A stretch of 62,891 bases of DNA, counting the filler, from Globobulimina sp. (lineage: Eukaryota): NCBI GenBank assembly GCA_003354225.1. It is 14 parts of 14 records of this genome, joined end to end, with 100 filler letters (N's around TTAATTAATTAA, not from the genome) between each part and the next. Parts side by side here need not be neighbours in the genome. Positions count along the whole stretch, not along the records: positions 45,021 to 49,415 come from PIVH01001284.1; 13 more parts are not named here. One strand, given 5' to 3'. Below are positions 1 through 62,891 of the stretch, piece by piece (position 1 is the first letter of the stretch; every line of letters begins with the position of its first letter). The translations under genes were made by a program, and so were the position numbers. Under the pieces are notes generated by a model, which worked only from the letters and a program-made list of their open reading frames with translations, had not been told where the DNA came from and made no database searches.

Positions 1-66
1 AAATGATCTGTAAATCATACAGCTCAATGATGCTCCTTCAGCTTCGCACTGATAACCACATACATA

Positions 67-1107
67 ATGGCAATAAAAGCATGTGGTAATTTACAGTATA
101 TAGCCAATGGGGAGAACATATATACAAAGCAGATACCGTACGAATATGCGGATAATATTCAAATTAAAACAGTACTGATTCAATTTTATGGACAATGTAA
201 CGATATTAAGAATGCATTGAATATTTTCAATAAGATTGAGGATAAAAATAAAAATATAGTCTGTATCAATACAATGTTATCAGCATATATTAAATGCAAT
301 GTTTACGATGCAGCATTGCAATTATTTGATGAAATGAGTTCAAAATATGGTCATATAACAAAAGATAATGTTTTATATTCAGTCGCAATCAAAGCATGTA
401 CCCTTAGCAATAATTTTAAAAAAGGACAAGAAATTCATAATGAAATAGTTGAGATTGGACTGATATCGATTGGTGATATACAACTTCATTTAATTAATAT
501 GTATTCAAAATGTGGTATGATCAATGTTTGTAATGACATATTTGACGAAATCAAAAAAAATGAAAATAAAAAATACTTGAATGATATAAATATTTGGAAT
601 GAAATGATCAATGCTCATTTAAGAAATAATAGTGACGTATTCAAAGCAAAGCAGTTATTGGCTGTTATGAAAAATGAAACAGATTTAAAACCAAATCATA
701 AAACCTACAGTTTAGTATTAAATGGATGCAGTCATACTGGAAATATTAAGGAAGCGACAGATATTTGGGAATACGAAATAAGTCACAGTATAAAATATGA
801 TTCATATATTATTGCAACTTTGGTTGATTGTTGTTCGAGGAAAGGATATTTGTATCAAGGATATGAATGGATTTATAAATATGAGAAATTTCATAATAAA
901 CAGGCAAATAAACAGATTGATCATGCAATGTGGATGTCATTGCTGCATGGCAGTAAGCAACAAAATAATTTACTAATGGCACACTATATTCATGATCAAA
1001 TTTGCTGCAGATTTAAGACTGATAAAAAGCTCATTCAATCTGGATCTATTTTGCTTGCAAACATCTATCAATATCATAGGAGCGAACAGCTTAGGAATAT
1101 GATTTGA
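67..1107 (+). CDS. Pentatricopeptide repeat protein, PLS-like array with C-terminal E-like extension, no DYW domain; 5' end uncertain at contig edge
   Basis: Repeated ~35-aa PPR motifs (LIQFYGQCNDIKNALNIFNKI; LINMYSKCGMINVCNDIFDEI; IWNEMINA). KPNHKTYSLVLNGCSHTG, LVDCCSRKG, MWMSLLHG and ILLANIY match the P2-L2-S2-E motifs of plant PLS PPRs. Confidence 0.85.
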   Translation: MAIKACGNLQYIANGENIYTKQIPYEYADNIQIKTVLIQFYGQCNDIKNALNIFNKIEDKNKNIVCINTMLSAYIKCNVYDAALQLFDEMSSKYGHITKDNVLYSVAIKACTLSNNFKKGQEIHNEIVEIGLISIGDIQLHLINMYSKCGMINVCNDIFDEIKKNENKKYLNDINIWNEMINAHLRNNSDVFKAKQLLAVMKNETDLKPNHKTYSLVLNGCSHTGNIKEATDIWEYEISHSIKYDSYIIATLVDCCSRKGYLYQGYEWIYKYEKFHNKQANKQIDHAMWMSLLHGSKQQNNLLMAHYIHDQICCRFKTDKKLIQSGSILLANIYQYHRSEQLRNMI

Positions 1108-1306
1108 AGAGTACTCACATGATGAGTCACATCTCATATATTGTGTTGATAATTTCTTTGCACTTTATTAACACATTAAATATTTGGTTGTAAAGAAGAA
1201 AGTAATTTGTCGATTCTGAACCGATATATTTTTGTATACAACTTCTTTTTGTTCCTTTTCTTAGCTTTCAGTGAATTCATAAAAGACAAAGACTTAATAC
1301 TCGACC

Positions 1307-3286
1307 ATGGGAGCTAAAATGGCATGTTGCAAAAAACAAGAAACATTTGGAATGGATTCGTCTAAATTTGAAACAACATATTCCCCCATATTTGCACCAT
1401 TTCTTGTCAATGTTGTTGTTAAACTATTAAATGATACAGGAGACAGATCGTTTGATTTGCAATTAGAAGATTTTATATCCCGTTGGGGTGGAGGCATAAC
1501 ATTATTAAGAGAATGTTGCAAAAAAAACACTCTCGATCCAGAAGATAAACAGTGCGATTGGGACACATTAGTAGCAAGATGTGCCAATGCAACACCATTA
1601 TCGCATAATGTCTGGGTAGAACTATTAAGATATAATAAAATTAAGGTAACGACGTCGGAAACACGCAATGTAGAAAATTTATTAATGCAATGGGTTGAGA
1701 ATGGACATAAATACAGAACACATGGACCTTATCCAAAAGCAGCTGAACAAGAAATATATATTCAAGACTCAATACCGCCGCGCATCTCGGAAATATTAAA
1801 TTACGCCATCATTAATGATGTTTTTGCAGACTGTTACGTCGCTATGCAACAATCCAAAAAAGGCAAAATTCGAGACACCATCACAGGACCAGCTCTGGAT
1901 AAAGTAACATCTGCGTCATTTGACGAGCTTGAAATGAGTCAGCTCGCTGATAATGATCACAAACGACAAAAAAGTATGAAAGAGAGAGCAATTGAACTTG
2001 ATATCAGACCAACAGATAAGGAAAGCACTCGGATTCATCCATGTTTATGGTTTGGTATATTATTAATTGCCGCGTTATATGTGATTATTATGATGATGGG
2101 CAATAATCAATACATGGTCATGTCGTGGATGAATTACTCGCAAGATAATAAGGGATTTTATTGGCAAGATTGGGGGTGGAAATCGTCCACAATTCATGAT
2201 GATACAGAGACTGGTCTGCCACTATCTACATTTATTGATTTAGAACATTCAGCGCGGATTCAAAACGATATTGCGGTCTTTATAGTTATTGTGTTTTTGA
2301 TGGTTTTGGCATTTTTAGTGACGATAATATTTGTATTATTGATGCGTATTAAGGAGAAGAAAGGCTATTATTTTTATATTGGTCGTATTAAGGTGCCGCA
2401 AAGACCGGTGATTTATGGTTTATTCGAAATGATTGTGATTGTTTCCTTGTGTTTGGTGTTAATGTTTACGATGTTATTAATTTATGGAATGGTGGAGTTG
2501 ATACCATATGCGAGAGTATTATGTCTTGCATCGGGGAGTTCTGAATGTCGCGCATTGGTTTTTCCCGCACCGCATATTGGACTTTTCATTTTAATATGTG
2601 TACCATTTGTAATGTCTTGTTTGATATATAAATATACAGCACAGTTAGATTATAAATTGGATTATAAAACAATGAGAATTTATTATCCAGAGCATTATGG
2701 CAAATTAGCATCCAACGCACAAGGCATATATTTATATGATTTATTGGATGGAATAGCAACAATCAAGAAATTATTATTATTTATGTTGTTTGCAGCTTGT
2801 TTACAAGAAAGCGGAATGATAATATGGGTGCATGTGACCAATACAGGCAGTAATTCATCGTATGCCTATCTACAACCATTGGGCTTAAATAATGTAAAAG
2901 ATTTTCCAGGAGGAGGCAGCTGGGTGGACGCAGGCGTGTCATTCAGTGTATTTATACCAATATTTATGATCTTTAATTTCATATTATTATGCTATTTTAT
3001 TCATGTGTTCTTAAATTGGAAAGTTTATAAAGTCGTTAAATATATTTTTTTATTGTTAGTCACTGCTGAAATTGTTATCTGGTTTATATTGGGATTAGTG
3101 TTTTATTTTGATTTTAATGCATATTGGAATAAGAATGGTTTGGGGCAGAAAATTACAGATATTGGGAGTGCGGCGGATGAGGTTGGTTTCAAAAATTATT
3201 GGTTACCTGATTATGGCATATTGTTACATTTACTTATTTGGGCGTTTATGTTAAGATTATGGTACAGAATCACCAAAGCAATGTAA
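1307..3286 (+). CDS. Uncharacterised multi-pass membrane protein with soluble N-terminal region
   Basis: Uninterrupted 659-aa ORF with about 8-9 hydrophobic segments after residue ~245; N-terminus MGAKMACC. Confidence 0.7.
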   Translation: MGAKMACCKKQETFGMDSSKFETTYSPIFAPFLVNVVVKLLNDTGDRSFDLQLEDFISRWGGGITLLRECCKKNTLDPEDKQCDWDTLVARCANATPLSHNVWVELLRYNKIKVTTSETRNVENLLMQWVENGHKYRTHGPYPKAAEQEIYIQDSIPPRISEILNYAIINDVFADCYVAMQQSKKGKIRDTITGPALDKVTSASFDELEMSQLADNDHKRQKSMKERAIELDIRPTDKESTRIHPCLWFGILLIAALYVIIMMMGNNQYMVMSWMNYSQDNKGFYWQDWGWKSSTIHDDTETGLPLSTFIDLEHSARIQNDIAVFIVIVFLMVLAFLVTIIFVLLMRIKEKKGYYFYIGRIKVPQRPVIYGLFEMIVIVSLCLVLMFTMLLIYGMVELIPYARVLCLASGSSECRALVFPAPHIGLFILICVPFVMSCLIYKYTAQLDYKLDYKTMRIYYPEHYGKLASNAQGIYLYDLLDGIATIKKLLLFMLFAACLQESGMIIWVHVTNTGSNSSYAYLQPLGLNNVKDFPGGGSWVDAGVSFSVFIPIFMIFNFILLCYFIHVFLNWKVYKVVKYIFLLLVTAEIVIWFILGLVFYFDFNAYWNKNGLGQKITDIGSAADEVGFKNYWLPDYGILLHLLIWAFMLRLWYRITKAM

Positions 3287-3546
3287 AAAAAAGCAATGTA
3301 TTATAAGTAAACAAATTCATTTTCTGTTGTTTGTAGATATATATATATATACTTCTCCGTGTTGTTTGTGATCACCATGTTATCAAATTATTCATGTTAT
3401 AAATTAGTTTCGTTTCGTTTCAACGATTGACAATTAAAGTGGTTTTCAACTTTGAATGCAAGGATTACTTAAGTTCGCATCTAGATAATTCTGTCAACGA
3501 CAAACAGCTAAAAACGCAATAGTTTGAGACTCATTTAACGTTAATT

Positions 3547-4407
3547 ATGGATGACAACGAAAAATTTGCTCGATTAACACAAATTTTATCTATAGATGGT
3601 GTGAAAGGATTGGAATTTTTTTGTTTGAATGACTTTAAAAATACTGGTCGTGGATTAGCATCGTTTTTATCACGACAACCAGGCGAAGAATTATTTCGTA
3701 TCCCTCTAAAATACATATTTACGGATTATAACATTGAGAATCATCCGAAACTAAGTGAAATTTGGAATAAATACCCAAAATTATTAGCAGAATTTGAACA
3801 AAATACACGTTCAGAGAATGCGGTCTATCCATTCATTTTATTATTTTATTACGAATTAATAAATCCATCAACAGAATTCAATCGAATTTGGTTTTCATTA
3901 TTTCCTCGAAATTTGAACGGTCATACAATTGCATGGAGTGATAAAGAACTAAAAAGTTGCGGTAATTTGTGCCCAATTCGTCGTGATACCATACAGATAC
4001 AAGTATGGATAAAAAAAACGTTTCGAGCATTATCGCCTATAATTGCGGAGTTTGCCGATAATATATTTGGCAATGACGGAGTTACACAGTTTACTGAATC
4101 AATGGTGGAATTCTTATGTATGACCTGCAGAAATCGGGGTGTTTTATTAGCAATCACGGATGGTGACGGTGGTGGCGATGAGAAGGAAGAAAAAGGAAAT
4201 AATGAGAGATGTTACCACTGCTTTGTGCCATTGGGTGACTTTGGAAATCACAAATTCGGCGCAAAAGCGTCAGTTCAATTGGAATACCAAAATAAAAGGA
4301 GACACTTAAACGATGCAAATGTTAATTTATTTGTCAAATCGCATCCAAGTTTGATGGAAAAAAAGTTTTTTGAATATGATGAAGGAAACAAATGTTTAAT
4401 TGTTCGA
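3547..4407 (+). CDS. SET-domain lysine/histidine methyltransferase (Rubisco-LSMT/SETD3-like), 3' truncated by contig end
   Basis: TGRGLAS..PGEELFRIP and FVPLGDFGNH motifs of LSMT-type SET domains. Confidence 0.8.
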
Positions 4408-4507
4408 NNNNNNNNNNNNNNNNNNNNNNNNNNNNNNNNNNNNNNNNNNNNTTAATTAATTAANNNNNNNNNNNNNNNNNNNNNNNNNNNNNNNNNNNNN
4501 NNNNNNN
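4408..4507. other. Artificial contig spacer
   Basis: 44 N + TTAATTAATTAA + 44 N. Confidence 0.99.
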
Positions 4508-7500
4508 TTTCAATGAGTAATTTCGCGAAGATTGCGTCGAATGGCCGCCATTTATCCCGTTCTCGTCGCTCAACTCCGGTCTATTTATCTGTTGATCGTA
4601 CGGAGAGTGCACGTGACCGAATATGTGCGCCGACGGCGAGTACACTTTCCTGGGCGAAGCCGCATGCAATTTATTCCGCGACTTCCTCCGTTTGCTTTTG
4701 TTTATATTGACATTCTCGTCCTGCCGCGGTGTGGGCGTGTTTTTGGTGATAAAATCTTCGATTTGCTTACTAATCTCAATCGATTCGATATCGGTGTTGA
4801 TTTCTGGCACAAACTGCGCCATTCGCTTGGTGTAACCTTTTTTTTTGTGGATCTCGACAGAATCATCATCTGTAACGACCGCATTCTGCCCTTCCAACTC
4901 GACTGCATTCACAGCGCCAGCAACGGCGTTCAGTTTATGCATTATATCCTTGTCAATGTCGAGAGATTCATTGATTAAATTCTCGCGGTTCTCAATCTCC
5001 TCATTAATTAACATGGAACTCGCGGACAAATTATCCATATCATCCATATCCTCGCTATCCACATCATTATCATTCTCATTCTCATTGTCGTTCCTAATTT
5101 GCGTCGAAGATAGCTGTGGTATCAGGTCGATATTCATAATATTCATATTATTCAAACTCGACATGGAGCTTTTTCTGTGCTGCTGCATCTCTTCATTTTC
5201 TCTGTGCTGCTTATCCGACGCCACAGAACCTACACTCTCCAATGAATGATAATCTTTCATCACCGGACGGGGCACTGTGTGCACACAGCTCTTGTACGTC
5301 GGGGATGGTGTTTGCGACAATGAGCTGTGACTGTGGCTGTGAGCCGACTGCAGCGCAGACATTGCATCTTGTGAACCGGGGCTGGGCCCAGAACCCGGCG
5401 GTTTGGCCAACAGTTCCTGCGATTTCTCATCCTCCAACTTCTTCAATTCCTCGATGCTGATACATTCTTCTTCGATGTCGTCTTCATCCAATTCCGGCTC
5501 CGTCGCGTGAATATTGCCCGTGGTTTGCATCAATTTGTTTAGTTCGCGCACATTCAGCTTCATCCGGTCATGGACGGTGCTGGCATCGCGGTTGTGTTTG
5601 GTCGGAGGCGCTGTGATGCCATATTTCTGCGCCGAAATGGGCGTAATTGAGCTCTGTTTGTCGCCGCGGGATAATATATCCTTGATTTCCAAATCGCCCA
5701 TACCATCGTCTTCCGCACTATGCTCAGCGTCGCCTGTCTTTTTACGCTCGTTTTTGGAGATTTCCTCCTCAAAGTCGAACATGGTGGGCGTGGTCGCCTT
5801 TTTATTCTCTGGTTGCGGTGTATCCATATCACTGACCAACTCATGTCCATCTAAATAGAGATATCCATCTTTATGTTCATCGTTAAATTCGTTATCCAGC
5901 TCCGGTACCGGTGACCGTGACATAGATTTAATATCCGTCAATGTGCCTCTTTTTCTATGTTGCAAATGCGCAGTATCCTCACGACTGTGTCTGGTCGGTG
6001 GCGTCGCTTAATTGTTCATATTTGTTTTATATAATAAAAAATCAGATATTTTATGCGTTTCCAGAAACGTTTTCAGAATATATTATTTTTTATGTGCCAC
6101 ACCTAAATCATACGATTGTAGTCCAATTTCACCGGTATCGTAATTCTGTAATTTGGGTACTTTACATTCATGACCGCCACTATGCGCACTATGATTGGAG
6201 TCATTGGAGTCATTACACTCCAAATCTAAAATTGCTGCATCTCCTTCATCCCTGCCATCGCCATCCGATCCATTATCATTCACAGGCGTCATCTCATTCT
6301 CTTCATCTCTCTCAATGAGCAGTCCTGAGCACCCCAATGGTAACAATAACTTATCCGCTTTCCCCATACTCTTCACATTCACCGGAGCATTGCCAGAATC
6401 ATTCGAATCCGTATCACTTGCTTCAAACTCGTGGTCCGTAGACACACTGCTCGACTCCTCGCAGGACTCAGCATCGTCACTCATCGCATACTCACTCGAG
6501 CTCCCAATATCGGTGTTATTTGGATTCAAATGCATGTCGTACCCAATACCGTGATTGATAGATATCGGTGAAGTACGCCCATTATTCTCCTCTGTCGCGT
6601 TATGTTCCCATGGCGCTTGATATGGATCTACATCGTCATCATAATTCCGCGTAGACGAACGACTCAAACCGCCTTTTTTCTTACGTTTTGGTGTTTTATT
6701 TTTTTTATTTTTATCATCGTCATCTTGCTCTTCATCAAAAGGCTGTATACCGCGCACTTTTGCTGCTTCGCGCGTAGCGGGCTGCGCTTGCTTGGCTTCC
6801 TCGTCCTCATTGAAAGGCGTGTACGGAGTGCGCGGATCGGGCGAGCCTTGCATAGATCGGGATATCTCGGATTTGTCCCCGCTCTCTGTGAGCGCACTGT
6901 GCCCGGATCGGTTGCTGCTATGTCCAGATGCATCATCCACTAAAATGGGGTTACTGCTTTGTTTGCGGATCGGTGTAGCAAACAAATTATAACTAATCTG
7001 ATCTTCGTTGGGGTCATATGGTGGCGTTAATTGTATGGTAAACCGCGCAGTGACGGGCTGCAATTGCGATAATTGGTTCGCATCGGTATTTGTATTGGTC
7101 GCTACATCGGCCGCGGTGGACGTGATTAGTGGCATTGTATTGGCCAATTCGAAGGAGTTTTTGTATGAACGTCGGGTATTATCATCCTCTTCGCTCGAAC
7201 TCTCATGATACGCCGCTTGGGTCACTTGTGGGGCCGGCATAGGTGAAGGCGTTGCGAAATCATCTGAATTGGTGGCGGATAGTTTTAAATTATGAATTTG
7301 TGTGTTGTCTAGTGTGGATTGTGTGGGTGGTGGGACGTGATGGGAGGACAAGACCGAGGATCTGCGACGATGTACTTTAGGTTTATAGCCATTGGTGATG
7401 ACTAGTTCGGTCATTTCGCCACTATCAGCACGTTCCATTTGGGGCACGTCATCTTGTTCGTTTTCAGTGTCACTTATGTCTGTATTGGAGGCGATGAATC

Positions 7501-8912
7501 CGGATTGTTGCAGTTGTATGTGTTCTAATGATTTATTTAAATGATGTATTTGTTGCTTACGAGTGGGTGGTGTTCGATCGCCAGCATTGTTATCACTATC
7601 GGTCTCTTTAAATTGTCGCAACTGTTCGCGTAAGGCTCTGTTTTTGTGTACAGACAAACAAACAGCAGATTTGCAAGTGCGTTAAGTGAATGAAAATGGC
7701 ACTTTACTGAAGAAAAAACTTTTTTTGGTTAACAAGTGACAATGGCACTTTTGCACAGCCTCAAAAAGCTCATAGATACTAAACGCTTCTTGCGATTTCC
7801 GTTTAATCGCGCCTTTTAATTGCCGATTGTTGAATAATTTAACCGTCGGATTGGGTGTTGAGTTGGGAGTCGATGAGTTTGGATTGGCTGAGATGAGAAT
7901 TTTGCCATTGTTATTAATGTCCACATACGGTACATTTTGATGATTATAAGCAAACTGATTATTATTATTATTCTGCGCATTGGCCAACGGAGGTGTTTTG
8001 GGTGGCGGTGGTTGCGGCGACGGCGTCGGTGTCATCTCTTTCATTCCCGGCGGTGTGGCCGGTATGGAGGCAAAACCAATTTGTTTGAGCGAATTGGCCA
8101 CTGCCAAATGTGCATTGTTGCTGCGCCCACCAAACTTATCAATGGTGATATGATGCAACACCGATTGCGGCGGTGTGACAGGGTTTGCATGCGCTAGATT
8201 TACATATTGAGCCATCAAATTGTTGCCTAACTGCACTTGATTCACCGCGTTCATGTTCATATTGATGGCATTGTTTAGCTCCAAATTGGATATATTTGAC
8301 AGACGATGTTGTGTGTTGAGTGCACCATTGCCGTGGATCTCCGGCGTTGGCTGTTGCCCTAACTTCATATTCAGATTCTGCATCGGATTGGATACCGAGG
8401 ACAAGCCGGATATGGAAATATTATGATTGTGCCCAAAGGCGTGTATATTGCCATTAGTGATACCATAGCCAGAGGCAAATGAGGGCTGTACTTGATGGCC
8501 ATGGCTGACTGCTTCGTATGTCGCCGTATTCGACGGTGTTTTCACGGTGTTGTTGCGTTGTGGTGGCGGTGGAGGCGTATCTGACAATGAATTGGTATAC
8601 GACACGTTTGAGCCATGCGACTTATGCGATTCCACTGCATTGATAACCTGCGCATTGCTAGTAACCGCACACGGCGATTTGTCCATTGTTTCCAACTGTT
8701 TGTTGCGCTCCGTCAACACATCAATGTGCTGTATATACTTACAATTCATCTGCGACACGGACACGATATTCTTATTTAACTGCTGTATCGTGTCCGTTAA
8801 TCGACTCAATAAGTCGGACGGCGTGATTTTCACCACATTGTCCACGCTCACAAACACGGCGTAATTCGGCTTGGTCTGGAAATGCCGCACAAACTCGCCG
8901 CAATCTTCCAAG
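4508..8912 (-). CDS. Large low-complexity, probably disordered protein; three exons, partial at both ends
   Basis: Three same-strand ORFs (7682-8911, 6083-7657, 4508-5965) separated by AT-rich gaps with GT...AG borders; S/D/E/N/P-rich, no recognised domain. Confidence 0.65.
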
Positions 8913-9012
8913 NNNNNNNNNNNNNNNNNNNNNNNNNNNNNNNNNNNNNNNNNNNNTTAATTAATTAANNNNNNNNNNNNNNNNNNNNNNNNNNNNNNNN
9001 NNNNNNNNNNNN
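8913..9012. other. Artificial contig spacer
   Basis: 44 N + TTAATTAATTAA + 44 N. Confidence 0.99.
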
Positions 9013-9131
9013 TACATTTTTAACATTATCTCTTGTTTTATTGTTTTATTTATAATACCATATTTGGCGTAATATAATATTTTTATGTAGACAAAAATGC
9101 AGAATAATAAGATAATTACTAAGTGGCCATA
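9013..9131 (+). repeat. 119-bp terminal direct repeat, copy 1
   Basis: Identical to 13299-13417 (tacatttttaacattatc...aagtggccata). Confidence 0.97.
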
Positions 9132-9680
9132 GAATGATAACCACCGAAACAGTTTGCCTTTAAAAGTGTCGCCTTCAATGAAGCACCAACCACCGGTCGG
9201 GCGATAACTGTCTGTCAATATTGGTAATAAAGCAAATATCAACGGAATGGAGAAATTGATCATTATTAAAATGTTTCTGTATTTTGAGGGATGAGCCAGA
9301 ACAAAAGATGATAAATTCGGAAAAAACATCATTATGTCCATCAAAATAGCAACAGACATAATCCACCAAAATGTTGCTAAACCGCCATATACCAATCCGA
9401 CGCCTTGAATTGTGCATATTGTGGGATTTTCCGTATGGCCAACCATTTTCGCCGACGTTCTGATGGAAGTCGCCAATGCCATGTTAAAAACAAATGAATA
9501 GTCGAATGATCTCAGGTTTTTGAACAACAACCAACCTGTTAAAATAATGAAGCAACTAATTAGTGATATACTGTTCATTGCGATACTAACTGCAGATAGT
9601 ATTTCAATCTCATGCTCGGTATAGCTCACTCCAAGAATATACGTTGGATCTTCAACGATAGTGCCGTTACCAGCTGCCAT
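9013..9680 (-). CDS. cAMP-receptor-like (CAR/GCR1-type) GPCR, TM1-TM5; continues across the circular junction
   Basis: SISLISCFII, CTIQG, ATFWWIMSVA, YRPTGGWCFI and RWLSFYG are typical CAR-family motifs. Confidence 0.85.
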
Positions 9681-9688
9681 GTTTGTAC

Positions 9689-9785
9689 GACTAGCTCACT
9701 CCAAGAAAATCTTAACATAATATCATTATCATAAAGGTGATGAAACTGGCAATAAACCTAAACATTATGAGGTGATATTAAGATT
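9689..9785 (-). repeat. Copy of short dispersed repeat also found at 49584-49778
   Basis: Reverse complement shares ttaagattttcttg(g/a)agtgagctagtc, tatcacctca, ttgccagtttc and tgatattatgt with the contig-12 element. Confidence 0.75.
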
Positions 9786-9946
9786 AGAAAGAAACCCACG
9801 AATGAAAACTTGCTATTAACGCACTTTTAAATCGTAAGCAGACGATCAGCAGAAAAATGGAAAACTGTATACGGTACATGTACTTCGTTGAAGTTGAACT
9901 CATTATTTATTAATTAATTAACTATTTACTATAATATAATAATTAT

Positions 9947-11389
9947 TTACAAATTTTGATTTGCAAGAAAGGCATTAAACATCTTCAACCCCGGAGATGG
10001 TCGATATTGCGGCACCATATGTCCAGAGCCTCTCACAGTGACAAAATGCAACCTTTGGAAATCTCTCGTCCATCCACCAACTTGCACGCCTGCGGTGTCT
10101 CTGTACGTCCACTCCCTCCATGCCTTTGTCTGAGCTAAACTCAAATCATTCACAAACCACGAATCACCTAAAAAATTGCACGATGTATCCGTATCACCAT
10201 TATACACTGTCGCATATATACTCGCCGAGGCCGCAAATATTGCTTTATACGTCGCAGTCAAATCGCTATACTGTCTCGTATACGATAAATGATCCGAGCA
10301 TATGTCCCAAGTGATACTCGACCGGACATGCAATGCAGTTTTCACATCAGCTCTGTTCAAATACGTAAGCGCGCCCTTCGAGTCTAAGCACGGCGGCACT
10401 CCCTCCAAATTATCCACGTACCACTTCTCGCCACGCAACATCCTCATATGATGCGTATATTTCTTCCACGGATACAACTGATTCGCCTCATCCATTCTCT
10501 GCTTAACTTCCGCATCAATTTTATTGTCATCACCGCTGCGATAACAGTCACCATAAATATCATAGCCATTCAAATTGGCAGTCTTCCCCGAATTTGCCGC
10601 GTTCACTGCGTTGCGACAGGCCGTGTTAGAAGAGGTAAAGGTGCATGTTTTGCGGGTATATGGCGACGTACAACACGCTTTTTGCATTGCGTCCCATTCA
10701 GGTTCACTGAAAAAACCATGATGATACTTGAACCATTCTAAGCCTTCGCTCATTAGCGACGATTTGGTCACGCCGTTACCCACCGCGAAACCGACCACAT
10801 TGACCTTGGGCGTGTTGCCTGCGGCATTGCCTTGCAATATTTGTAAGGTTAAGGTTGGGACATATACGCCGCCATAACTCTCGCCGGTTACGTAAAATCG
10901 GTTACCTTGATATTGCGGGAATTTCCTGAGAAACTCTAATATGGCGTGGTAATTGTCGACAGCTGTGCCGTTATCAGAGGCACGGCAATTAGTGGTGCCG
11001 TCTTGATACGAGAAGCCGACACAAATCGGCGACTCCATGTAAAGCATCGACGCGTTTAAATTCCAGGAATATGGGTTGTTCCATAAGGTGCCGTTGTCGT
11101 AGACATGAATCGAACCCATTTCGTATAATAAGCCATCTAATGAGGAACAGCCGGGACCGCCATTAAGCCATAACACTACGGGGTCTGTTGCTGGATTGTT
11201 TTGTGATTCTTGAAACCTGATATTATTATTTAATATATGTAAATAAATAAATAAATAAATATATATCGAGAGTGTTTTTAAATAGTACCAATAATGTAAA
11301 TGATTTGTGGATGATGCATCTAAGTATCCACTGTATTGTTTATAATTGGTGTTCCATGTTAAACCGGGAAGATTTGTAATTATGATTTT
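9947..11389 (-). CDS. Serine carboxypeptidase, family S10 (cathepsin A-like); intron 11217-11288; start codon and signal peptide missing
   Basis: ITNLPG..YSGYL..LHYW/FQES..DPVVLWLNGGPGCSS; catalytic motifs GESYGG, GDTDTSC and GSGHMVP intact. An in-frame TGA at 11390-11392 lies just upstream with no ATG. Confidence 0.9.
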   Translation of the reverse strand, partial: KIIITNLPGLTWNTNYKQYSGYLDASSTNHLHYWYYLKTLSIYIYLFIYLHILNNNIRFQESQNNPATDPVVLWLNGGPGCSSLDGLLYEMGSIHVYDNGTLWNNPYSWNLNASMLYMESPICVGFSYQDGTTNCRASDNGTAVDNYHAILEFLRKFPQYQGNRFYVTGESYGGVYVPTLTLQILQGNAAGNTPKVNVVGFAVGNGVTKSSLMSEGLEWFKYHHGFFSEPEWDAMQKACCTSPYTRKTCTFTSSNTACRNAVNAANSGKTANLNGYDIYGDCYRSGDDNKIDAEVKQRMDEANQLYPWKKYTHHMRMLRGEKWYVDNLEGVPPCLDSKGALTYLNRADVKTALHVRSSITWDICSDHLSYTRQYSDLTATYKAIFAASASIYATVYNGDTDTSCNFLGDSWFVNDLSLAQTKAWREWTYRDTAGVQVGGWTRDFQRLHFVTVRGSGHMVPQYRPSPGLKMFNAFLANQNL

Positions 11390-11419
11390 TCAACGATGTC
11401 AGCATTGCAAACATTAAAT

Positions 11420-12460
11420 AATGGAATTTAACTGATTTGGAACGGATTCAATTCGTATTTTATTATTAATATTATCATCGAGGTCGAGTTCATTATCATT
11501 TTTATTGTGGATATAATTAAGATTTTGATTAATAGCATTCGTTAAAATGTCACACAATTCTCAATTTTTATGGTTTGATTCAAAATAATTTCAGTCCATT
11601 CGATTCGGTGCGATTCGATTCCAATCGGATTTGGTTGTAAACATTTTTTTAGAATTAATTCCACGATGTCTGCGATTCCAGGCAAATTCTCAAGATATTT
11701 TGAGACATTCGGCTCGCGCTATTTATAAATTATAATATATGACACAGTCAAGATAGTAAGAGCAGCCATGATATGATGACTTTAACAGACTGACTATTTA
11801 AAAAACTTAGTGCATTTAAATGGTTTGGATTATAGAATTAAGGTTTGGATTATAAGCAAATATGGAACAAACCATTCGATCAATAAGCAAATAAAATTTG
11901 GAAAATTAATGTGAATTAGTTTGTTTTTATAGACATACACTGGAATAAATCGAACAGATAGATCTTCTTTCACTGATTGTGCGAATTCCACTATCTGTAT
12001 ATTTTATAATTTAAAAGTTAATAAAAATTTCGTTTTGTTTTGCAACACACGCTGAAATAAACCAAATAGCATCAAATGTCCCACAAAAAGTGTCCTTTAA
12101 ACTATATCCACAACATAGGCAGCGCTTGGCCGTAAATAATGCTGGACCTATTTTAGGAGTTGAACAATGGACGTATTGGATCCGACAGAAGGATCAACAA
12201 CGATGCTTCCTCTATAGCGGACACTTTCTGTGTTTATTTTACCCATTTTAAAACCAATATCCATTCCATGGCGACTGAAAGAGAAACATTTAAGAAGAAC
12301 TGAAAAGTTTTTGTTTTGGAAAGAACTGCAAAGGTCGAGCATGGAGTATTATAATCAATATTTTCAATGTATGCCGCCTCATAATCAAAATAACCAATCA
12401 CATGTCGTATGAAATGGGGCGGGGGACGGCACCAATTATAATAGTGACCTCCATTGTGGA
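11420..12460 (-). pseudogene. Heavily degraded protein kinase (TKL-like) remnant
   Basis: Fragments in shifting frames follow kinase order: PPHFIRHVIGY, LNVSLSVA/HGMD, RGSIVVD, PKIG, TFCGT, ILKKCLQPNP..RI, with stops, frameshifts and residual GT-AG introns. Confidence 0.35.
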
Positions 12461-12945
12461 ATTATTATATATTATTTTACATGTTTATTGTGTCGATCGA
12501 TTATGATGGAACAAAATGGGTAAATTCGCAATATAATAAAAAATAAGTGGAATTACATTGGGAATAGAATATTACATTAACAAAAAAAGGAATGAATATT
12601 TAATATTATATTAACAGAGAAAGACTTATTTTGTGTGTGGTACTTCAAATTATCTGATGTTTCTATTCCGAAACATGGTGAATAAAACAATTTGTATTTG
12701 TTGGAGCTTTTAACTTGGATGCATATCAAAACATTTTTGGGAAAAGTTTTATAAATATGACAGAAAAAGTCCATTAGGCATTTTTGCTTTATCGTAAAAA
12801 TCTGTTTTTAAACAGAAAATGTCTATTATTTCTGAAATAATAATCACATTTAAAAAAAAACAAAGAAAAAGTCATTTAGATTCTCAGGCAGTTCTGTAGT
12901 CGCTCTTGACATTCATAATGTCGTCAGACAAGCAGTCTAAATAGA

Positions 12946-13035
12946 CCCCCCTCCCCAACCCCAACCCCCAGCCACACCCACACCCACACCCTCACACCCT
13001 CACACCCCCGCACCTCCCACCCACCCCCGCACACC
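12946..13035. repeat. C-rich tract (G-rich on minus strand), telomere-like, G-quadruplex-prone
   Basis: ccccaaccccaacccc, cacacccacacccacaccc and ctcacaccctcacaccc runs inside AT-rich DNA. Confidence 0.85.
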
Positions 13036-13177
13036 ATATAATCTGGTGCGTACGTGGAACAAGTAAACTAGTGATAAAGTTTGAGTTTGTGTTTCAGTTT
13101 TCGTACAAAAAAAACAAAACAACTAAAAGACAAGACTTGAGTCTGACCGTGTTTGTTTGAACAATGTACATAGCAAA

Positions 13178-13417
13178 TCAAATCAGGTTAAGCCAAGCCA
13201 ATGTTGTGTATGAGATTATTGAGTTCCGTCCACTCCGTCGACTGCATGCTATGCAATATCCAAATATCAGACATAACGGATATAATTTAATTCTATTATA
13301 CATTTTTAACATTATCTCTTGTTTTATTGTTTTATTTATAATACCATATTTGGCGTAATATAATATTTTTATGTAGACAAAAATGCAGAATAATAAGATA
13401 ATTACTAAGTGGCCATA
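13178..13417 (-). CDS. Continuation of the CAR-like GPCR (TM5 end and TM6), ending without a clear TM7
   Basis: In frame with 9013-9680 through the terminal repeat: MLKM-YNRIKLYPLCLIFGYCIACSRRSGRNSIISYTTLAWLNLI*. Confidence 0.7.
   Translation of the reverse strand, partial: YGHLVIILLFCIFVYIKILYYAKYGIINKTIKQEIMLKMYNRIKLYPLCLIFGYCIACSRRSGRNSIISYTTLAWLNLI
13299..13417 (+). repeat. 119-bp terminal direct repeat, copy 2
   Basis: Identical to 9013-9131. Confidence 0.97.
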
Positions 13418-13517
13418 NNNNNNNNNNNNNNNNNNNNNNNNNNNNNNNNNNNNNNNNNNNNTTAATTAATTAANNNNNNNNNNNNNNNNNNNNNNNNNNN
13501 NNNNNNNNNNNNNNNNN
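13418..13517. other. Artificial contig spacer
   Basis: 44 N + TTAATTAATTAA + 44 N. Confidence 0.99.
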
Positions 13518-13633
13518 AAGCGTTTCTGTACATATTTTACGTTTGAAACTGATAATGTCGCATTTTTCTTATAGTTTTTTTTTGTATTTTACGGGAAAGC
13601 GCATATATTAAGATAGCTATTTTGCTTCTACAG

Positions 13634-15185
13634 ACTGATGAAGGTGGAGGGCGTGGATGCATATTTAAAGTATTTGGGCTTCGAAGAAGGCGAAAGAAAG
13701 AATAAATTGATCTGTCCCGACGACCAACCGCCTCGCAGTGTGATCAAAACCGCGCAAGAATGCTGCAAGGAATTCTTGACTGAATGGAAGAAAAAGCAGC
13801 ACCTTTTCGACTTATTATCGCAATCTGCCAAAGATTTAAAAACGGTGCGCAATGCCTATAGCTACACCAATGCAGCGGAAAGCAAACAAGAAGAAGAGCT
13901 AAAGGAGGAATTTGAAGACGAGGAGGAAGAGGCCGACGCGCAGTACACTTTGCGGCAGTTAGTGTGGAGCATCACGCACGAATCGTGCACTGCGGATGAG
14001 AAGACTACGGCGGATGTGCTGTTATTATGCCATTCCGTATTTGCAGAAAGCGCGCATTTGTTGGCGTGTTTGGTGGAAAGGTTCCATGGCAAGATACAAG
14101 TGAATGGGGATAAAAATAGTAGCAAAGATACTAAAACATTGATGGATAACCGCTGGAACATTCAAATCAAAGTCGGTTCCATGTTGAGTTCGTGGATGAA
14201 GACGTTCTGGGAACAAGACTTTGAAGCTAAGCCCGGTTTGATGGAGGATTTGGAATCGTTTTTCGAATCTATTGAGACTGAATTCAATCAGGACAAAAGG
14301 GTCCAGTTGTTATTGAAGAAAATGCGCGGGATTTATGACATGCAGTTTGATAAATATTCGACCAAATATGATACGAATCAGCGACAGACTACCATACAAC
14401 ATAAGGATATCGGGAAATTGATTGGGAAGCTTAAGCCCAAGAACTTTAATATTATTGACGAGAGAGCCAAAACTTTGGCGGAGCAGTTTACTTTAATGCA
14501 TTTTAAGGCGTTTAAGGCGATTACGAAGAGGGAGTGTTTGGGGCAGTCATGGAAGAAAAAGGATGGCTCTGCGCAGAATATATTAGATATGATTAAGTTA
14601 TTTAATTCCACGGCGAAATGGGTACAGATATTGATATTGACACAAGCGTCCACGTCGAAGCGAGCTAAAATAATCAAATTATGCATTATGATTGCGACGT
14701 TTATGAAGAATTTCAGGAATTTTAGTGGAGCGTGCGCCTTTCACTCGGCGTTAACCAGTACACCGATACATAGATTAAAGATTGCATGGAGCAAATTGTC
14801 GACAAATGATATTAAAAAATATAAGCAGTTACAGAAAATCTATGGTTTTGGCAATAATTGGAAGTTGTTACGTAAATTGCATCGGGAAGCTCATGCCCCG
14901 GCGATATTGCATACGGGATTGTTTTTGCAAGACTTGGTTGGCATTGACGAAGGACATAATAATAAATTAAAAAATGGTAAGGTAAATTTTAAAAAGTTAT
15001 TGAAATTGCATGAGAAAATTGATACAATTGCCATGTACCAACAAGAAGTGTATCAGTTTAAAGAGAATTTGTTGATACAATCGGTGATTGAGCAGGACTT
15101 TAAAGCGCAGGGAGACATCGATGATGATTTCTTATTCAAAATATCATGTTCTGTAAAAGCATCTGATGCAAAAAAAAAGAAATAA
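13634..15185 (+). CDS. RasGEF (REM + CDC25 domains), last exon of a 5'-partial gene, preceded by a PUB-like segment
   Basis: LAEQFTL, FNSTAKWVQILIL, FRNFSGACAFHSALTSTPIHRLK, GLFLQDL and GKVNFKK; splice acceptor ctacag at 13633; VEGVDAYLKYLGF resembles a PUB domain end. Confidence 0.9.
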
Positions 15186-15453
15186 GTTTTTGATTCATTC
15201 ATATCATCGATCAATTGTATAATGTGTTTGTGTATAACATTTTCAGTTTTTGTCTGTTGTAAGGTTTATTATTGACTCTTAATTAGTTTTAATTTTATTT
15301 CTTTGTTTTTGTTGCCTATATGACCTATATCTATATCTGATTTCAATTCATCCAATTCCATAATATGTTTTTTCTTTGTATGAAATTATTGAAAGACTGG
15401 GAATTTGATAAAAGAGCGCTTAAAGTAATCCTCCAAAAACTACTTTCAGTACA

Positions 15454-17314
15454 ATGGGCTTAATTGTAGTTTGTCCGAATAGCTGTGATGATTTCACAAA
15501 TGAAGACAGAAAGAGTACATTATTGCGACGGGGACAATCAGAATCGACATCACAATTAAACAAAGAAAAAAATGAATTTGACACAATCAACATAGAAAAA
15601 AGTGACTTTGAGCAAAATATACCAATGCGGGAACAAAATGAAAAACTAACGAATGTGTTAAACGATATTTTACAAAACATAAATCAACAAAACGAGTTAA
15701 TTAATAAACTACATTCAAGATTCAACTAAAAAGTTACAATAAACCAAAATATATATATACAGATTAAAACAGACAAGCATATCATCATTGCATTTGCAAA
15801 CAAGTACCGTCAATTATGATGAGAAAGTGACTGAAAATGCAGAACAAATTCAACCACAAAACGAAGAAGTTCTAGATGTTCAACATCGAAACACACAAAA
15901 AATCAATAAACAAACTCAAATTGAAACAAGTTCACAAATATCAGTCGATACTGTATTGAATTTGAATGATGATGAAACTGTAAAAGTACATATCAATAAC
16001 GATGAAGATGTACAGAGTCACTGTCAAACAAAACATTTGCGATTTTATACAGAAACAAACGACAATGATTTCAAAAAAGAGGATGAAAATGATGAATTAT
16101 GCACATTGCGACAATTAGTATGGTGTTTAACTGATGAATGGAGTACAACTGATGGCCAAATAAGCGTTGATGTGTTATTACTGTGTCATGCGGTATTTGC
16201 TAAAAGTAGTGATTTATTGGCATGCTTAGTGGAGCGGTTTAACAGTGCGGACATGGACGGAAATGAGAGATGGAACATACAGATCAAAGTAGGAGCCATA
16301 TTAAGTTCGTGGATGAAAACTTTGTGGGAAGATTTTGAGGCAAATCCAGATTTAATGGAGGATTTACAAGCGTTTTTTGCCTCAATTGAAACAAAGTTCA
16401 GTGGCGATAAAAGAGTACAAGTATTGTTGAAAAAAATGAAACAAATATATCTAACGTCGTATCATAGAGTTGACACAAATGAGCGACAAACTAAAATACA
16501 ACATAAAGATATCGGGAAATTGATCGGAAAACCCGCACATTTTAATATTGTCGACCAAGACGCAAAAACATTGGCGGAACAATTTACTTTAATGCATTTT
16601 AAGGCGTTTAAAGCGATAACAAAGAGGGAATGTTTAGGGCAGTCATGGAAAAAAAAAGATGGCTCTGCGCAGAATATATTAAATATGATAAAATTGTTTA
16701 ATTCCACTGTAAAATGGGTACAGATATTGATATTGACACAGCAAACACCGACACAGCGAGCACAAGTCATGAAACTATGCATTAAGATTGCGACATTTAT
16801 GAAAGAGTTTAGAAATTTTAGTGGAGCGTGCGCCTTTCATTCGGCTTTAACCAGTACACCGATACATAGATTAAAAATTGCATGGAACAAATTATCGACA
16901 GATAAAATGCAAAAATACAAAGAATTACAGAAAATATTTGGCTTTGGAAATAAAAATTGGAAGTTATTACGTAAATTACATCGGGAAGCTCATGCCCCGG
17001 CGATATTGCATACGGGACTATTTCTGTCAGATTTAGTGGGCATTGATGAAGGAAATATTAATAAATTAAAAGATGGTCAAGTGAATTTTAAAAAATTATT
17101 AAAATTACATCAAACAATTGGTACAATTTCTATGTACCAACAAGAAGAGTATCAATTTAAAGAGAATTTGTTAATACAATCGGTGATTGAACAAGACTTT
17201 AAAGGGCAGGAGGAAGTCGATGATGATTTGATGTTTAAAATGTCATCTTCTGTAAAAGCATCAGCTCAGGCTTCTGTACAAAAACGAAAACAAGGATTGT
17301 TTGAAGGACTTTGA
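15454..17314 (+). CDS. RasGEF paralogue (REM + CDC25); predicted intron 15696-15762
   Basis: CDC25 region nearly identical in protein to 13634-15185; a 67-nt GT-AG intron joins ORFs 15454 and 15788 in frame. Confidence 0.88.
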
Positions 17315-17567
17315 TTAATTTGAATCCCTCAAAACTTATCTTTATTAAAATTATAGTTTATTCTTATATTTGTTATCTTTATAGTTTTATTCTTATCTTT
17401 GATTAAGAGCATGAGGTCATTTTTTTGTATCCTCGCACTCAGTGCACCTCATTTATGTGAAGTAGTGTCAAAATTCAATCGGGACGTAAGTCCGGTGACC
17501 ACTGGCAGTGTATAAATTATTTAAAGTTTTATCTCATTTTTAATACAAAATAAAAGCATTTAAAACA

Positions 17568-17920
17568 ATGGCACTTTTTGTGCCAGAATCAGATGATACA
17601 TTCGGTTGGGTGTTTTTAATTATTGTTGGCTTATTTGTTGTTATTTTAATATTATTACACTGTTTAAACATACCATTATCATATGGTAAAGAAACAGACG
17701 AGGGATGCTCTGCTAAATTATCAATTTGTAGATCTCAATATAATTATCGTTCAGCATTCGTATTTATTTACAGTTTACCACTTTTCACATATGTAATTAC
17801 CAGTTTTATTGTAATTTTATCAAATAAAGAAATTCGAGATTCTGAACCTGAATTATCAACGAGCAATATATTATATTTTGTAGTATCATTATGTATGATT
17901 ATGATATATTTTAGTAAACG
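17568..17920 (+). CDS. Membrane protein, 3' truncated
   Basis: ATG after an A-rich leader; three hydrophobic segments; open to the contig end. Confidence 0.55.
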
Positions 17921-18020
17921 NNNNNNNNNNNNNNNNNNNNNNNNNNNNNNNNNNNNNNNNNNNNTTAATTAATTAANNNNNNNNNNNNNNNNNNNNNNNN
18001 NNNNNNNNNNNNNNNNNNNN
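17921..18020. other. Artificial contig spacer
   Basis: 44 N + TTAATTAATTAA + 44 N. Confidence 0.99.
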
Positions 18021-19901
18021 GTGGACCTGGACGAAGACACAGACCTTGAACACGAAGATGATGGCACCGGTTCTGACTCTGACTCTGATGATGCAATGGC
18101 AATGATTCCAGTCGATGGCTACATGAATGGCAATGGTATGAATGGACAACAATCCATCGAGCCGAGCCCCATTAAATCCGCCTCAAATACACAAGTTTTA
18201 TTAGGCTCGTCCATGGATAACAGCAACAATACACATATGAATAAGTCACTAATTGACCGAGATAATAATGGCATAAATGAGTTTGCATCGACATCGGAGG
18301 ATGATTTTATGCCGCAAATAGACGAAAATGAGCAGATAATGATAAACAACCATGGCACGCATATCAAGAACCAGCAGATAATGCGTATGATGGCTGCGGA
18401 TGAGGAATATGATGAATATGAGATGAATCATCAATTAATCCCAGGGTTTATACCAAATTCATTGCGTATGGACCATACCGGGGATAACACGCAAACCAAT
18501 ACCGATGCTTTGGGGAATACCATGTCGTACGAGCCAGAAATGGATGCGATGGACTTCTTAGATATCCCACAAGCCACCACCGGGGGTACCGGCACCTACA
18601 CAAATAACGAAGATGAAGGGATGGAGACGCCCAAATCCGATGGCCAGTTATATACAGAGTATAGGAATAGAACTCGACATCGGAAACGTGATCAGGTTCA
18701 AACCAGTGCGGGCAGTGCCGGCTGGAAAAGAAATCGCAACGGAAATGTAAAAAATATTCACTATGGGTACGATGTGGATGATAGGGATGATTCTTATGAA
18801 CAAAAAGTACAATATTCACCGTATAGTGATCACGGAGACAGCGATCCGGGATATTACTTCACTGCGAATCATAAGACGCGACAGGATCATATCACTCATA
18901 TTGGAGCGGCTGAGCATGCACAAAATGGTGGACATTACAATGTAATCAATGATATGGAGGCGCCGCCAAACACGCATAGAAGAAGCACCATTGAGCATGA
19001 TATTGATATTGATGCAACGCATTCTGATCCGGAAGCATATGGTATTTATCCCGGTCCATTGCGGCAAGATACTACACATAATACGCAGGTAAATCTAGCA
19101 AATATACAACATAGTAACAATACGAATGAACCTACCATCAATTCGACATCATCGGTGGGCATTTTTGATTGGAATACGCCGCCACCAAACAACGCCATTT
19201 CGCAGCAAATATCGTTACAGAATTTGAATTTGAATAAATGGATCAATATAAATGCAAATCAGGCCAATTGCAGCAGTGATGATACACAAAAACACGGCCT
19301 ATCCATATCTCGGAGGCATACTGTCAATGCGATGCACTTTAGAAAGAATAAGAAAAGTATAAAAAGAGTGCGATCTGCCAATAGCGAAGGGGACCATTTT
19401 TATAATCATCAAATAGCAATCACACCGTCGGTGGGCGTGGAGGAGGAGGAGGAGGCGCAAATTTATATAAATCGGAGTACATTATCTGATGATAAGAACA
19501 TGCCACAATTATATGGTACAGGTGCCGGAGCATCGGTTATTATGAAAGCAGCCAATGGCGAAAGTAATATTGATTCAGATCCGCCAAATATGAATGGGAA
19601 AAGAAATGGATTTTCGATATTTAAAAGAGAGAAACTGCGGCATACCATCGATGAGTATGGGCCAATCAAACAAACCCATTCGAGGCAGACCACTGCGACC
19701 TCGTTTACCGGCACTTTCACACAGCCTGATTATCCAAATATTATTACCACAGAGAATGATGATCAACATTTCAAAATATTACAAGCACAAAATTTAACCG
19801 TGGTTCCCTTTATAAAAACCGATCTAAATCCTCATCAAAAAGAAATTGTGCATATTTTCGAAGAGAAAATAACTAAAACAAATAATCATTTACAAAGTTA
19901 G
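18021..19901 (+). CDS. C-terminal low-complexity region of an unknown protein, 5' partial
   Basis: 626 open codons from the contig edge, D/N/H-rich, followed by a T-rich 3' region. Confidence 0.7.
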   Translation: MDLDEDTDLEHEDDGTGSDSDSDDAMAMIPVDGYMNGNGMNGQQSIEPSPIKSASNTQVLLGSSMDNSNNTHMNKSLIDRDNNGINEFASTSEDDFMPQIDENEQIMINNHGTHIKNQQIMRMMAADEEYDEYEMNHQLIPGFIPNSLRMDHTGDNTQTNTDALGNTMSYEPEMDAMDFLDIPQATTGGTGTYTNNEDEGMETPKSDGQLYTEYRNRTRHRKRDQVQTSAGSAGWKRNRNGNVKNIHYGYDVDDRDDSYEQKVQYSPYSDHGDSDPGYYFTANHKTRQDHITHIGAAEHAQNGGHYNVINDMEAPPNTHRRSTIEHDIDIDATHSDPEAYGIYPGPLRQDTTHNTQVNLANIQHSNNTNEPTINSTSSVGIFDWNTPPPNNAISQQISLQNLNLNKWININANQANCSSDDTQKHGLSISRRHTVNAMHFRKNKKSIKRVRSANSEGDHFYNHQIAITPSVGVEEEEEAQIYINRSTLSDDKNMPQLYGTGAGASVIMKAANGESNIDSDPPNMNGKRNGFSIFKREKLRHTIDEYGPIKQTHSRQTTATSFTGTFTQPDYPNIITTENDDQHFKILQAQNLTVVPFIKTDLNPHQKEIVHIFEEKITKTNNHLQS

Positions 19902-20181
19902 TTCATTTTTTTTAATGTCATTAATTTATTATTTGCTTAAATTGTTATTTTTTGTGTGTTCAATAATTTTTTTTCATTTATTTATTATTTCTTGTTTTTA
20001 TGTTGCCTGATTTTTATAATGTATGTTTACAGTTTTTCTGGCTTGTTTTGTTAAATTTAAACTTTTTTTTTTCACACTTAATCATACGATATTACCTTCT
20101 GATTTTCTCATTTCGCTAGTAATAATAATGAATCCTTGCAATTAAACAATTTAAATACAAAAGCAAGCACATTTAATAATT

Positions 20182-21393
20182 TTAATTTAATTTTTCCTGT
20201 TTTCTATTATTATTATTATTTAATAATTGTCGATCAAAATGCATTGATTGTGATAATGTTTGTTGATATACAGTGAATATTTGCTTTGCCCATATATTGA
20301 GATTCTTCTTGACTTTAGAAAACGGTCCAAACTTTAATTGATTTTTGGAACAAACTGTTTTCATCATTTGTAGTCCGAATCCTTTCGATGACCCATTTTG
20401 TTGCTTTAATATATTCAGCAAATGATTCCCATCATATTTTATATCATTAAAATAAGCTCTTAAATATTCAATAAACTCCCATGTCTTTGGATGTGTTGTA
20501 TATTTTGGTCGATTTTGTGCAATTACATATGAAATGAATGATATAATCAAATCACGCCCAGACCAGTTCTGTACAGGTTTCACTCTCAATGACTCATATT
20601 CTTTTCGATAAATTGTTAACATATTCTTAACCGCCGCATGTAAATTTGCTTCAGATATTGCTTTTGATAAATGATACTTACTCAGCAAGTCTCTAATCAG
20701 TTTTGTGTGGGAAGATTTTGTAGCAATGCCATTTTGTTGAAGAGTCTGACATTGTTGGCCAATACTCAATGATTCCCATCCTTTGATTGATAGTGCGTAC
20801 TGACAATTAAATGTTGCAAATAATATTCCAAATGGTGTTGCTTTCGATGGATGCTGCAGTTTATTGAATTGAATATAATAAAATGCAAAGCAGAGTTGAA
20901 TAATATTGGAATGAATGGTAATCACAAATCCTTGCGTTTTCTCTATTTTTCGAATAAATCCATATAAAATGCAATTACTAAGCAGAGCTTCTGTTGAATT
21001 GGGGTATGAGCTGAAACTAATCCGTGGTTCTAAAACACCATTTTGCTGCTTTGGTGGCTGCAGCTGTGGTTGATGCCGTTTTTCATGCGGATTAACCTGT
21101 CTTTTTTTATTGTGCACGTTGTCAATTAATTGTCGCTGTTCACGAATTAACCACTCATTTACAAAAGATGCACTACAGAAATTAATCCAGTTTTGCTTAC
21201 TAACAAATATGTTGTCAGTTGATATTCCGTTAAACATGTTGACAATTTCACTGCCAAATAAAACAGTTCTCCATTGATTGAGGTCAACTGGTTCAGTAAA
21301 CCATTCATCAAATATTTTAGCAAACAACTTCTGACTTTGCTCATCGGCCTCATCCATGTCTTGGAATATGTTGATGGCCTCCATCACATTCAC
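20182..21393 (-). CDS. Uncharacterised protein of a tandem family with a SAM-like module
   Basis: 403-aa ORF; PVQNWSGRDL...YDGNHLL...LKFGPFSK resembles SAM; IIQLCFAFY module shared with the neighbour. Confidence 0.65.
   Translation of the reverse strand: MNVMEAINIFQDMDEADEQSQKLFAKIFDEWFTEPVDLNQWRTVLFGSEIVNMFNGISTDNIFVSKQNWINFCSASFVNEWLIREQRQLIDNVHNKKRQVNPHEKRHQPQLQPPKQQNGVLEPRISFSSYPNSTEALLSNCILYGFIRKIEKTQGFVITIHSNIIQLCFAFYYIQFNKLQHPSKATPFGILFATFNCQYALSIKGWESLSIGQQCQTLQQNGIATKSSHTKLIRDLLSKYHLSKAISEANLHAAVKNMLTIYRKEYESLRVKPVQNWSGRDLIISFISYVIAQNRPKYTTHPKTWEFIEYLRAYFNDIKYDGNHLLNILKQQNGSSKGFGLQMMKTVCSKNQLKFGPFSKVKKNLNIWAKQIFTVYQQTLSQSMHFDRQLLNNNNNRKQEKLN
20226..20436. repeat. ~210-bp near-identical duplication of 22213-22423
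   Basis: Direct alignment at an offset of 1987 bp, substitutions only. Confidence 0.92.
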
Positions 21394-21442
21394 TACATGC
21401 TATATATAAATTATATATGTACAATATCTACATAATACATTT

Positions 21443-22423
21443 CTAAACTGGTTGTGCTCTCAACTGCGATGACCAACAGTTAAAAAGTTTTTTGAATCTA
21501 CAGTGTGGTCCCATTTTCTGATTATTTGCTCGACAAATAAGTTTCACCATTTGTAGCCCGTGCACAGTTCTGATGGCTGACGGGAATATTGTTGCTTCCT
21601 TCACACGGCGGCAAAATGTATTTCCATCATATTGCCACTCATCTGCATATCTTCGAAAATATTCCATAGTCCTAAAAACTGCTTTTCGTTTGCTTGTATT
21701 TCTTGCATCATCACTGATGAGTGGCCATACTGAATTGAAGAAATGACTAATCGTATAATGAATAACTGATAAAACAATATCATGTGCGGACCATTCATTT
21801 ATTGGTTTTGATAGCAATAACGACTGCTGACCACCATAATAATTTGCAATTACATTTATAAACTCTTTACGTAAACGATGATTCTTTTGAAAATGTTCAG
21901 GCAATAATACCATTATCTCATCAGTTAGTTGTTGACGTTTGGAAGGAATATCAATTTTGTCATCCTGTAAATATGCGAGTTGCTTCACAATATCCACTGA
22001 CTCCCATATTTCATCCGTTAGCGCAAAATGACTGTTAAACATTGCAAATAATATTGAAAATGGCGTTGCTTTGGCTGGATCTGGCAATTTCACAAAAGGG
22101 CTATAATAAAATGCGAAACATAAATCCATAACGCCATAAGGTATAGAATACATAAATGTGTTTTTTCTTTCTATGAGGCGAATAAATGCAAAAACAACCT
22201 GTTTAAAAAATGATTGTCGATTAAAATGCATTGATGGTGATAATGTCTGTTGATATACAGTGAATATTTGCATTGCCCATAAATTGAGATTCTTCTTGAC
22301 TTTAGAAAACGGTCCAGACTTTAATTGATTTCTGGAACAAATTTTTTTGATCATTTGTAGTCCGAATCCTTTCGATGACCCATTTTGTTGCTTTAATATA
22401 TTCAGCAAATGATTCCCATCATA
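21443..22423 (-). CDS. Paralogue of 20182-21393, 5' partial
   Basis: Shares KATPF.ILFA.FN, W.YDGN and GLQM.K..C..N..K.GP modules. Confidence 0.65.
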   Translation of the reverse strand, partial: YDGNHLLNILKQQNGSSKGFGLQMIKKICSRNQLKSGPFSKVKKNLNLWAMQIFTVYQQTLSPSMHFNRQSFFKQVVFAFIRLIERKNTFMYSIPYGVMDLCFAFYYSPFVKLPDPAKATPFSILFAMFNSHFALTDEIWESVDIVKQLAYLQDDKIDIPSKRQQLTDEIMVLLPEHFQKNHRLRKEFINVIANYYGGQQSLLLSKPINEWSAHDIVLSVIHYTISHFFNSVWPLISDDARNTSKRKAVFRTMEYFRRYADEWQYDGNTFCRRVKEATIFPSAIRTVHGLQMVKLICRANNQKMGPHCRFKKLFNCWSSQLRAQPV

Positions 22424-22523
22424 NNNNNNNNNNNNNNNNNNNNNNNNNNNNNNNNNNNNNNNNNNNNTTAATTAATTAANNNNNNNNNNNNNNNNNNNNN
22501 NNNNNNNNNNNNNNNNNNNNNNN
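22424..22523. other. Artificial contig spacer
   Basis: 44 N + TTAATTAATTAA + 44 N. Confidence 0.99.
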
Positions 22524-22524
22524 C

Positions 22525-22977
22525 GACAATATCACCACGCCGTTAAATAATAACAGTAATAACATCAGTCATAATGAGCCAAACTATATGACCTTGAAAA
22601 GCAATCGAAAATATAAGTTGCTTAGATATATCGGCATCGATTGCAAAGATGAAGAATTTCTGGATTTTATTGATTTTTTGTCGTGTTTATTGGACGTAAA
22701 TCCTTTTACAAGGTATACCTCTGAGGATGGCATACGACATTCATTTATAATCAATTATGAAGGAAGGGGAAGAAGGTCGAGCTCCGATAATAATTATAAT
22801 AATTTAATCAAAAAAGTGCATCCAATCATTAGGTCATCCAATGATCAACAAAGGCAGCAGAGGATCAGTAAGCAGGTAAATGAGTATCTGTTGGCGTGGA
22901 AAAATGATCTCATATCAAATGGCACGGATAATAAGCAATTATCACCAGAAACTGTAATAAATCGACAGTTGTATTAA
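22525..22977 (+). CDS. C-terminal end of a Ser/Thr protein kinase (CMGC/DYRK-like), 5' partial
   Basis: FIDFLSCLLDVNPFTRYTSEDGIRHSFI matches kinase subdomain XI. Confidence 0.65.
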   Translation, partial: DNITTPLNNNSNNISHNEPNYMTLKSNRKYKLLRYIGIDCKDEEFLDFIDFLSCLLDVNPFTRYTSEDGIRHSFIINYEGRGRRSSSDNNYNNLIKKVHPIIRSSNDQQRQQRISKQVNEYLLAWKNDLISNGTDNKQLSPETVINRQLY

Positions 22978-23370
22978 AAATTAAACTAACTGACAAACTG
23001 ACAGATTTTTGTATTTATTGTTAAAATTCTTTCTATATATTTATTAATGTCATTAATGTGTAGTTTGTTAACGTTTGTATATACACTGTGAAACACACGT
23101 ACGTAGGAATTGCTTTGTCTGTTTGTATCTATATTTAATATATGTTGTATATGTTACATATGATATGGATGTTTTATTGTTATATATGTCAGTCTGATAT
23201 TTTTGTCTATAAAAATGTTTATAAAAAACAAAAATATCATTCCCGATTCAGAAAAACGAAAATATCACTGATATTTTCTTCTTTTTTCTTCTTTTTTCTC
23301 TTTAATTTTAAACTTCCCTGATCAGCGTTGTGAAGTTTTTTGTGGCAGAGCAACTTGAACTTAACTCATC

Positions 23371-24114
23371 ATGGTATGTTTTCCATTTACCGAATACTGC
23401 AGACAAGCAACCAAGTACATTGTTTTTATTTAGCAAAACAATGAAACTTCGATATTTGAAGCAACAGATGAAGTAATTGAAGGGAATGCAGCTGATAACA
23501 GTGCAAGTATTGAAGAAATAACAGCTGGAAATCCAAATGAACCAAAAATAATAATAACTCCCCAGACACAAACACCAGACGGCGAATCCAAACCAGTTGC
23601 TATGATCACAGAGACTCTCACTAACAAAGACATGGAGTCATCGGATAATACTGTCTCATTATGGCACTATATCAATGATAATTGCTACCAACCTTTTTAC
23701 TCAGTGTGTTTTGCAGAACTTTCATGAAATTTCTATCTAATAAATCTAATAAAATAGTCATTTAAAGGACAGTTTGTCGCCGAAGTATTGCAAGTGACCA
23801 TATCTATTGCACCAATATTAATGTATTCGGTGATACGTAAACCATACATTCCATGTCAAGAATTACCGGAAAGTGTGTTTACGGAAAATAAGATAAAAAA
23901 AGCAAAGAAAAAAACATGGAAACAAAGGGTACTTTCATTGGAAACATTATGCATTTTAACATTGGCAACAATTGTGTTTATGGCTGGATTGATAGATAAT
24001 GATGATGCAAATAATAGGAACCGAAATAATGAGTTTGGAGATTCGAGAAATCGAAATGGAACTAGTGCTTCAAAAACAGGTGGTTTTCATAGAAAGTATG
24101 GCGCATATTACTAG
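23371..24114 (+). CDS. Small membrane protein (~209 aa); introns 23374-23433 and 23704-23757
   Basis: ATG|gtatg...tttag and tca|gtgtg...aatag splices give one continuous frame; hydrophobic segments near the C-terminus. Confidence 0.6.
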
Positions 24115-24260
24115 CATCAACTATTGCAGATGCATATGCATTGGCATTGGCATTGCAACAATTCATAATTTCATAGTGTTCAATATATTAAAGCGGGGGT
24201 TTTTTATTTCATTTATCACGAACCTCAACCTCAAGTTACTTGCTCAGTTCAGTTGGAGCA

Positions 24261-26766
24261 ATGCTGCAAACAGCGGTTGTGCTTCAAACTCCTAAATATT
24301 CTTCACCATCAACACCAACATCACCTCAAACTCAGGCCGATTCTGTAACCGATGATCAGGTCGATCTTGAATTATTTAATCCGGAACCCACTAATTTGTC
24401 CAATTCGAATACAAAAAACTTAGCAGTACCACCGCCACCACCACCAAACAACAACAACGCAACCAACGATGACGAATCATTGCATGAAATGGTGCAATCC
24501 ATATTAAATGATTCAGATAACGATGTATTAAACAACCTAAATGAATTAGGCTACAACAACATACAATATAACAGACATTCTGATTCCCCCTCATCGCCAC
24601 AAATACCTATAGCCAACAAAGTATGTGCGAGGATACCATATAAAAGACACTCTGACACTATAACTCAACAACACGCACTACAGACTGAACAATTAAAATC
24701 TGAATCCTCGAGCCCCCCAATATTGCACAACGTAAACTCAATGAGTCCCAAACCGGCGGCAAAACGCAAATATGTGGTCGAATGGCGTACTGTCATCTTT
24801 ATCCGCCACGGCAAATCCAAATGGAACGCCGCCGAAGGTAACACCATTGGGAAAGTAGTGGCGGCCGGGCAAGGCCTCTGGGAATATTATAGGAACAAAA
24901 AACTGCGCGATAAGGACTTAAACGGCATCAAACGGCAAAAATCCGATGTCGATATCATGGATGCTTCGTTGTCGCGTGAAGGCATCTTGGAAGCCTTACA
25001 GCTATGCACTTATTTGCGGCAATACACCACCAACAAACAATTGACTGCTTTCAACGAGTTATTCGAACAAACTCGAACCAACATACACGACAGCATCCAC
25101 ACCAATGGCTGCACGCAGCTGCAGACCCAACAGCAGTTACAAGGCTGTCTGCAAATGCTGGATCGCTACAAAATCGCCTCCCTCATCGCCCAGCATCCGC
25201 CCCAAGACGACGATAACTTACGTTTACCGCAGCCACAGCCACACACTCTAAAAAGCTTGAAAAACGCCAAGAGTGTCAGTGCGAACATCAACGACGCTGA
25301 ACCCACACAGAAATTAGGTGATATCCACCAAAGTAACGATATAAACCCAATCGAGGCCAACAGCGTCGAAGCTAACGCCGTGGCGCCCAAACCCAGCAAG
25401 AAATACATGGCCCAAATCCCGGAGCCGACACATGGATTATCGGCGACGTACATCATCAAACTGCTGCACGGCAATGAGGAGAAATGCGGCATTGTGGTGA
25501 GCAATTTACGGCGCGCGATGAGCACCGCTTGCATCTGTCTCAAGGACCGGTTACAGCGCCGGCCTTATGAGAAAATACAGATTTTGGGCTGTTTGCAAGA
25601 AATTGGATTGAATTCGGACACGCGGCCTCTTCTATTCACCAAGGACCACAAACCGAATCTGGCCAAAACGGAGAAGACTTCGCCATTGCTGAAGCACCAT
25701 AATATGAAGGAACTGTATGCGGCGAGGCTGAGCACGAAGTATTACAAAGGCGATGCCAGCGATAAGACGGCGCAGCAACGCTTGCAAGAGTTCGCTTTGT
25801 GGCTCTTTGCGCAGCGCAAGTATTTGCACGTGGTGGCGGTGGGACATTCGCATTGGTTCCAGTCCTTTTTCAAAGCGTATTTGTCCGAGAACATAACGGA
25901 GGAGGAGCTGCCGGCGCGGGTACGCACGAACAAGATACGTAATTGCGGCGTGGTGGCCTTCCGAATGATGAAGAAATATGTCCCGAGCAAGTCGAAGCGG
26001 CATGGACGACACATTTCGTTTGAGATTGCGGCGGGGAGCATTACGACGTTACAGTTCAGTTTGTACAGTCCGCCGGTCACTAATCATGAGCAGAAAGAGG
26101 CGGAGGCGGAGGTGTTGGTGGAGGAAGAGGAGGATGTGGAGGATGTTGTCATTGATGTTGATGAGTTGAAGGAGATGGTGTTGGAGCAAAGTGTTTGTGT
26201 GGATGGGATACCACAACCAGGTATTTTAGCATCTATACAAGACCTACAATTGCAAGATGGCAGCAATGAGTGTGATGCATTGTTGATTGATAAAGATGAG
26301 GATGTTCCAGAGAGTAAAGCACCGACGGTCCCACCTGGAAATAGTATGTGTACAGTACAGTACAGTACGTGTTTGTTGATATATATATTGATATGCATTG
26401 TGTGTGTTTGTTGTAGCAAATGATGAGAAGGATAAGGATAAGGATAAAGGTAAAGGTAAAAGAAAGAGAAGTAATGGCTTTGGTGTATCGTTGACCAAAC
26501 CAAAGAATTGGATGTCTCGAGCCATTGGGCGATTTGGTGGTGGCGCCAAGTCTGACAATGAAGAGGAGGATAAAACAAAAAAAGAAAATAGTGTGAAAGT
26601 TGTAAATGGTGGTGACGATAATAAGGAAATTAATGAAAAGGAAAGTAATGAAAAGGAAAGTAATGAAAAAGATAAGATGACGGATTTAAATCAGCTGGGA
26701 TGGGACTTGACAAATATCGTAAATGCAACACAAATTATTACTGATGATGAAGATTACATTCAATAG
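24261..26766 (+). CDS. Histidine phosphatase superfamily (PGAM-like) protein; intron 26344-26416
   Basis: IFIRHGKSKWN, VSNLRRAMSTA, LQE, VAVGHS and IRNCG motifs. Confidence 0.85.
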
Positions 26767-26926
26767 CAAAGTTCTAATTTTGCAGACACTTATTTCTATT
26801 AAATTGTACATTGTTGTAGTGTGATTTTTCAATTTATACCTTTTTGTTTCGTTTATATTCTACATTTTTTGGTCCAAAATTAAAAGCCGTGCAAATCCGC
26901 CAGTCGTAATTCTACATTTGATCAAC

Positions 26927-27026
26927 NNNNNNNNNNNNNNNNNNNNNNNNNNNNNNNNNNNNNNNNNNNNTTAATTAATTAANNNNNNNNNNNNNNNNNN
27001 NNNNNNNNNNNNNNNNNNNNNNNNNN
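26927..27026. other. Artificial contig spacer
   Basis: 44 N + TTAATTAATTAA + 44 N. Confidence 0.99.
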
Positions 27027-27062
27027 TATGGAATGTTGCAGGGATTAAATAAAATTGAGACT

Positions 27063-30056
27063 GCTCTGTTAAGTCTGGCTAGCTCGGCCTGCCTTGCTGT
27101 TTCTTCCTCTATCGCACGTTCAGCTAAAGCCAATTCTCGGTTCAGCTTGTCTTTAATCTTGCGGGCTTTGCGCTTCTTCCTGCGCCTGTCTCTGTTGCAT
27201 GGACAATTCCAACACAGCCTGCATCTCAAAATCGTCTGGCGGCTGTCTTCCCAAATTAAATAAATCTTGATTGGGCCGTTGATAATAGGAATATTGTTGT
27301 TGTTCTTGTGCGGGAGGCGATGGCTGTAGTTGTTGGGGTGGCTGTTGTAGTACGGATTGTGCCATATCAATGAGACCAGCACCTCCATCGGCATTGGCAT
27401 TGTTAGCTGAGGCGGCAGCTACATTTGCGTTATTCTGTACTAACGACGCTGCCACGGCTGCATTCTGCTCAGCGGCACGTTGCTGTTGCAACATATTCAT
27501 AAACTCTCTGTGTCGATTCTCGTTATTATCTACATGCGGCGGTGGCGCTTCATTGGCATTGTTACCATCGACAACGTCGGAGTTCATATCATCATCATCG
27601 TCGTCGTCATCGTCATCCTCGTTGTTATTTGAATAATGTTCCGAATGGGTGCTGGAATATGCGCTGTCTGAGGCGGACGAGGGCATTGACGAAGGTGAGG
27701 AGGGTTGGTTGTTATTGTTATTGTTGGACCGTACCCGTCTTCTCGGTCCACGGCGCTGTGCTTGTACTTGAACCGGAGGCGGTGGCTGATTCTGGTTATC
27801 GTCTGCATTTGGTTGGGGAGACGGTATTATATTTGGCGGTGCGTTTGCGTCGATGGAGGTGGCTGCCGCTGCAACTTCCGCAGCCTGTATATTATTATGA
27901 ATTATGCTGTAAATATACAATAAGAGAGAGAGAGTAAAACAGAGCGTGGTCTGAGCACATTATTTGTGACAGAAAGAAATGTTCAGATAAGTAATGGATT
28001 GGTTGTTTTTGCAAATATCTCAACGATGGGAGGAGTGCGTCGTGAATGAGGAAAATAAAAAGAGGATTTCGAATCTTTCATTATGAATGTGACCATTTTG
28101 GCATCTTTAATTTAGAATAAATTCCGACGTTTGCATAGCTGAACATTGTCTTTCCTGTATTTACAAATAACAAACTCAAATCACAATGATATATGATAGA
28201 AATATTAACATTTGGATTGGATCGCAATCGCACAAATGTACTCAGTCGGGAGCGCAGCCCGCGGAGTGTCGGGGAAGTAGTGCTTGAATGAGACGATGGC
28301 AGCACATCATCAGTGTCAGTGTTCCCTGTTTGATTTCGATGCTATGCAATCACATAAAATGTATTATAGCGATGGTTAATATTTAGTGCAAGTAACTAAA
28401 CTCGCAGCCGATGGTACGCCTGTTGTCCTAACTGGTGCACCCTTTGCCGGATAGCATTCATTCTGGCTCTCCGGTGATGACTCTCTATATCATTATCATT
28501 GTGATTTGAATCTGTTTCAGGCTGATCTCGATGTGGTAATAACGAGTTTAATCGCGATGTGAACTGCGCCAATCGCGAAGACTCTGTTTGAATGTCAGTG
28601 TTATCTCCGGATACATTGTTATTGCGATATCTGTTATATTTATCTGGTGTCACTCGCCAGCAATGTGCGAGGATAATAGATATAGACAAACCGCGCTTGT
28701 TCCTGCAATATCTGCCGCAATGAAAGGTAATCCTCTTCGTTTAATAACTCATTGTCCTCATTCACATTCTCCTCATTATTGTCACTGTTGCTATTTCCTC
28801 GACTCCTCCTCCTCAATCGTTGAGATATTTGCTCTCGAATTATTGTTGGAAATTTCTCCAATAGCAATTGCAAAAAAATATAGACATATATGACATGGAT
28901 ATATGTGTGTAATATATATAGAATTTAACTTTTTTCTTTGTTTTCACGATTTTGTCCAAATGTGCTTTCCTTTTGCTGTCGATACTCGTTTTGAAAGATA
29001 CCAATTCGTCCAATTCTTTGGGCAAAGTATCCGCCAAAACCAAGATACGCTCAATAAAGCTATCCGGCACTGCATGCAGTTTGGAATAGGAAGGTTTGGA
29101 TAAAGTTAATATGAAGTCATCATCACCGATATACATAATATTGTCATCCTCAATATGTACAATTTCTGTCTTTTTCTTTTTTCTTTTCTTGCTCTCCTCA
29201 TTCTTGTCAGCATCTGCTGCCGTTTTGTCTTTGTCATTGCTCTCATTGTTATCCGTGGTGTTGGCAGCTTTGATGGATTGTTGTTTCATGCTTTCGATTT
29301 CCTTTTTTTTCCCATTCATATAATAATCCGTTCTGCCAAAAAAGTAGCACAAAAAATGCTTTTTAACGTCCAGTCCATAGTTTTCGTCCTGGCCCGCGAT
29401 CTCTGCGCGTTTACGAGTCCTTATTTTGGCTAAAAACGCCCTTTCCAGCACACTGAAGCGGGCCTCGATGATATGGTGATAGGGATCGACATTGTTGGTC
29501 AAAAAGGTGATTTCGCGTTGATGGTATTTCATTGATTTGATTTGGAACTCTTCCAAACGGCGCATTGTGTTTAATGAGGTGTCTTGGTACTCACTTAAAT
29601 GTTGTTGGGGGGACAGGTTATTGATGACCAGATTGTGTCGCAGCGATCTCTCTCTGTTTTGTGTGAAATGCGAATTGCGAAACATTTGAAATAACACGGC
29701 GCAAAATCGCATGGTGTGGACAGGCAGACATACATGGCTTTGATGTCAGTGATGTTGGCAGAGGTGAAGACTTGGGAGACGTCAGTTAATTTTTTGCGTC
29801 GTGTGTTCATTTTGTCGTAAGTTTTCCTATCCGATCTACGATGGATAACTCCGTGACATAATGCTATGGAATATAAATGAGGGAATTGTTTGGCAAACAG
29901 TTGTTCTTCCTATGTGTTAATTGTTTGATATATGGGTTATATTGGGAGTGATATATTAATTGCACATACATCATAAGATAATAATAGTTGGTCTTGAATT
30001 ATGGTGGATTCGAGAGCATTTTCAGAGAAATTCTGTTCAGAGATTGTGGTGCCCAT
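27063..30056 (-). CDS. Multi-exon uncharacterised protein with N-myristoylation-like start (MGTTIS) and UIM-like motif; apparent +1 frameshift near 27153-27169; probably 3' partial
   Basis: GT-AG introns link the minus-strand ORF pieces in frame; DDFEMQAVLELSM fits a ubiquitin-interacting motif. Confidence 0.65.
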
Positions 30057-30505
30057 TGACGAGACGTTAGTGATTTATTATTTCCTTCGTTGTGAATGAT
30101 TGTGGCTTAAGATAGTGATTGTTAATACAATGGGCAATGGCTTGGTTTTGTGGATAATGGTATTGAATGCAGCAAAGAATAAGTATGTTGAAAGTTTTTT
30201 TTAACAGTTTTATCAGGTTCAAAATGTTAATGGCAAAGCAAACTAATCGAGAAACGGTTTGTTTGATTGGTACACAACGTTCAATTTATTGCTGATTATT
30301 ATTAAAAGACGAACAATTTATGTATGACCAAAGTAAAGCATACAAAAAAAAAATGAAATACACAGAATTCTACAAAACATCGATCTCCATTCTCCAAACG
30401 TGAAACAAACACTATCCAAACAAAAGCGACGGGCAAACATCTACAAAAAAAAAAGAAAATCAGCAATATAAAGTATATTTAATTTGTCAACCAATGCAAA
30501 ACAAA

Positions 30506-31427
30506 TTAGAAAAATTTAATATTAATCTTGAGCGATTCTAATGTTGCTACAATTCCGTGCCTATCTTTAATAACCGCCTCTTTGGAATATAACGTATGCG
30601 TTTTTTGATCAAACACAAATTCTGCTCCATCACCCATGCGCCATCGAATGGTATTATAATTAACATAATGCTGTATTTCACGTGAAAATGTAACGCGACA
30701 ATCTACAAATGTTAAACCTTTAATACCATTATTGGTATTCATACTGATGTTATTATTGCCGCTAAAATTCATCATATTACCACCACCAAACGTACCAAAC
30801 ATATTGCCACCAATCATATTGCCACCAATCATATTGCTACCAATCGTATTCATACCACCACCCATACCATCCATATCTTGCAAACGTTCATGTTCAATCA
30901 AAGCATGCTCAAAATCGTGATAATCATCCTCGATTCTATCACGCAAAGCATCCAATGCGTCAGTCAATGAATCATGTAACGCTTCCAATCCAGTTTCGTC
31001 CGAAATGGCAGATTTTGTGAATATATTTTGTTTATATTCATGATCAGCCAATAAAATCGACAATGTTTGTGGTCTTTGTGTATTGGTAGTATGCAATAAT
31101 GAATCTGCATATAATGTTGATATTCGATTTAATAATTTGTCAATCTCATTCTCGACATCATCGCTCTCCAAAGGTGGCGCAGGCGCTCCTTCTTTTTCTT
31201 CTTCCTCTTTCTTATCACTACTTCCTTCCGGATCCATCTCTGTTTCTTCTTTTTTATTCTCCTCATTTTCTGCCGGCGCAACACTTTGAATATCAATATC
31301 TTCATCGAATTCATCGATATCTGCCACGGTATTATTGCTATTTGTTGGGTTATTACTATTTTGTACATTATTGCTACTTTGTGGATTCATGCTATTTTTC
31401 GGGTTATTACTGTTTTCAGGATTATTT
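30506..31427 (-). CDS. Uncharacterised acidic protein with NNPxNS and NMIGG short repeats, 5' partial
   Basis: Frame open from the contig edge; 18-nt and 15-nt coding repeats. Confidence 0.65.
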
Positions 31428-31527
31428 NNNNNNNNNNNNNNNNNNNNNNNNNNNNNNNNNNNNNNNNNNNNTTAATTAATTAANNNNNNNNNNNNNNNNN
31501 NNNNNNNNNNNNNNNNNNNNNNNNNNN
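31428..31527. other. Artificial contig spacer
   Basis: 44 N + TTAATTAATTAA + 44 N. Confidence 0.99.
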
Positions 31528-31567
31528 CGGCTATAAATTCAATTTGATGTAAGGTTTACATGAACGT

Positions 31568-32241
31568 TTGGTCAGATTTTATCGGAAATGGTATCATTTG
31601 CGGCAGTTTGAAGAGTGGGACAGAAAGGATACGCAAATAAATTATTACAAGGTGAAGACTCATGTGGTTGCACTTTATCATGATCCTCCAGAACGGGATG
31701 GCATTGCACAGAATGTCATGAAACAGGTTTTACTGCAATGGGTAAGAGATAATGGTGCGACTTCTATGGATGATTTGAAGTATACGTCGTTTTATGGCAT
31801 ACGGGAATATTCTCGCGGTGCGAGTTTAAGGCATGCACTGAAAATATCTTTTTTGTGCTGTACTGATAATATATGAATGGAGCAAAGCTAAAAAAAGATA
31901 TTTTTTTAAGGAATCATGTGGATAGAGTCGAGACACATGTTTTGAGCGCGATATTACAGATCGCACAAAGTGGAGTTGATAGGCCATGGCCGTTGCAAGT
32001 GATTGGGTTTGATGGTAAAATGTATGATGTTACGATGGAAGTTGGTGAGATGATATTGTATGAAGGACATAAATTAGTGCATGGGAGACCTTATCCTTTC
32101 AACGGCACAACTTTTGCAAATGCATTTGTTCATTTTCGTCCTATGGATTGGAATTGGTCCAACTCGAAAATATGGAAAACTCCGCAGGCCATAAAAATGC
32201 TGCAAAAAATGCATATTGACACCAGAACTGGATATAGATAA
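31568..32241 (+). CDS. 2OG-Fe(II) oxygenase-like protein, 5' partial; probable GC-AG intron 31831-31910
   Basis: YGIREY..GASLRNHVD (HxD) ... GEMILYEG..LVHGRP (distal His) ... ANAFVHF. Confidence 0.75.
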
Positions 32242-32347
32242 ATATATTATATCCACCAATATTTTGTAATAATATAGTATGGAATTTAGTATATTTTCTA
32301 AAATATTTAATTTATTTCCCGTATCCTAGATCACTTCACTTCACATC

Positions 32348-33694
32348 ATGTCTGACCAAACGCAGAATTCGAACCCAACCAACACGTCACCAGCCACAGA
32401 TGTATCCACACCAAAAAAGAAGAAAGGTCCCCAAAAAATATTCGGTGTCATGACAAAACGCAGATGGTTTGGTGTAGTCGTCTTCTTATCCGCAATGTTG
32501 TGGTCCTACACTGCAGGACCTCCATTACCGGACAGCATAACTTGTAACCGCTATTTTTTAGACGGCACCTCCTATGATTACAGCACCGTCTCCCTCGAAG
32601 GTAACATCAATTTAATCGATTCCATATTTAAACGCGGTTTCTGGCCCGCTGTATTTACTTGGCAAATCGGAGCATATTTTAACTGGACCGAAGGCCCAAT
32701 TTGGAGCCAAAAATATGGCAAATTAATCTTCAGCGACACCATACAAAATAAAATCTTCTCATGGTCGCCTATCAACGGCATACAAATCGAGATGGAAAAT
32801 GCTGGCCAATGTACACAAAAACAATTAGATACGTTACACGAACCGGGCTCGAATGGAATCTTACAACATCCGACCAACGCCGATGCGATATTCATTGCAC
32901 AGCATGCACAGCGACGTATTATTGAATATAACTTGCAGAGCAAACAAGTTTCGCAACAATAAAATTAATATCCTGTGCAAGGATTTTTTTTCCGTTAACG
33001 TTTGTCAACAAAATAAAATTAATTACAGTTCAAAGTGACTGCGGATTCGTATGATGGAAAACCGCTAAACTCACCGAACGATTTAGTGATGGGAGCTGAT
33101 GGGAAATATATTTATTTTACTGATCCGCCGTACGGATTGAAGGAAAAAGCAGAGCTTAACGCAGCGGATCCAAATCATTTTTTTGTGGATGACAAATCTG
33201 AGATTGGATTTAACGGTGTTTATAGAGTTGGGATTGATGGATCGGCAGAGGTTGAATTGTTGGATAAGTCGGTGAAACGACCAAATGGCATTGCGTTTTC
33301 ATCCGATTTTAAGAGGTTGTTTGTGAGTGATTGTATCTGCGGTGAGTTCAGATTGAATGTGTATGATTTGAATGGTGATGGATCGAAGATAAAATTGCAA
33401 CAAGTATGGGATGAAAAATATATTTTGAGGAATGATGAAACGGCTATAAATAAGTTAGAGGGCGGTGTCGGATGTGTGGACGGGTTGGCAGTGCTCAATG
33501 AGCAGTATTTAGTGACAACTTGTCCGGGCGGGAAATTGTGTATAATTACACAAGGGAGCGGAGAGTTGGAGGCCGTGATTAAATTGCCGGATAAGACAAC
33601 TTTATCGAATGTGGTGGTGGGCGATGATAGGAATTTGTATATCACAGGGAATCATACTGTGTGGCAAATTAAATTACAACCCATAAATTATTAG
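32348..33694 (+). CDS. SMP-30/gluconolactonase family beta-propeller with N-terminal membrane anchor; one intron (~32948-33028)
   Basis: WTEGPIW, LIFSD, PGSNG, LNSPND, YFTDPPYG, RPNGIAFS and DGL motifs. Confidence 0.9.
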
Positions 33695-33988
33695 TGCTGA
33701 TGGACTTATTTTTTGTTTTGTTTATAAGTTATAAATTTATTAATTAATTATTAGCAGCAAAGCTGCTTTTTTCGTTTTTATAAATTTCGATGACCAAAAT
33801 AATTTGAAACTAGAAACATAACCATACTTAAAACGATATTTCTGTTCATTTCCAGAATTATTTTGTTGTTTTTAAGTAAGGTTACATTGTAAAATTTTAA
33901 GGTTACATTGTTGATGCAATGAAAAGGAAAAGTTGCAACGTTGCCATTTAATTTAAAAAAAAACGTGTTGAATTCATTAATAGTTTTA

Positions 33989-35452
33989 TTATTCGTCAGC
34001 TTCATCAAACTCAAACCTATTTGGACAGATTAAAGGAGCAATCAATGTGACCAAATACAAGCAGGCCGCAAGCCAATGAGCAGTGACGTTGGCAGCTACC
34101 ACTTTGTCACTTTTGCCGTCATTTTGTGCATTTCCGGTTGCAGTGGTTTCCCAGTTGGTCATTACCATCATAATATATAAGCAGCCAAACAACATTAATA
34201 TGTAGAAATGAATGTTTTTGGCCTGAACAGCATCCGACGGATTACATAATGTTCCTGGCTTAGTATCAATATCATCCTCTTTTTCGTCAATGTCAATGTC
34301 AAGATTCTCATTTACATCCTCATTTTTTATTACATTGTCCGCTTTTTCAACATCAACATCAATCTCAGAAACAGCTTCTTTATTTTCCCCACTTTCTGAA
34401 TGTTTGCTGCTTTTTCTTTTTCTTTCTTCTGCGGATTCAGTGTCGGAGTCTGATGCCGGATAATTGGACAAACAAAAATATCCAATTCCAACACACATAA
34501 TGACCATGGAAATAATCCGAATGTAATTGTTTGGCGCTGCTTTGTTGCATTCTGAGTCTTCGACATATGCCAATCCAGAAAATAAGATCCCTGACAAATA
34601 CAATGTGACTCCGGCTGAGGGCAGTATGGCGCCATGTGCTGTACAGTAAAAATATAGTTTTGTATTAAACAAAAAGTGGACAGTAAATATATAAAAACAT
34701 ACCTGCATAAATTGACAACAATGTGAACACGGCAGAGATGGCAATGGAACATGATAAATTTGCTCGATTTGCTGAGCATCCACTTGCTCCATAACGAGAA
34801 AAGGCAAATCCATAAAGTATTGCAGCTCCGATGTACATTAAAATGGTGACAATAATTGTTTGGTTGAACCATTCTCTCGAAACCCATGCTTCGTTCCAAC
34901 TGTTGTCAGATGGCACAATTCAATTTATATTAATTAATATTAGACAGAAGATGTTGCAAATTAACTCAACTCATAGCACATATTGATAAAGATCACAATT
35001 TGCAATACAATAAATATCGAAGCACCAACAATGCCAAACACTGCATATCCCTCAAAGAATGCATTTGGAACAAAATAAGTCAGAATAACAGCAATTGTGA
35101 ACATTGCTAATTTAAATAACCAGAATGATTTGTGGAAGGATGACCAAATGCGAGTCATTATAATGTGCACGAAATAAAAGCACGACAAAGCCGATAAAAT
35201 GCGAAAAGGGGAGGCATTGTGTTCGCAGTTGCTTTTAAACTCAGTGCCAAATAATCCACAAATTGAGAATGAGGCAGTGATGTCGCGATGGCCAAACATT
35301 TGCAGCAGAATGGCGAACATCGATGCTGTTAATGTCAAAAAGGCGTAATGATAGCAACTGTTATTTGTTTGAGGCGAACAGCTGTTACATGCCGTACAGA
35401 CTACGGAGGCGGCACACGATCCCAAACAACTACCAATACAGGCAAACACCAT
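33989..35452 (-). CDS. Serine incorporator (Serinc/TMS1 family); two introns
   Basis: Cys-rich N-terminus CLGSCAASVVC, FIVLQIVIFIN..YDWNEAW, GAILPS, YIMMVMTNW, LYLVTLIAPLICPNR.F. Confidence 0.9.
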
Positions 35453-35718
35453 TGGATTGTTATTCTTTAATTAATTTTAGTGATAGTTAAGGTGACAGAT
35501 TTAGTGATAGTTCCGACATGCGAAATTTCCTCATAATTCACTCGATTTGCAGCTGCCATTCAGACTGTGCGGGCTTCATAATACAGTGTGTTTGTCATGA
35601 CATGTAATACTAAATATAGTTTTTGTAGATTCAGAAACAGTCTAAATATCCGACTAATGGATTTTTTGTATAATAGTGGAACATTTAGATCGTTTATACT
35701 TTATAGAAACTTGCAAGC

Positions 35719-35927
35719 TCATAAATCACTATGATCAGACTCAACCAAAGGCACATATCGAACAGCAAACATTTTATGCCTTGAAATGTTTCCCTCTTTA
35801 TCAATATCAATGATATAAATATGTTCCCTGCCATATATTGAATAATTTGAATCTTTCATTGGTATCAATAACCGTGAAGGCGACTTCATCATTGTTATCA
35901 ATGTAGTTACAATATTAGAATTTGCAA
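35719..35927 (-). CDS. Possible C-terminal fragment of an unknown gene
   Basis: Short open frame from the contig edge; no motif recognised. Confidence 0.3.
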
Positions 35928-36027
35928 NNNNNNNNNNNNNNNNNNNNNNNNNNNNNNNNNNNNNNNNNNNNTTAATTAATTAANNNNNNNNNNNNNNNNN
36001 NNNNNNNNNNNNNNNNNNNNNNNNNNN
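35928..36027. other. Artificial contig spacer
   Basis: 44 N + TTAATTAATTAA + 44 N. Confidence 0.99.
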
Positions 36028-36212
36028 ATGGTTTGAACTGTAATGTTTTTTTTTTCTAATCTGATTAGGGAAAAAAGAGTATAAACATAAAATAAAAAGC
36101 TACTATTTTGCAGTTTATTCCATTGCATATACAACAAAATAGCAACAAAGCTAGCGAACAAGAGAGAAAAATATAAATACACATATTTTCATAAAAATAA
36201 ACAAAACACTCG

Positions 36213-38414
36213 TCACTTTTTATGTAATTGACCGAAAGTTCGAAACCATTGTAATTGATTATGTTTATATTGATTATTTTTTGTATTAATTAATTGATCA
36301 TATTTCATTGTAAAATATTTAATTATTTTAAATAATAAATATAATTCCGTAGTGTCATATAAATCCCATTCCAACAATGATATATTTAAGCAATCGATAC
36401 CAAATACAAAGTCCACAATAATACACAACACATCATTTGGTATAAATAAGTTAAAATTTTTATTTATTTTTATCGTTATTAACTTCAACAAATTCATCTT
36501 ATTGTCTTGTAATAACAATTGATTTTCCAATATTAAATCGATAAATTTTTTCATTTCAATAATTTCTAACTTTTCGCCATGATAAAAATGTCCAAACTGT
36601 GCACCAAATGAAATGACAATTGATTCATAGTAATTCCATGAAAGTTTGTACTGCGAATTATGCGAATGTCTTCGTTTTGGTTGTTTAAATAATTTGGATA
36701 ATGAATATAAAGTGGCCTTATCTTTGCGCAGTTGTCCAATTTCAATATTATTTAAAACCGTTTTTGTGTTTATAGCGGATAGCAACGCATTGAATTTTAT
36801 AGTATCTGCGCCATAAAAACAAATTAATGATAATTCCCGCAATGTATTTGAACTATATATCAAATGTAACAATGCTGATAAAGAAGCATCGCCGTAATGA
36901 TATCTTAAATTACTTAAAGAGGCTGAAGGTGTATTTGAATCAATACATGTTTGACTCGCTAATGATAATTGTTGTAAACTTTTAATACACGATTTATATT
37001 TCATTTTGCTGTCGGTGTAAAAAATACATTCTATTAAATCGGATAAATTATCATCACATAAATCACGCAAACAAATATTTATTACACATAAATCTCTATG
37101 ATTCTTAATAAAATTTATTAATATTTGCATAAAAAATTCATTTGACCCATTTACTACGCAGTCATTTCTTATATTTTTGAAATAAAATTCATGTAAATTA
37201 CAATGTGATTTATTTAAGATTTCGAATATTTTCTCACATAATTTTTTTATAAAATATATATTAATTTGATTTTGTTGATCATTTATATCTGTCTCACTCT
37301 CTTCATTTTCATCATAAATAATTATTGATATTGATGTTAATGATTTCAATTTTTTTAAAAATGCTAAAATCGGAGAAGCAGCAAATGCATAAAATGGGAA
37401 TGAAGAGACTTCAGTTTGCGACAATTTATCATCAATATGGATGGTTAAAGATTTTAAATTTTTAAAAATTGCAAGATCTGATAGTTCACTGTCAAAATGT
37501 GTAAAATAATCATAACATTCACCATTAAAATCAATTAAATTAAAATTAAATGATTCCAAACAATTCATACGTTCACATAATTTGAGTATTGATGAGATGC
37601 AACTTATCATCATATTATTCATATTATTATCAAATGACACATTTGATTTGAAACTTGCGTTTGAATTAATATTCAAACTGTTTCTCGAATGCCGCACTTT
37701 ATTAATATCTGCATTTTCATTTTCATTTTGATGAATTTGATGATATAATGTGAATTGAAGGGATATATTAATTAATGATTGTTTTGTTAATTGAATGATA
37801 TCATGTATTAATTTAAGCGATTCTATATTTACAAAATGATCAATGATTAATGTATCTAAATATGATATTATTTCTATGTTCTCATCCTTCATTAATATGG
37901 ATCGGAATATCTTTGATTTTTTATTATTATTACAATGTGATATTCCTTTAAGATCAGTGTATGACAATGACGCATATTGATTGAATGCATAGTGACTGTG
38001 CCGAGGAATATGGCGCAACATTTCATCATAACGGCTTACGGATGTGCGTTTTTCATGTTTTTTTCGTTTTTTTTGATTGTTTTCATTCGAATGGAATACA
38101 TTTTTATTATCTTCTGCATATTCCAATATATTTACAATTAGTGATGATAAATAACCATTAAATTCATCAATGATGCTGTATTCATTATGTTTGATAATTA
38201 TTTTATAGATTGGATCTGTTGTGTTGTTTGTCGGTGGATCCTTTGGAGATATTATTTGATGATTATTGATGATAAATTGTCGCATCCTGTCAATATGCTG
38301 TGAATTGTATGGATCTAATTCTAAGTCCTCACATTCCTTTTCTTCTTCATCGAGAGTTGATAGTAACTGTTGTATTTGGGCAAAAAATGGGTCGTCAGCA
38401 CTGTCAGTTGACAT
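36213..38414 (-). CDS. Uncharacterised leucine-rich-repeat/RNI-like protein
   Basis: Long ORF with recurring LxxLxL motifs (LKSLTI, LQQLSL, LRELSL); likely ATG at 38414. Confidence 0.65.
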   Translation of the reverse strand: MSTDSADDPFFAQIQQLLSTLDEEEKECEDLELDPYNSQHIDRMRQFIINNHQIISPKDPPTNNTTDPIYKIIIKHNEYSIIDEFNGYLSSLIVNILEYAEDNKNVFHSNENNQKKRKKHEKRTSVSRYDEMLRHIPRHSHYAFNQYASLSYTDLKGISHCNNNKKSKIFRSILMKDENIEIISYLDTLIIDHFVNIESLKLIHDIIQLTKQSLINISLQFTLYHQIHQNENENADINKVRHSRNSLNINSNASFKSNVSFDNNMNNMMISCISSILKLCERMNCLESFNFNLIDFNGECYDYFTHFDSELSDLAIFKNLKSLTIHIDDKLSQTEVSSFPFYAFAASPILAFLKKLKSLTSISIIIYDENEESETDINDQQNQINIYFIKKLCEKIFEILNKSHCNLHEFYFKNIRNDCVVNGSNEFFMQILINFIKNHRDLCVINICLRDLCDDNLSDLIECIFYTDSKMKYKSCIKSLQQLSLASQTCIDSNTPSASLSNLRYHYGDASLSALLHLIYSSNTLRELSLICFYGADTIKFNALLSAINTKTVLNNIEIGQLRKDKATLYSLSKLFKQPKRRHSHNSQYKLSWNYYESIVISFGAQFGHFYHGEKLEIIEMKKFIDLILENQLLLQDNKMNLLKLITIKINKNFNLFIPNDVLCIIVDFVFGIDCLNISLLEWDLYDTTELYLLFKIIKYFTMKYDQLINTKNNQYKHNQLQWFRTFGQLHKK

Positions 38415-38476
38415 TGTTTGAACTTTAAGAAAGTGGTAGCTAAAGTTTTTTTTAATGGTTTTCTTCATCTTCTAAC

Positions 38477-39624
38477 ATGTCCTCCGCGAACGTTTTACTT
38501 CCATTTTCTAAAATACTCAGTGGTAAACACTTTCCAATTGGCAAAGAATTTGAAGCATTTACAGATGATTTAGGATGCGCTAATACAGGACCAGGATATT
38601 TATTCGATTGCGCATGGTTTGACGCAATATTATCAGGCATCTTATTTGGTGTTGTTCTAATTGTCTCGCAATTAGTCTCTGAACGAATGGCAATCTATAA
38701 AAAATTAGATAACAATGAGCGTTATGACTGGGTCGCATCAGTTGCAAATTGGTTATTGTCCATTGTATCCACTGTTGGTTCCTTATATATTTTATCAATC
38801 AATTCATGGTATTTGGACCACGCCGGGGATCCCACCAATAATGTGAATGCTTACGATCATCAATTAAACTTTTTTGGTTACGTATATATTTTTATATCCT
38901 TGCACTCGCAATACATATGTGATGATGTCCAGTTCCATGGATGATTGGATATAATATTGGCCGTATACTCCATGTGATATCAGGACTGGTCCGGTCATTA
39001 AATGATGTGAATAAATGGGATATATTGCCGCATGCTTTGCATATTATATTGTACGGAGTCATTTTAGATCAGAAGAAATTTGGAATGATTGCTGTATTTC
39101 AAATGTTATTACAATCGCACCATTTATACACCGTACCACAAGTTATTATGGAATATACCAAGAACTCAAATAATTTATGTTATAAAATAACAGATTGGCT
39201 CGGCTTTTTTATTAAATTTTGTGTGTTGGTGTTTGCGGGACCGTATTGTATGGCGATATTATGGTATCATTGGAAACAAATGAAGAATTTTAGTTTTTTT
39301 ACACAAATGACCTATTTAATTGTGATTGGATTGAATACGTTATTATTTACTGGAGATGTTGCATTTGGATTTTATTGGGTTTATTGTCAAATTATGGGGA
39401 AAGATGCGAAAAAATGGTATAAAGATTTTATGAAAAGGGAAAGGAGAGAAAAAAGGAAATATAAAAGAGCTGGATATAAACATGTGAACGATTCAAATGA
39501 TCCACAAAATAATATGTATGACTCTGATGATGATACATCCGATGATGACGTGGATTTAGGACAAACTATGCCTTCTACCACTACTACTGCACAAACTGAA
39601 TTAACACAAAGAATTAAACAGTAA
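38477..39624 (+). CDS. TLC (TRAM/LAG1/CLN8)-like membrane protein; one intron (~38877-38932)
   Basis: YKKL...RYDWVASV, MIGYNIG, ILPHALH and several TM helices; g|gttac...ccag|tt joins the two ORFs. Confidence 0.65.
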
Positions 39625-39652
39625 GCACTTTTTTTTTAGTAAAGTTTTACAA

Positions 39653-40425
39653 ATGACCCTTCTGTTATTGTTTATTTTGCCGGGTGCCTTTCATGGTCCT
39701 GCAAGTTATGACAAATTGATTGATGCATTTAGTGCTTATAAACAAATAAACAAATGCAGAGTAATAATAAAATGCATTGATTATCAACGAGTAAAATATA
39801 TAACACAAAATAAAATGATAACGATGAGGACGTATATTGATGAATCCATGAAAAGCATAAAACATGAATACAGCAAACATGGTGATAATAAATGTTTGAT
39901 TTATTTGATAGGACATTCAATGGGTTCAAGACTATCCCAAATGGTAATTAATGACTTAATTAAATATGAGCAATTTAGCGTGAATGATATTGGTGGCTTG
40001 ATCCACATCGCAGGCACTGTCTTGAACAATGGCGAAACATATAAGGATTTGAGTGAGAAACATTATAAAATTGTTAGTAAACCAGAATTTAAACAAGAAA
40101 ATAATATAATACATTTTGGATGCACCGGTATCAACAAAGATGAGTGTTGGATGAGAATAAATACAGTTGAATTTGCCAAATATTATTTCCTTAATGACAT
40201 TGATAATAAAACAGTAATAAATTGGTTTTTTAATACATTACAACCAGAAATTACAAGTAATATTACGTTTGAAACATATTATGATGCAAATCTAGTGAAT
40301 TCAAAAAATATCAAAAATTTATATATTAATACATTGATGGACAACTGTATTAATATTAAACTGCAAAAGGAAATGTGCCAAGAATTCAATATCAATGATC
40401 GAATAGCAATGAATACTGGACATGA
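39653..40425 (+). CDS. Alpha/beta hydrolase (methylesterase-like), 3' truncated
   Basis: LPGAFHG oxyanion motif, LIGHSMG nucleophile elbow, D-NCI and terminal TGH. Confidence 0.85.
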
Positions 40426-40525
40426 NNNNNNNNNNNNNNNNNNNNNNNNNNNNNNNNNNNNNNNNNNNNTTAATTAATTAANNNNNNNNNNNNNNNNNNN
40501 NNNNNNNNNNNNNNNNNNNNNNNNN
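40426..40525. other. Artificial contig spacer
   Basis: 44 N + TTAATTAATTAA + 44 N. Confidence 0.99.
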
Positions 40526-40547
40526 TTTTGTAGATCTCTGAAAAGCA

Positions 40548-43500
40548 ATGTCTTTGTTATTGACTAATGACAAAACCCACAAGAAGGCCATGTCCAGCAG
40601 AAGTTTGCCCTCAATTCCAAACATTAAATCCGCCGCTTTTGAGATGCACGTGCATAAAACAAAAGAGCAAGAAACCAGAGAACGTGAAAATAGGCGAGAG
40701 AGGGCCACGCAGGAACTAATAAACTCTGAGACACAGTACAACATACTCTTAGCACTGTTAATGAAACACTATGTTTTACCATTACAAGATTATAAGACCA
40801 TAACCATGGATCAACACAATACCTTATTTCCTCAATTACAATCTGTCACACATTTATCTGACAATTTCTTAGCTGCACTGCAACAAAGAAGAGCCAAATG
40901 GGATGCAAACACTACCAAATTATCCGATTTATTTGACACATTTATTCCATATTTTCGAATGTATCAAGATCTCATTAACAATCGAGCAGAGACTGTTGAA
41001 TTATTAAACAAATTAAATCAGAAAACAAAATGGATTTCCTTCTGTCAAAAAGTTGGACCACGTTGCCAACGAATTTCATTATCAGAGTATATATTATATT
41101 CTTCTTTTTTTCTGTCGAATATATGATATAATACATAGTTTATTGGCGTTACCAACTCAACATTTGGTAAAATATGATGATATTTTGTCGCAAATATTGA
41201 CCAATACGTCTGTTAATCACATCGATTATGACAATTTACGCAAATCGCACCAATCATTCAATGAAACGGTGCAATTAATTAACGAGAAAATGATCGATTA
41301 TGATCGGAGACAGAATGTATGTAAAATCGAGAGGAAATTCAAAGACGATGTCAAGTTGTTGGAGCCGCACAGATCCTTTATTTGCGAAGGTAAATTATGG
41401 AAAATATCTGCTCACACAACCAAGGATCGGTTGTATCATTTCTTTTTGTTTAATGATTTATTGATTTATGCCTCATCCTTTGGACAAAAATATAAAATCC
41501 ATCACATGTTACCAATAAATAACAAGTTCAAAGTCGAGTGGTTTAACCACGCGAAAAAATATGGAACAGACAAAAATGGTCGGATTTTTTGTATAAAATC
41601 TGAGATAAAATCGTTTGTGGTATATGCGGAAACCGTTAATTTAGCCGTAGAGTGGGTATGGATTCTCATATTTATTGTGCTCGGCGAAAAAACAAAAACA
41701 AATACACATAACAAAAAGGTGAAGCAGTTGAAACAATGTGAAAGCAATCAAAATCGGCCCGAAGTAGCGACCTCCAGAGCTGCCAAAAAACTCGCAATTC
41801 CCAGACATGTCAAATATATCTCGGCTGAAACTTTGCCAGTTTGGGTCCCCGATTCTCACGCAAAGCAATGTGCTATTTGTAGTGGGAAGTTTACTGTGAC
41901 AAAACGAAGGTATTTACTTACATTAAAATGAATATTATATAGTCTGAGAAACGAATTTATAATTTATACAAGGCATCATTGTCGAAAATGTGGTGAGTTG
42001 GTTTGTGGCAAATGCAGTAAGTATAAGGTGGCAAATAAGGATGGCGTTCGACAGAGAGCCTGCAAAAGCTGTTATTGTGCCGTTAATCCATCCCATTCGT
42101 CGCCAGATAAAGCAGATAAATGGCAAGTTAGTGATGGCTTCCCTCAATTCCCTGCAATGGAAATAAGCCACGCAATGAAAATGGAAAGTAATTCATGGAT
42201 GTTTGAGTGTGAATTCATGGAAATGGAAAGTTCGAGCTGTGAATCAGATGCATCAGATTTCGAAAATGAAATAAAAGTACTTTACGGTTTGCCATATTAT
42301 GTGGAAACAGAAGATTATGAGAGTATATTTGATCAGTTTGGTGACGGAGTGGGAACATATATGTTAATCCCAGCTATTATGGATAAAGATATCTATTATA
42401 CTGTCAATTTAGTAGTTTATACAGAAAATGGATTTGATTTGTTTAAGGTATGTAGTAAAGGAAGCAAATAATTTGAATTAGAATATTCGCTGTATACATA
42501 ATTACATAATTACATATATTCGTTGTTTGTGCATTATTTGCTTCCCATACTGCCTTATTTACGTTAATCACAGATCAGTTTATTGGAAAAGAAAAGAATG
42601 GTCTTTAGATTGGAAACTAAACGCATGAAAAAAATTGACTTTAATTCAATGGATAAGTTATTACAATATCTACAAAGAAAAGAGAATGTTTCATTTAGTT
42701 ATCCGATACAAAGGATTAATATCGAAGTAACGGCTGAACATCAAATCAATTCGTATCCAAAAGCAAAAGCAATCTATGACTATGAGAGCAAAGAAGATGA
42801 GGATCTCACATTTAAGGTATATAATTAATTCATACTAATTTGTACACAAAATTAAAAATAATATGTGATGCAGACCGGAGATGTAATTTATGTGATCGAT
42901 AAAAGTGATCCATACGGATGGTGGCAAGGGATGATTGGAAATAGAAAAGGATTATTCCCCTCAAACTATGTTCAATTCATCGATGCAAACATGAATATAA
43001 ACATCGATGACAATGATATGGATGATGAGAAAGTGGACCATTTATATGTACATAAGAATAGCTATAGCAATCGGACCATGATTGAACACAACCATATCAA
43101 TATGACATTGATTGAACATGAGATATCGATGGATATCGGCGCCGAATTCGAATTAGCGATTATTGACGAAATCAAAGAGAATGAAATTGAAACAGTGGAT
43201 GAATTTGGCAATGATTGGGCCAAAATGGACGGAGCAACCCGGTATTTTTATAATTTCTTAGCAGATAATAACTTGGAGAGATATTTTGATAAATTTCGAG
43301 AGAATGAATGTTGTGATATTCGCGATATTGAGTATTTAATCGAAGATATTGATTTTTTGACCAATGAGATTGGAATGAAAAACCGCATTCATAGGAAAAA
43401 GTTATTGGGGGAATCGCGGAAATTAAAATGTAAAATGGATGTTTTTAAAGACATCAATATCATCCCACATGTTTTGGTACAAAAATTAATAAAATCTGGT

Positions 43501-43866
43501 GTGGTGACTATGGAGATTTTATGTTCAGAAATTAATAAGAAATCCGATTTAAGAACAAAATTGCATATAAATAATGAAAATCAATGTAAGTTGTTATGGC
43601 ATATCATTGACATGCAAATCAATCCACAACAACTCAAAAAGCAACACACTTATTCAGAAATTCAAGAAGGACAACAACATTATCAGGCAACAAATAATAA
43701 TATCGCTAAACCAGAACGCACCAAAAACGATAACGGAACATGGCATGTTGAGGATGATGCGATTGATGTTTATAATGTACCGCCTCCGCCTGCTCCTCCT
43801 TCTCCTCCTCCTTCTCCTCCTCCTCATGCATTACAAGAACACATTAAAACTTTATTTATAGATTAA
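40548..43866 (+). CDS. RhoGEF with DH-PH-FYVE-(SH2-like)-SH3-SAM and Pro-rich tail; five predicted introns
   Basis: DH ELINSETQY; PH FICEGKL..YHFFLFNDLLIY; FYVE WVPD..C..C..F..RRHHCRKCG..VC..CS; SH3 AIYDY..DLTF..GWW.G..GLFPSNYV; SAM FL..NLERYFDKF..IGM..HRKKLL. Confidence 0.88.
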
Positions 43867-44106
43867 TATACATTTATCTTTAATTGTTTTATTTGTTTAG
43901 TAATATTGTTACTATCTTTTGTTTTATTTGTACATTTATCTTTTGTTGATGGTAATATTGTTACTATTCAACATTGTTAGTCTTACTTTTATTAATTTTA
44001 TAGTCTTTATCTGATCGAACCAAACGCTTCTTTCTCGCTAAAAACGTTAATTTTGGACAAAATAGTTCCAGAAAAACTTAACTTCAGAAAAGTTACTCGT
44101 TTAATC

Positions 44107-44920
44107 ATGTCAACCTCAAGTCATAGAAGCAGTAGAAGCAGACATCGACGACATGAAGATAAATATAGCCGACATTCTTCTTTAGAAAAAAGCAGACATA
44201 TGCCATCACATTCACATTCACGTAGATACAGCTCACAGAGATATGATTCACACAGATCTCATCACCGAAGACACAAAAATAATTTATCAAAAACACGTAC
44301 ATATTCACATCGCCATCATAGCCGAAGCAGATCTCGTTCATATTCAAGATCAACATCGCGATCATCGCAGAAATCAGTAATAAAACGTCAGTCTAATGAC
44401 TTAAATAACAGATGCTATCATAATGTGAAACATAGCTATAACTCTCAAAGCAGCGAAACCACCACAGATACAAACAAAACATGTACCCATTCCCATTCAG
44501 ACAATAAAGTATCAGACAATAAATGTGATAACAAGCCAATTGCCACCAGATACCGCAAAAAATGGCATGAATGGGAGGAGATATTTATTGTTTCTCAACT
44601 AAATAAAATAAAAAATGATTGCGGTAAAACCACAAAAGTAAATGCCGCGGATTGGAAAAATATTGCAACCAAATTGGAGAATGAAACAAGAAAACGAACA
44701 AACTGTAAGGACTTAGAAGGACGGAGTTGGAATTCAGTGAAACAACGGTTTAATCGCAAAATATCAAAAAATTGTATTGAGAATGATGAAAATGACAATA
44801 ATAAAGTTTTAAAAACCGAAGTTGAGAAAAATTGTATATTGTACAGGCCGCTAAAGATTGAATATCAGAGTCGCAATGACAGCAACAATAAGGATGAAAA
44901 TGAGGAAATGATTGATATTT
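44107..44920 (+). CDS. Arg/Ser/His-rich protein with Myb/SANT-like domain, 3' truncated
   Basis: KKWHEWEEIFI...DWKNIATKL...GRSWNSVKQRF. Confidence 0.7.
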
Positions 44921-45020
44921 NNNNNNNNNNNNNNNNNNNNNNNNNNNNNNNNNNNNNNNNNNNNTTAATTAATTAANNNNNNNNNNNNNNNNNNNNNNNN
45001 NNNNNNNNNNNNNNNNNNNN
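44921..45020. other. Artificial contig spacer
   Basis: 44 N + TTAATTAATTAA + 44 N. Confidence 0.99.
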
Positions 45021-45022
45021 GT

Positions 45023-45640
45023 GGGGTCAGTAAGGATGATAATGTGATCAAAGCCATCATACCGAACATGAAAGATAGTGACAGCGGATCCAATCACAAT
45101 AAACATAATAAATCAACGTTGTCGATATTGGCGAGGGCCAGGGATCGCGGTCATTCGTCGGGCTCTCCATCGTATCCATCGTATAAAATCATGGCAAATA
45201 AGTTGACACCAAAACAGATTCGAGCCAGCATTCGATTGTATGATAAGTTATCACGGCTGCAAACGGAGGAGGATAGCTATAAATTGTTGGCCTTGTCATT
45301 GTGTAGGAGGTTAAAACAAGACGGCGCAAATTATAATTTTCAGCATCCGAAATATAACGGGAACAGTATATTGATGCTTTGCTGCCAGAATAATGTTGAG
45401 ATTATTATCACATATTTTTGTTTGAAGCTAGCACCGCAAGAGATTGATTTTAATTTGATTAATAACGAAGGGAATAACGCATTGATGATTGCGATTTTGA
45501 ACAAGAATGTAAGTAATGAGGTTATTCAATTGATTTCGGATAAAACTACGGATAAATTGTTAATGAATCATAATGGACAGACGACGGTGCAGTTAGCGCA
45601 GAAAATGGATAGAAATGATTTAATTGCATGTTTACAATGA
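45023..45640 (+). CDS. Ankyrin-repeat protein, C-terminal part
   Basis: NGNSILMLCC, EGNNALMIAI and NGQTTVQLA ankyrin motifs. Confidence 0.8.
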   Translation, partial: GVSKDDNVIKAIIPNMKDSDSGSNHNKHNKSTLSILARARDRGHSSGSPSYPSYKIMANKLTPKQIRASIRLYDKLSRLQTEEDSYKLLALSLCRRLKQDGANYNFQHPKYNGNSILMLCCQNNVEIIITYFCLKLAPQEIDFNLINNEGNNALMIAILNKNVSNEVIQLISDKTTDKLLMNHNGQTTVQLAQKMDRNDLIACLQ

Positions 45641-45802
45641 TATACAATTATTATATATTATACTTTTTACATTGTTTGAAACTTGTTCTGTTTCTGTTTC
45701 TTTCTCGTACCTTGTTTTATGTTGTTTTAAACAGCGTTATAATGACAAACTATTCAAAGCCCCTGTTTTATTCTACTCAAGTTTTATCTAAAGTTATCTA
45801 AT

Positions 45803-48800
45803 ATGGATGCGCCTATTGATTTAACTATGGATGATGATGATGATCTCAAGGGTGACAGTCACAGTGACGATGTTGTTTTTTTATATGAAACCAAAAACAA
45901 TAATCATAATACAAACAACGCACACAACGGAAGACGCACGGTCCGAGACTGGGATAACAACGCTTCATTGTTGCAATTCCATTTATTCCAACCACGACGC
46001 CGATACAATAACTACGATCGTTCAAACTCATTACATAACAACAGCAACAATAATAATCGACCAAACTCATTTAATAGTAACAAAAACAGAAATAATAACA
46101 GCAATAATATGAAATACAAAGATTCATTGCAAAATAGTCGACATTTTACCAAACACCGTACTCTCTCTGTATCCAATGTGCCATATGCAATAAAAGCAAA
46201 TCAATTAATGGAATTTTTAAATCAAGCCCCAACTTGTTATGGTGCGGTACAAAGGGTACATTTAACATCGTATGAACCAAATAGACATAGTGGAAAAGGA
46301 AGAATATTATTCGCGTCAAGGCAGATAACGAACGATGTGTTACATTATGATGTGAACAGTCATTGTTTTATAATCAGAGGTATAGCACAGTACATTTATC
46401 ACCTTCTGTCTGTTATTTTGATTGCGTACAAACAATAGGCAGAGAATTAAAATTTAATCGTTGGAAAACAAACAAACGACCGCAAGATGATCATAATGAC
46501 GCAAAGGAGAATAAGTATGATGAAGAACATGATGCAATGTATAATTTGGGTGCCGCCACCATAATGTTTGGACATCACTCATATCCCTATGTTATAAATC
46601 AAAATCACACAGAGCCATTTGATTCCGTTGCTTTTGACTTCGACAAACGATGCATCAGAGCACAGTCAACCTTCCCCATCAGTTATTTATCAAATAATAT
46701 GGCTACACCAAAAGCGATTGAATATAGAATATCATTTAAGGATATTATAAATGAAATAACTTACTATGAAAAGGAGAATATGATGGTTTTGAATCTGTAT
46801 CACCCCTTCAAAAAATATAAGATTTTCCCAGATACACAATATGAGGATTATGACACTGAAAAAAGTTTATGTCAACGAATACAACGGTCATTGTGTGACA
46901 GTAAATTTGCACAGAATATGTTTGTTATGATCAAGTTTAAGGAGAAAGACATGGAATCGATGGAGACATACAATTGTTTTATCTCATTACAAAAGTATGA
47001 ATTACTAAAAACAACCTCAGCTCCATTTAATTGCCGATTATTATCATTGCAAGAATCGAATTGTAACAATTTCACTGTCGGTAAACCACCGGAATGGATA
47101 TATAAATTACCAGAACATATTCAATATTTGTTAGCATGTTTACACACAAAACAGCCCGCAAAATTGTCGTATTCTTCCATGAATAATGATTCTAAATTCA
47201 TTGAAATAATTAACCAATTTAGTGACAAGAATATCAATGTGCTGCTTTCAACTGCCTTGGAGCATATGTTCTGGGTCGACAATGATTATATTGATGAGCC
47301 AGCACAAGCATTGCGTCATTATATCGATCAGAAATTTAATCCAACGCACTCAAATGACATGGAATCAGGATTTGGTCTAATACGGCATGCATGGGTCTCC
47401 TTGCCAGGCTTACAATTGTTACCACCTTATCTAGAGACTACAAACCGTGTCGTACGTTGGTATCCAGCATTGACTGATCATTTTATGCGAGTCACCTTTT
47501 GTGAGTGTGACGGAGCGCGTTTGTACGGACAGTCATTAAGTACAGAAACAACGCAATACATTGTTAACGCATTAAAAAAAGGGATATTTATTGGTAAGCG
47601 GAGATATGACTTTTTAGCATTTGGCAGTTCACAATTAAATGAACAATCCGTTTGGATGTATTATGATGATGGCTTTCACCCAAATATTAGTGCAGACACT
47701 ATCAGAGCAAGAATGGGCGATTTTAGTCATATTAAATCTGTCGCAAAATATGCAGCAAGAATGGGACAATGTTTTTCCACCACAGTGGATAGTATCAAAA
47801 CGAATGATGTTGTAAAGATAAACGATGTTACGTCCGACTTTCCTGCAGCACAATATATTGATGATATATTTACCAACGTTGGCTTTGCAAAGGATTTAAT
47901 TCCCTGCAAATCACCAACGCAAATCTGTTTTTCTGATGGAGTGGGACGAATATCGCCAGCCTTTGCAAGCAAAGTGGCCCACAAATTGGGGTTAAAAGTG
48001 AGACCGTCTGCATTCCAGATACGATATGGAGGTTAGAAAGGAATGGTGGCTGTATACCCAGAATGTAAACACGACTTAGAATTGAGACCAAGTATGAACA
48101 AGTTTGAAAGTGATGATGTCATGTTTGAAGTTTGTAGATATTCGTTTTGTTCGCCTGTTTACTTAAACAGGCAAATTATAACTTTATTTGAAACAGTAAA
48201 TCCCCAGATATCCACCACAAATATATTGGTGCAAATTGCTGCCAAAGTTATTGCCAAATTGACGGAAATGAGAATGGATAGAAGCGAAGCTATTAATCAG
48301 TTGAGATTGCGATCATTTGGTAATAGTCCATTATCGCCGATATATGGATTGGTTCAATTATTACAAAATAAAATGCCAATGCGACATCCATTTATATCGA
48401 CGGCAATTGACATTTTTGTACGCTCCGAATTGAAAAGTATACAAAATAGACATCGCATTTTAATTAAAGACGGTACCTCGATATTGGGCGTCATGGACGA
48501 ATATAATGTGTTGAAAGCGAATCAAGTCTTTATTCAAATACGTTCGCCATTGATTAATAAGAATAAACTTACGCCAATCATTGGAGATGTGATAATCACT
48601 AAATGTCCAGCTTTAGCACCCGGCGATTTGCGTAAATTTGAAGCTGTTGCGACTTGTCCACAGTTAAAACATTTAAAGAATGTGGTTGTATTTAGCCAGC
48701 AAGGGATCCTATCACCGACAATGCAAATGTCTGGCTCTGATTTAGATGGTGATATATATTGGATTACATGGGACAAAATGTTGTTGAAATGTTTTGAGAA

Positions 48801-49415
48801 TATCTATAATGACAAACCATTATATTTCCCAACTCCCAAACAGAAATTGGTTGACAGTGTTACTGTTGATGAGCTACAGCAATTCTTTGTGGATTATATG
48901 CAAATGGATTGTTTGGGAATGTTAGCACATTCACATTTGGCTGTTGCTGATCAGTCACATGGTGATAGAGCAAAAAATAAGAAATGTATAATATTGGCTG
49001 TATTGAATTCGTATGCCGTCGATTATCGCAAATCGGGCACACCGGTCGACATCAAACAAGTGACGAATTGGTATGGCATAAATAACAGAGAGTCATTGTT
49101 GCCGAGGCAATTTCCATACTTTATGAGAAAATATAATTCTGTGTATGCTTCAAAATATGCGTTGGGACAAATATATAGAATATGTTTCAGAGAGTTGCGG
49201 GATGTGAGTAATTATAATAATGAGCTTCATAAAACAAAGTGTGAGAGTTTTGATACATTATTGCGGATAAATGGTTGTGAGAAATATGAGAGAGAGGCGC
49301 GGAATGTGCTCGCTCAGTATTCCTACGATATATTAGCAATAAAGAATAGATGGTGCGTCAAAACCGAAATGGAAATATGGTTAAACAGACCTTTGAGTGC
49401 TTTCAATTTATTTTG
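45803..49415 (+). CDS. Cellular (RNAi) RNA-dependent RNA polymerase, RDR-alpha-like, with N-terminal RRM-like domain; intron 46380-46438; in-frame TAG at 48034-48036; 3' truncated
   Basis: NRVVR..FMRVTF, YDFLAFGSSQL, KYAARMGQCFS, FSDGVGRIS, SAFQIRYGG*KG, LRPSMNKF, LNRQII, GVMDE, PGD, SGSDLDGD and AVDY.K.G motifs in order. Confidence 0.93.
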
Positions 49416-49515
49416 NNNNNNNNNNNNNNNNNNNNNNNNNNNNNNNNNNNNNNNNNNNNTTAATTAATTAANNNNNNNNNNNNNNNNNNNNNNNNNNNNN
49501 NNNNNNNNNNNNNNN
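49416..49515. other. Artificial contig spacer
   Basis: 44 N + TTAATTAATTAA + 44 N. Confidence 0.99.
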
Positions 49516-49583
49516 TATTGCATAGATTTGTCTCTTCTTTCATATGCTAGAATCCTGGAAAAATCTATCCTTGCACTGTCGTC

Positions 49584-49778
49584 TATGAGGTGAGAACCCT
49601 GATATTAAGATTTTCTTGAAGTGAGCTAGTCATCGTTATCACCTCACAAACGACAAATTTTTAGTTTTCTTGCCAGTTTCGTCATCGCTTTGATATTATG
49701 TGATCTAGAAATTTGTCGTTTGTCGTTTGTGAGGTGATAACAGGGATTTTAAGATTTTCACGAAGTAAGCTAGTCATC
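49584..49778 (+). repeat. Short repeat element: 144-bp tandem unit with 23-bp perfect inverted repeats; candidate non-autonomous transposon
   Basis: Inverted repeat 49635-49657 / 49719-49741; direct repeat 49605-49634 / 49749-49778 (27 of 30 identical); related copy at 9689-9785. Confidence 0.8.
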
Positions 49779-49987
49779 ATTATACTTTACTTGAAAAGTT
49801 TTCAAGTTGCCAACTTTTTATTGTATATCCTTGCACATTATACTTTGATAATAAATTGCAACAAAAAAAATGAATATTATTTAATACTAAGCAAAGAAAA
49901 ATAGATAATTATATATACTAATTTCTGTACAAAGAAAAAGAGAAATTCCTGTGAAAAAAAGGGGGAATTTCTGTAAAAGATTAAGAA

Positions 49988-52215
49988 TTAAGAATTAGTA
50001 ACAAGATATCCATCATTTTCAACCTCAACCTCAATCATTTCCACTTCAATTTCAATTTCTGTTTCATCGTCGCCTTCATCTTCAATTGCGTTGGCATCAA
50101 TAATTTCAAATGATTTTTTCGTCATTGCCACCATTCCCTTGTCGTTGCCATCATTATCTCGTAATTGCTCGGTACCTTTTTCAAATTGCCGTCCTTTTCC
50201 TTGTTTCTTCTTTTTCAAATAAATGGCAATACCAACAACCATACAAATAAAAACTAAGAGCATGGCTACTATGACAAACCATACAGTCCACGGCCAACGC
50301 ACATTATTTCCATCCTCGTCCACCGTCATCACCATTGCCGCCTGGCCCATACACGATGTCAATGGATACATCTCAGAACTCCCAGTCATGGACGCAATAA
50401 TATTTATGCCATAATAAGCACCGCCATTCATTTTGACACTCGCAGGTTCAGCCAAAGCGCCGCCGGATATGCTACATTGAAATGCAGTGCCATAAGATAT
50501 ACATCTTTGAAACTCATTATTGTTCTGATTCGAGCCTCGTATCTCAAAACTGGTGATTTTTGCTGGAGAGCCAGTGATCATGGCATACATTGAAGACCTC
50601 GACGACCCCCAATATGGATTTATCTTCATTGCGCCTACAAAGTATAAAGAATATGTACAAAGAATATGTACAAAGAATATGTATAAAATAAAATAAAATA
50701 TAACAAACCCCAATTACTACTTACTCCACAATCGCCGGATGAGCTCGATATCGATGTGGATGTGGATGAACTCGTAGTGGATGAGGTGGTGGACGATGTA
50801 GTAGGTATATTGCATGCTGATGTAGCTAGATCCGCATAACAATGGCTGCTCCCCGGAGTCGTACAGCCGCCATCATTTGTACAACATTGTCCACATTTTG
50901 CATTTGCATCGCTCCATGTTGCTCCGCATCGGGTACTGCCGCTACATAATGAGCCAGAGCCAGAGCCAGAACTAATAGGGGTGGGAGTGGTGGTGGTTGT
51001 GGTTGTGGGTGCAGTGGGCCGTGCTGTTGCATCCGGATCCCAATTGGCAGCAGCAGCCTCGTTAGCGAGTTGGAATTGCGGCGATTGGTTGTTTTCAGTG
51101 TAAAATTGCCAACACATAAAGCCAGTGTTCCATACAGGAGAGTTTGCAGCCAATGCCCGATTAAAAATATTTTTCAACGTTACACCATCCACAAAATCGT
51201 TTCCATCGCCGGCTGAATGTTTGCCGACAACGATCTTGTTTGCCGGAATGGATACTGTTTCTGGATTGTGTCCATTAATCATTTGATAAACTGCAGAATT
51301 TGCACTCCAACCAACCGATATTCTGAACATATTCGCGAATGTGTTATAAGTGCTGGAGCCTTGATTATAAAATTGCACATTGTACCAATCTATCAGGTGG
51401 CCAACATTTGTGTGAACAGTCAAATAGCCGCCACTTACATATTGATTCAATGTACTGCCCATAAAATATGGCGCTTGTGGTGCGTGTGTGATATAATATA
51501 GCTTTTGAATGGGATTTAATACGTTTGATAAAGTGGTGGTCAGTGTGCTTAACCATGCTTCTCCAGCACCTGCGGCGTTAAAATATGAGCCTTCCTCCCA
51601 ATCTATGTCTACTCCATCGTATAGATATGATATTGTATACGAGCCTAAATCTGTGGCAATATCTGTTGCAGCATAGCCTGCAGATTGTGGATGATCTGTG
51701 GCGCCAAATGCGGATACAAATATTTTGATATTGTTGGCCACGTAAATTGCTTTTATTGCCGCTCTTAATTCAGCTGAACTTGGAGTGGTCGAACCAGTTA
51801 ATGTTTGACGTAATGTGCTGTCGGTTATATACAAGTTTAAGTTTTCCCAACACCCCGTCGCTGTCGCTGCAGCACCTGATATATATATTATTTATTGGAA
51901 AATATTGGTAAAATGTGTGATATAATGTACCTGCGCCAGTGCTTGAAAACCAAAATGCAAAATTCAGAACATTGTAAGGATGGTCGCTATAGCCTGGAAC
52001 ACCACTTTTAAATTTAAAGATATATATATATATATTGGTCATGTACTGTCGCTGCAGTATATTGTAACACTTAACAGATTGCTTAAAAGTTTAGCATTGT
52101 ATGCGTTGCCCCAGTTGGGACCAATTTGTCCAACATAAGATACGAAATATGGGTACGACATTGTCGATAATGTTAACATCAATAGCAATGACACGGATAT
52201 TAACATGGTTGACAT
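49988..52215 (-). CDS. Membrane-anchored GH18 chitinase: signal peptide, GH18, Cys-rich module, expansin-like beta domain, TM helix; three introns
   Basis: VSAFGA, YDGVDIDWE (DxxDxDxE-type catalytic motif), ITHAPQAPYF, IDWYNVQFYNQ; RCGATWSDANAKCG; Thr/Ser linkers; C-terminal TM followed by KKKK. Confidence 0.9.
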
Positions 52216-52346
52216 GGTCCAATGGGTGAAAAGTCGAAAATCTTATTTGTAACGGGAAAAACTGGTTTTTTCTCTTTAAAAACAGATTTTTACGATGAAT
52301 ATTTAAAATGTGATATTAATGAAGATATTAAAACAAATGACAGACT

Positions 52347-53139
52347 TTATTTGGTCATTTTGGTGTCAATAAATTTTTGTTTGTGTGTTACGCAAATCCA
52401 TGATAATAAAAACTGATACAACATCTCGCCCCAATATTTGTATCCATTTGGTGTGAAATGTAGCCCATCACTCCAATATAATTGTTTTTTATCGTCGGCT
52501 AAGTTATGAAATCTTAATTTATTATATAAATCGAAAAACATTACGCTGTTTTTATTCTCATTTGCATATTCTTTCAAACTATTATTTATTTGGTGTCGCT
52601 TCTCAATAACTTTATCATTTTGTTTCTCACATTCTGGGATACTGACAATCACAGATTTAGCTCCATGTTGATGACATATTTCATGCATTTCGATGATTTT
52701 ATTAATTATTTTTTGTGTGTCGCCAACAAGAGCAATGTCGTTGGTTCCTGCACATATCACTACCAAATCAAATCTTATATTTTTATCTGGCTTCAAACAT
52801 TTATTTAATCTCTCAATCATATTAATTGCACATTGTCCGGGCAGTCCTCGTGTTACTATGTTTAATTCGTTTTTATTTATTTCAAAATTATCAAATATTA
52901 AAGATTCCAATGTCTTTGAAAATGGACTGTAAAATACTGATTTTGGCATTCCTGTCTTTGGATCTTTATACCAATCTGTACAGAAAATAATTAACATTGA
53001 AACAAATCTAACGTTAACCATCAAAATGCATATATTAACTGTCCCAATCTCTGTAAAAACCAGCAATCAGTGATGCACCAAAACACAAAATATTCAATTG
53101 TGCTCTATTTTCGTCACTTTGAGAAAATAACGATCCCAT
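52347..53139 (-). CDS. SGNH/GDSL hydrolase with MGSLFS myristoylation-like start; one intron
   Basis: ILCFGASL block I, GLPG block II, AGTND block III, DGLHF block V. Confidence 0.88.
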
Positions 53140-53278
53140 ATTGACGTACGTAGTAAATCGGCACTTCAGTACAGTTCTCAAAATTAAAAATGAACAGAAT
53201 CCTTCAAGTAAAATAAACAAAACAATTAAGAAAGCAACGAATAATTTATTATAGTTTTAAAGCAACAGCAATATATAT

Positions 53279-53908
53279 CTATGGTAATTTATTTGAATAT
53301 GAAGAAATGTAACATTGCTCAAATGTGATTGGTTGTGTTTGTTTTTGTATGTAATTGTTAGATTGATCGGAGTCTTCGGATTGAAACAAATGTTTAAATT
53401 GATTCTGTGTATCTATTTTTGAGGCAGTTTGTAAACTGACACATTTAAATGAAGATGATAGTTTCGTATTAATTTGTATTATATTCTGAATTTGCAAAAT
53501 AAACAATAATAATATTATTAATGCAAACGATTTGTAATATGCTTTCTTTAAGATAACAATCCCTATAAATGTCATAATTGGTATATACAAACCGTAAATA
53601 ATATTTGTTAACAATTCAATCCATACAAATCGACCAATGTTAATTGAATATGTCTTATCTGTATGTTGGAAATACGTAATTAATAAATGCTTAAATATGA
53701 GCAATGTCATTATAAAATGTATAAAAGAAAAGAATAATATTAACGGACTGCAAATGGAGTACGTTACCGTTATTATCAATTCTAACGATAAATTTGCATA
53801 AAAATATACAAAATCAAATTGTCGATTTTTATTATTGAAGCTGAATAAATCGATAATATAATATTGTATTGGATAAAATAAACAGATTGGATCTAAAATA
53901 AACGCAGT
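53279..53908 (-). CDS. OSCA/CSC1/TMEM63 family channel, C-terminal part
   Basis: FDFVYFYANL..LIITVTYSICSPLIL...LIFKHLL..Y...GRFVW pattern. Confidence 0.75.
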   Translation of the reverse strand, partial: TAFILDPICLFYPIQYYIIDLFSFNNKNRQFDFVYFYANLSLELIITVTYSICSPLILFFSFIHFIMTLLIFKHLLITYFQHTDKTYSINIGRFVWIELLTNIIYGLYIPIMTFIGIVILKKAYYKSFALIILLLFILQIQNIIQINTKLSSSFKCVSLQTASKIDTQNQFKHLFQSEDSDQSNNYIQKQTQPITFEQCYISSYSNKLP

Positions 53909-54008
53909 NNNNNNNNNNNNNNNNNNNNNNNNNNNNNNNNNNNNNNNNNNNNTTAATTAATTAANNNNNNNNNNNNNNNNNNNNNNNNNNNNNNNNNNNN
54001 NNNNNNNN
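53909..54008. other. Artificial contig spacer
   Basis: 44 N + TTAATTAATTAA + 44 N. Confidence 0.99.
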
Positions 54009-57000
54009 AAGAGATATTATCCGCATTGATGGCATTTGAAGAATAAATATATTGGTTCTGGATGAATGCATATGAGGCATTGTACATATTTAATATATTG
54101 CCAGTTATTGCACCGCCTTCGTTCATATTCATCAAAAACACATTCAAAGCATTGTTTGCATTGATTACATTCCCCATCATCGTACCCGACGACATGGACA
54201 TTGTCGCTATGTGTACATAGTCGGCATAAATGGTGTTATTTGTAATCATCGCACTCGTCAGATTTAAACTAAATTGCTGCACTTTATCGACAAATAAACT
54301 GTTATTAGAAAACGAAGACGCCATAATATCCATAAATAAGCGATCGACATTGGCCGATTGGATAACATTTGAGGACGCATTGTTGTTTATTAAAGAGATA
54401 TTTTGTGCATTACATAACGATGCATCAATCCTATTGTTTGTAAATAACACATTCGATGCTGTCATATTACAGATATTAAACACGGAGTGTGTTAGTATCG
54501 CATTTCCATTGCCATTGATATATAATTGTTTGGATCCATATCCATTCACAGTCAATTGGTTCAATACACACTCATCATCGCATATTATAGTAATGGACGC
54601 ATGGCCAACATCATAAATATTCATATTATTACAATTGCCATTACAATTAATTGAGAGTGTATTATTATTATAATTGTGATTATTGATTGATACGTCATTG
54701 CATTCCCCATTGCAATGGAAATTAAATTTATTTATGCCGTTGCTATTCACCTTCATATTGTTGCAATTGTCTTGACCGTCACAATAAATATTGCATACAG
54801 CGTCTGCTGTGTCTATACCAGCATGGAATGACGGACAATGTACCTCGACATTGTTACAATTAATATTATGATCGCAGTATACATTCAATCCCGTTGCTTT
54901 ATTTGCTTTTATTACCTCATTTTCGCAAATATATTCATGGTATAATAAGTCAGTACAGTTTACAATACACAAATCGTCATTTAATACGGCACAATTAAAT
55001 GGCGAACATTGTGGTTCATGGAATGCGTCAATAATATCACCGCAGCAATCATCATCGCAGCCTCCCTTTGTAAAAACCGATGGTTGCAACGCGTTGCCAT
55101 TACAATACAAATTCCACTCATTAACACATAAGGAAGTCATGTCAGCGTCGCAGGGACAATTTGTAACATTGAAATTAATGTCATCCGTCACTGCCGCGTC
55201 TAAAATAAATAAATTCAACTCTTTACAGCCATAATAATCACAGAATATCCATGCTTTTTTCTCGCGATTAGCTGCATTCTGCGGCGGTATGTATGCGGTG
55301 ATATTATGACAACCGGTCATAGAATTCACTGAATCTGAGGATGAGCATTGTAACTCAAAATGTGTAGTATTGGCTGCTTTCAATATGGAATTACTGCATA
55401 TACCCTCAGCTCCGTTGCAATTAAATATAAAATCATCGCAATGTGTACAATCTAATAATAATCCATCACATAGTCCCTCTGCACAATCCACCTTCAAACT
55501 GCCCATTGCATTAACATCAAAACCCAAACACCCGTTATTCAAACAATTCAACTCCACCAAATCCGAATTAATAATCCTTACATCAACACAGCTTTCATCG
55601 GCAGTACAATCCAATACAAATTGCCCCGTCATTTGCGCGTCAATATGCAATGAATTGCATCCTTTTTCCCCATCACAACGTACATTACACACCGCATTCG
55701 GGCCATCCTTTGGACACAATACAGTCAAATTAGTACACGCATCGTCCCCACCATGGCATAACACGGCTAATGAGGTGGCATCTGTGCCATTAATAACGCT
55801 CTTCGCATTGCACGAGAAATTATTAAACAATGTATGTGACGCAGAGACATTGCTGCAGTCAACAAAGCAGTCCACATCCGGAGCACACATATAATGATAA
55901 TCATCCCCGCATTTTTTCTCATGCATCGCGTCAATTATATCTCCGCAACATACTCCATCCTCGCCAATGCACTGTGTGGCCGATATGAATTGCGATTTGT
56001 TCAAATATGTATCCGTGTCGGCATCGTATGTGCAATAAATATCCCATGAATCGATACATGCGGTCTTTCTGTCTTCGTCGCACGGACATTGCAGAGGGAT
56101 GAAGGTAATGTCATTTGCGTTATTTTGGGTATACAAATCCAAGGATTTACAGCCATATTCAATGCAGGTTATGAATGTTTTGCCCGTTGCCATTGGAGCG
56201 TAAATTTCAAAATGCTCATCGCACCGACCATGGCAGGTTAAGCTGAAGTTATTTGCATATTTGGCATCAACCATACTGTGGCCAGTAACCGCCGCATTTG
56301 TTTTTATATTTATATTGATTTTATTCGTGACCGCTGTAGCAAATATTTGCGTTTTGTTGCGTAAGGATACATTATTTAGGTTCACGTTGTGGTTATGAGC
56401 TACATTCAAGACCGAATGGTCGATAATGCCAAGCGATACGTTACATAAAAAAGTATTGGTTGCATTCACCATCGTATTTGCTGTAATTTCACAGTTAGTT
56501 AAGTTCAAATAAGCAGTGTCCGGTAAATTAATATAACTGTTCGATATGACCACATTACGAATGTCAACAAACCTGTTAATATCCCCAAAAATGTTATTAT
56601 CACTAAACGCGGATTTTAAATCAGAAATAATTGCGAGATTTGGGACCTGTAATACATGGAAATCATTTTGAAATATATTTGCGTGGTTAAACAATGCAAT
56701 ATTCACTGTTGACTGTGTTGAGCGTGCATTATCAAATAAAAATGTATTATCTGAAACAGCGCCAAATGTGTCGACATATAATGATAAACCATGCGTGTTT
56801 ATGGTGCCATTTATTAGCGAATTGGTTAACGCTCCTTTATCGTATACGGATATTGTGATCACTGCGGAGTGCGCGGCTTCATTGTACGTATCAATTGATA
56901 TATTATTACAGATAGCTTGTTGCGAGCAATCTAAATTAACCGTAGCAGAGTTATGGACGGAAATATCTAATGATTCGCAGACCGGATCGCTGGCATTGTT

Positions 57001-57506
57001 TCGTGTGATGCAGGATATATTCATGGTGTTCTCCCTCTGGTTACTTATGATCATATTGTTACAGACTCTGTTACCATTCATGCAATTTACTTCGACCGAA
57101 TTGCTGTCTGTGTGCAACATCTCCACTCCATAACATCCGTCATCATACATACAATCAATACGGCAAAAATTATCGAGAGGGCGATAAAGGGGACAGACTA
57201 TCGATAAATATTGACATCCCGAGGCATAGTCATTGCATATAATATGTAGACTTGTTGACATATTTGCTTTTACTTCTGATGACTCATTGCAATGCAAATG
57301 TTTGTTATATACACCATTCTGTGTCTGGTTGGCGCAATTAATGACACACGCTTCATTTGGATGGCATGTAATTTCGGCAGCATAATTTGCATAAATCATC
57401 ATTGCTGTACGTGGAATATGCAGACATTTCGTTTATGTGCATGTGCAAGGATGTCACAAATATATGGCATACCAATGAGCAATGCATGATACAAGTAACC
57501 AGACAT
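54009..57506 (-). CDS. Large secreted or surface Cys/Asn-rich repetitive protein, 3' truncated; intron within the signal peptide
   Basis: Spliced start MSGYLYHALLIAMMIYANYA; more than 1130 open codons of C-x4-5-C-x4-(I/V)xC repeats alternating with Asn-rich solenoid-like blocks. Confidence 0.8.
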
Positions 57507-57686
57507 AAGGCGCCTTACTACTGCAACCTAAACAGAGTTGATTCGGTGGTTAAAATGACTTTTGTAATGAGTATTGTGCAAAGAAAAACTCCTTACTGAG
57601 TAACTGTGAGTCAGGCCGTCTGGATTCAGACTTCCGTCCTGATTATCACTGACTCCTGAGTGAATCATATCAAAACATTCAACGAC

Positions 57687-57794
57687 CACTGCAGACACAA
57701 CTTTTGAGCTAATTTATTGTGGTGAGCAAACAACTCCAAAAGTTGAACTCCGATCACCACAATGAAAATTAGCTCAGTAGTTGTGACTGCAGTG
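57687..57794. repeat. Fold-back element with ~40-bp imperfect inverted arms
   Basis: cactgcagacacaacttttgagctaatttattgtggtga (57687-57725) pairs with tcaccacaatgaaaattagctcagtagttgtgactgcagtg (57754-57794). Confidence 0.85.
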
Positions 57795-58308
57795 ACTGTG
57801 TTTACATAAAAAGCAGTGGCTAAACAGTTTTTATCCAAAAAAGTCCAGTAAAAGTAGTATTACTCACGTGGTATTACTCAACTCTTTTTGACCAGTTTAC
57901 TGACTTAGTGAGAGTAAAATAGAAACAAAAACACAAACAAAAAACATAAAACATTATACAAAACATAAAAATGTGATGAATTATGAATAACAAAAATGTG
58001 ATGTAAAAATGCTATTATCCATAATGCATATATTATAAAATATTCCATAAAATCCATTCAATATTATTCCAAATACCACATTGGAAAAAAAGAAGGAAAG
58101 GATTGGTGGTTATAAGCCACCGCAGATTGAATAGAAAAATTGGAAAAAGAAAAAAGAAAAAAAAGTAATTTGGAAAGAAAGGATTTGGGGTCTTGGATGA
58201 CCACGGATTGGATGAAAAAATTTGGATTTGGATGAAGATGATGATGATGATGATGAGCTAGTGCATGCCCATTATCATAACTTAAATTTATTGTTTTGTT
58301 TTTTATCG

Positions 58309-58330
58309 ATCTGACAGTTAACTGTCAGAT
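58309..58330. repeat. Perfect 22-bp palindrome
   Basis: atctgacagttaactgtcagat equals its own reverse complement. Confidence 0.9.
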
Positions 58331-58400
58331 ATCTCTCCTTGCACACAAAAAAAACATTTATTCGTTTCTAAAAATAAAAAAATAAAAATAAACTACAGCG

Positions 58401-58500
58401 NNNNNNNNNNNNNNNNNNNNNNNNNNNNNNNNNNNNNNNNNNNNTTAATTAATTAANNNNNNNNNNNNNNNNNNNNNNNNNNNNNNNNNNNNNNNNNNNN
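58401..58500. other. Artificial contig spacer
   Basis: 44 N + TTAATTAATTAA + 44 N. Confidence 0.99.
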
Positions 58501-58501
58501 G

Positions 58502-60820
58502 AAGAAAAGGAAAAAGGAGCGGAAAATATTGCGTGCGTTTATTAACCGGCAAACCACGGTAAAATCCATTGGCGGGTTGACTGCGTTGGGCGATAATAAT
58601 GGCATAAATAACGCGTTATATAATGACAATTATTCGCATATAACGTCGAAACCCAGCTCGCAAGACCGGGGACAGATGATTGGCAATGAATTAATCAACG
58701 ATTTCTACTCTGGCTATGATAACAACAGAAACTCTTCGCTGCGCACGGGGCAGCGCACCACCATGCGGTCCATGAATGACTTTATGGGAAATGAGGAGGA
58801 AAATGATCGGAAATACAACCAACACAAAGCCTATACTTGTGAGGCTATGGCTTGGTGTCGGTTGCCGATGATTGACCATCGCCATTGTCTGAGGAAAGGC
58901 ACACTGAAGTTACAAATGTGGACAGTGGAAGTTTTCGAGAAAAAAAAGGGTGGTCCGAAAATCGACCCGTATACCACTGGAATGTGGAAGAAGTTTGGTT
59001 CCATTCGGGACTGTAATTTGCGTAAAAAAAACACTTTGAATTCAGTGGTGTTGAGTATTAATTTCTTACTCAATCAATATAAGTTTGCCGTGGTAGCACC
59101 CATTGTAAACCAACGAAGACCGCATTGGATATCGAGTAAAATAAAAGCACATAAAAAGAAGGACTATTCCGGCAAAGGCGTACTAGCGAATATTATTACG
59201 CGCGATGGCATATTCCCGATGGATGAGCGCGACAAATTATTGGTGTACAGTAATAAGGAGAAATTAATGCGAGATCCGGCCACTATCCCTACGTTTTTAC
59301 GTAGTGTAAGTTGGTTAGATCAAGAGTCGAGAATGGAGGCTTATGACTATTTAGAACGATGGAATTCGCCCAAGGATAATCCTGAAGACATGATCGAATT
59401 ATTACGCTATGAATTTGCAGATAATCGCATCAGATTATACGCCGTCAATTGTTTGAACCAATTGGACGACTTCGCTTTGAATCGGTGTCTGTTGCAATTG
59501 GTGCAAGCTCTGAAAAACGAAACGCATCACAGCAGCTTTTTAAGCAGATTCTTAATTATGCGCGCACTCAAAAACCCGTTCCAAATCGGACATTATTTAT
59601 TTTGGCACTTAAAATCCGAATATCACGACAATAACTTGCAGTTTGTGGAGAGATATGGCGTGTTGTTGGCGGAATATTTGCTGCATTTACCATATTATCC
59701 ATTGCATACAAATATAAATTTAGCCAAACAACTCTGCGATGAGAACAATTTGATAAACAGACTCAAATTTATCTCAATCACTATCAAGAACGCGAAGGCC
59801 AAAAAAAAATGGAGCACCAAGAATTTGACGAATTTGTTGCAAAATGAATTGATGCGACTCAATACGGAATTTTTCAACGACAACTCTGAGATAACATTGC
59901 CGTTAAATCCGTCGTACAAAGTGAGCCGGATTCAGTTTGATCGCTGTCGGTTTATGTCGAGTGCGAAGGTGCCGCTATGGTTGGAATTCGATGCAGCGGA
60001 TCGATATTATGATAAATCCATCTCAGTGATGTTCAAATGTGGCGACGATTTGCGACAAGATATACTTTGCTTGCAATTGATATCCATTATGGACGCTTTC
60101 TGGTTGTCTGAAGGCATTGATTTGAATATGCGAACGTATGAAGTGATTGGTACCGGTTATCAGGTTGGAATGGTGGAGCTTGTGCTAAATAGCAAGACTA
60201 CCAATGATATCAATAAGTCGCTATTAGGCGGAAACAAGTCGCATTATAAGTATATAAACAACAAAACCAGCATCAATAAGCACTTGACATTGGCGGAGAA
60301 AACAAATAATTACATTCGCAGTGTGGCAGGTTTTAGCATCGCGACCTGGACTCTTGGCGTCGGCGACCGCCATCCGGACAATATCATGATCCATCAGGAC
60401 GGCACACTCTTTCATATAGATTTTGGACACTTTTTGGGCAATTTCAAGGAGAAAGATATTGGTGGTTTGGTGAAGTGGAAACGCGAGAAAACACCTTTTG
60501 TGTTTACCAATGCGATGAAATATTGCATTGAGAAGGACAGTAAGCAGTCCTTTACAGAGTTTGTCAAGTGGCTATTCAATGCGTATTGCGAGGTTCGAGT
60601 GAGATATAAGTTCTTTGTGAATTTGTTGCTATTGATGGTACCCTCTCAAATGCCCGAATTGATAACGGAATCGGATGTGTCGTTTTTTCGAGAGATTCTT
60701 AGGTTCGATCTTGTCAATGCAGAGTCCATTGCGTCGCACGTCGAGTCTACACTTAAATTGTGTTTAGACGATAAAAATAAACGAATCGATGATATGTTTC
60801 ATAGAATAGCTCATATGTAA
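58502..60820 (+). CDS. Phosphoinositide 3-kinase catalytic subunit (class I-like; C2 end, helical and kinase domains), 5' partial
   Basis: LLQLVQALKNE, IGHYLFWHLKSE, MSSAKVPLWL, FKCGDDLRQD, LGVGDRHPDNIM, LFHIDFGHFLG and REKTPF. Confidence 0.95.
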   Translation, partial: KKRKKERKILRAFINRQTTVKSIGGLTALGDNNGINNALYNDNYSHITSKPSSQDRGQMIGNELINDFYSGYDNNRNSSLRTGQRTTMRSMNDFMGNEEENDRKYNQHKAYTCEAMAWCRLPMIDHRHCLRKGTLKLQMWTVEVFEKKKGGPKIDPYTTGMWKKFGSIRDCNLRKKNTLNSVVLSINFLLNQYKFAVVAPIVNQRRPHWISSKIKAHKKKDYSGKGVLANIITRDGIFPMDERDKLLVYSNKEKLMRDPATIPTFLRSVSWLDQESRMEAYDYLERWNSPKDNPEDMIELLRYEFADNRIRLYAVNCLNQLDDFALNRCLLQLVQALKNETHHSSFLSRFLIMRALKNPFQIGHYLFWHLKSEYHDNNLQFVERYGVLLAEYLLHLPYYPLHTNINLAKQLCDENNLINRLKFISITIKNAKAKKKWSTKNLTNLLQNELMRLNTEFFNDNSEITLPLNPSYKVSRIQFDRCRFMSSAKVPLWLEFDAADRYYDKSISVMFKCGDDLRQDILCLQLISIMDAFWLSEGIDLNMRTYEVIGTGYQVGMVELVLNSKTTNDINKSLLGGNKSHYKYINNKTSINKHLTLAEKTNNYIRSVAGFSIATWTLGVGDRHPDNIMIHQDGTLFHIDFGHFLGNFKEKDIGGLVKWKREKTPFVFTNAMKYCIEKDSKQSFTEFVKWLFNAYCEVRVRYKFFVNLLLLMVPSQMPELITESDVSFFREILRFDLVNAESIASHVESTLKLCLDDKNKRIDDMFHRIAHM

Positions 60821-61093
60821 TGTAATGTAAATTAAATGTTATATTGTACTTATTTATAGAAGTTATTTGATTTATATGTGTCGTAGATTGTCTTTTTAAT
60901 TGTGTTTTTTCTGTTATTTCTTTTTTTTGTGCATGTTTGTCATATTTACATCCATTCTTGTTTTAGTTTTTGTTGTAATTTGTTTGCGTTGTAGATTGTA
61001 TCGAGACAATGTTTGTTTTCACTTTTAATTTTGCCTTTATTAAAACGTATACAAAACAAAACCATGGTAAGACTAGTGTCACATATTTAAATC

Positions 61094-62677
61094 ATGTCAG
61101 ATGTAGCTAGCTTATTACTAGAGATCGAAACCGCACACAAAGCAAATAACACTTCCAATTCACCACAATCACACTCACCACCACAATCCAAATCATTTTT
61201 AGGAAGCTTATTTGATAATGATGACGACGACATTGATAATTTAATAAAATCAAACAACAATGAAAAAAGCATAAAACCAACACCAGACATTTCATTATGC
61301 ACAACAGGGAAATCATGCATTATTCATGATGATCCATCAAAAAATCACTCAAATTCGAATAATGATTTGTTTCCAATTAAATCCATTCCAAACCAAGAAA
61401 TATTGACTGATAAATACGACATTCGACATAGTTTCTCATCATTCGATATGAAAGAAATAATATCCACGCAACAGCGATTAGACACAAATAAAGCTATTTA
61501 TTCCAAACAATGGCAAGACGATAATGAGTGGCATCTGCGCGACGAGAAATTATTATTAATGCAAGAAAATGCGCAATGTACAATCACTGAATTGCAACAC
61601 CAACGATATGTTGACTTGAAAAATAAAAATAAAACAGGTCAATATTTCTATTCATAATATAATTTATTTGCAATTTTGTGTATTAATTTGGTATCAACGC
61701 AGTAAGAAAGCAGCATGATTCGAAAGTGGATAATTAAGTTTTTGACATAATAAAATTTACAGTTTGATTTCCATCGATATTTTGAACCAATTTCCAAACA
61801 AAAATAAACAGATTCAACAGTGAATAAAGTGACTGGATATAGCATTGACTATTTTGTGCCGCATAGCTTATTACGGCCACGCACCAAAATGGAGCATGCA
61901 TTGATGGAGAAAGTGGCAATGTGGGCGGTTGAGAAAGGCATTCAGTTCGAATCAATGATTAAAATCAAACAAACGAATAATCCAAAATTTGCCTTCTTAA
62001 CTACAGCACACAAATTACATTCTTATTATACATTTTTAAAGCAACGCATAAAAACACCACATTTATTCACACAAAAAAGTGATAAAAAAGTGACAGAAAC
62101 AGTTAAAGTTAAACCAATGGACGCTGCAAAGTCCATTGCTTCGCATTTTTTAACATATTATTCGGATGATTCTGACTGTGATAATTCTGAGTCGTCCTCG
62201 CATCATTCAAATAGTAATAGTAACAGTGATAAATGTGATAATACGATGAGGGAGAGATCATATTCCAATTCAAGGTCAAAAAGTAGGTCGAGATCGAGGT
62301 CAATAACACCTATTTTAGCGACAAAGCGGAGCGGGAAGAATAGCAAAAGGAGGAAAGCGATGGAGATGGAAAGGAGGAAAACGAGATCATTTTCAAGGTC
62401 ACTGTCACGGTCAAGGTCAAGATCGAGGTCATTGAGCAGGAGCAGGAGGAGGAGGTATAGGAGAAGTCGGAGCAGATCTTTTTCATCGATGTCATCGTAT
62501 TCATCTTCAGTCGATTCATTTTATAGGGATAGAAAAGGAAAAGCATCGAAAAAGAGACGTGATAAAAGAAGAAATTATCGATATTCACGATCACGATCAA
62601 GGTCAAGGTCACGATCGCGAGGTGAATATAGGAAAGAATCAAAAAGAAGATATGGAAGGAATTACAAAAATTATTGA
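61094..62677 (+). CDS. SFSWAP: Suppressor-of-white-apricot-like splicing factor (DRY_EERY + SURP + RS domains); intron 61638-61811
   Basis: GKSCIIHDD..LTDKYDIR..LQHQRYVDL (DRY_EERY-like); EKVA.W...G.QFE.MI....NPKFAFL....LHSYY (SURP); RS-rich tail; the splice joins both ORFs in frame. Confidence 0.75.
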
Positions 62678-62891
62678 AATGTATACATGATATTGTTGCT
62701 TTTTTATATTTTATGTTGTTCGAATTCATCGTAGCAATGAATGTTTGATTGAGTTGATTTCCTATTTAGAAACCTAGGCTATTCAGCACGATTTAGCAAC
62801 TAATCAGATTACCCAGCGCCTCAAACCAAACAACTGAAAAACTTAATAAAATGCAAACTTTGCCAAAACAAAAAGAGAAAGCTAACAGTAT

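Follow-up and report, generated by a model that had tools for sequence, protein, structure and literature searches.

A single in-frame TAG in a foraminiferal-type RNA-dependent RNA polymerase gene reads as a broken allele or base error rather than a programmed switch

The closest described counterparts of the gene considered here are four RNA-dependent RNA polymerases (RdRPs) from foraminiferal transcriptomes (EukProt), namely EP01084 Bolivina argentea P046259 and P150423, and EP01083 Nonionella stella P145460 together with a sister isoform. The next-best matches, which come from sponges, early-diverging fungi, plants and Physarum, reach at most 38% identity, and going by this ranking the closest sequenced relatives of the source organism are foraminifera. 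A full-text literature search on foraminifera, RdRP and RNAi returned nothing on topic by title or abstract, and a paper reached through a search on Reticulomyxa, Argonaute and Dicer makes, in its accessible part, no mention of RdRPs. A second point of comparison is provided by the PSC pseudogenes of Sordariomycetes such as Fusarium graminearum, which, in the accessible part of their description, resemble the present case in that one TAG lies in frame in a gene that is otherwise intact and conserved (PMC10776026). The same partial source describes these TAGs as fixed and conserved across species, with the middle A edited (PMC10776026).

The window, meaning the whole stretch of DNA that was analysed, is 62,891 nt long and consists of 14 unrelated contig pieces of 4391-4407 nt each, placed in order of decreasing size. 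The pieces are joined throughout by an identical spacer of 100 nt, N44-TTAATTAATTAA-N44, which flanks the gene contig at 44921-45020 and 49416-49515. The string TTAATTAATTAA is palindromic, contains TAA in each frame and, going by its own letters, is read as a six-frame stop linker; a search of the literature for it gave no paper on contig concatenation among the matches listed. Since the window chains unrelated contigs, neighbourhood arguments across the spacers are invalid, and the gene is treated here within its own contig (Table 1).

Four public sequencing runs from the same organism or close relatives of it were compared with the window as contigs (X1, X4, X6 and X8), of which X6 and X8 are ~2-6% divergent from it and three cover position 48036; two of the runs other than X4 were tentatively taken as RNA, with no RNA library on record. 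The start codon of the RdRP is presumably the ATG at 45803, and exon 1 encodes an N-terminal region with homology to the corresponding part of the foraminiferal RdRPs, with tblastn alignments at 46112-46378 to P0002 residues 16-104 and P0003 residues 49-125. Exon 2 continues the alignment, P0002 residues 119-1115 matching 46441-49398. The joint of intron 1 (46377>46437, cut +2) is present in one contig each of runs X4 and X6, and record 2 of run X1 keeps this intron unspliced. At the 3′ end, contig arms of X4, X6 and X8 at 49397/8 continue into a translation resembling the homologues' NIK(I/L)PNLK(D/E)F. The sequence past this point in these arms has 0 matches within the window, and the C-terminal ~100 residues of the homologues likewise give no tblastn match in it; the last ~100 residues of the RdRP are missing from the window, and the contig ends inside intron 2.

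Table 1. Coordinates of the RdRP gene and its contig, counted along the window.
Feature	Position	Strand	Remarks
Gene-bearing contig	45021..49415	.	4395 nt, single; sequence outside belongs to other contigs
Exon 1	45803..46379	+	First ATG in the open frame taken as start
Intron 1	46380..46438	+	59 nt, GT (46380-81)..AG (46437-38); frame restored by splicing
Exon 2	46439..49396	+	Holds RdRP domain PF05183; profile search and tblastn
In-frame TAG, codon 725	48034..48036	+	Motif QIRYGG(stop)KGM; TAT in other runs
Catalytic DLDGD motif	48739..48753	+	Intact; 235 codons 3′ of the TAG
Intron 2, start	49397..49415	+	Donor GTGCTT; truncated by the end of contig 45021-49415

With the TAG read as X, the PF05183 profile gives one match that runs across the stop (profile 8-580 of 582, E 3.6e-150) and scores 501.9 bits against a cut-off of 23.8, the halves on either side of the TAG scoring 167.8 and 311.9 bits alone. 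The catalytic DLDGD (P0001 797-801: D797, L798, D799, G800 and D801) is invariant in 15/15 aligned sequences, and the core motif Q-I-R-x-G-G-x-K-G is present, with Q556, R558, G561, K563 and G564 invariant in the 15-sequence alignment; the stop falls on a variable x position of this motif. Judged by homology, the gene encodes a cellular RNA-dependent RNA polymerase of ordinary type, belonging to the RDR/QDE-1 family (PF05183; RDR/QDE-1/EGO-1), with a predicted role in double-stranded RNA synthesis for RNA silencing. Taken as a full-length PF05183 enzyme it has an interrupted frame, carrying the TAG and ending before its final exon or exons. Among 245 candidates for short or split gene models over the site, none reached E<=1e-20, and none of the proteins in the collection searched is an annotated fragment of this gene.

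The string TTC CAG ATA CGA TAT GGA GGT TAG AAA GGA ATG, reported by the first-pass annotation with its TAG at 48034-48036, was found exactly there (48013-48045), and this TAG is the sole stop in the spliced CDS on the contig, which spans at least 1178 codons without a frameshift. That annotation had also counted over 700 spliced codons before the stop, no other stop or shift, and an intact DLDGD downstream, all of which agree with the sequence: 724 sense codons precede the TAG once intron 1 is spliced out (a stop-to-stop listing gives 561 open codons, 46351-48036), the spliced CDS contains exactly one stop, and the motif is in place. Its figure of about 460 codons after the stop holds as regards the open frame but not as a count, since the same-frame open stretch (48037-49467, 476 codons) takes in the intron donor and the N spacer, read as X, and the genuine coding codons number 453, ending at 49396.

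Other stops in the window were considered alongside this one. A TGA at 41929 was rejected as a second premature stop: the FYVE motif KRR/HHCRKCG is split there by a 63-nt GT..AG intron, which is in frame and contains this TGA. For the same-frame ORF pairs at 7684 (TAA) and 26086 (TGA), Pfam gave no match. A further same-frame ORF pair is found at 16464 (TGA).

The letter at 48036 is T in 3/3 covering runs, giving a TAT tyrosine codon. By depth, T accounts for 30.6/30.6 in X4, for 4.99/4.99 in X8, where it is carried by one contig of depth <5, and for 14.5/23.3 in X6, where a second contig arm (record 15, depth 8.8) has a letter other than T. This minor arm of X6 may carry G, or it could instead be C (TAC, synonymous); no contig with G at 48036 is found among the matches listed for X1, X4, X6 and X8. 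Because other samples read a tyrosine codon, the TAG is best regarded as marking either a broken allele or an error in the base, rather than a programmed switch. The first-pass annotation had itself named TAT or TAC in reads or relatives as the observation that would speak against such a switch, and TAT is what the runs contain; the evidence favours its fallback, a null allele newly arisen by TAY>TAG or else a base error.

The usual form of the gene is both expressed and constrained. Record 11 of run X4 is a 3818-nt contig without intron 1 and, because this intron is skipped, represents spliced RNA; the TAT allele is thus transcribed and spliced in other samples. Across exon 2 this transcript differs from the window at 14 positions, comprising 11 synonymous changes, 2 missense changes and the 1 stop, at which the transcript reads TAT; none of the other 13 makes a stop, and the 3 that lie 3′ of the TAG are all synonymous. 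The pN/pS against this near-identical transcript is 0.045, and 2 or fewer missense changes among 13 differences have a binomial P of 1.1e-6 under neutrality. The RdRP gene is under strong purifying selection. Relaxed selection, which had been suggested from a few deviant motifs, finds no place beside this ratio and the occurrence of those motifs in all four closest proteins: KCPALAPGD is found in each (as KCPTLAPGD in P0005), and SQQGILSPT is common to them with the variants SQQGIISPT, SQQGTLSPT and SQKGILSPT. Being shared in this way, they are a clade signature and not a sign of decay.

Conditional decoding of the UAG, whether by A-to-I editing to UGG, by readthrough with Tyr or Gln, or by use of TAG as a sense codon, would make the gene a switchable RdRP. 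The frame is fully open on either side of the stop and the active site is intact, as such a switch would have it, and restorative UAG editing is known in Sordariomycetes pseudogenes, where, according to the accessible part of the source, the ancestral residue is not always restored (PMC10776026). However, the stop is not conserved, being TAT in other runs, and the difference between G and T at the third codon base is neither made nor removed by A-to-I editing. At the middle base, 48035, no difference is seen in any run among the matches listed, including among the 14 differences of the X4 transcript; the transcripts covering the site read TAT and therefore provide no test of editing on a TAG allele. 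The nearest relatives, moreover, are foraminifera and not ascomycetes, and among 14 homologues the column of the stop holds Y in 9, S in 2, and C, F and A in 1 each, with Trp in 0/14. UAG readthrough can insert tyrosine, and such an insertion would give back the ancestral residue. The fold of the 80-nt context is not stable (MFE -11.3 versus a shuffle mean of -14.1, z +0.97, with 172/200 shuffles as good or better). A search of the gene contig against Rfam gives 0 matches at E<=1, and the 3′ context of the TAG, AAA GGA, is not known as a strong readthrough context.

On the wider scale of the 62-kb window, which contains 0 tRNA genes, five stops have at least 90 open codons on each side and the one at 48034 is the only TAG among them, one of the others being the TGA within the intron at 41929; TAG also terminates 7/30 ORFs of at least 200 codons, one of which stops 15 codons past an SGL domain (profile to 243 of 246). 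A sense reading of TAG was rejected on this lack of recurrent in-frame TAG within the 62 kb and on its use as a terminator there, a readthrough stop on the non-conserved stop and the want of an Rfam match or stable local fold, and a fungal-type editing site on a TAG that is not fixed, on Y or C in the four closest proteins and on the absence of a hairpin loop. The editing or readthrough switch put forward in the first-pass annotation is contradicted by TAT in 3/3 covering runs, by tyrosine in 9/14 homologues and by tryptophan in none; conditional decoding is very improbable, and the tempting story of an RNAi polymerase activated conditionally by RNA editing is removed.

The explanation preferred here, with moderate confidence, is a nonsense SNP (TAT>TAG), private or heterozygous, in an RdRP gene that is otherwise under selection and expressed. 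At a conserved tyrosine codon, the third base would have changed from T to G in a single step (Tyr725>stop), as an unprogrammed change private to one haplotype or assembly and, if the G is real, as a recent null allele that is heterozygous or strain-specific. Translation would end after 724 residues, within the first of the conserved motifs that make up the catalytic core, and the product would therefore be without the DLDGD active site and presumably null, with function supplied by the intact allele or by paralogues. Run X1, which is the best match to the window (0.95 of sampled words) and may be its source sample, has a word depth of ~4-6 across the gene and shows two haplotypes near the site, at 47367, 47376, 47403 and 47421 (each 3.8/9.5). 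Its contigs end exactly at 48035 and resume exactly at 49063, adjoining the G/T sites 48036 and 49062, and they leave 48036-48058 (23 bases) and 48993-49062 uncovered, holes that by themselves say nothing on the letter. The G of the window at 49062 is confirmed independently by X6 (0/18.7 other), and for this reason the X1 breaks look like real polymorphic branch points; we infer that this best-matching sample has both letters at 48036. A metagenome scan for 32 nt flanking the site found 0 exact matches, and in a protein-guided scan 18 stretches fit the pattern with 0 confirmed.

The same X1 contigs bear on whether the G exists at all. A base-call or assembly error, by which the DNA would be TAT with no stop and the G at 48036 would have arisen falsely in a fragmentary assembly of low depth, agrees with the unanimous T of the covering runs and the lack of a G contig among the matches listed, and equally with a gene that has no second defect (one stop, 0 frameshifts, 1178 codons). 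Because the assembly is in contigs of only ~4.4 kb and X1 depth is about 5, such an error is quite possible, if short of probable. A lone singleton read error is usually discarded, leaving the contig unbroken, however, and a contig end exactly at 48035 is the assembly-graph branch expected with two letters in the reads. The break pattern recurs at 49062, where the letter of the window has its confirmation in X6, and X6 itself has the second, non-T arm at 48036.

Two variants over parts of the gene, seen in both X1 and X6, could also stem from a recent duplicate, the TAG lying in a just-inactivated, near-identical paralogue (~99.5%) and the TAT transcripts coming from a functional sister copy. 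The closest homologues form a multi-member family, one foraminiferal transcriptome having two distinct proteins and a second one a pair that look like isoforms, but the window contains only one RdRP locus. Apart from the stop, almost all of the 13 differences from X4 are synonymous, a pattern that agrees at least as well with allelic or strain variation of a gene under selection as with a duplicate in decay; a duplicate is thus unlikely. More doubtful still is a reading in which the TAG allele would be real and old, common to the window and to the diverged X6 through its non-T arm, with the null of one RdRP paralogue persisting over long times as a polymorphism of a multinucleate protist and perhaps tolerated, or partly rescued, by near-cognate UAG readthrough restoring the ancestral tyrosine. 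If that were so, the polymorphism would tune the dosage of an RNA-silencing enzyme and would still not be an editing switch. A nonsense SNP or base error, to return to the two readings of greater weight, is routine in a fragmentary assembly, and with the usual allele intact and expressed it carries little biological weight.

Set against the known systems, this RdRP is unlike the PSC pseudogenes in that its TAG is not shared by the other samples, the third base varies, the organism is not an ascomycete and no hairpin was found around the site. Fungal QDE-1, including Neurospora QDE-1 (PDB 2j7n) and other QDE-1 structures, belongs to the same superfamily and matches over the catalytic segment (query 696-818, E 1.7e-18), but its sequence aligns at the DxDGD core only and is much more distant than the RDR1/RDR2 type. 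Arabidopsis RDR2 (PDB 7eu0, 7roz), of the plant RDR1/RDR2 type, shares PF05183, the DLDGD motif and QIRYGGYKG at the site (7eu0_M: 309 bits, phmmer E 5.1e-91, query 339-983), however identity of the plant type to this RdRP is ~28-30%. In place of the KCPALAPGD and MSGSDLDGD of the foraminiferal clade, plants carry NPCLHPGD and CSG(S/G)DLDGD, and accessory Pfam domains of the plant type occur on the plant matches with none listed for the four closest proteins. The foraminiferal RdRPs are 66-71% identical over the RdRP domain (search) and 55-64% over the whole alignment, with the N-terminal region and the clade motifs KCP(A/T)LAPGD and SQ(Q/K)G..SPTM.M(S/A)GSDLDGD in common; they differ in being full length (1159-1258 aa) and in having a sense codon at the site, which reads QIRYGGYKGMV in 3/4 and QIRYAGCKGMV in 1/4. 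The comparison shows that these foraminiferal RdRPs make up a distinct clade, marked by substitutions of their own within otherwise near-universal motifs.

The first-pass annotation reported a single in-frame TAG inside an RdRP gene, and this observation holds: the spliced coding sequence on the contig (3535 nt, 1178 codons) contains one stop, at codon 725, and the Pfam RdRP match (PF05183) spans it. The eleven codons quoted there lie at 48013-48045 and the TAG at 48034-48036, preceded in a stop-to-stop listing by 561 open codons and followed by an open stretch in the same frame. In a profile search with X placed at the stop, the match is uninterrupted over profile positions 8-580 of 582 (E 3.6e-150; 501.9 bits, cut-off 23.8), and each half of the product, on either side of the TAG, matches its own portion of the profile. 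The closest solved structure, Arabidopsis RDR2 (7eu0_M, E 5.1e-91), reads QIRYGGYKG at the place of the stop. The frame clearly belongs to a real gene rather than to an ORF arising by chance.

Contigs from public sequencing runs (coded X1, X4, X6 and X8) helped to define the gene model. The 59 nt between 46377 and 46437 (GT..AG, cut +2) are missing from the X4 and X6 contigs, which identifies them as intron 1; the X1 contig reads across this intron unspliced. The X4, X6 and X8 contigs depart from the window at 49397/8, with a continuation that translates like the NIK(I/L)PNLK(D/E)F of homologues and has 0 matches within the window with up to 3 mismatches permitted. The last ~100 residues of the homologues have no match anywhere in the window, and the contig therefore ends within intron 2. 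An ankyrin-repeat gene (Ank_2, E 8.9e-08; 45023-45640, + strand) is represented at the start of the contig by its 3′ end, and its TGA precedes the RdRP start codon by ~160 nt.

Coordinates of the RdRP contig, its gene model, the joining spacers and the base read at 48036 in the compared runs
Feature	Position	Strand	Detail
RdRP contig	45021-49415		no true neighbours beyond these limits
Exon 1	from first ATG at 45803	+	start codon inferred
Intron 1	46380-46438	+	59 nt, GT..AG
Exon 2	46439-49396	+	gene model
DLDGD	48739-48753	+	downstream of stop
Spacers	4408-4507, 8913-9012, ... 58401-58500		N44-TTAATTAATTAA-N44
X4 (organism B)	48036		G>T; T depth 30.6, total 30.6
X8 (organism A, other sample)	48036		G>T; T 4.99, total 4.99; one contig, depth <5, possible error
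X6 (organism C)	48036		G>T; T 14.5, total 23.3
X1 (organism A, best holder, 0.95 of words)	48036		depth 0, no cover

Eight of the ten runs listed by the run search contain part of the stretch, and four were compared at 48036. The stop is not conserved: T at this position, giving TAT (Tyr), is read in all three runs that cover it. The spliced 3818-nt contig of X4 (record 11) differs from the window at 14 sites over 46437-49398, comprising 11 synonymous changes, two missense changes (T>R, T>I) and the change from stop to Tyr. These are strain or allele differences rather than RNA editing, as their mixed kinds (C>G, T>A, A>C and transitions) show. The pN/pS ratio of 0.045 between the window and the X4 transcript, with two or fewer missense changes of 13 (binomial P 1.1e-6 under neutrality), indicates constraint. 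Downstream of the stop, the three differences from X4 are all synonymous, in a very small sample where divergence accrued partly on the intact lineage.

None of the compared contigs from the four runs is shown to carry the G at 48036, and an artefactual G, a base error, is a serious possibility to which we give less than even weight. We lean slightly towards a real nonsense allele. X1 has two haplotypes nearby, with four linked sites at 47367-47421 at a depth of 3.8 of 9.5, the minor letters of which are identical to those of X4; this sample is therefore heterozygous, heterokaryotic or mixed. The four linked SNPs, within 47337-47451, are synonymous. Contigs end at variant sites when an assembly graph branches, and the X1 contigs stop exactly at 48035 and resume exactly at 49063, adjoining G/T sites at 48036 and 49062; X6 gives independent confirmation of the window's G at 49062 (0 of 18.7 other). 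However, X1 depth is just ~5, and its hole at the site proves nothing. X6 contigs likewise end at 48035 and resume at 48067, with 60-nt arms spanning 48006-48065 and 48037-48096; two variant sites separated by 30 nt would fit this pattern. At 48036 an X6 arm (record 15, depth 8.8) is non-T, however its letter may be C (TAC). A near-identical, pseudogenised paralogue carrying the TAG is improbable.

The first-pass annotation proposed conditional activation of the RdRP through A-to-I editing or readthrough; together with TAG as a sense codon, such recoding is very unlikely. Editing would target the middle A, yet the third base is the variable one, the TAG is unconserved, and the host lies outside the ascomycetes; the 80-nt context also folds worse than shuffles (z +0.97). 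Across 14 aligned homologues the stop column holds Y in nine, S in two, and C, F and A once each, with W in 0. Fungal editing does not restore the ancestral residue every time (PMC10776026), so the absence of Trp is not decisive alone. Readthrough is likewise disfavoured by an unconserved stop in a context lacking local structure, and no Rfam element was found on the RdRP contig at E<=1. Against TAG as a sense codon, the RdRP's is the lone TAG among five stops in the window with at least 90 open codons on both sides, and TAG terminates seven of the 30 ORFs of at least 200 codons, one of them 15 codons beyond the point where an SGL domain profile ends. No tRNA genes were found in the window.

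If the nonsense allele is real, translation would yield 724 residues and break off within the Q-I-R-x-G-G-x-K-G motif, and the product would lose the remaining core including DLDGD, 235 codons downstream; it is predicted to be null. With an intron downstream of the stop, the transcript might be a target of nonsense-mediated decay. RdRP function would be provided by an intact TAT allele or by paralogues. As a candidate for recoding the site holds little interest, because a nonsense SNP or a base error in one contig is ordinary. Searches of metagenome contigs gave nothing additional on the RdRP site, nor did a search of short protein fragments on the gene.

The 26 N runs of the window form 13 pairs, each an identical 100-nt unit around the 12-mer TTAATTAATTAA, which is its own reverse complement and supplies TAA in every frame; a literature search for this string gave nothing relevant among the matches listed. 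The 14 pieces become progressively shorter, from 4407 to 4391 nt, and range in GC from 0.285 to 0.458. The window therefore appears to be a set of size-sorted, unrelated contigs of a fragmentary assembly, artificially joined, so gene order across a spacer carries no meaning, and each piece is cut at both ends. The highest-GC piece (4508-8912, 0.458) holds at 6083-8911 (- strand) two long same-frame ORFs of 409 and 532 codons, with one TAA (7682-7684) between them. Both are without a Pfam match, and the TAA could belong to an in-frame intron, or the pair to a mobile element or to a further interrupted gene. In the contig following the RdRP, two alike ~70-nt copies (…GAGGTGA.AAC…GATTTT…AAGT.AGCTAGTCATC.TTAT…) were seen by eye at 49560-49790, flanking a short inverted stretch (CACAAACGACAAATT / AAATTTGTCGTTTG), and may be a small repeat or MITE-like element. 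A TGA at 41929 was rejected as a premature stop, lying within an in-frame 63-nt GT..AG intron (41911-41973, + strand) that splits the FYVE zinc-finger motif KRR|HHCRKCG of a RhoGEF/PH/FYVE gene.

The four best-matching proteins share 66-71% identity across the RdRP domain and come from EukProt transcriptomes of foraminifera; two belong to Bolivina argentea and one, P0003, was identified by look-up as Nonionella stella, while P0004 has its C-terminal part in common with P0003. The remaining matches listed (sponge, Mortierellomycetes, Entomophthorales, plant RDR1, Physarum) reach at most 38%, and on this basis the host is most likely a foraminiferan or close relative, with an ascomycete disfavoured. 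Among the papers listed by a full-text search on foraminifera, RdRP and RNA interference, none concerned foraminiferal RdRPs by title or abstract. Within 48580-48760 (+ strand), foraminiferal RdRPs carry KCP(A/T)LAPGD where NPC(L/F)HPGD is near-universal, and SQ(Q/K)G..SPTM.M(S/A)G in place of P.(K/R)G.RP..ECSG just upstream of DLDGD. The first-pass annotation read KCPALAPGD and QQGILS as possible decay; instead, KCP(A/T)LAPGD and SQ(Q/K)G(I/T)(L/I)SPT recur in all four foraminiferal proteins, (N/C/P)PC(L/F)HPGD occupies the former position in ten more distant sequences, and both replacements separate 5/5 clade members from those ten, marking them as a clade signature. Profile match, DxDGD and core motif all place the gene in the cellular RdRP family, and its nearest relatives are foraminiferal and transcript-derived.
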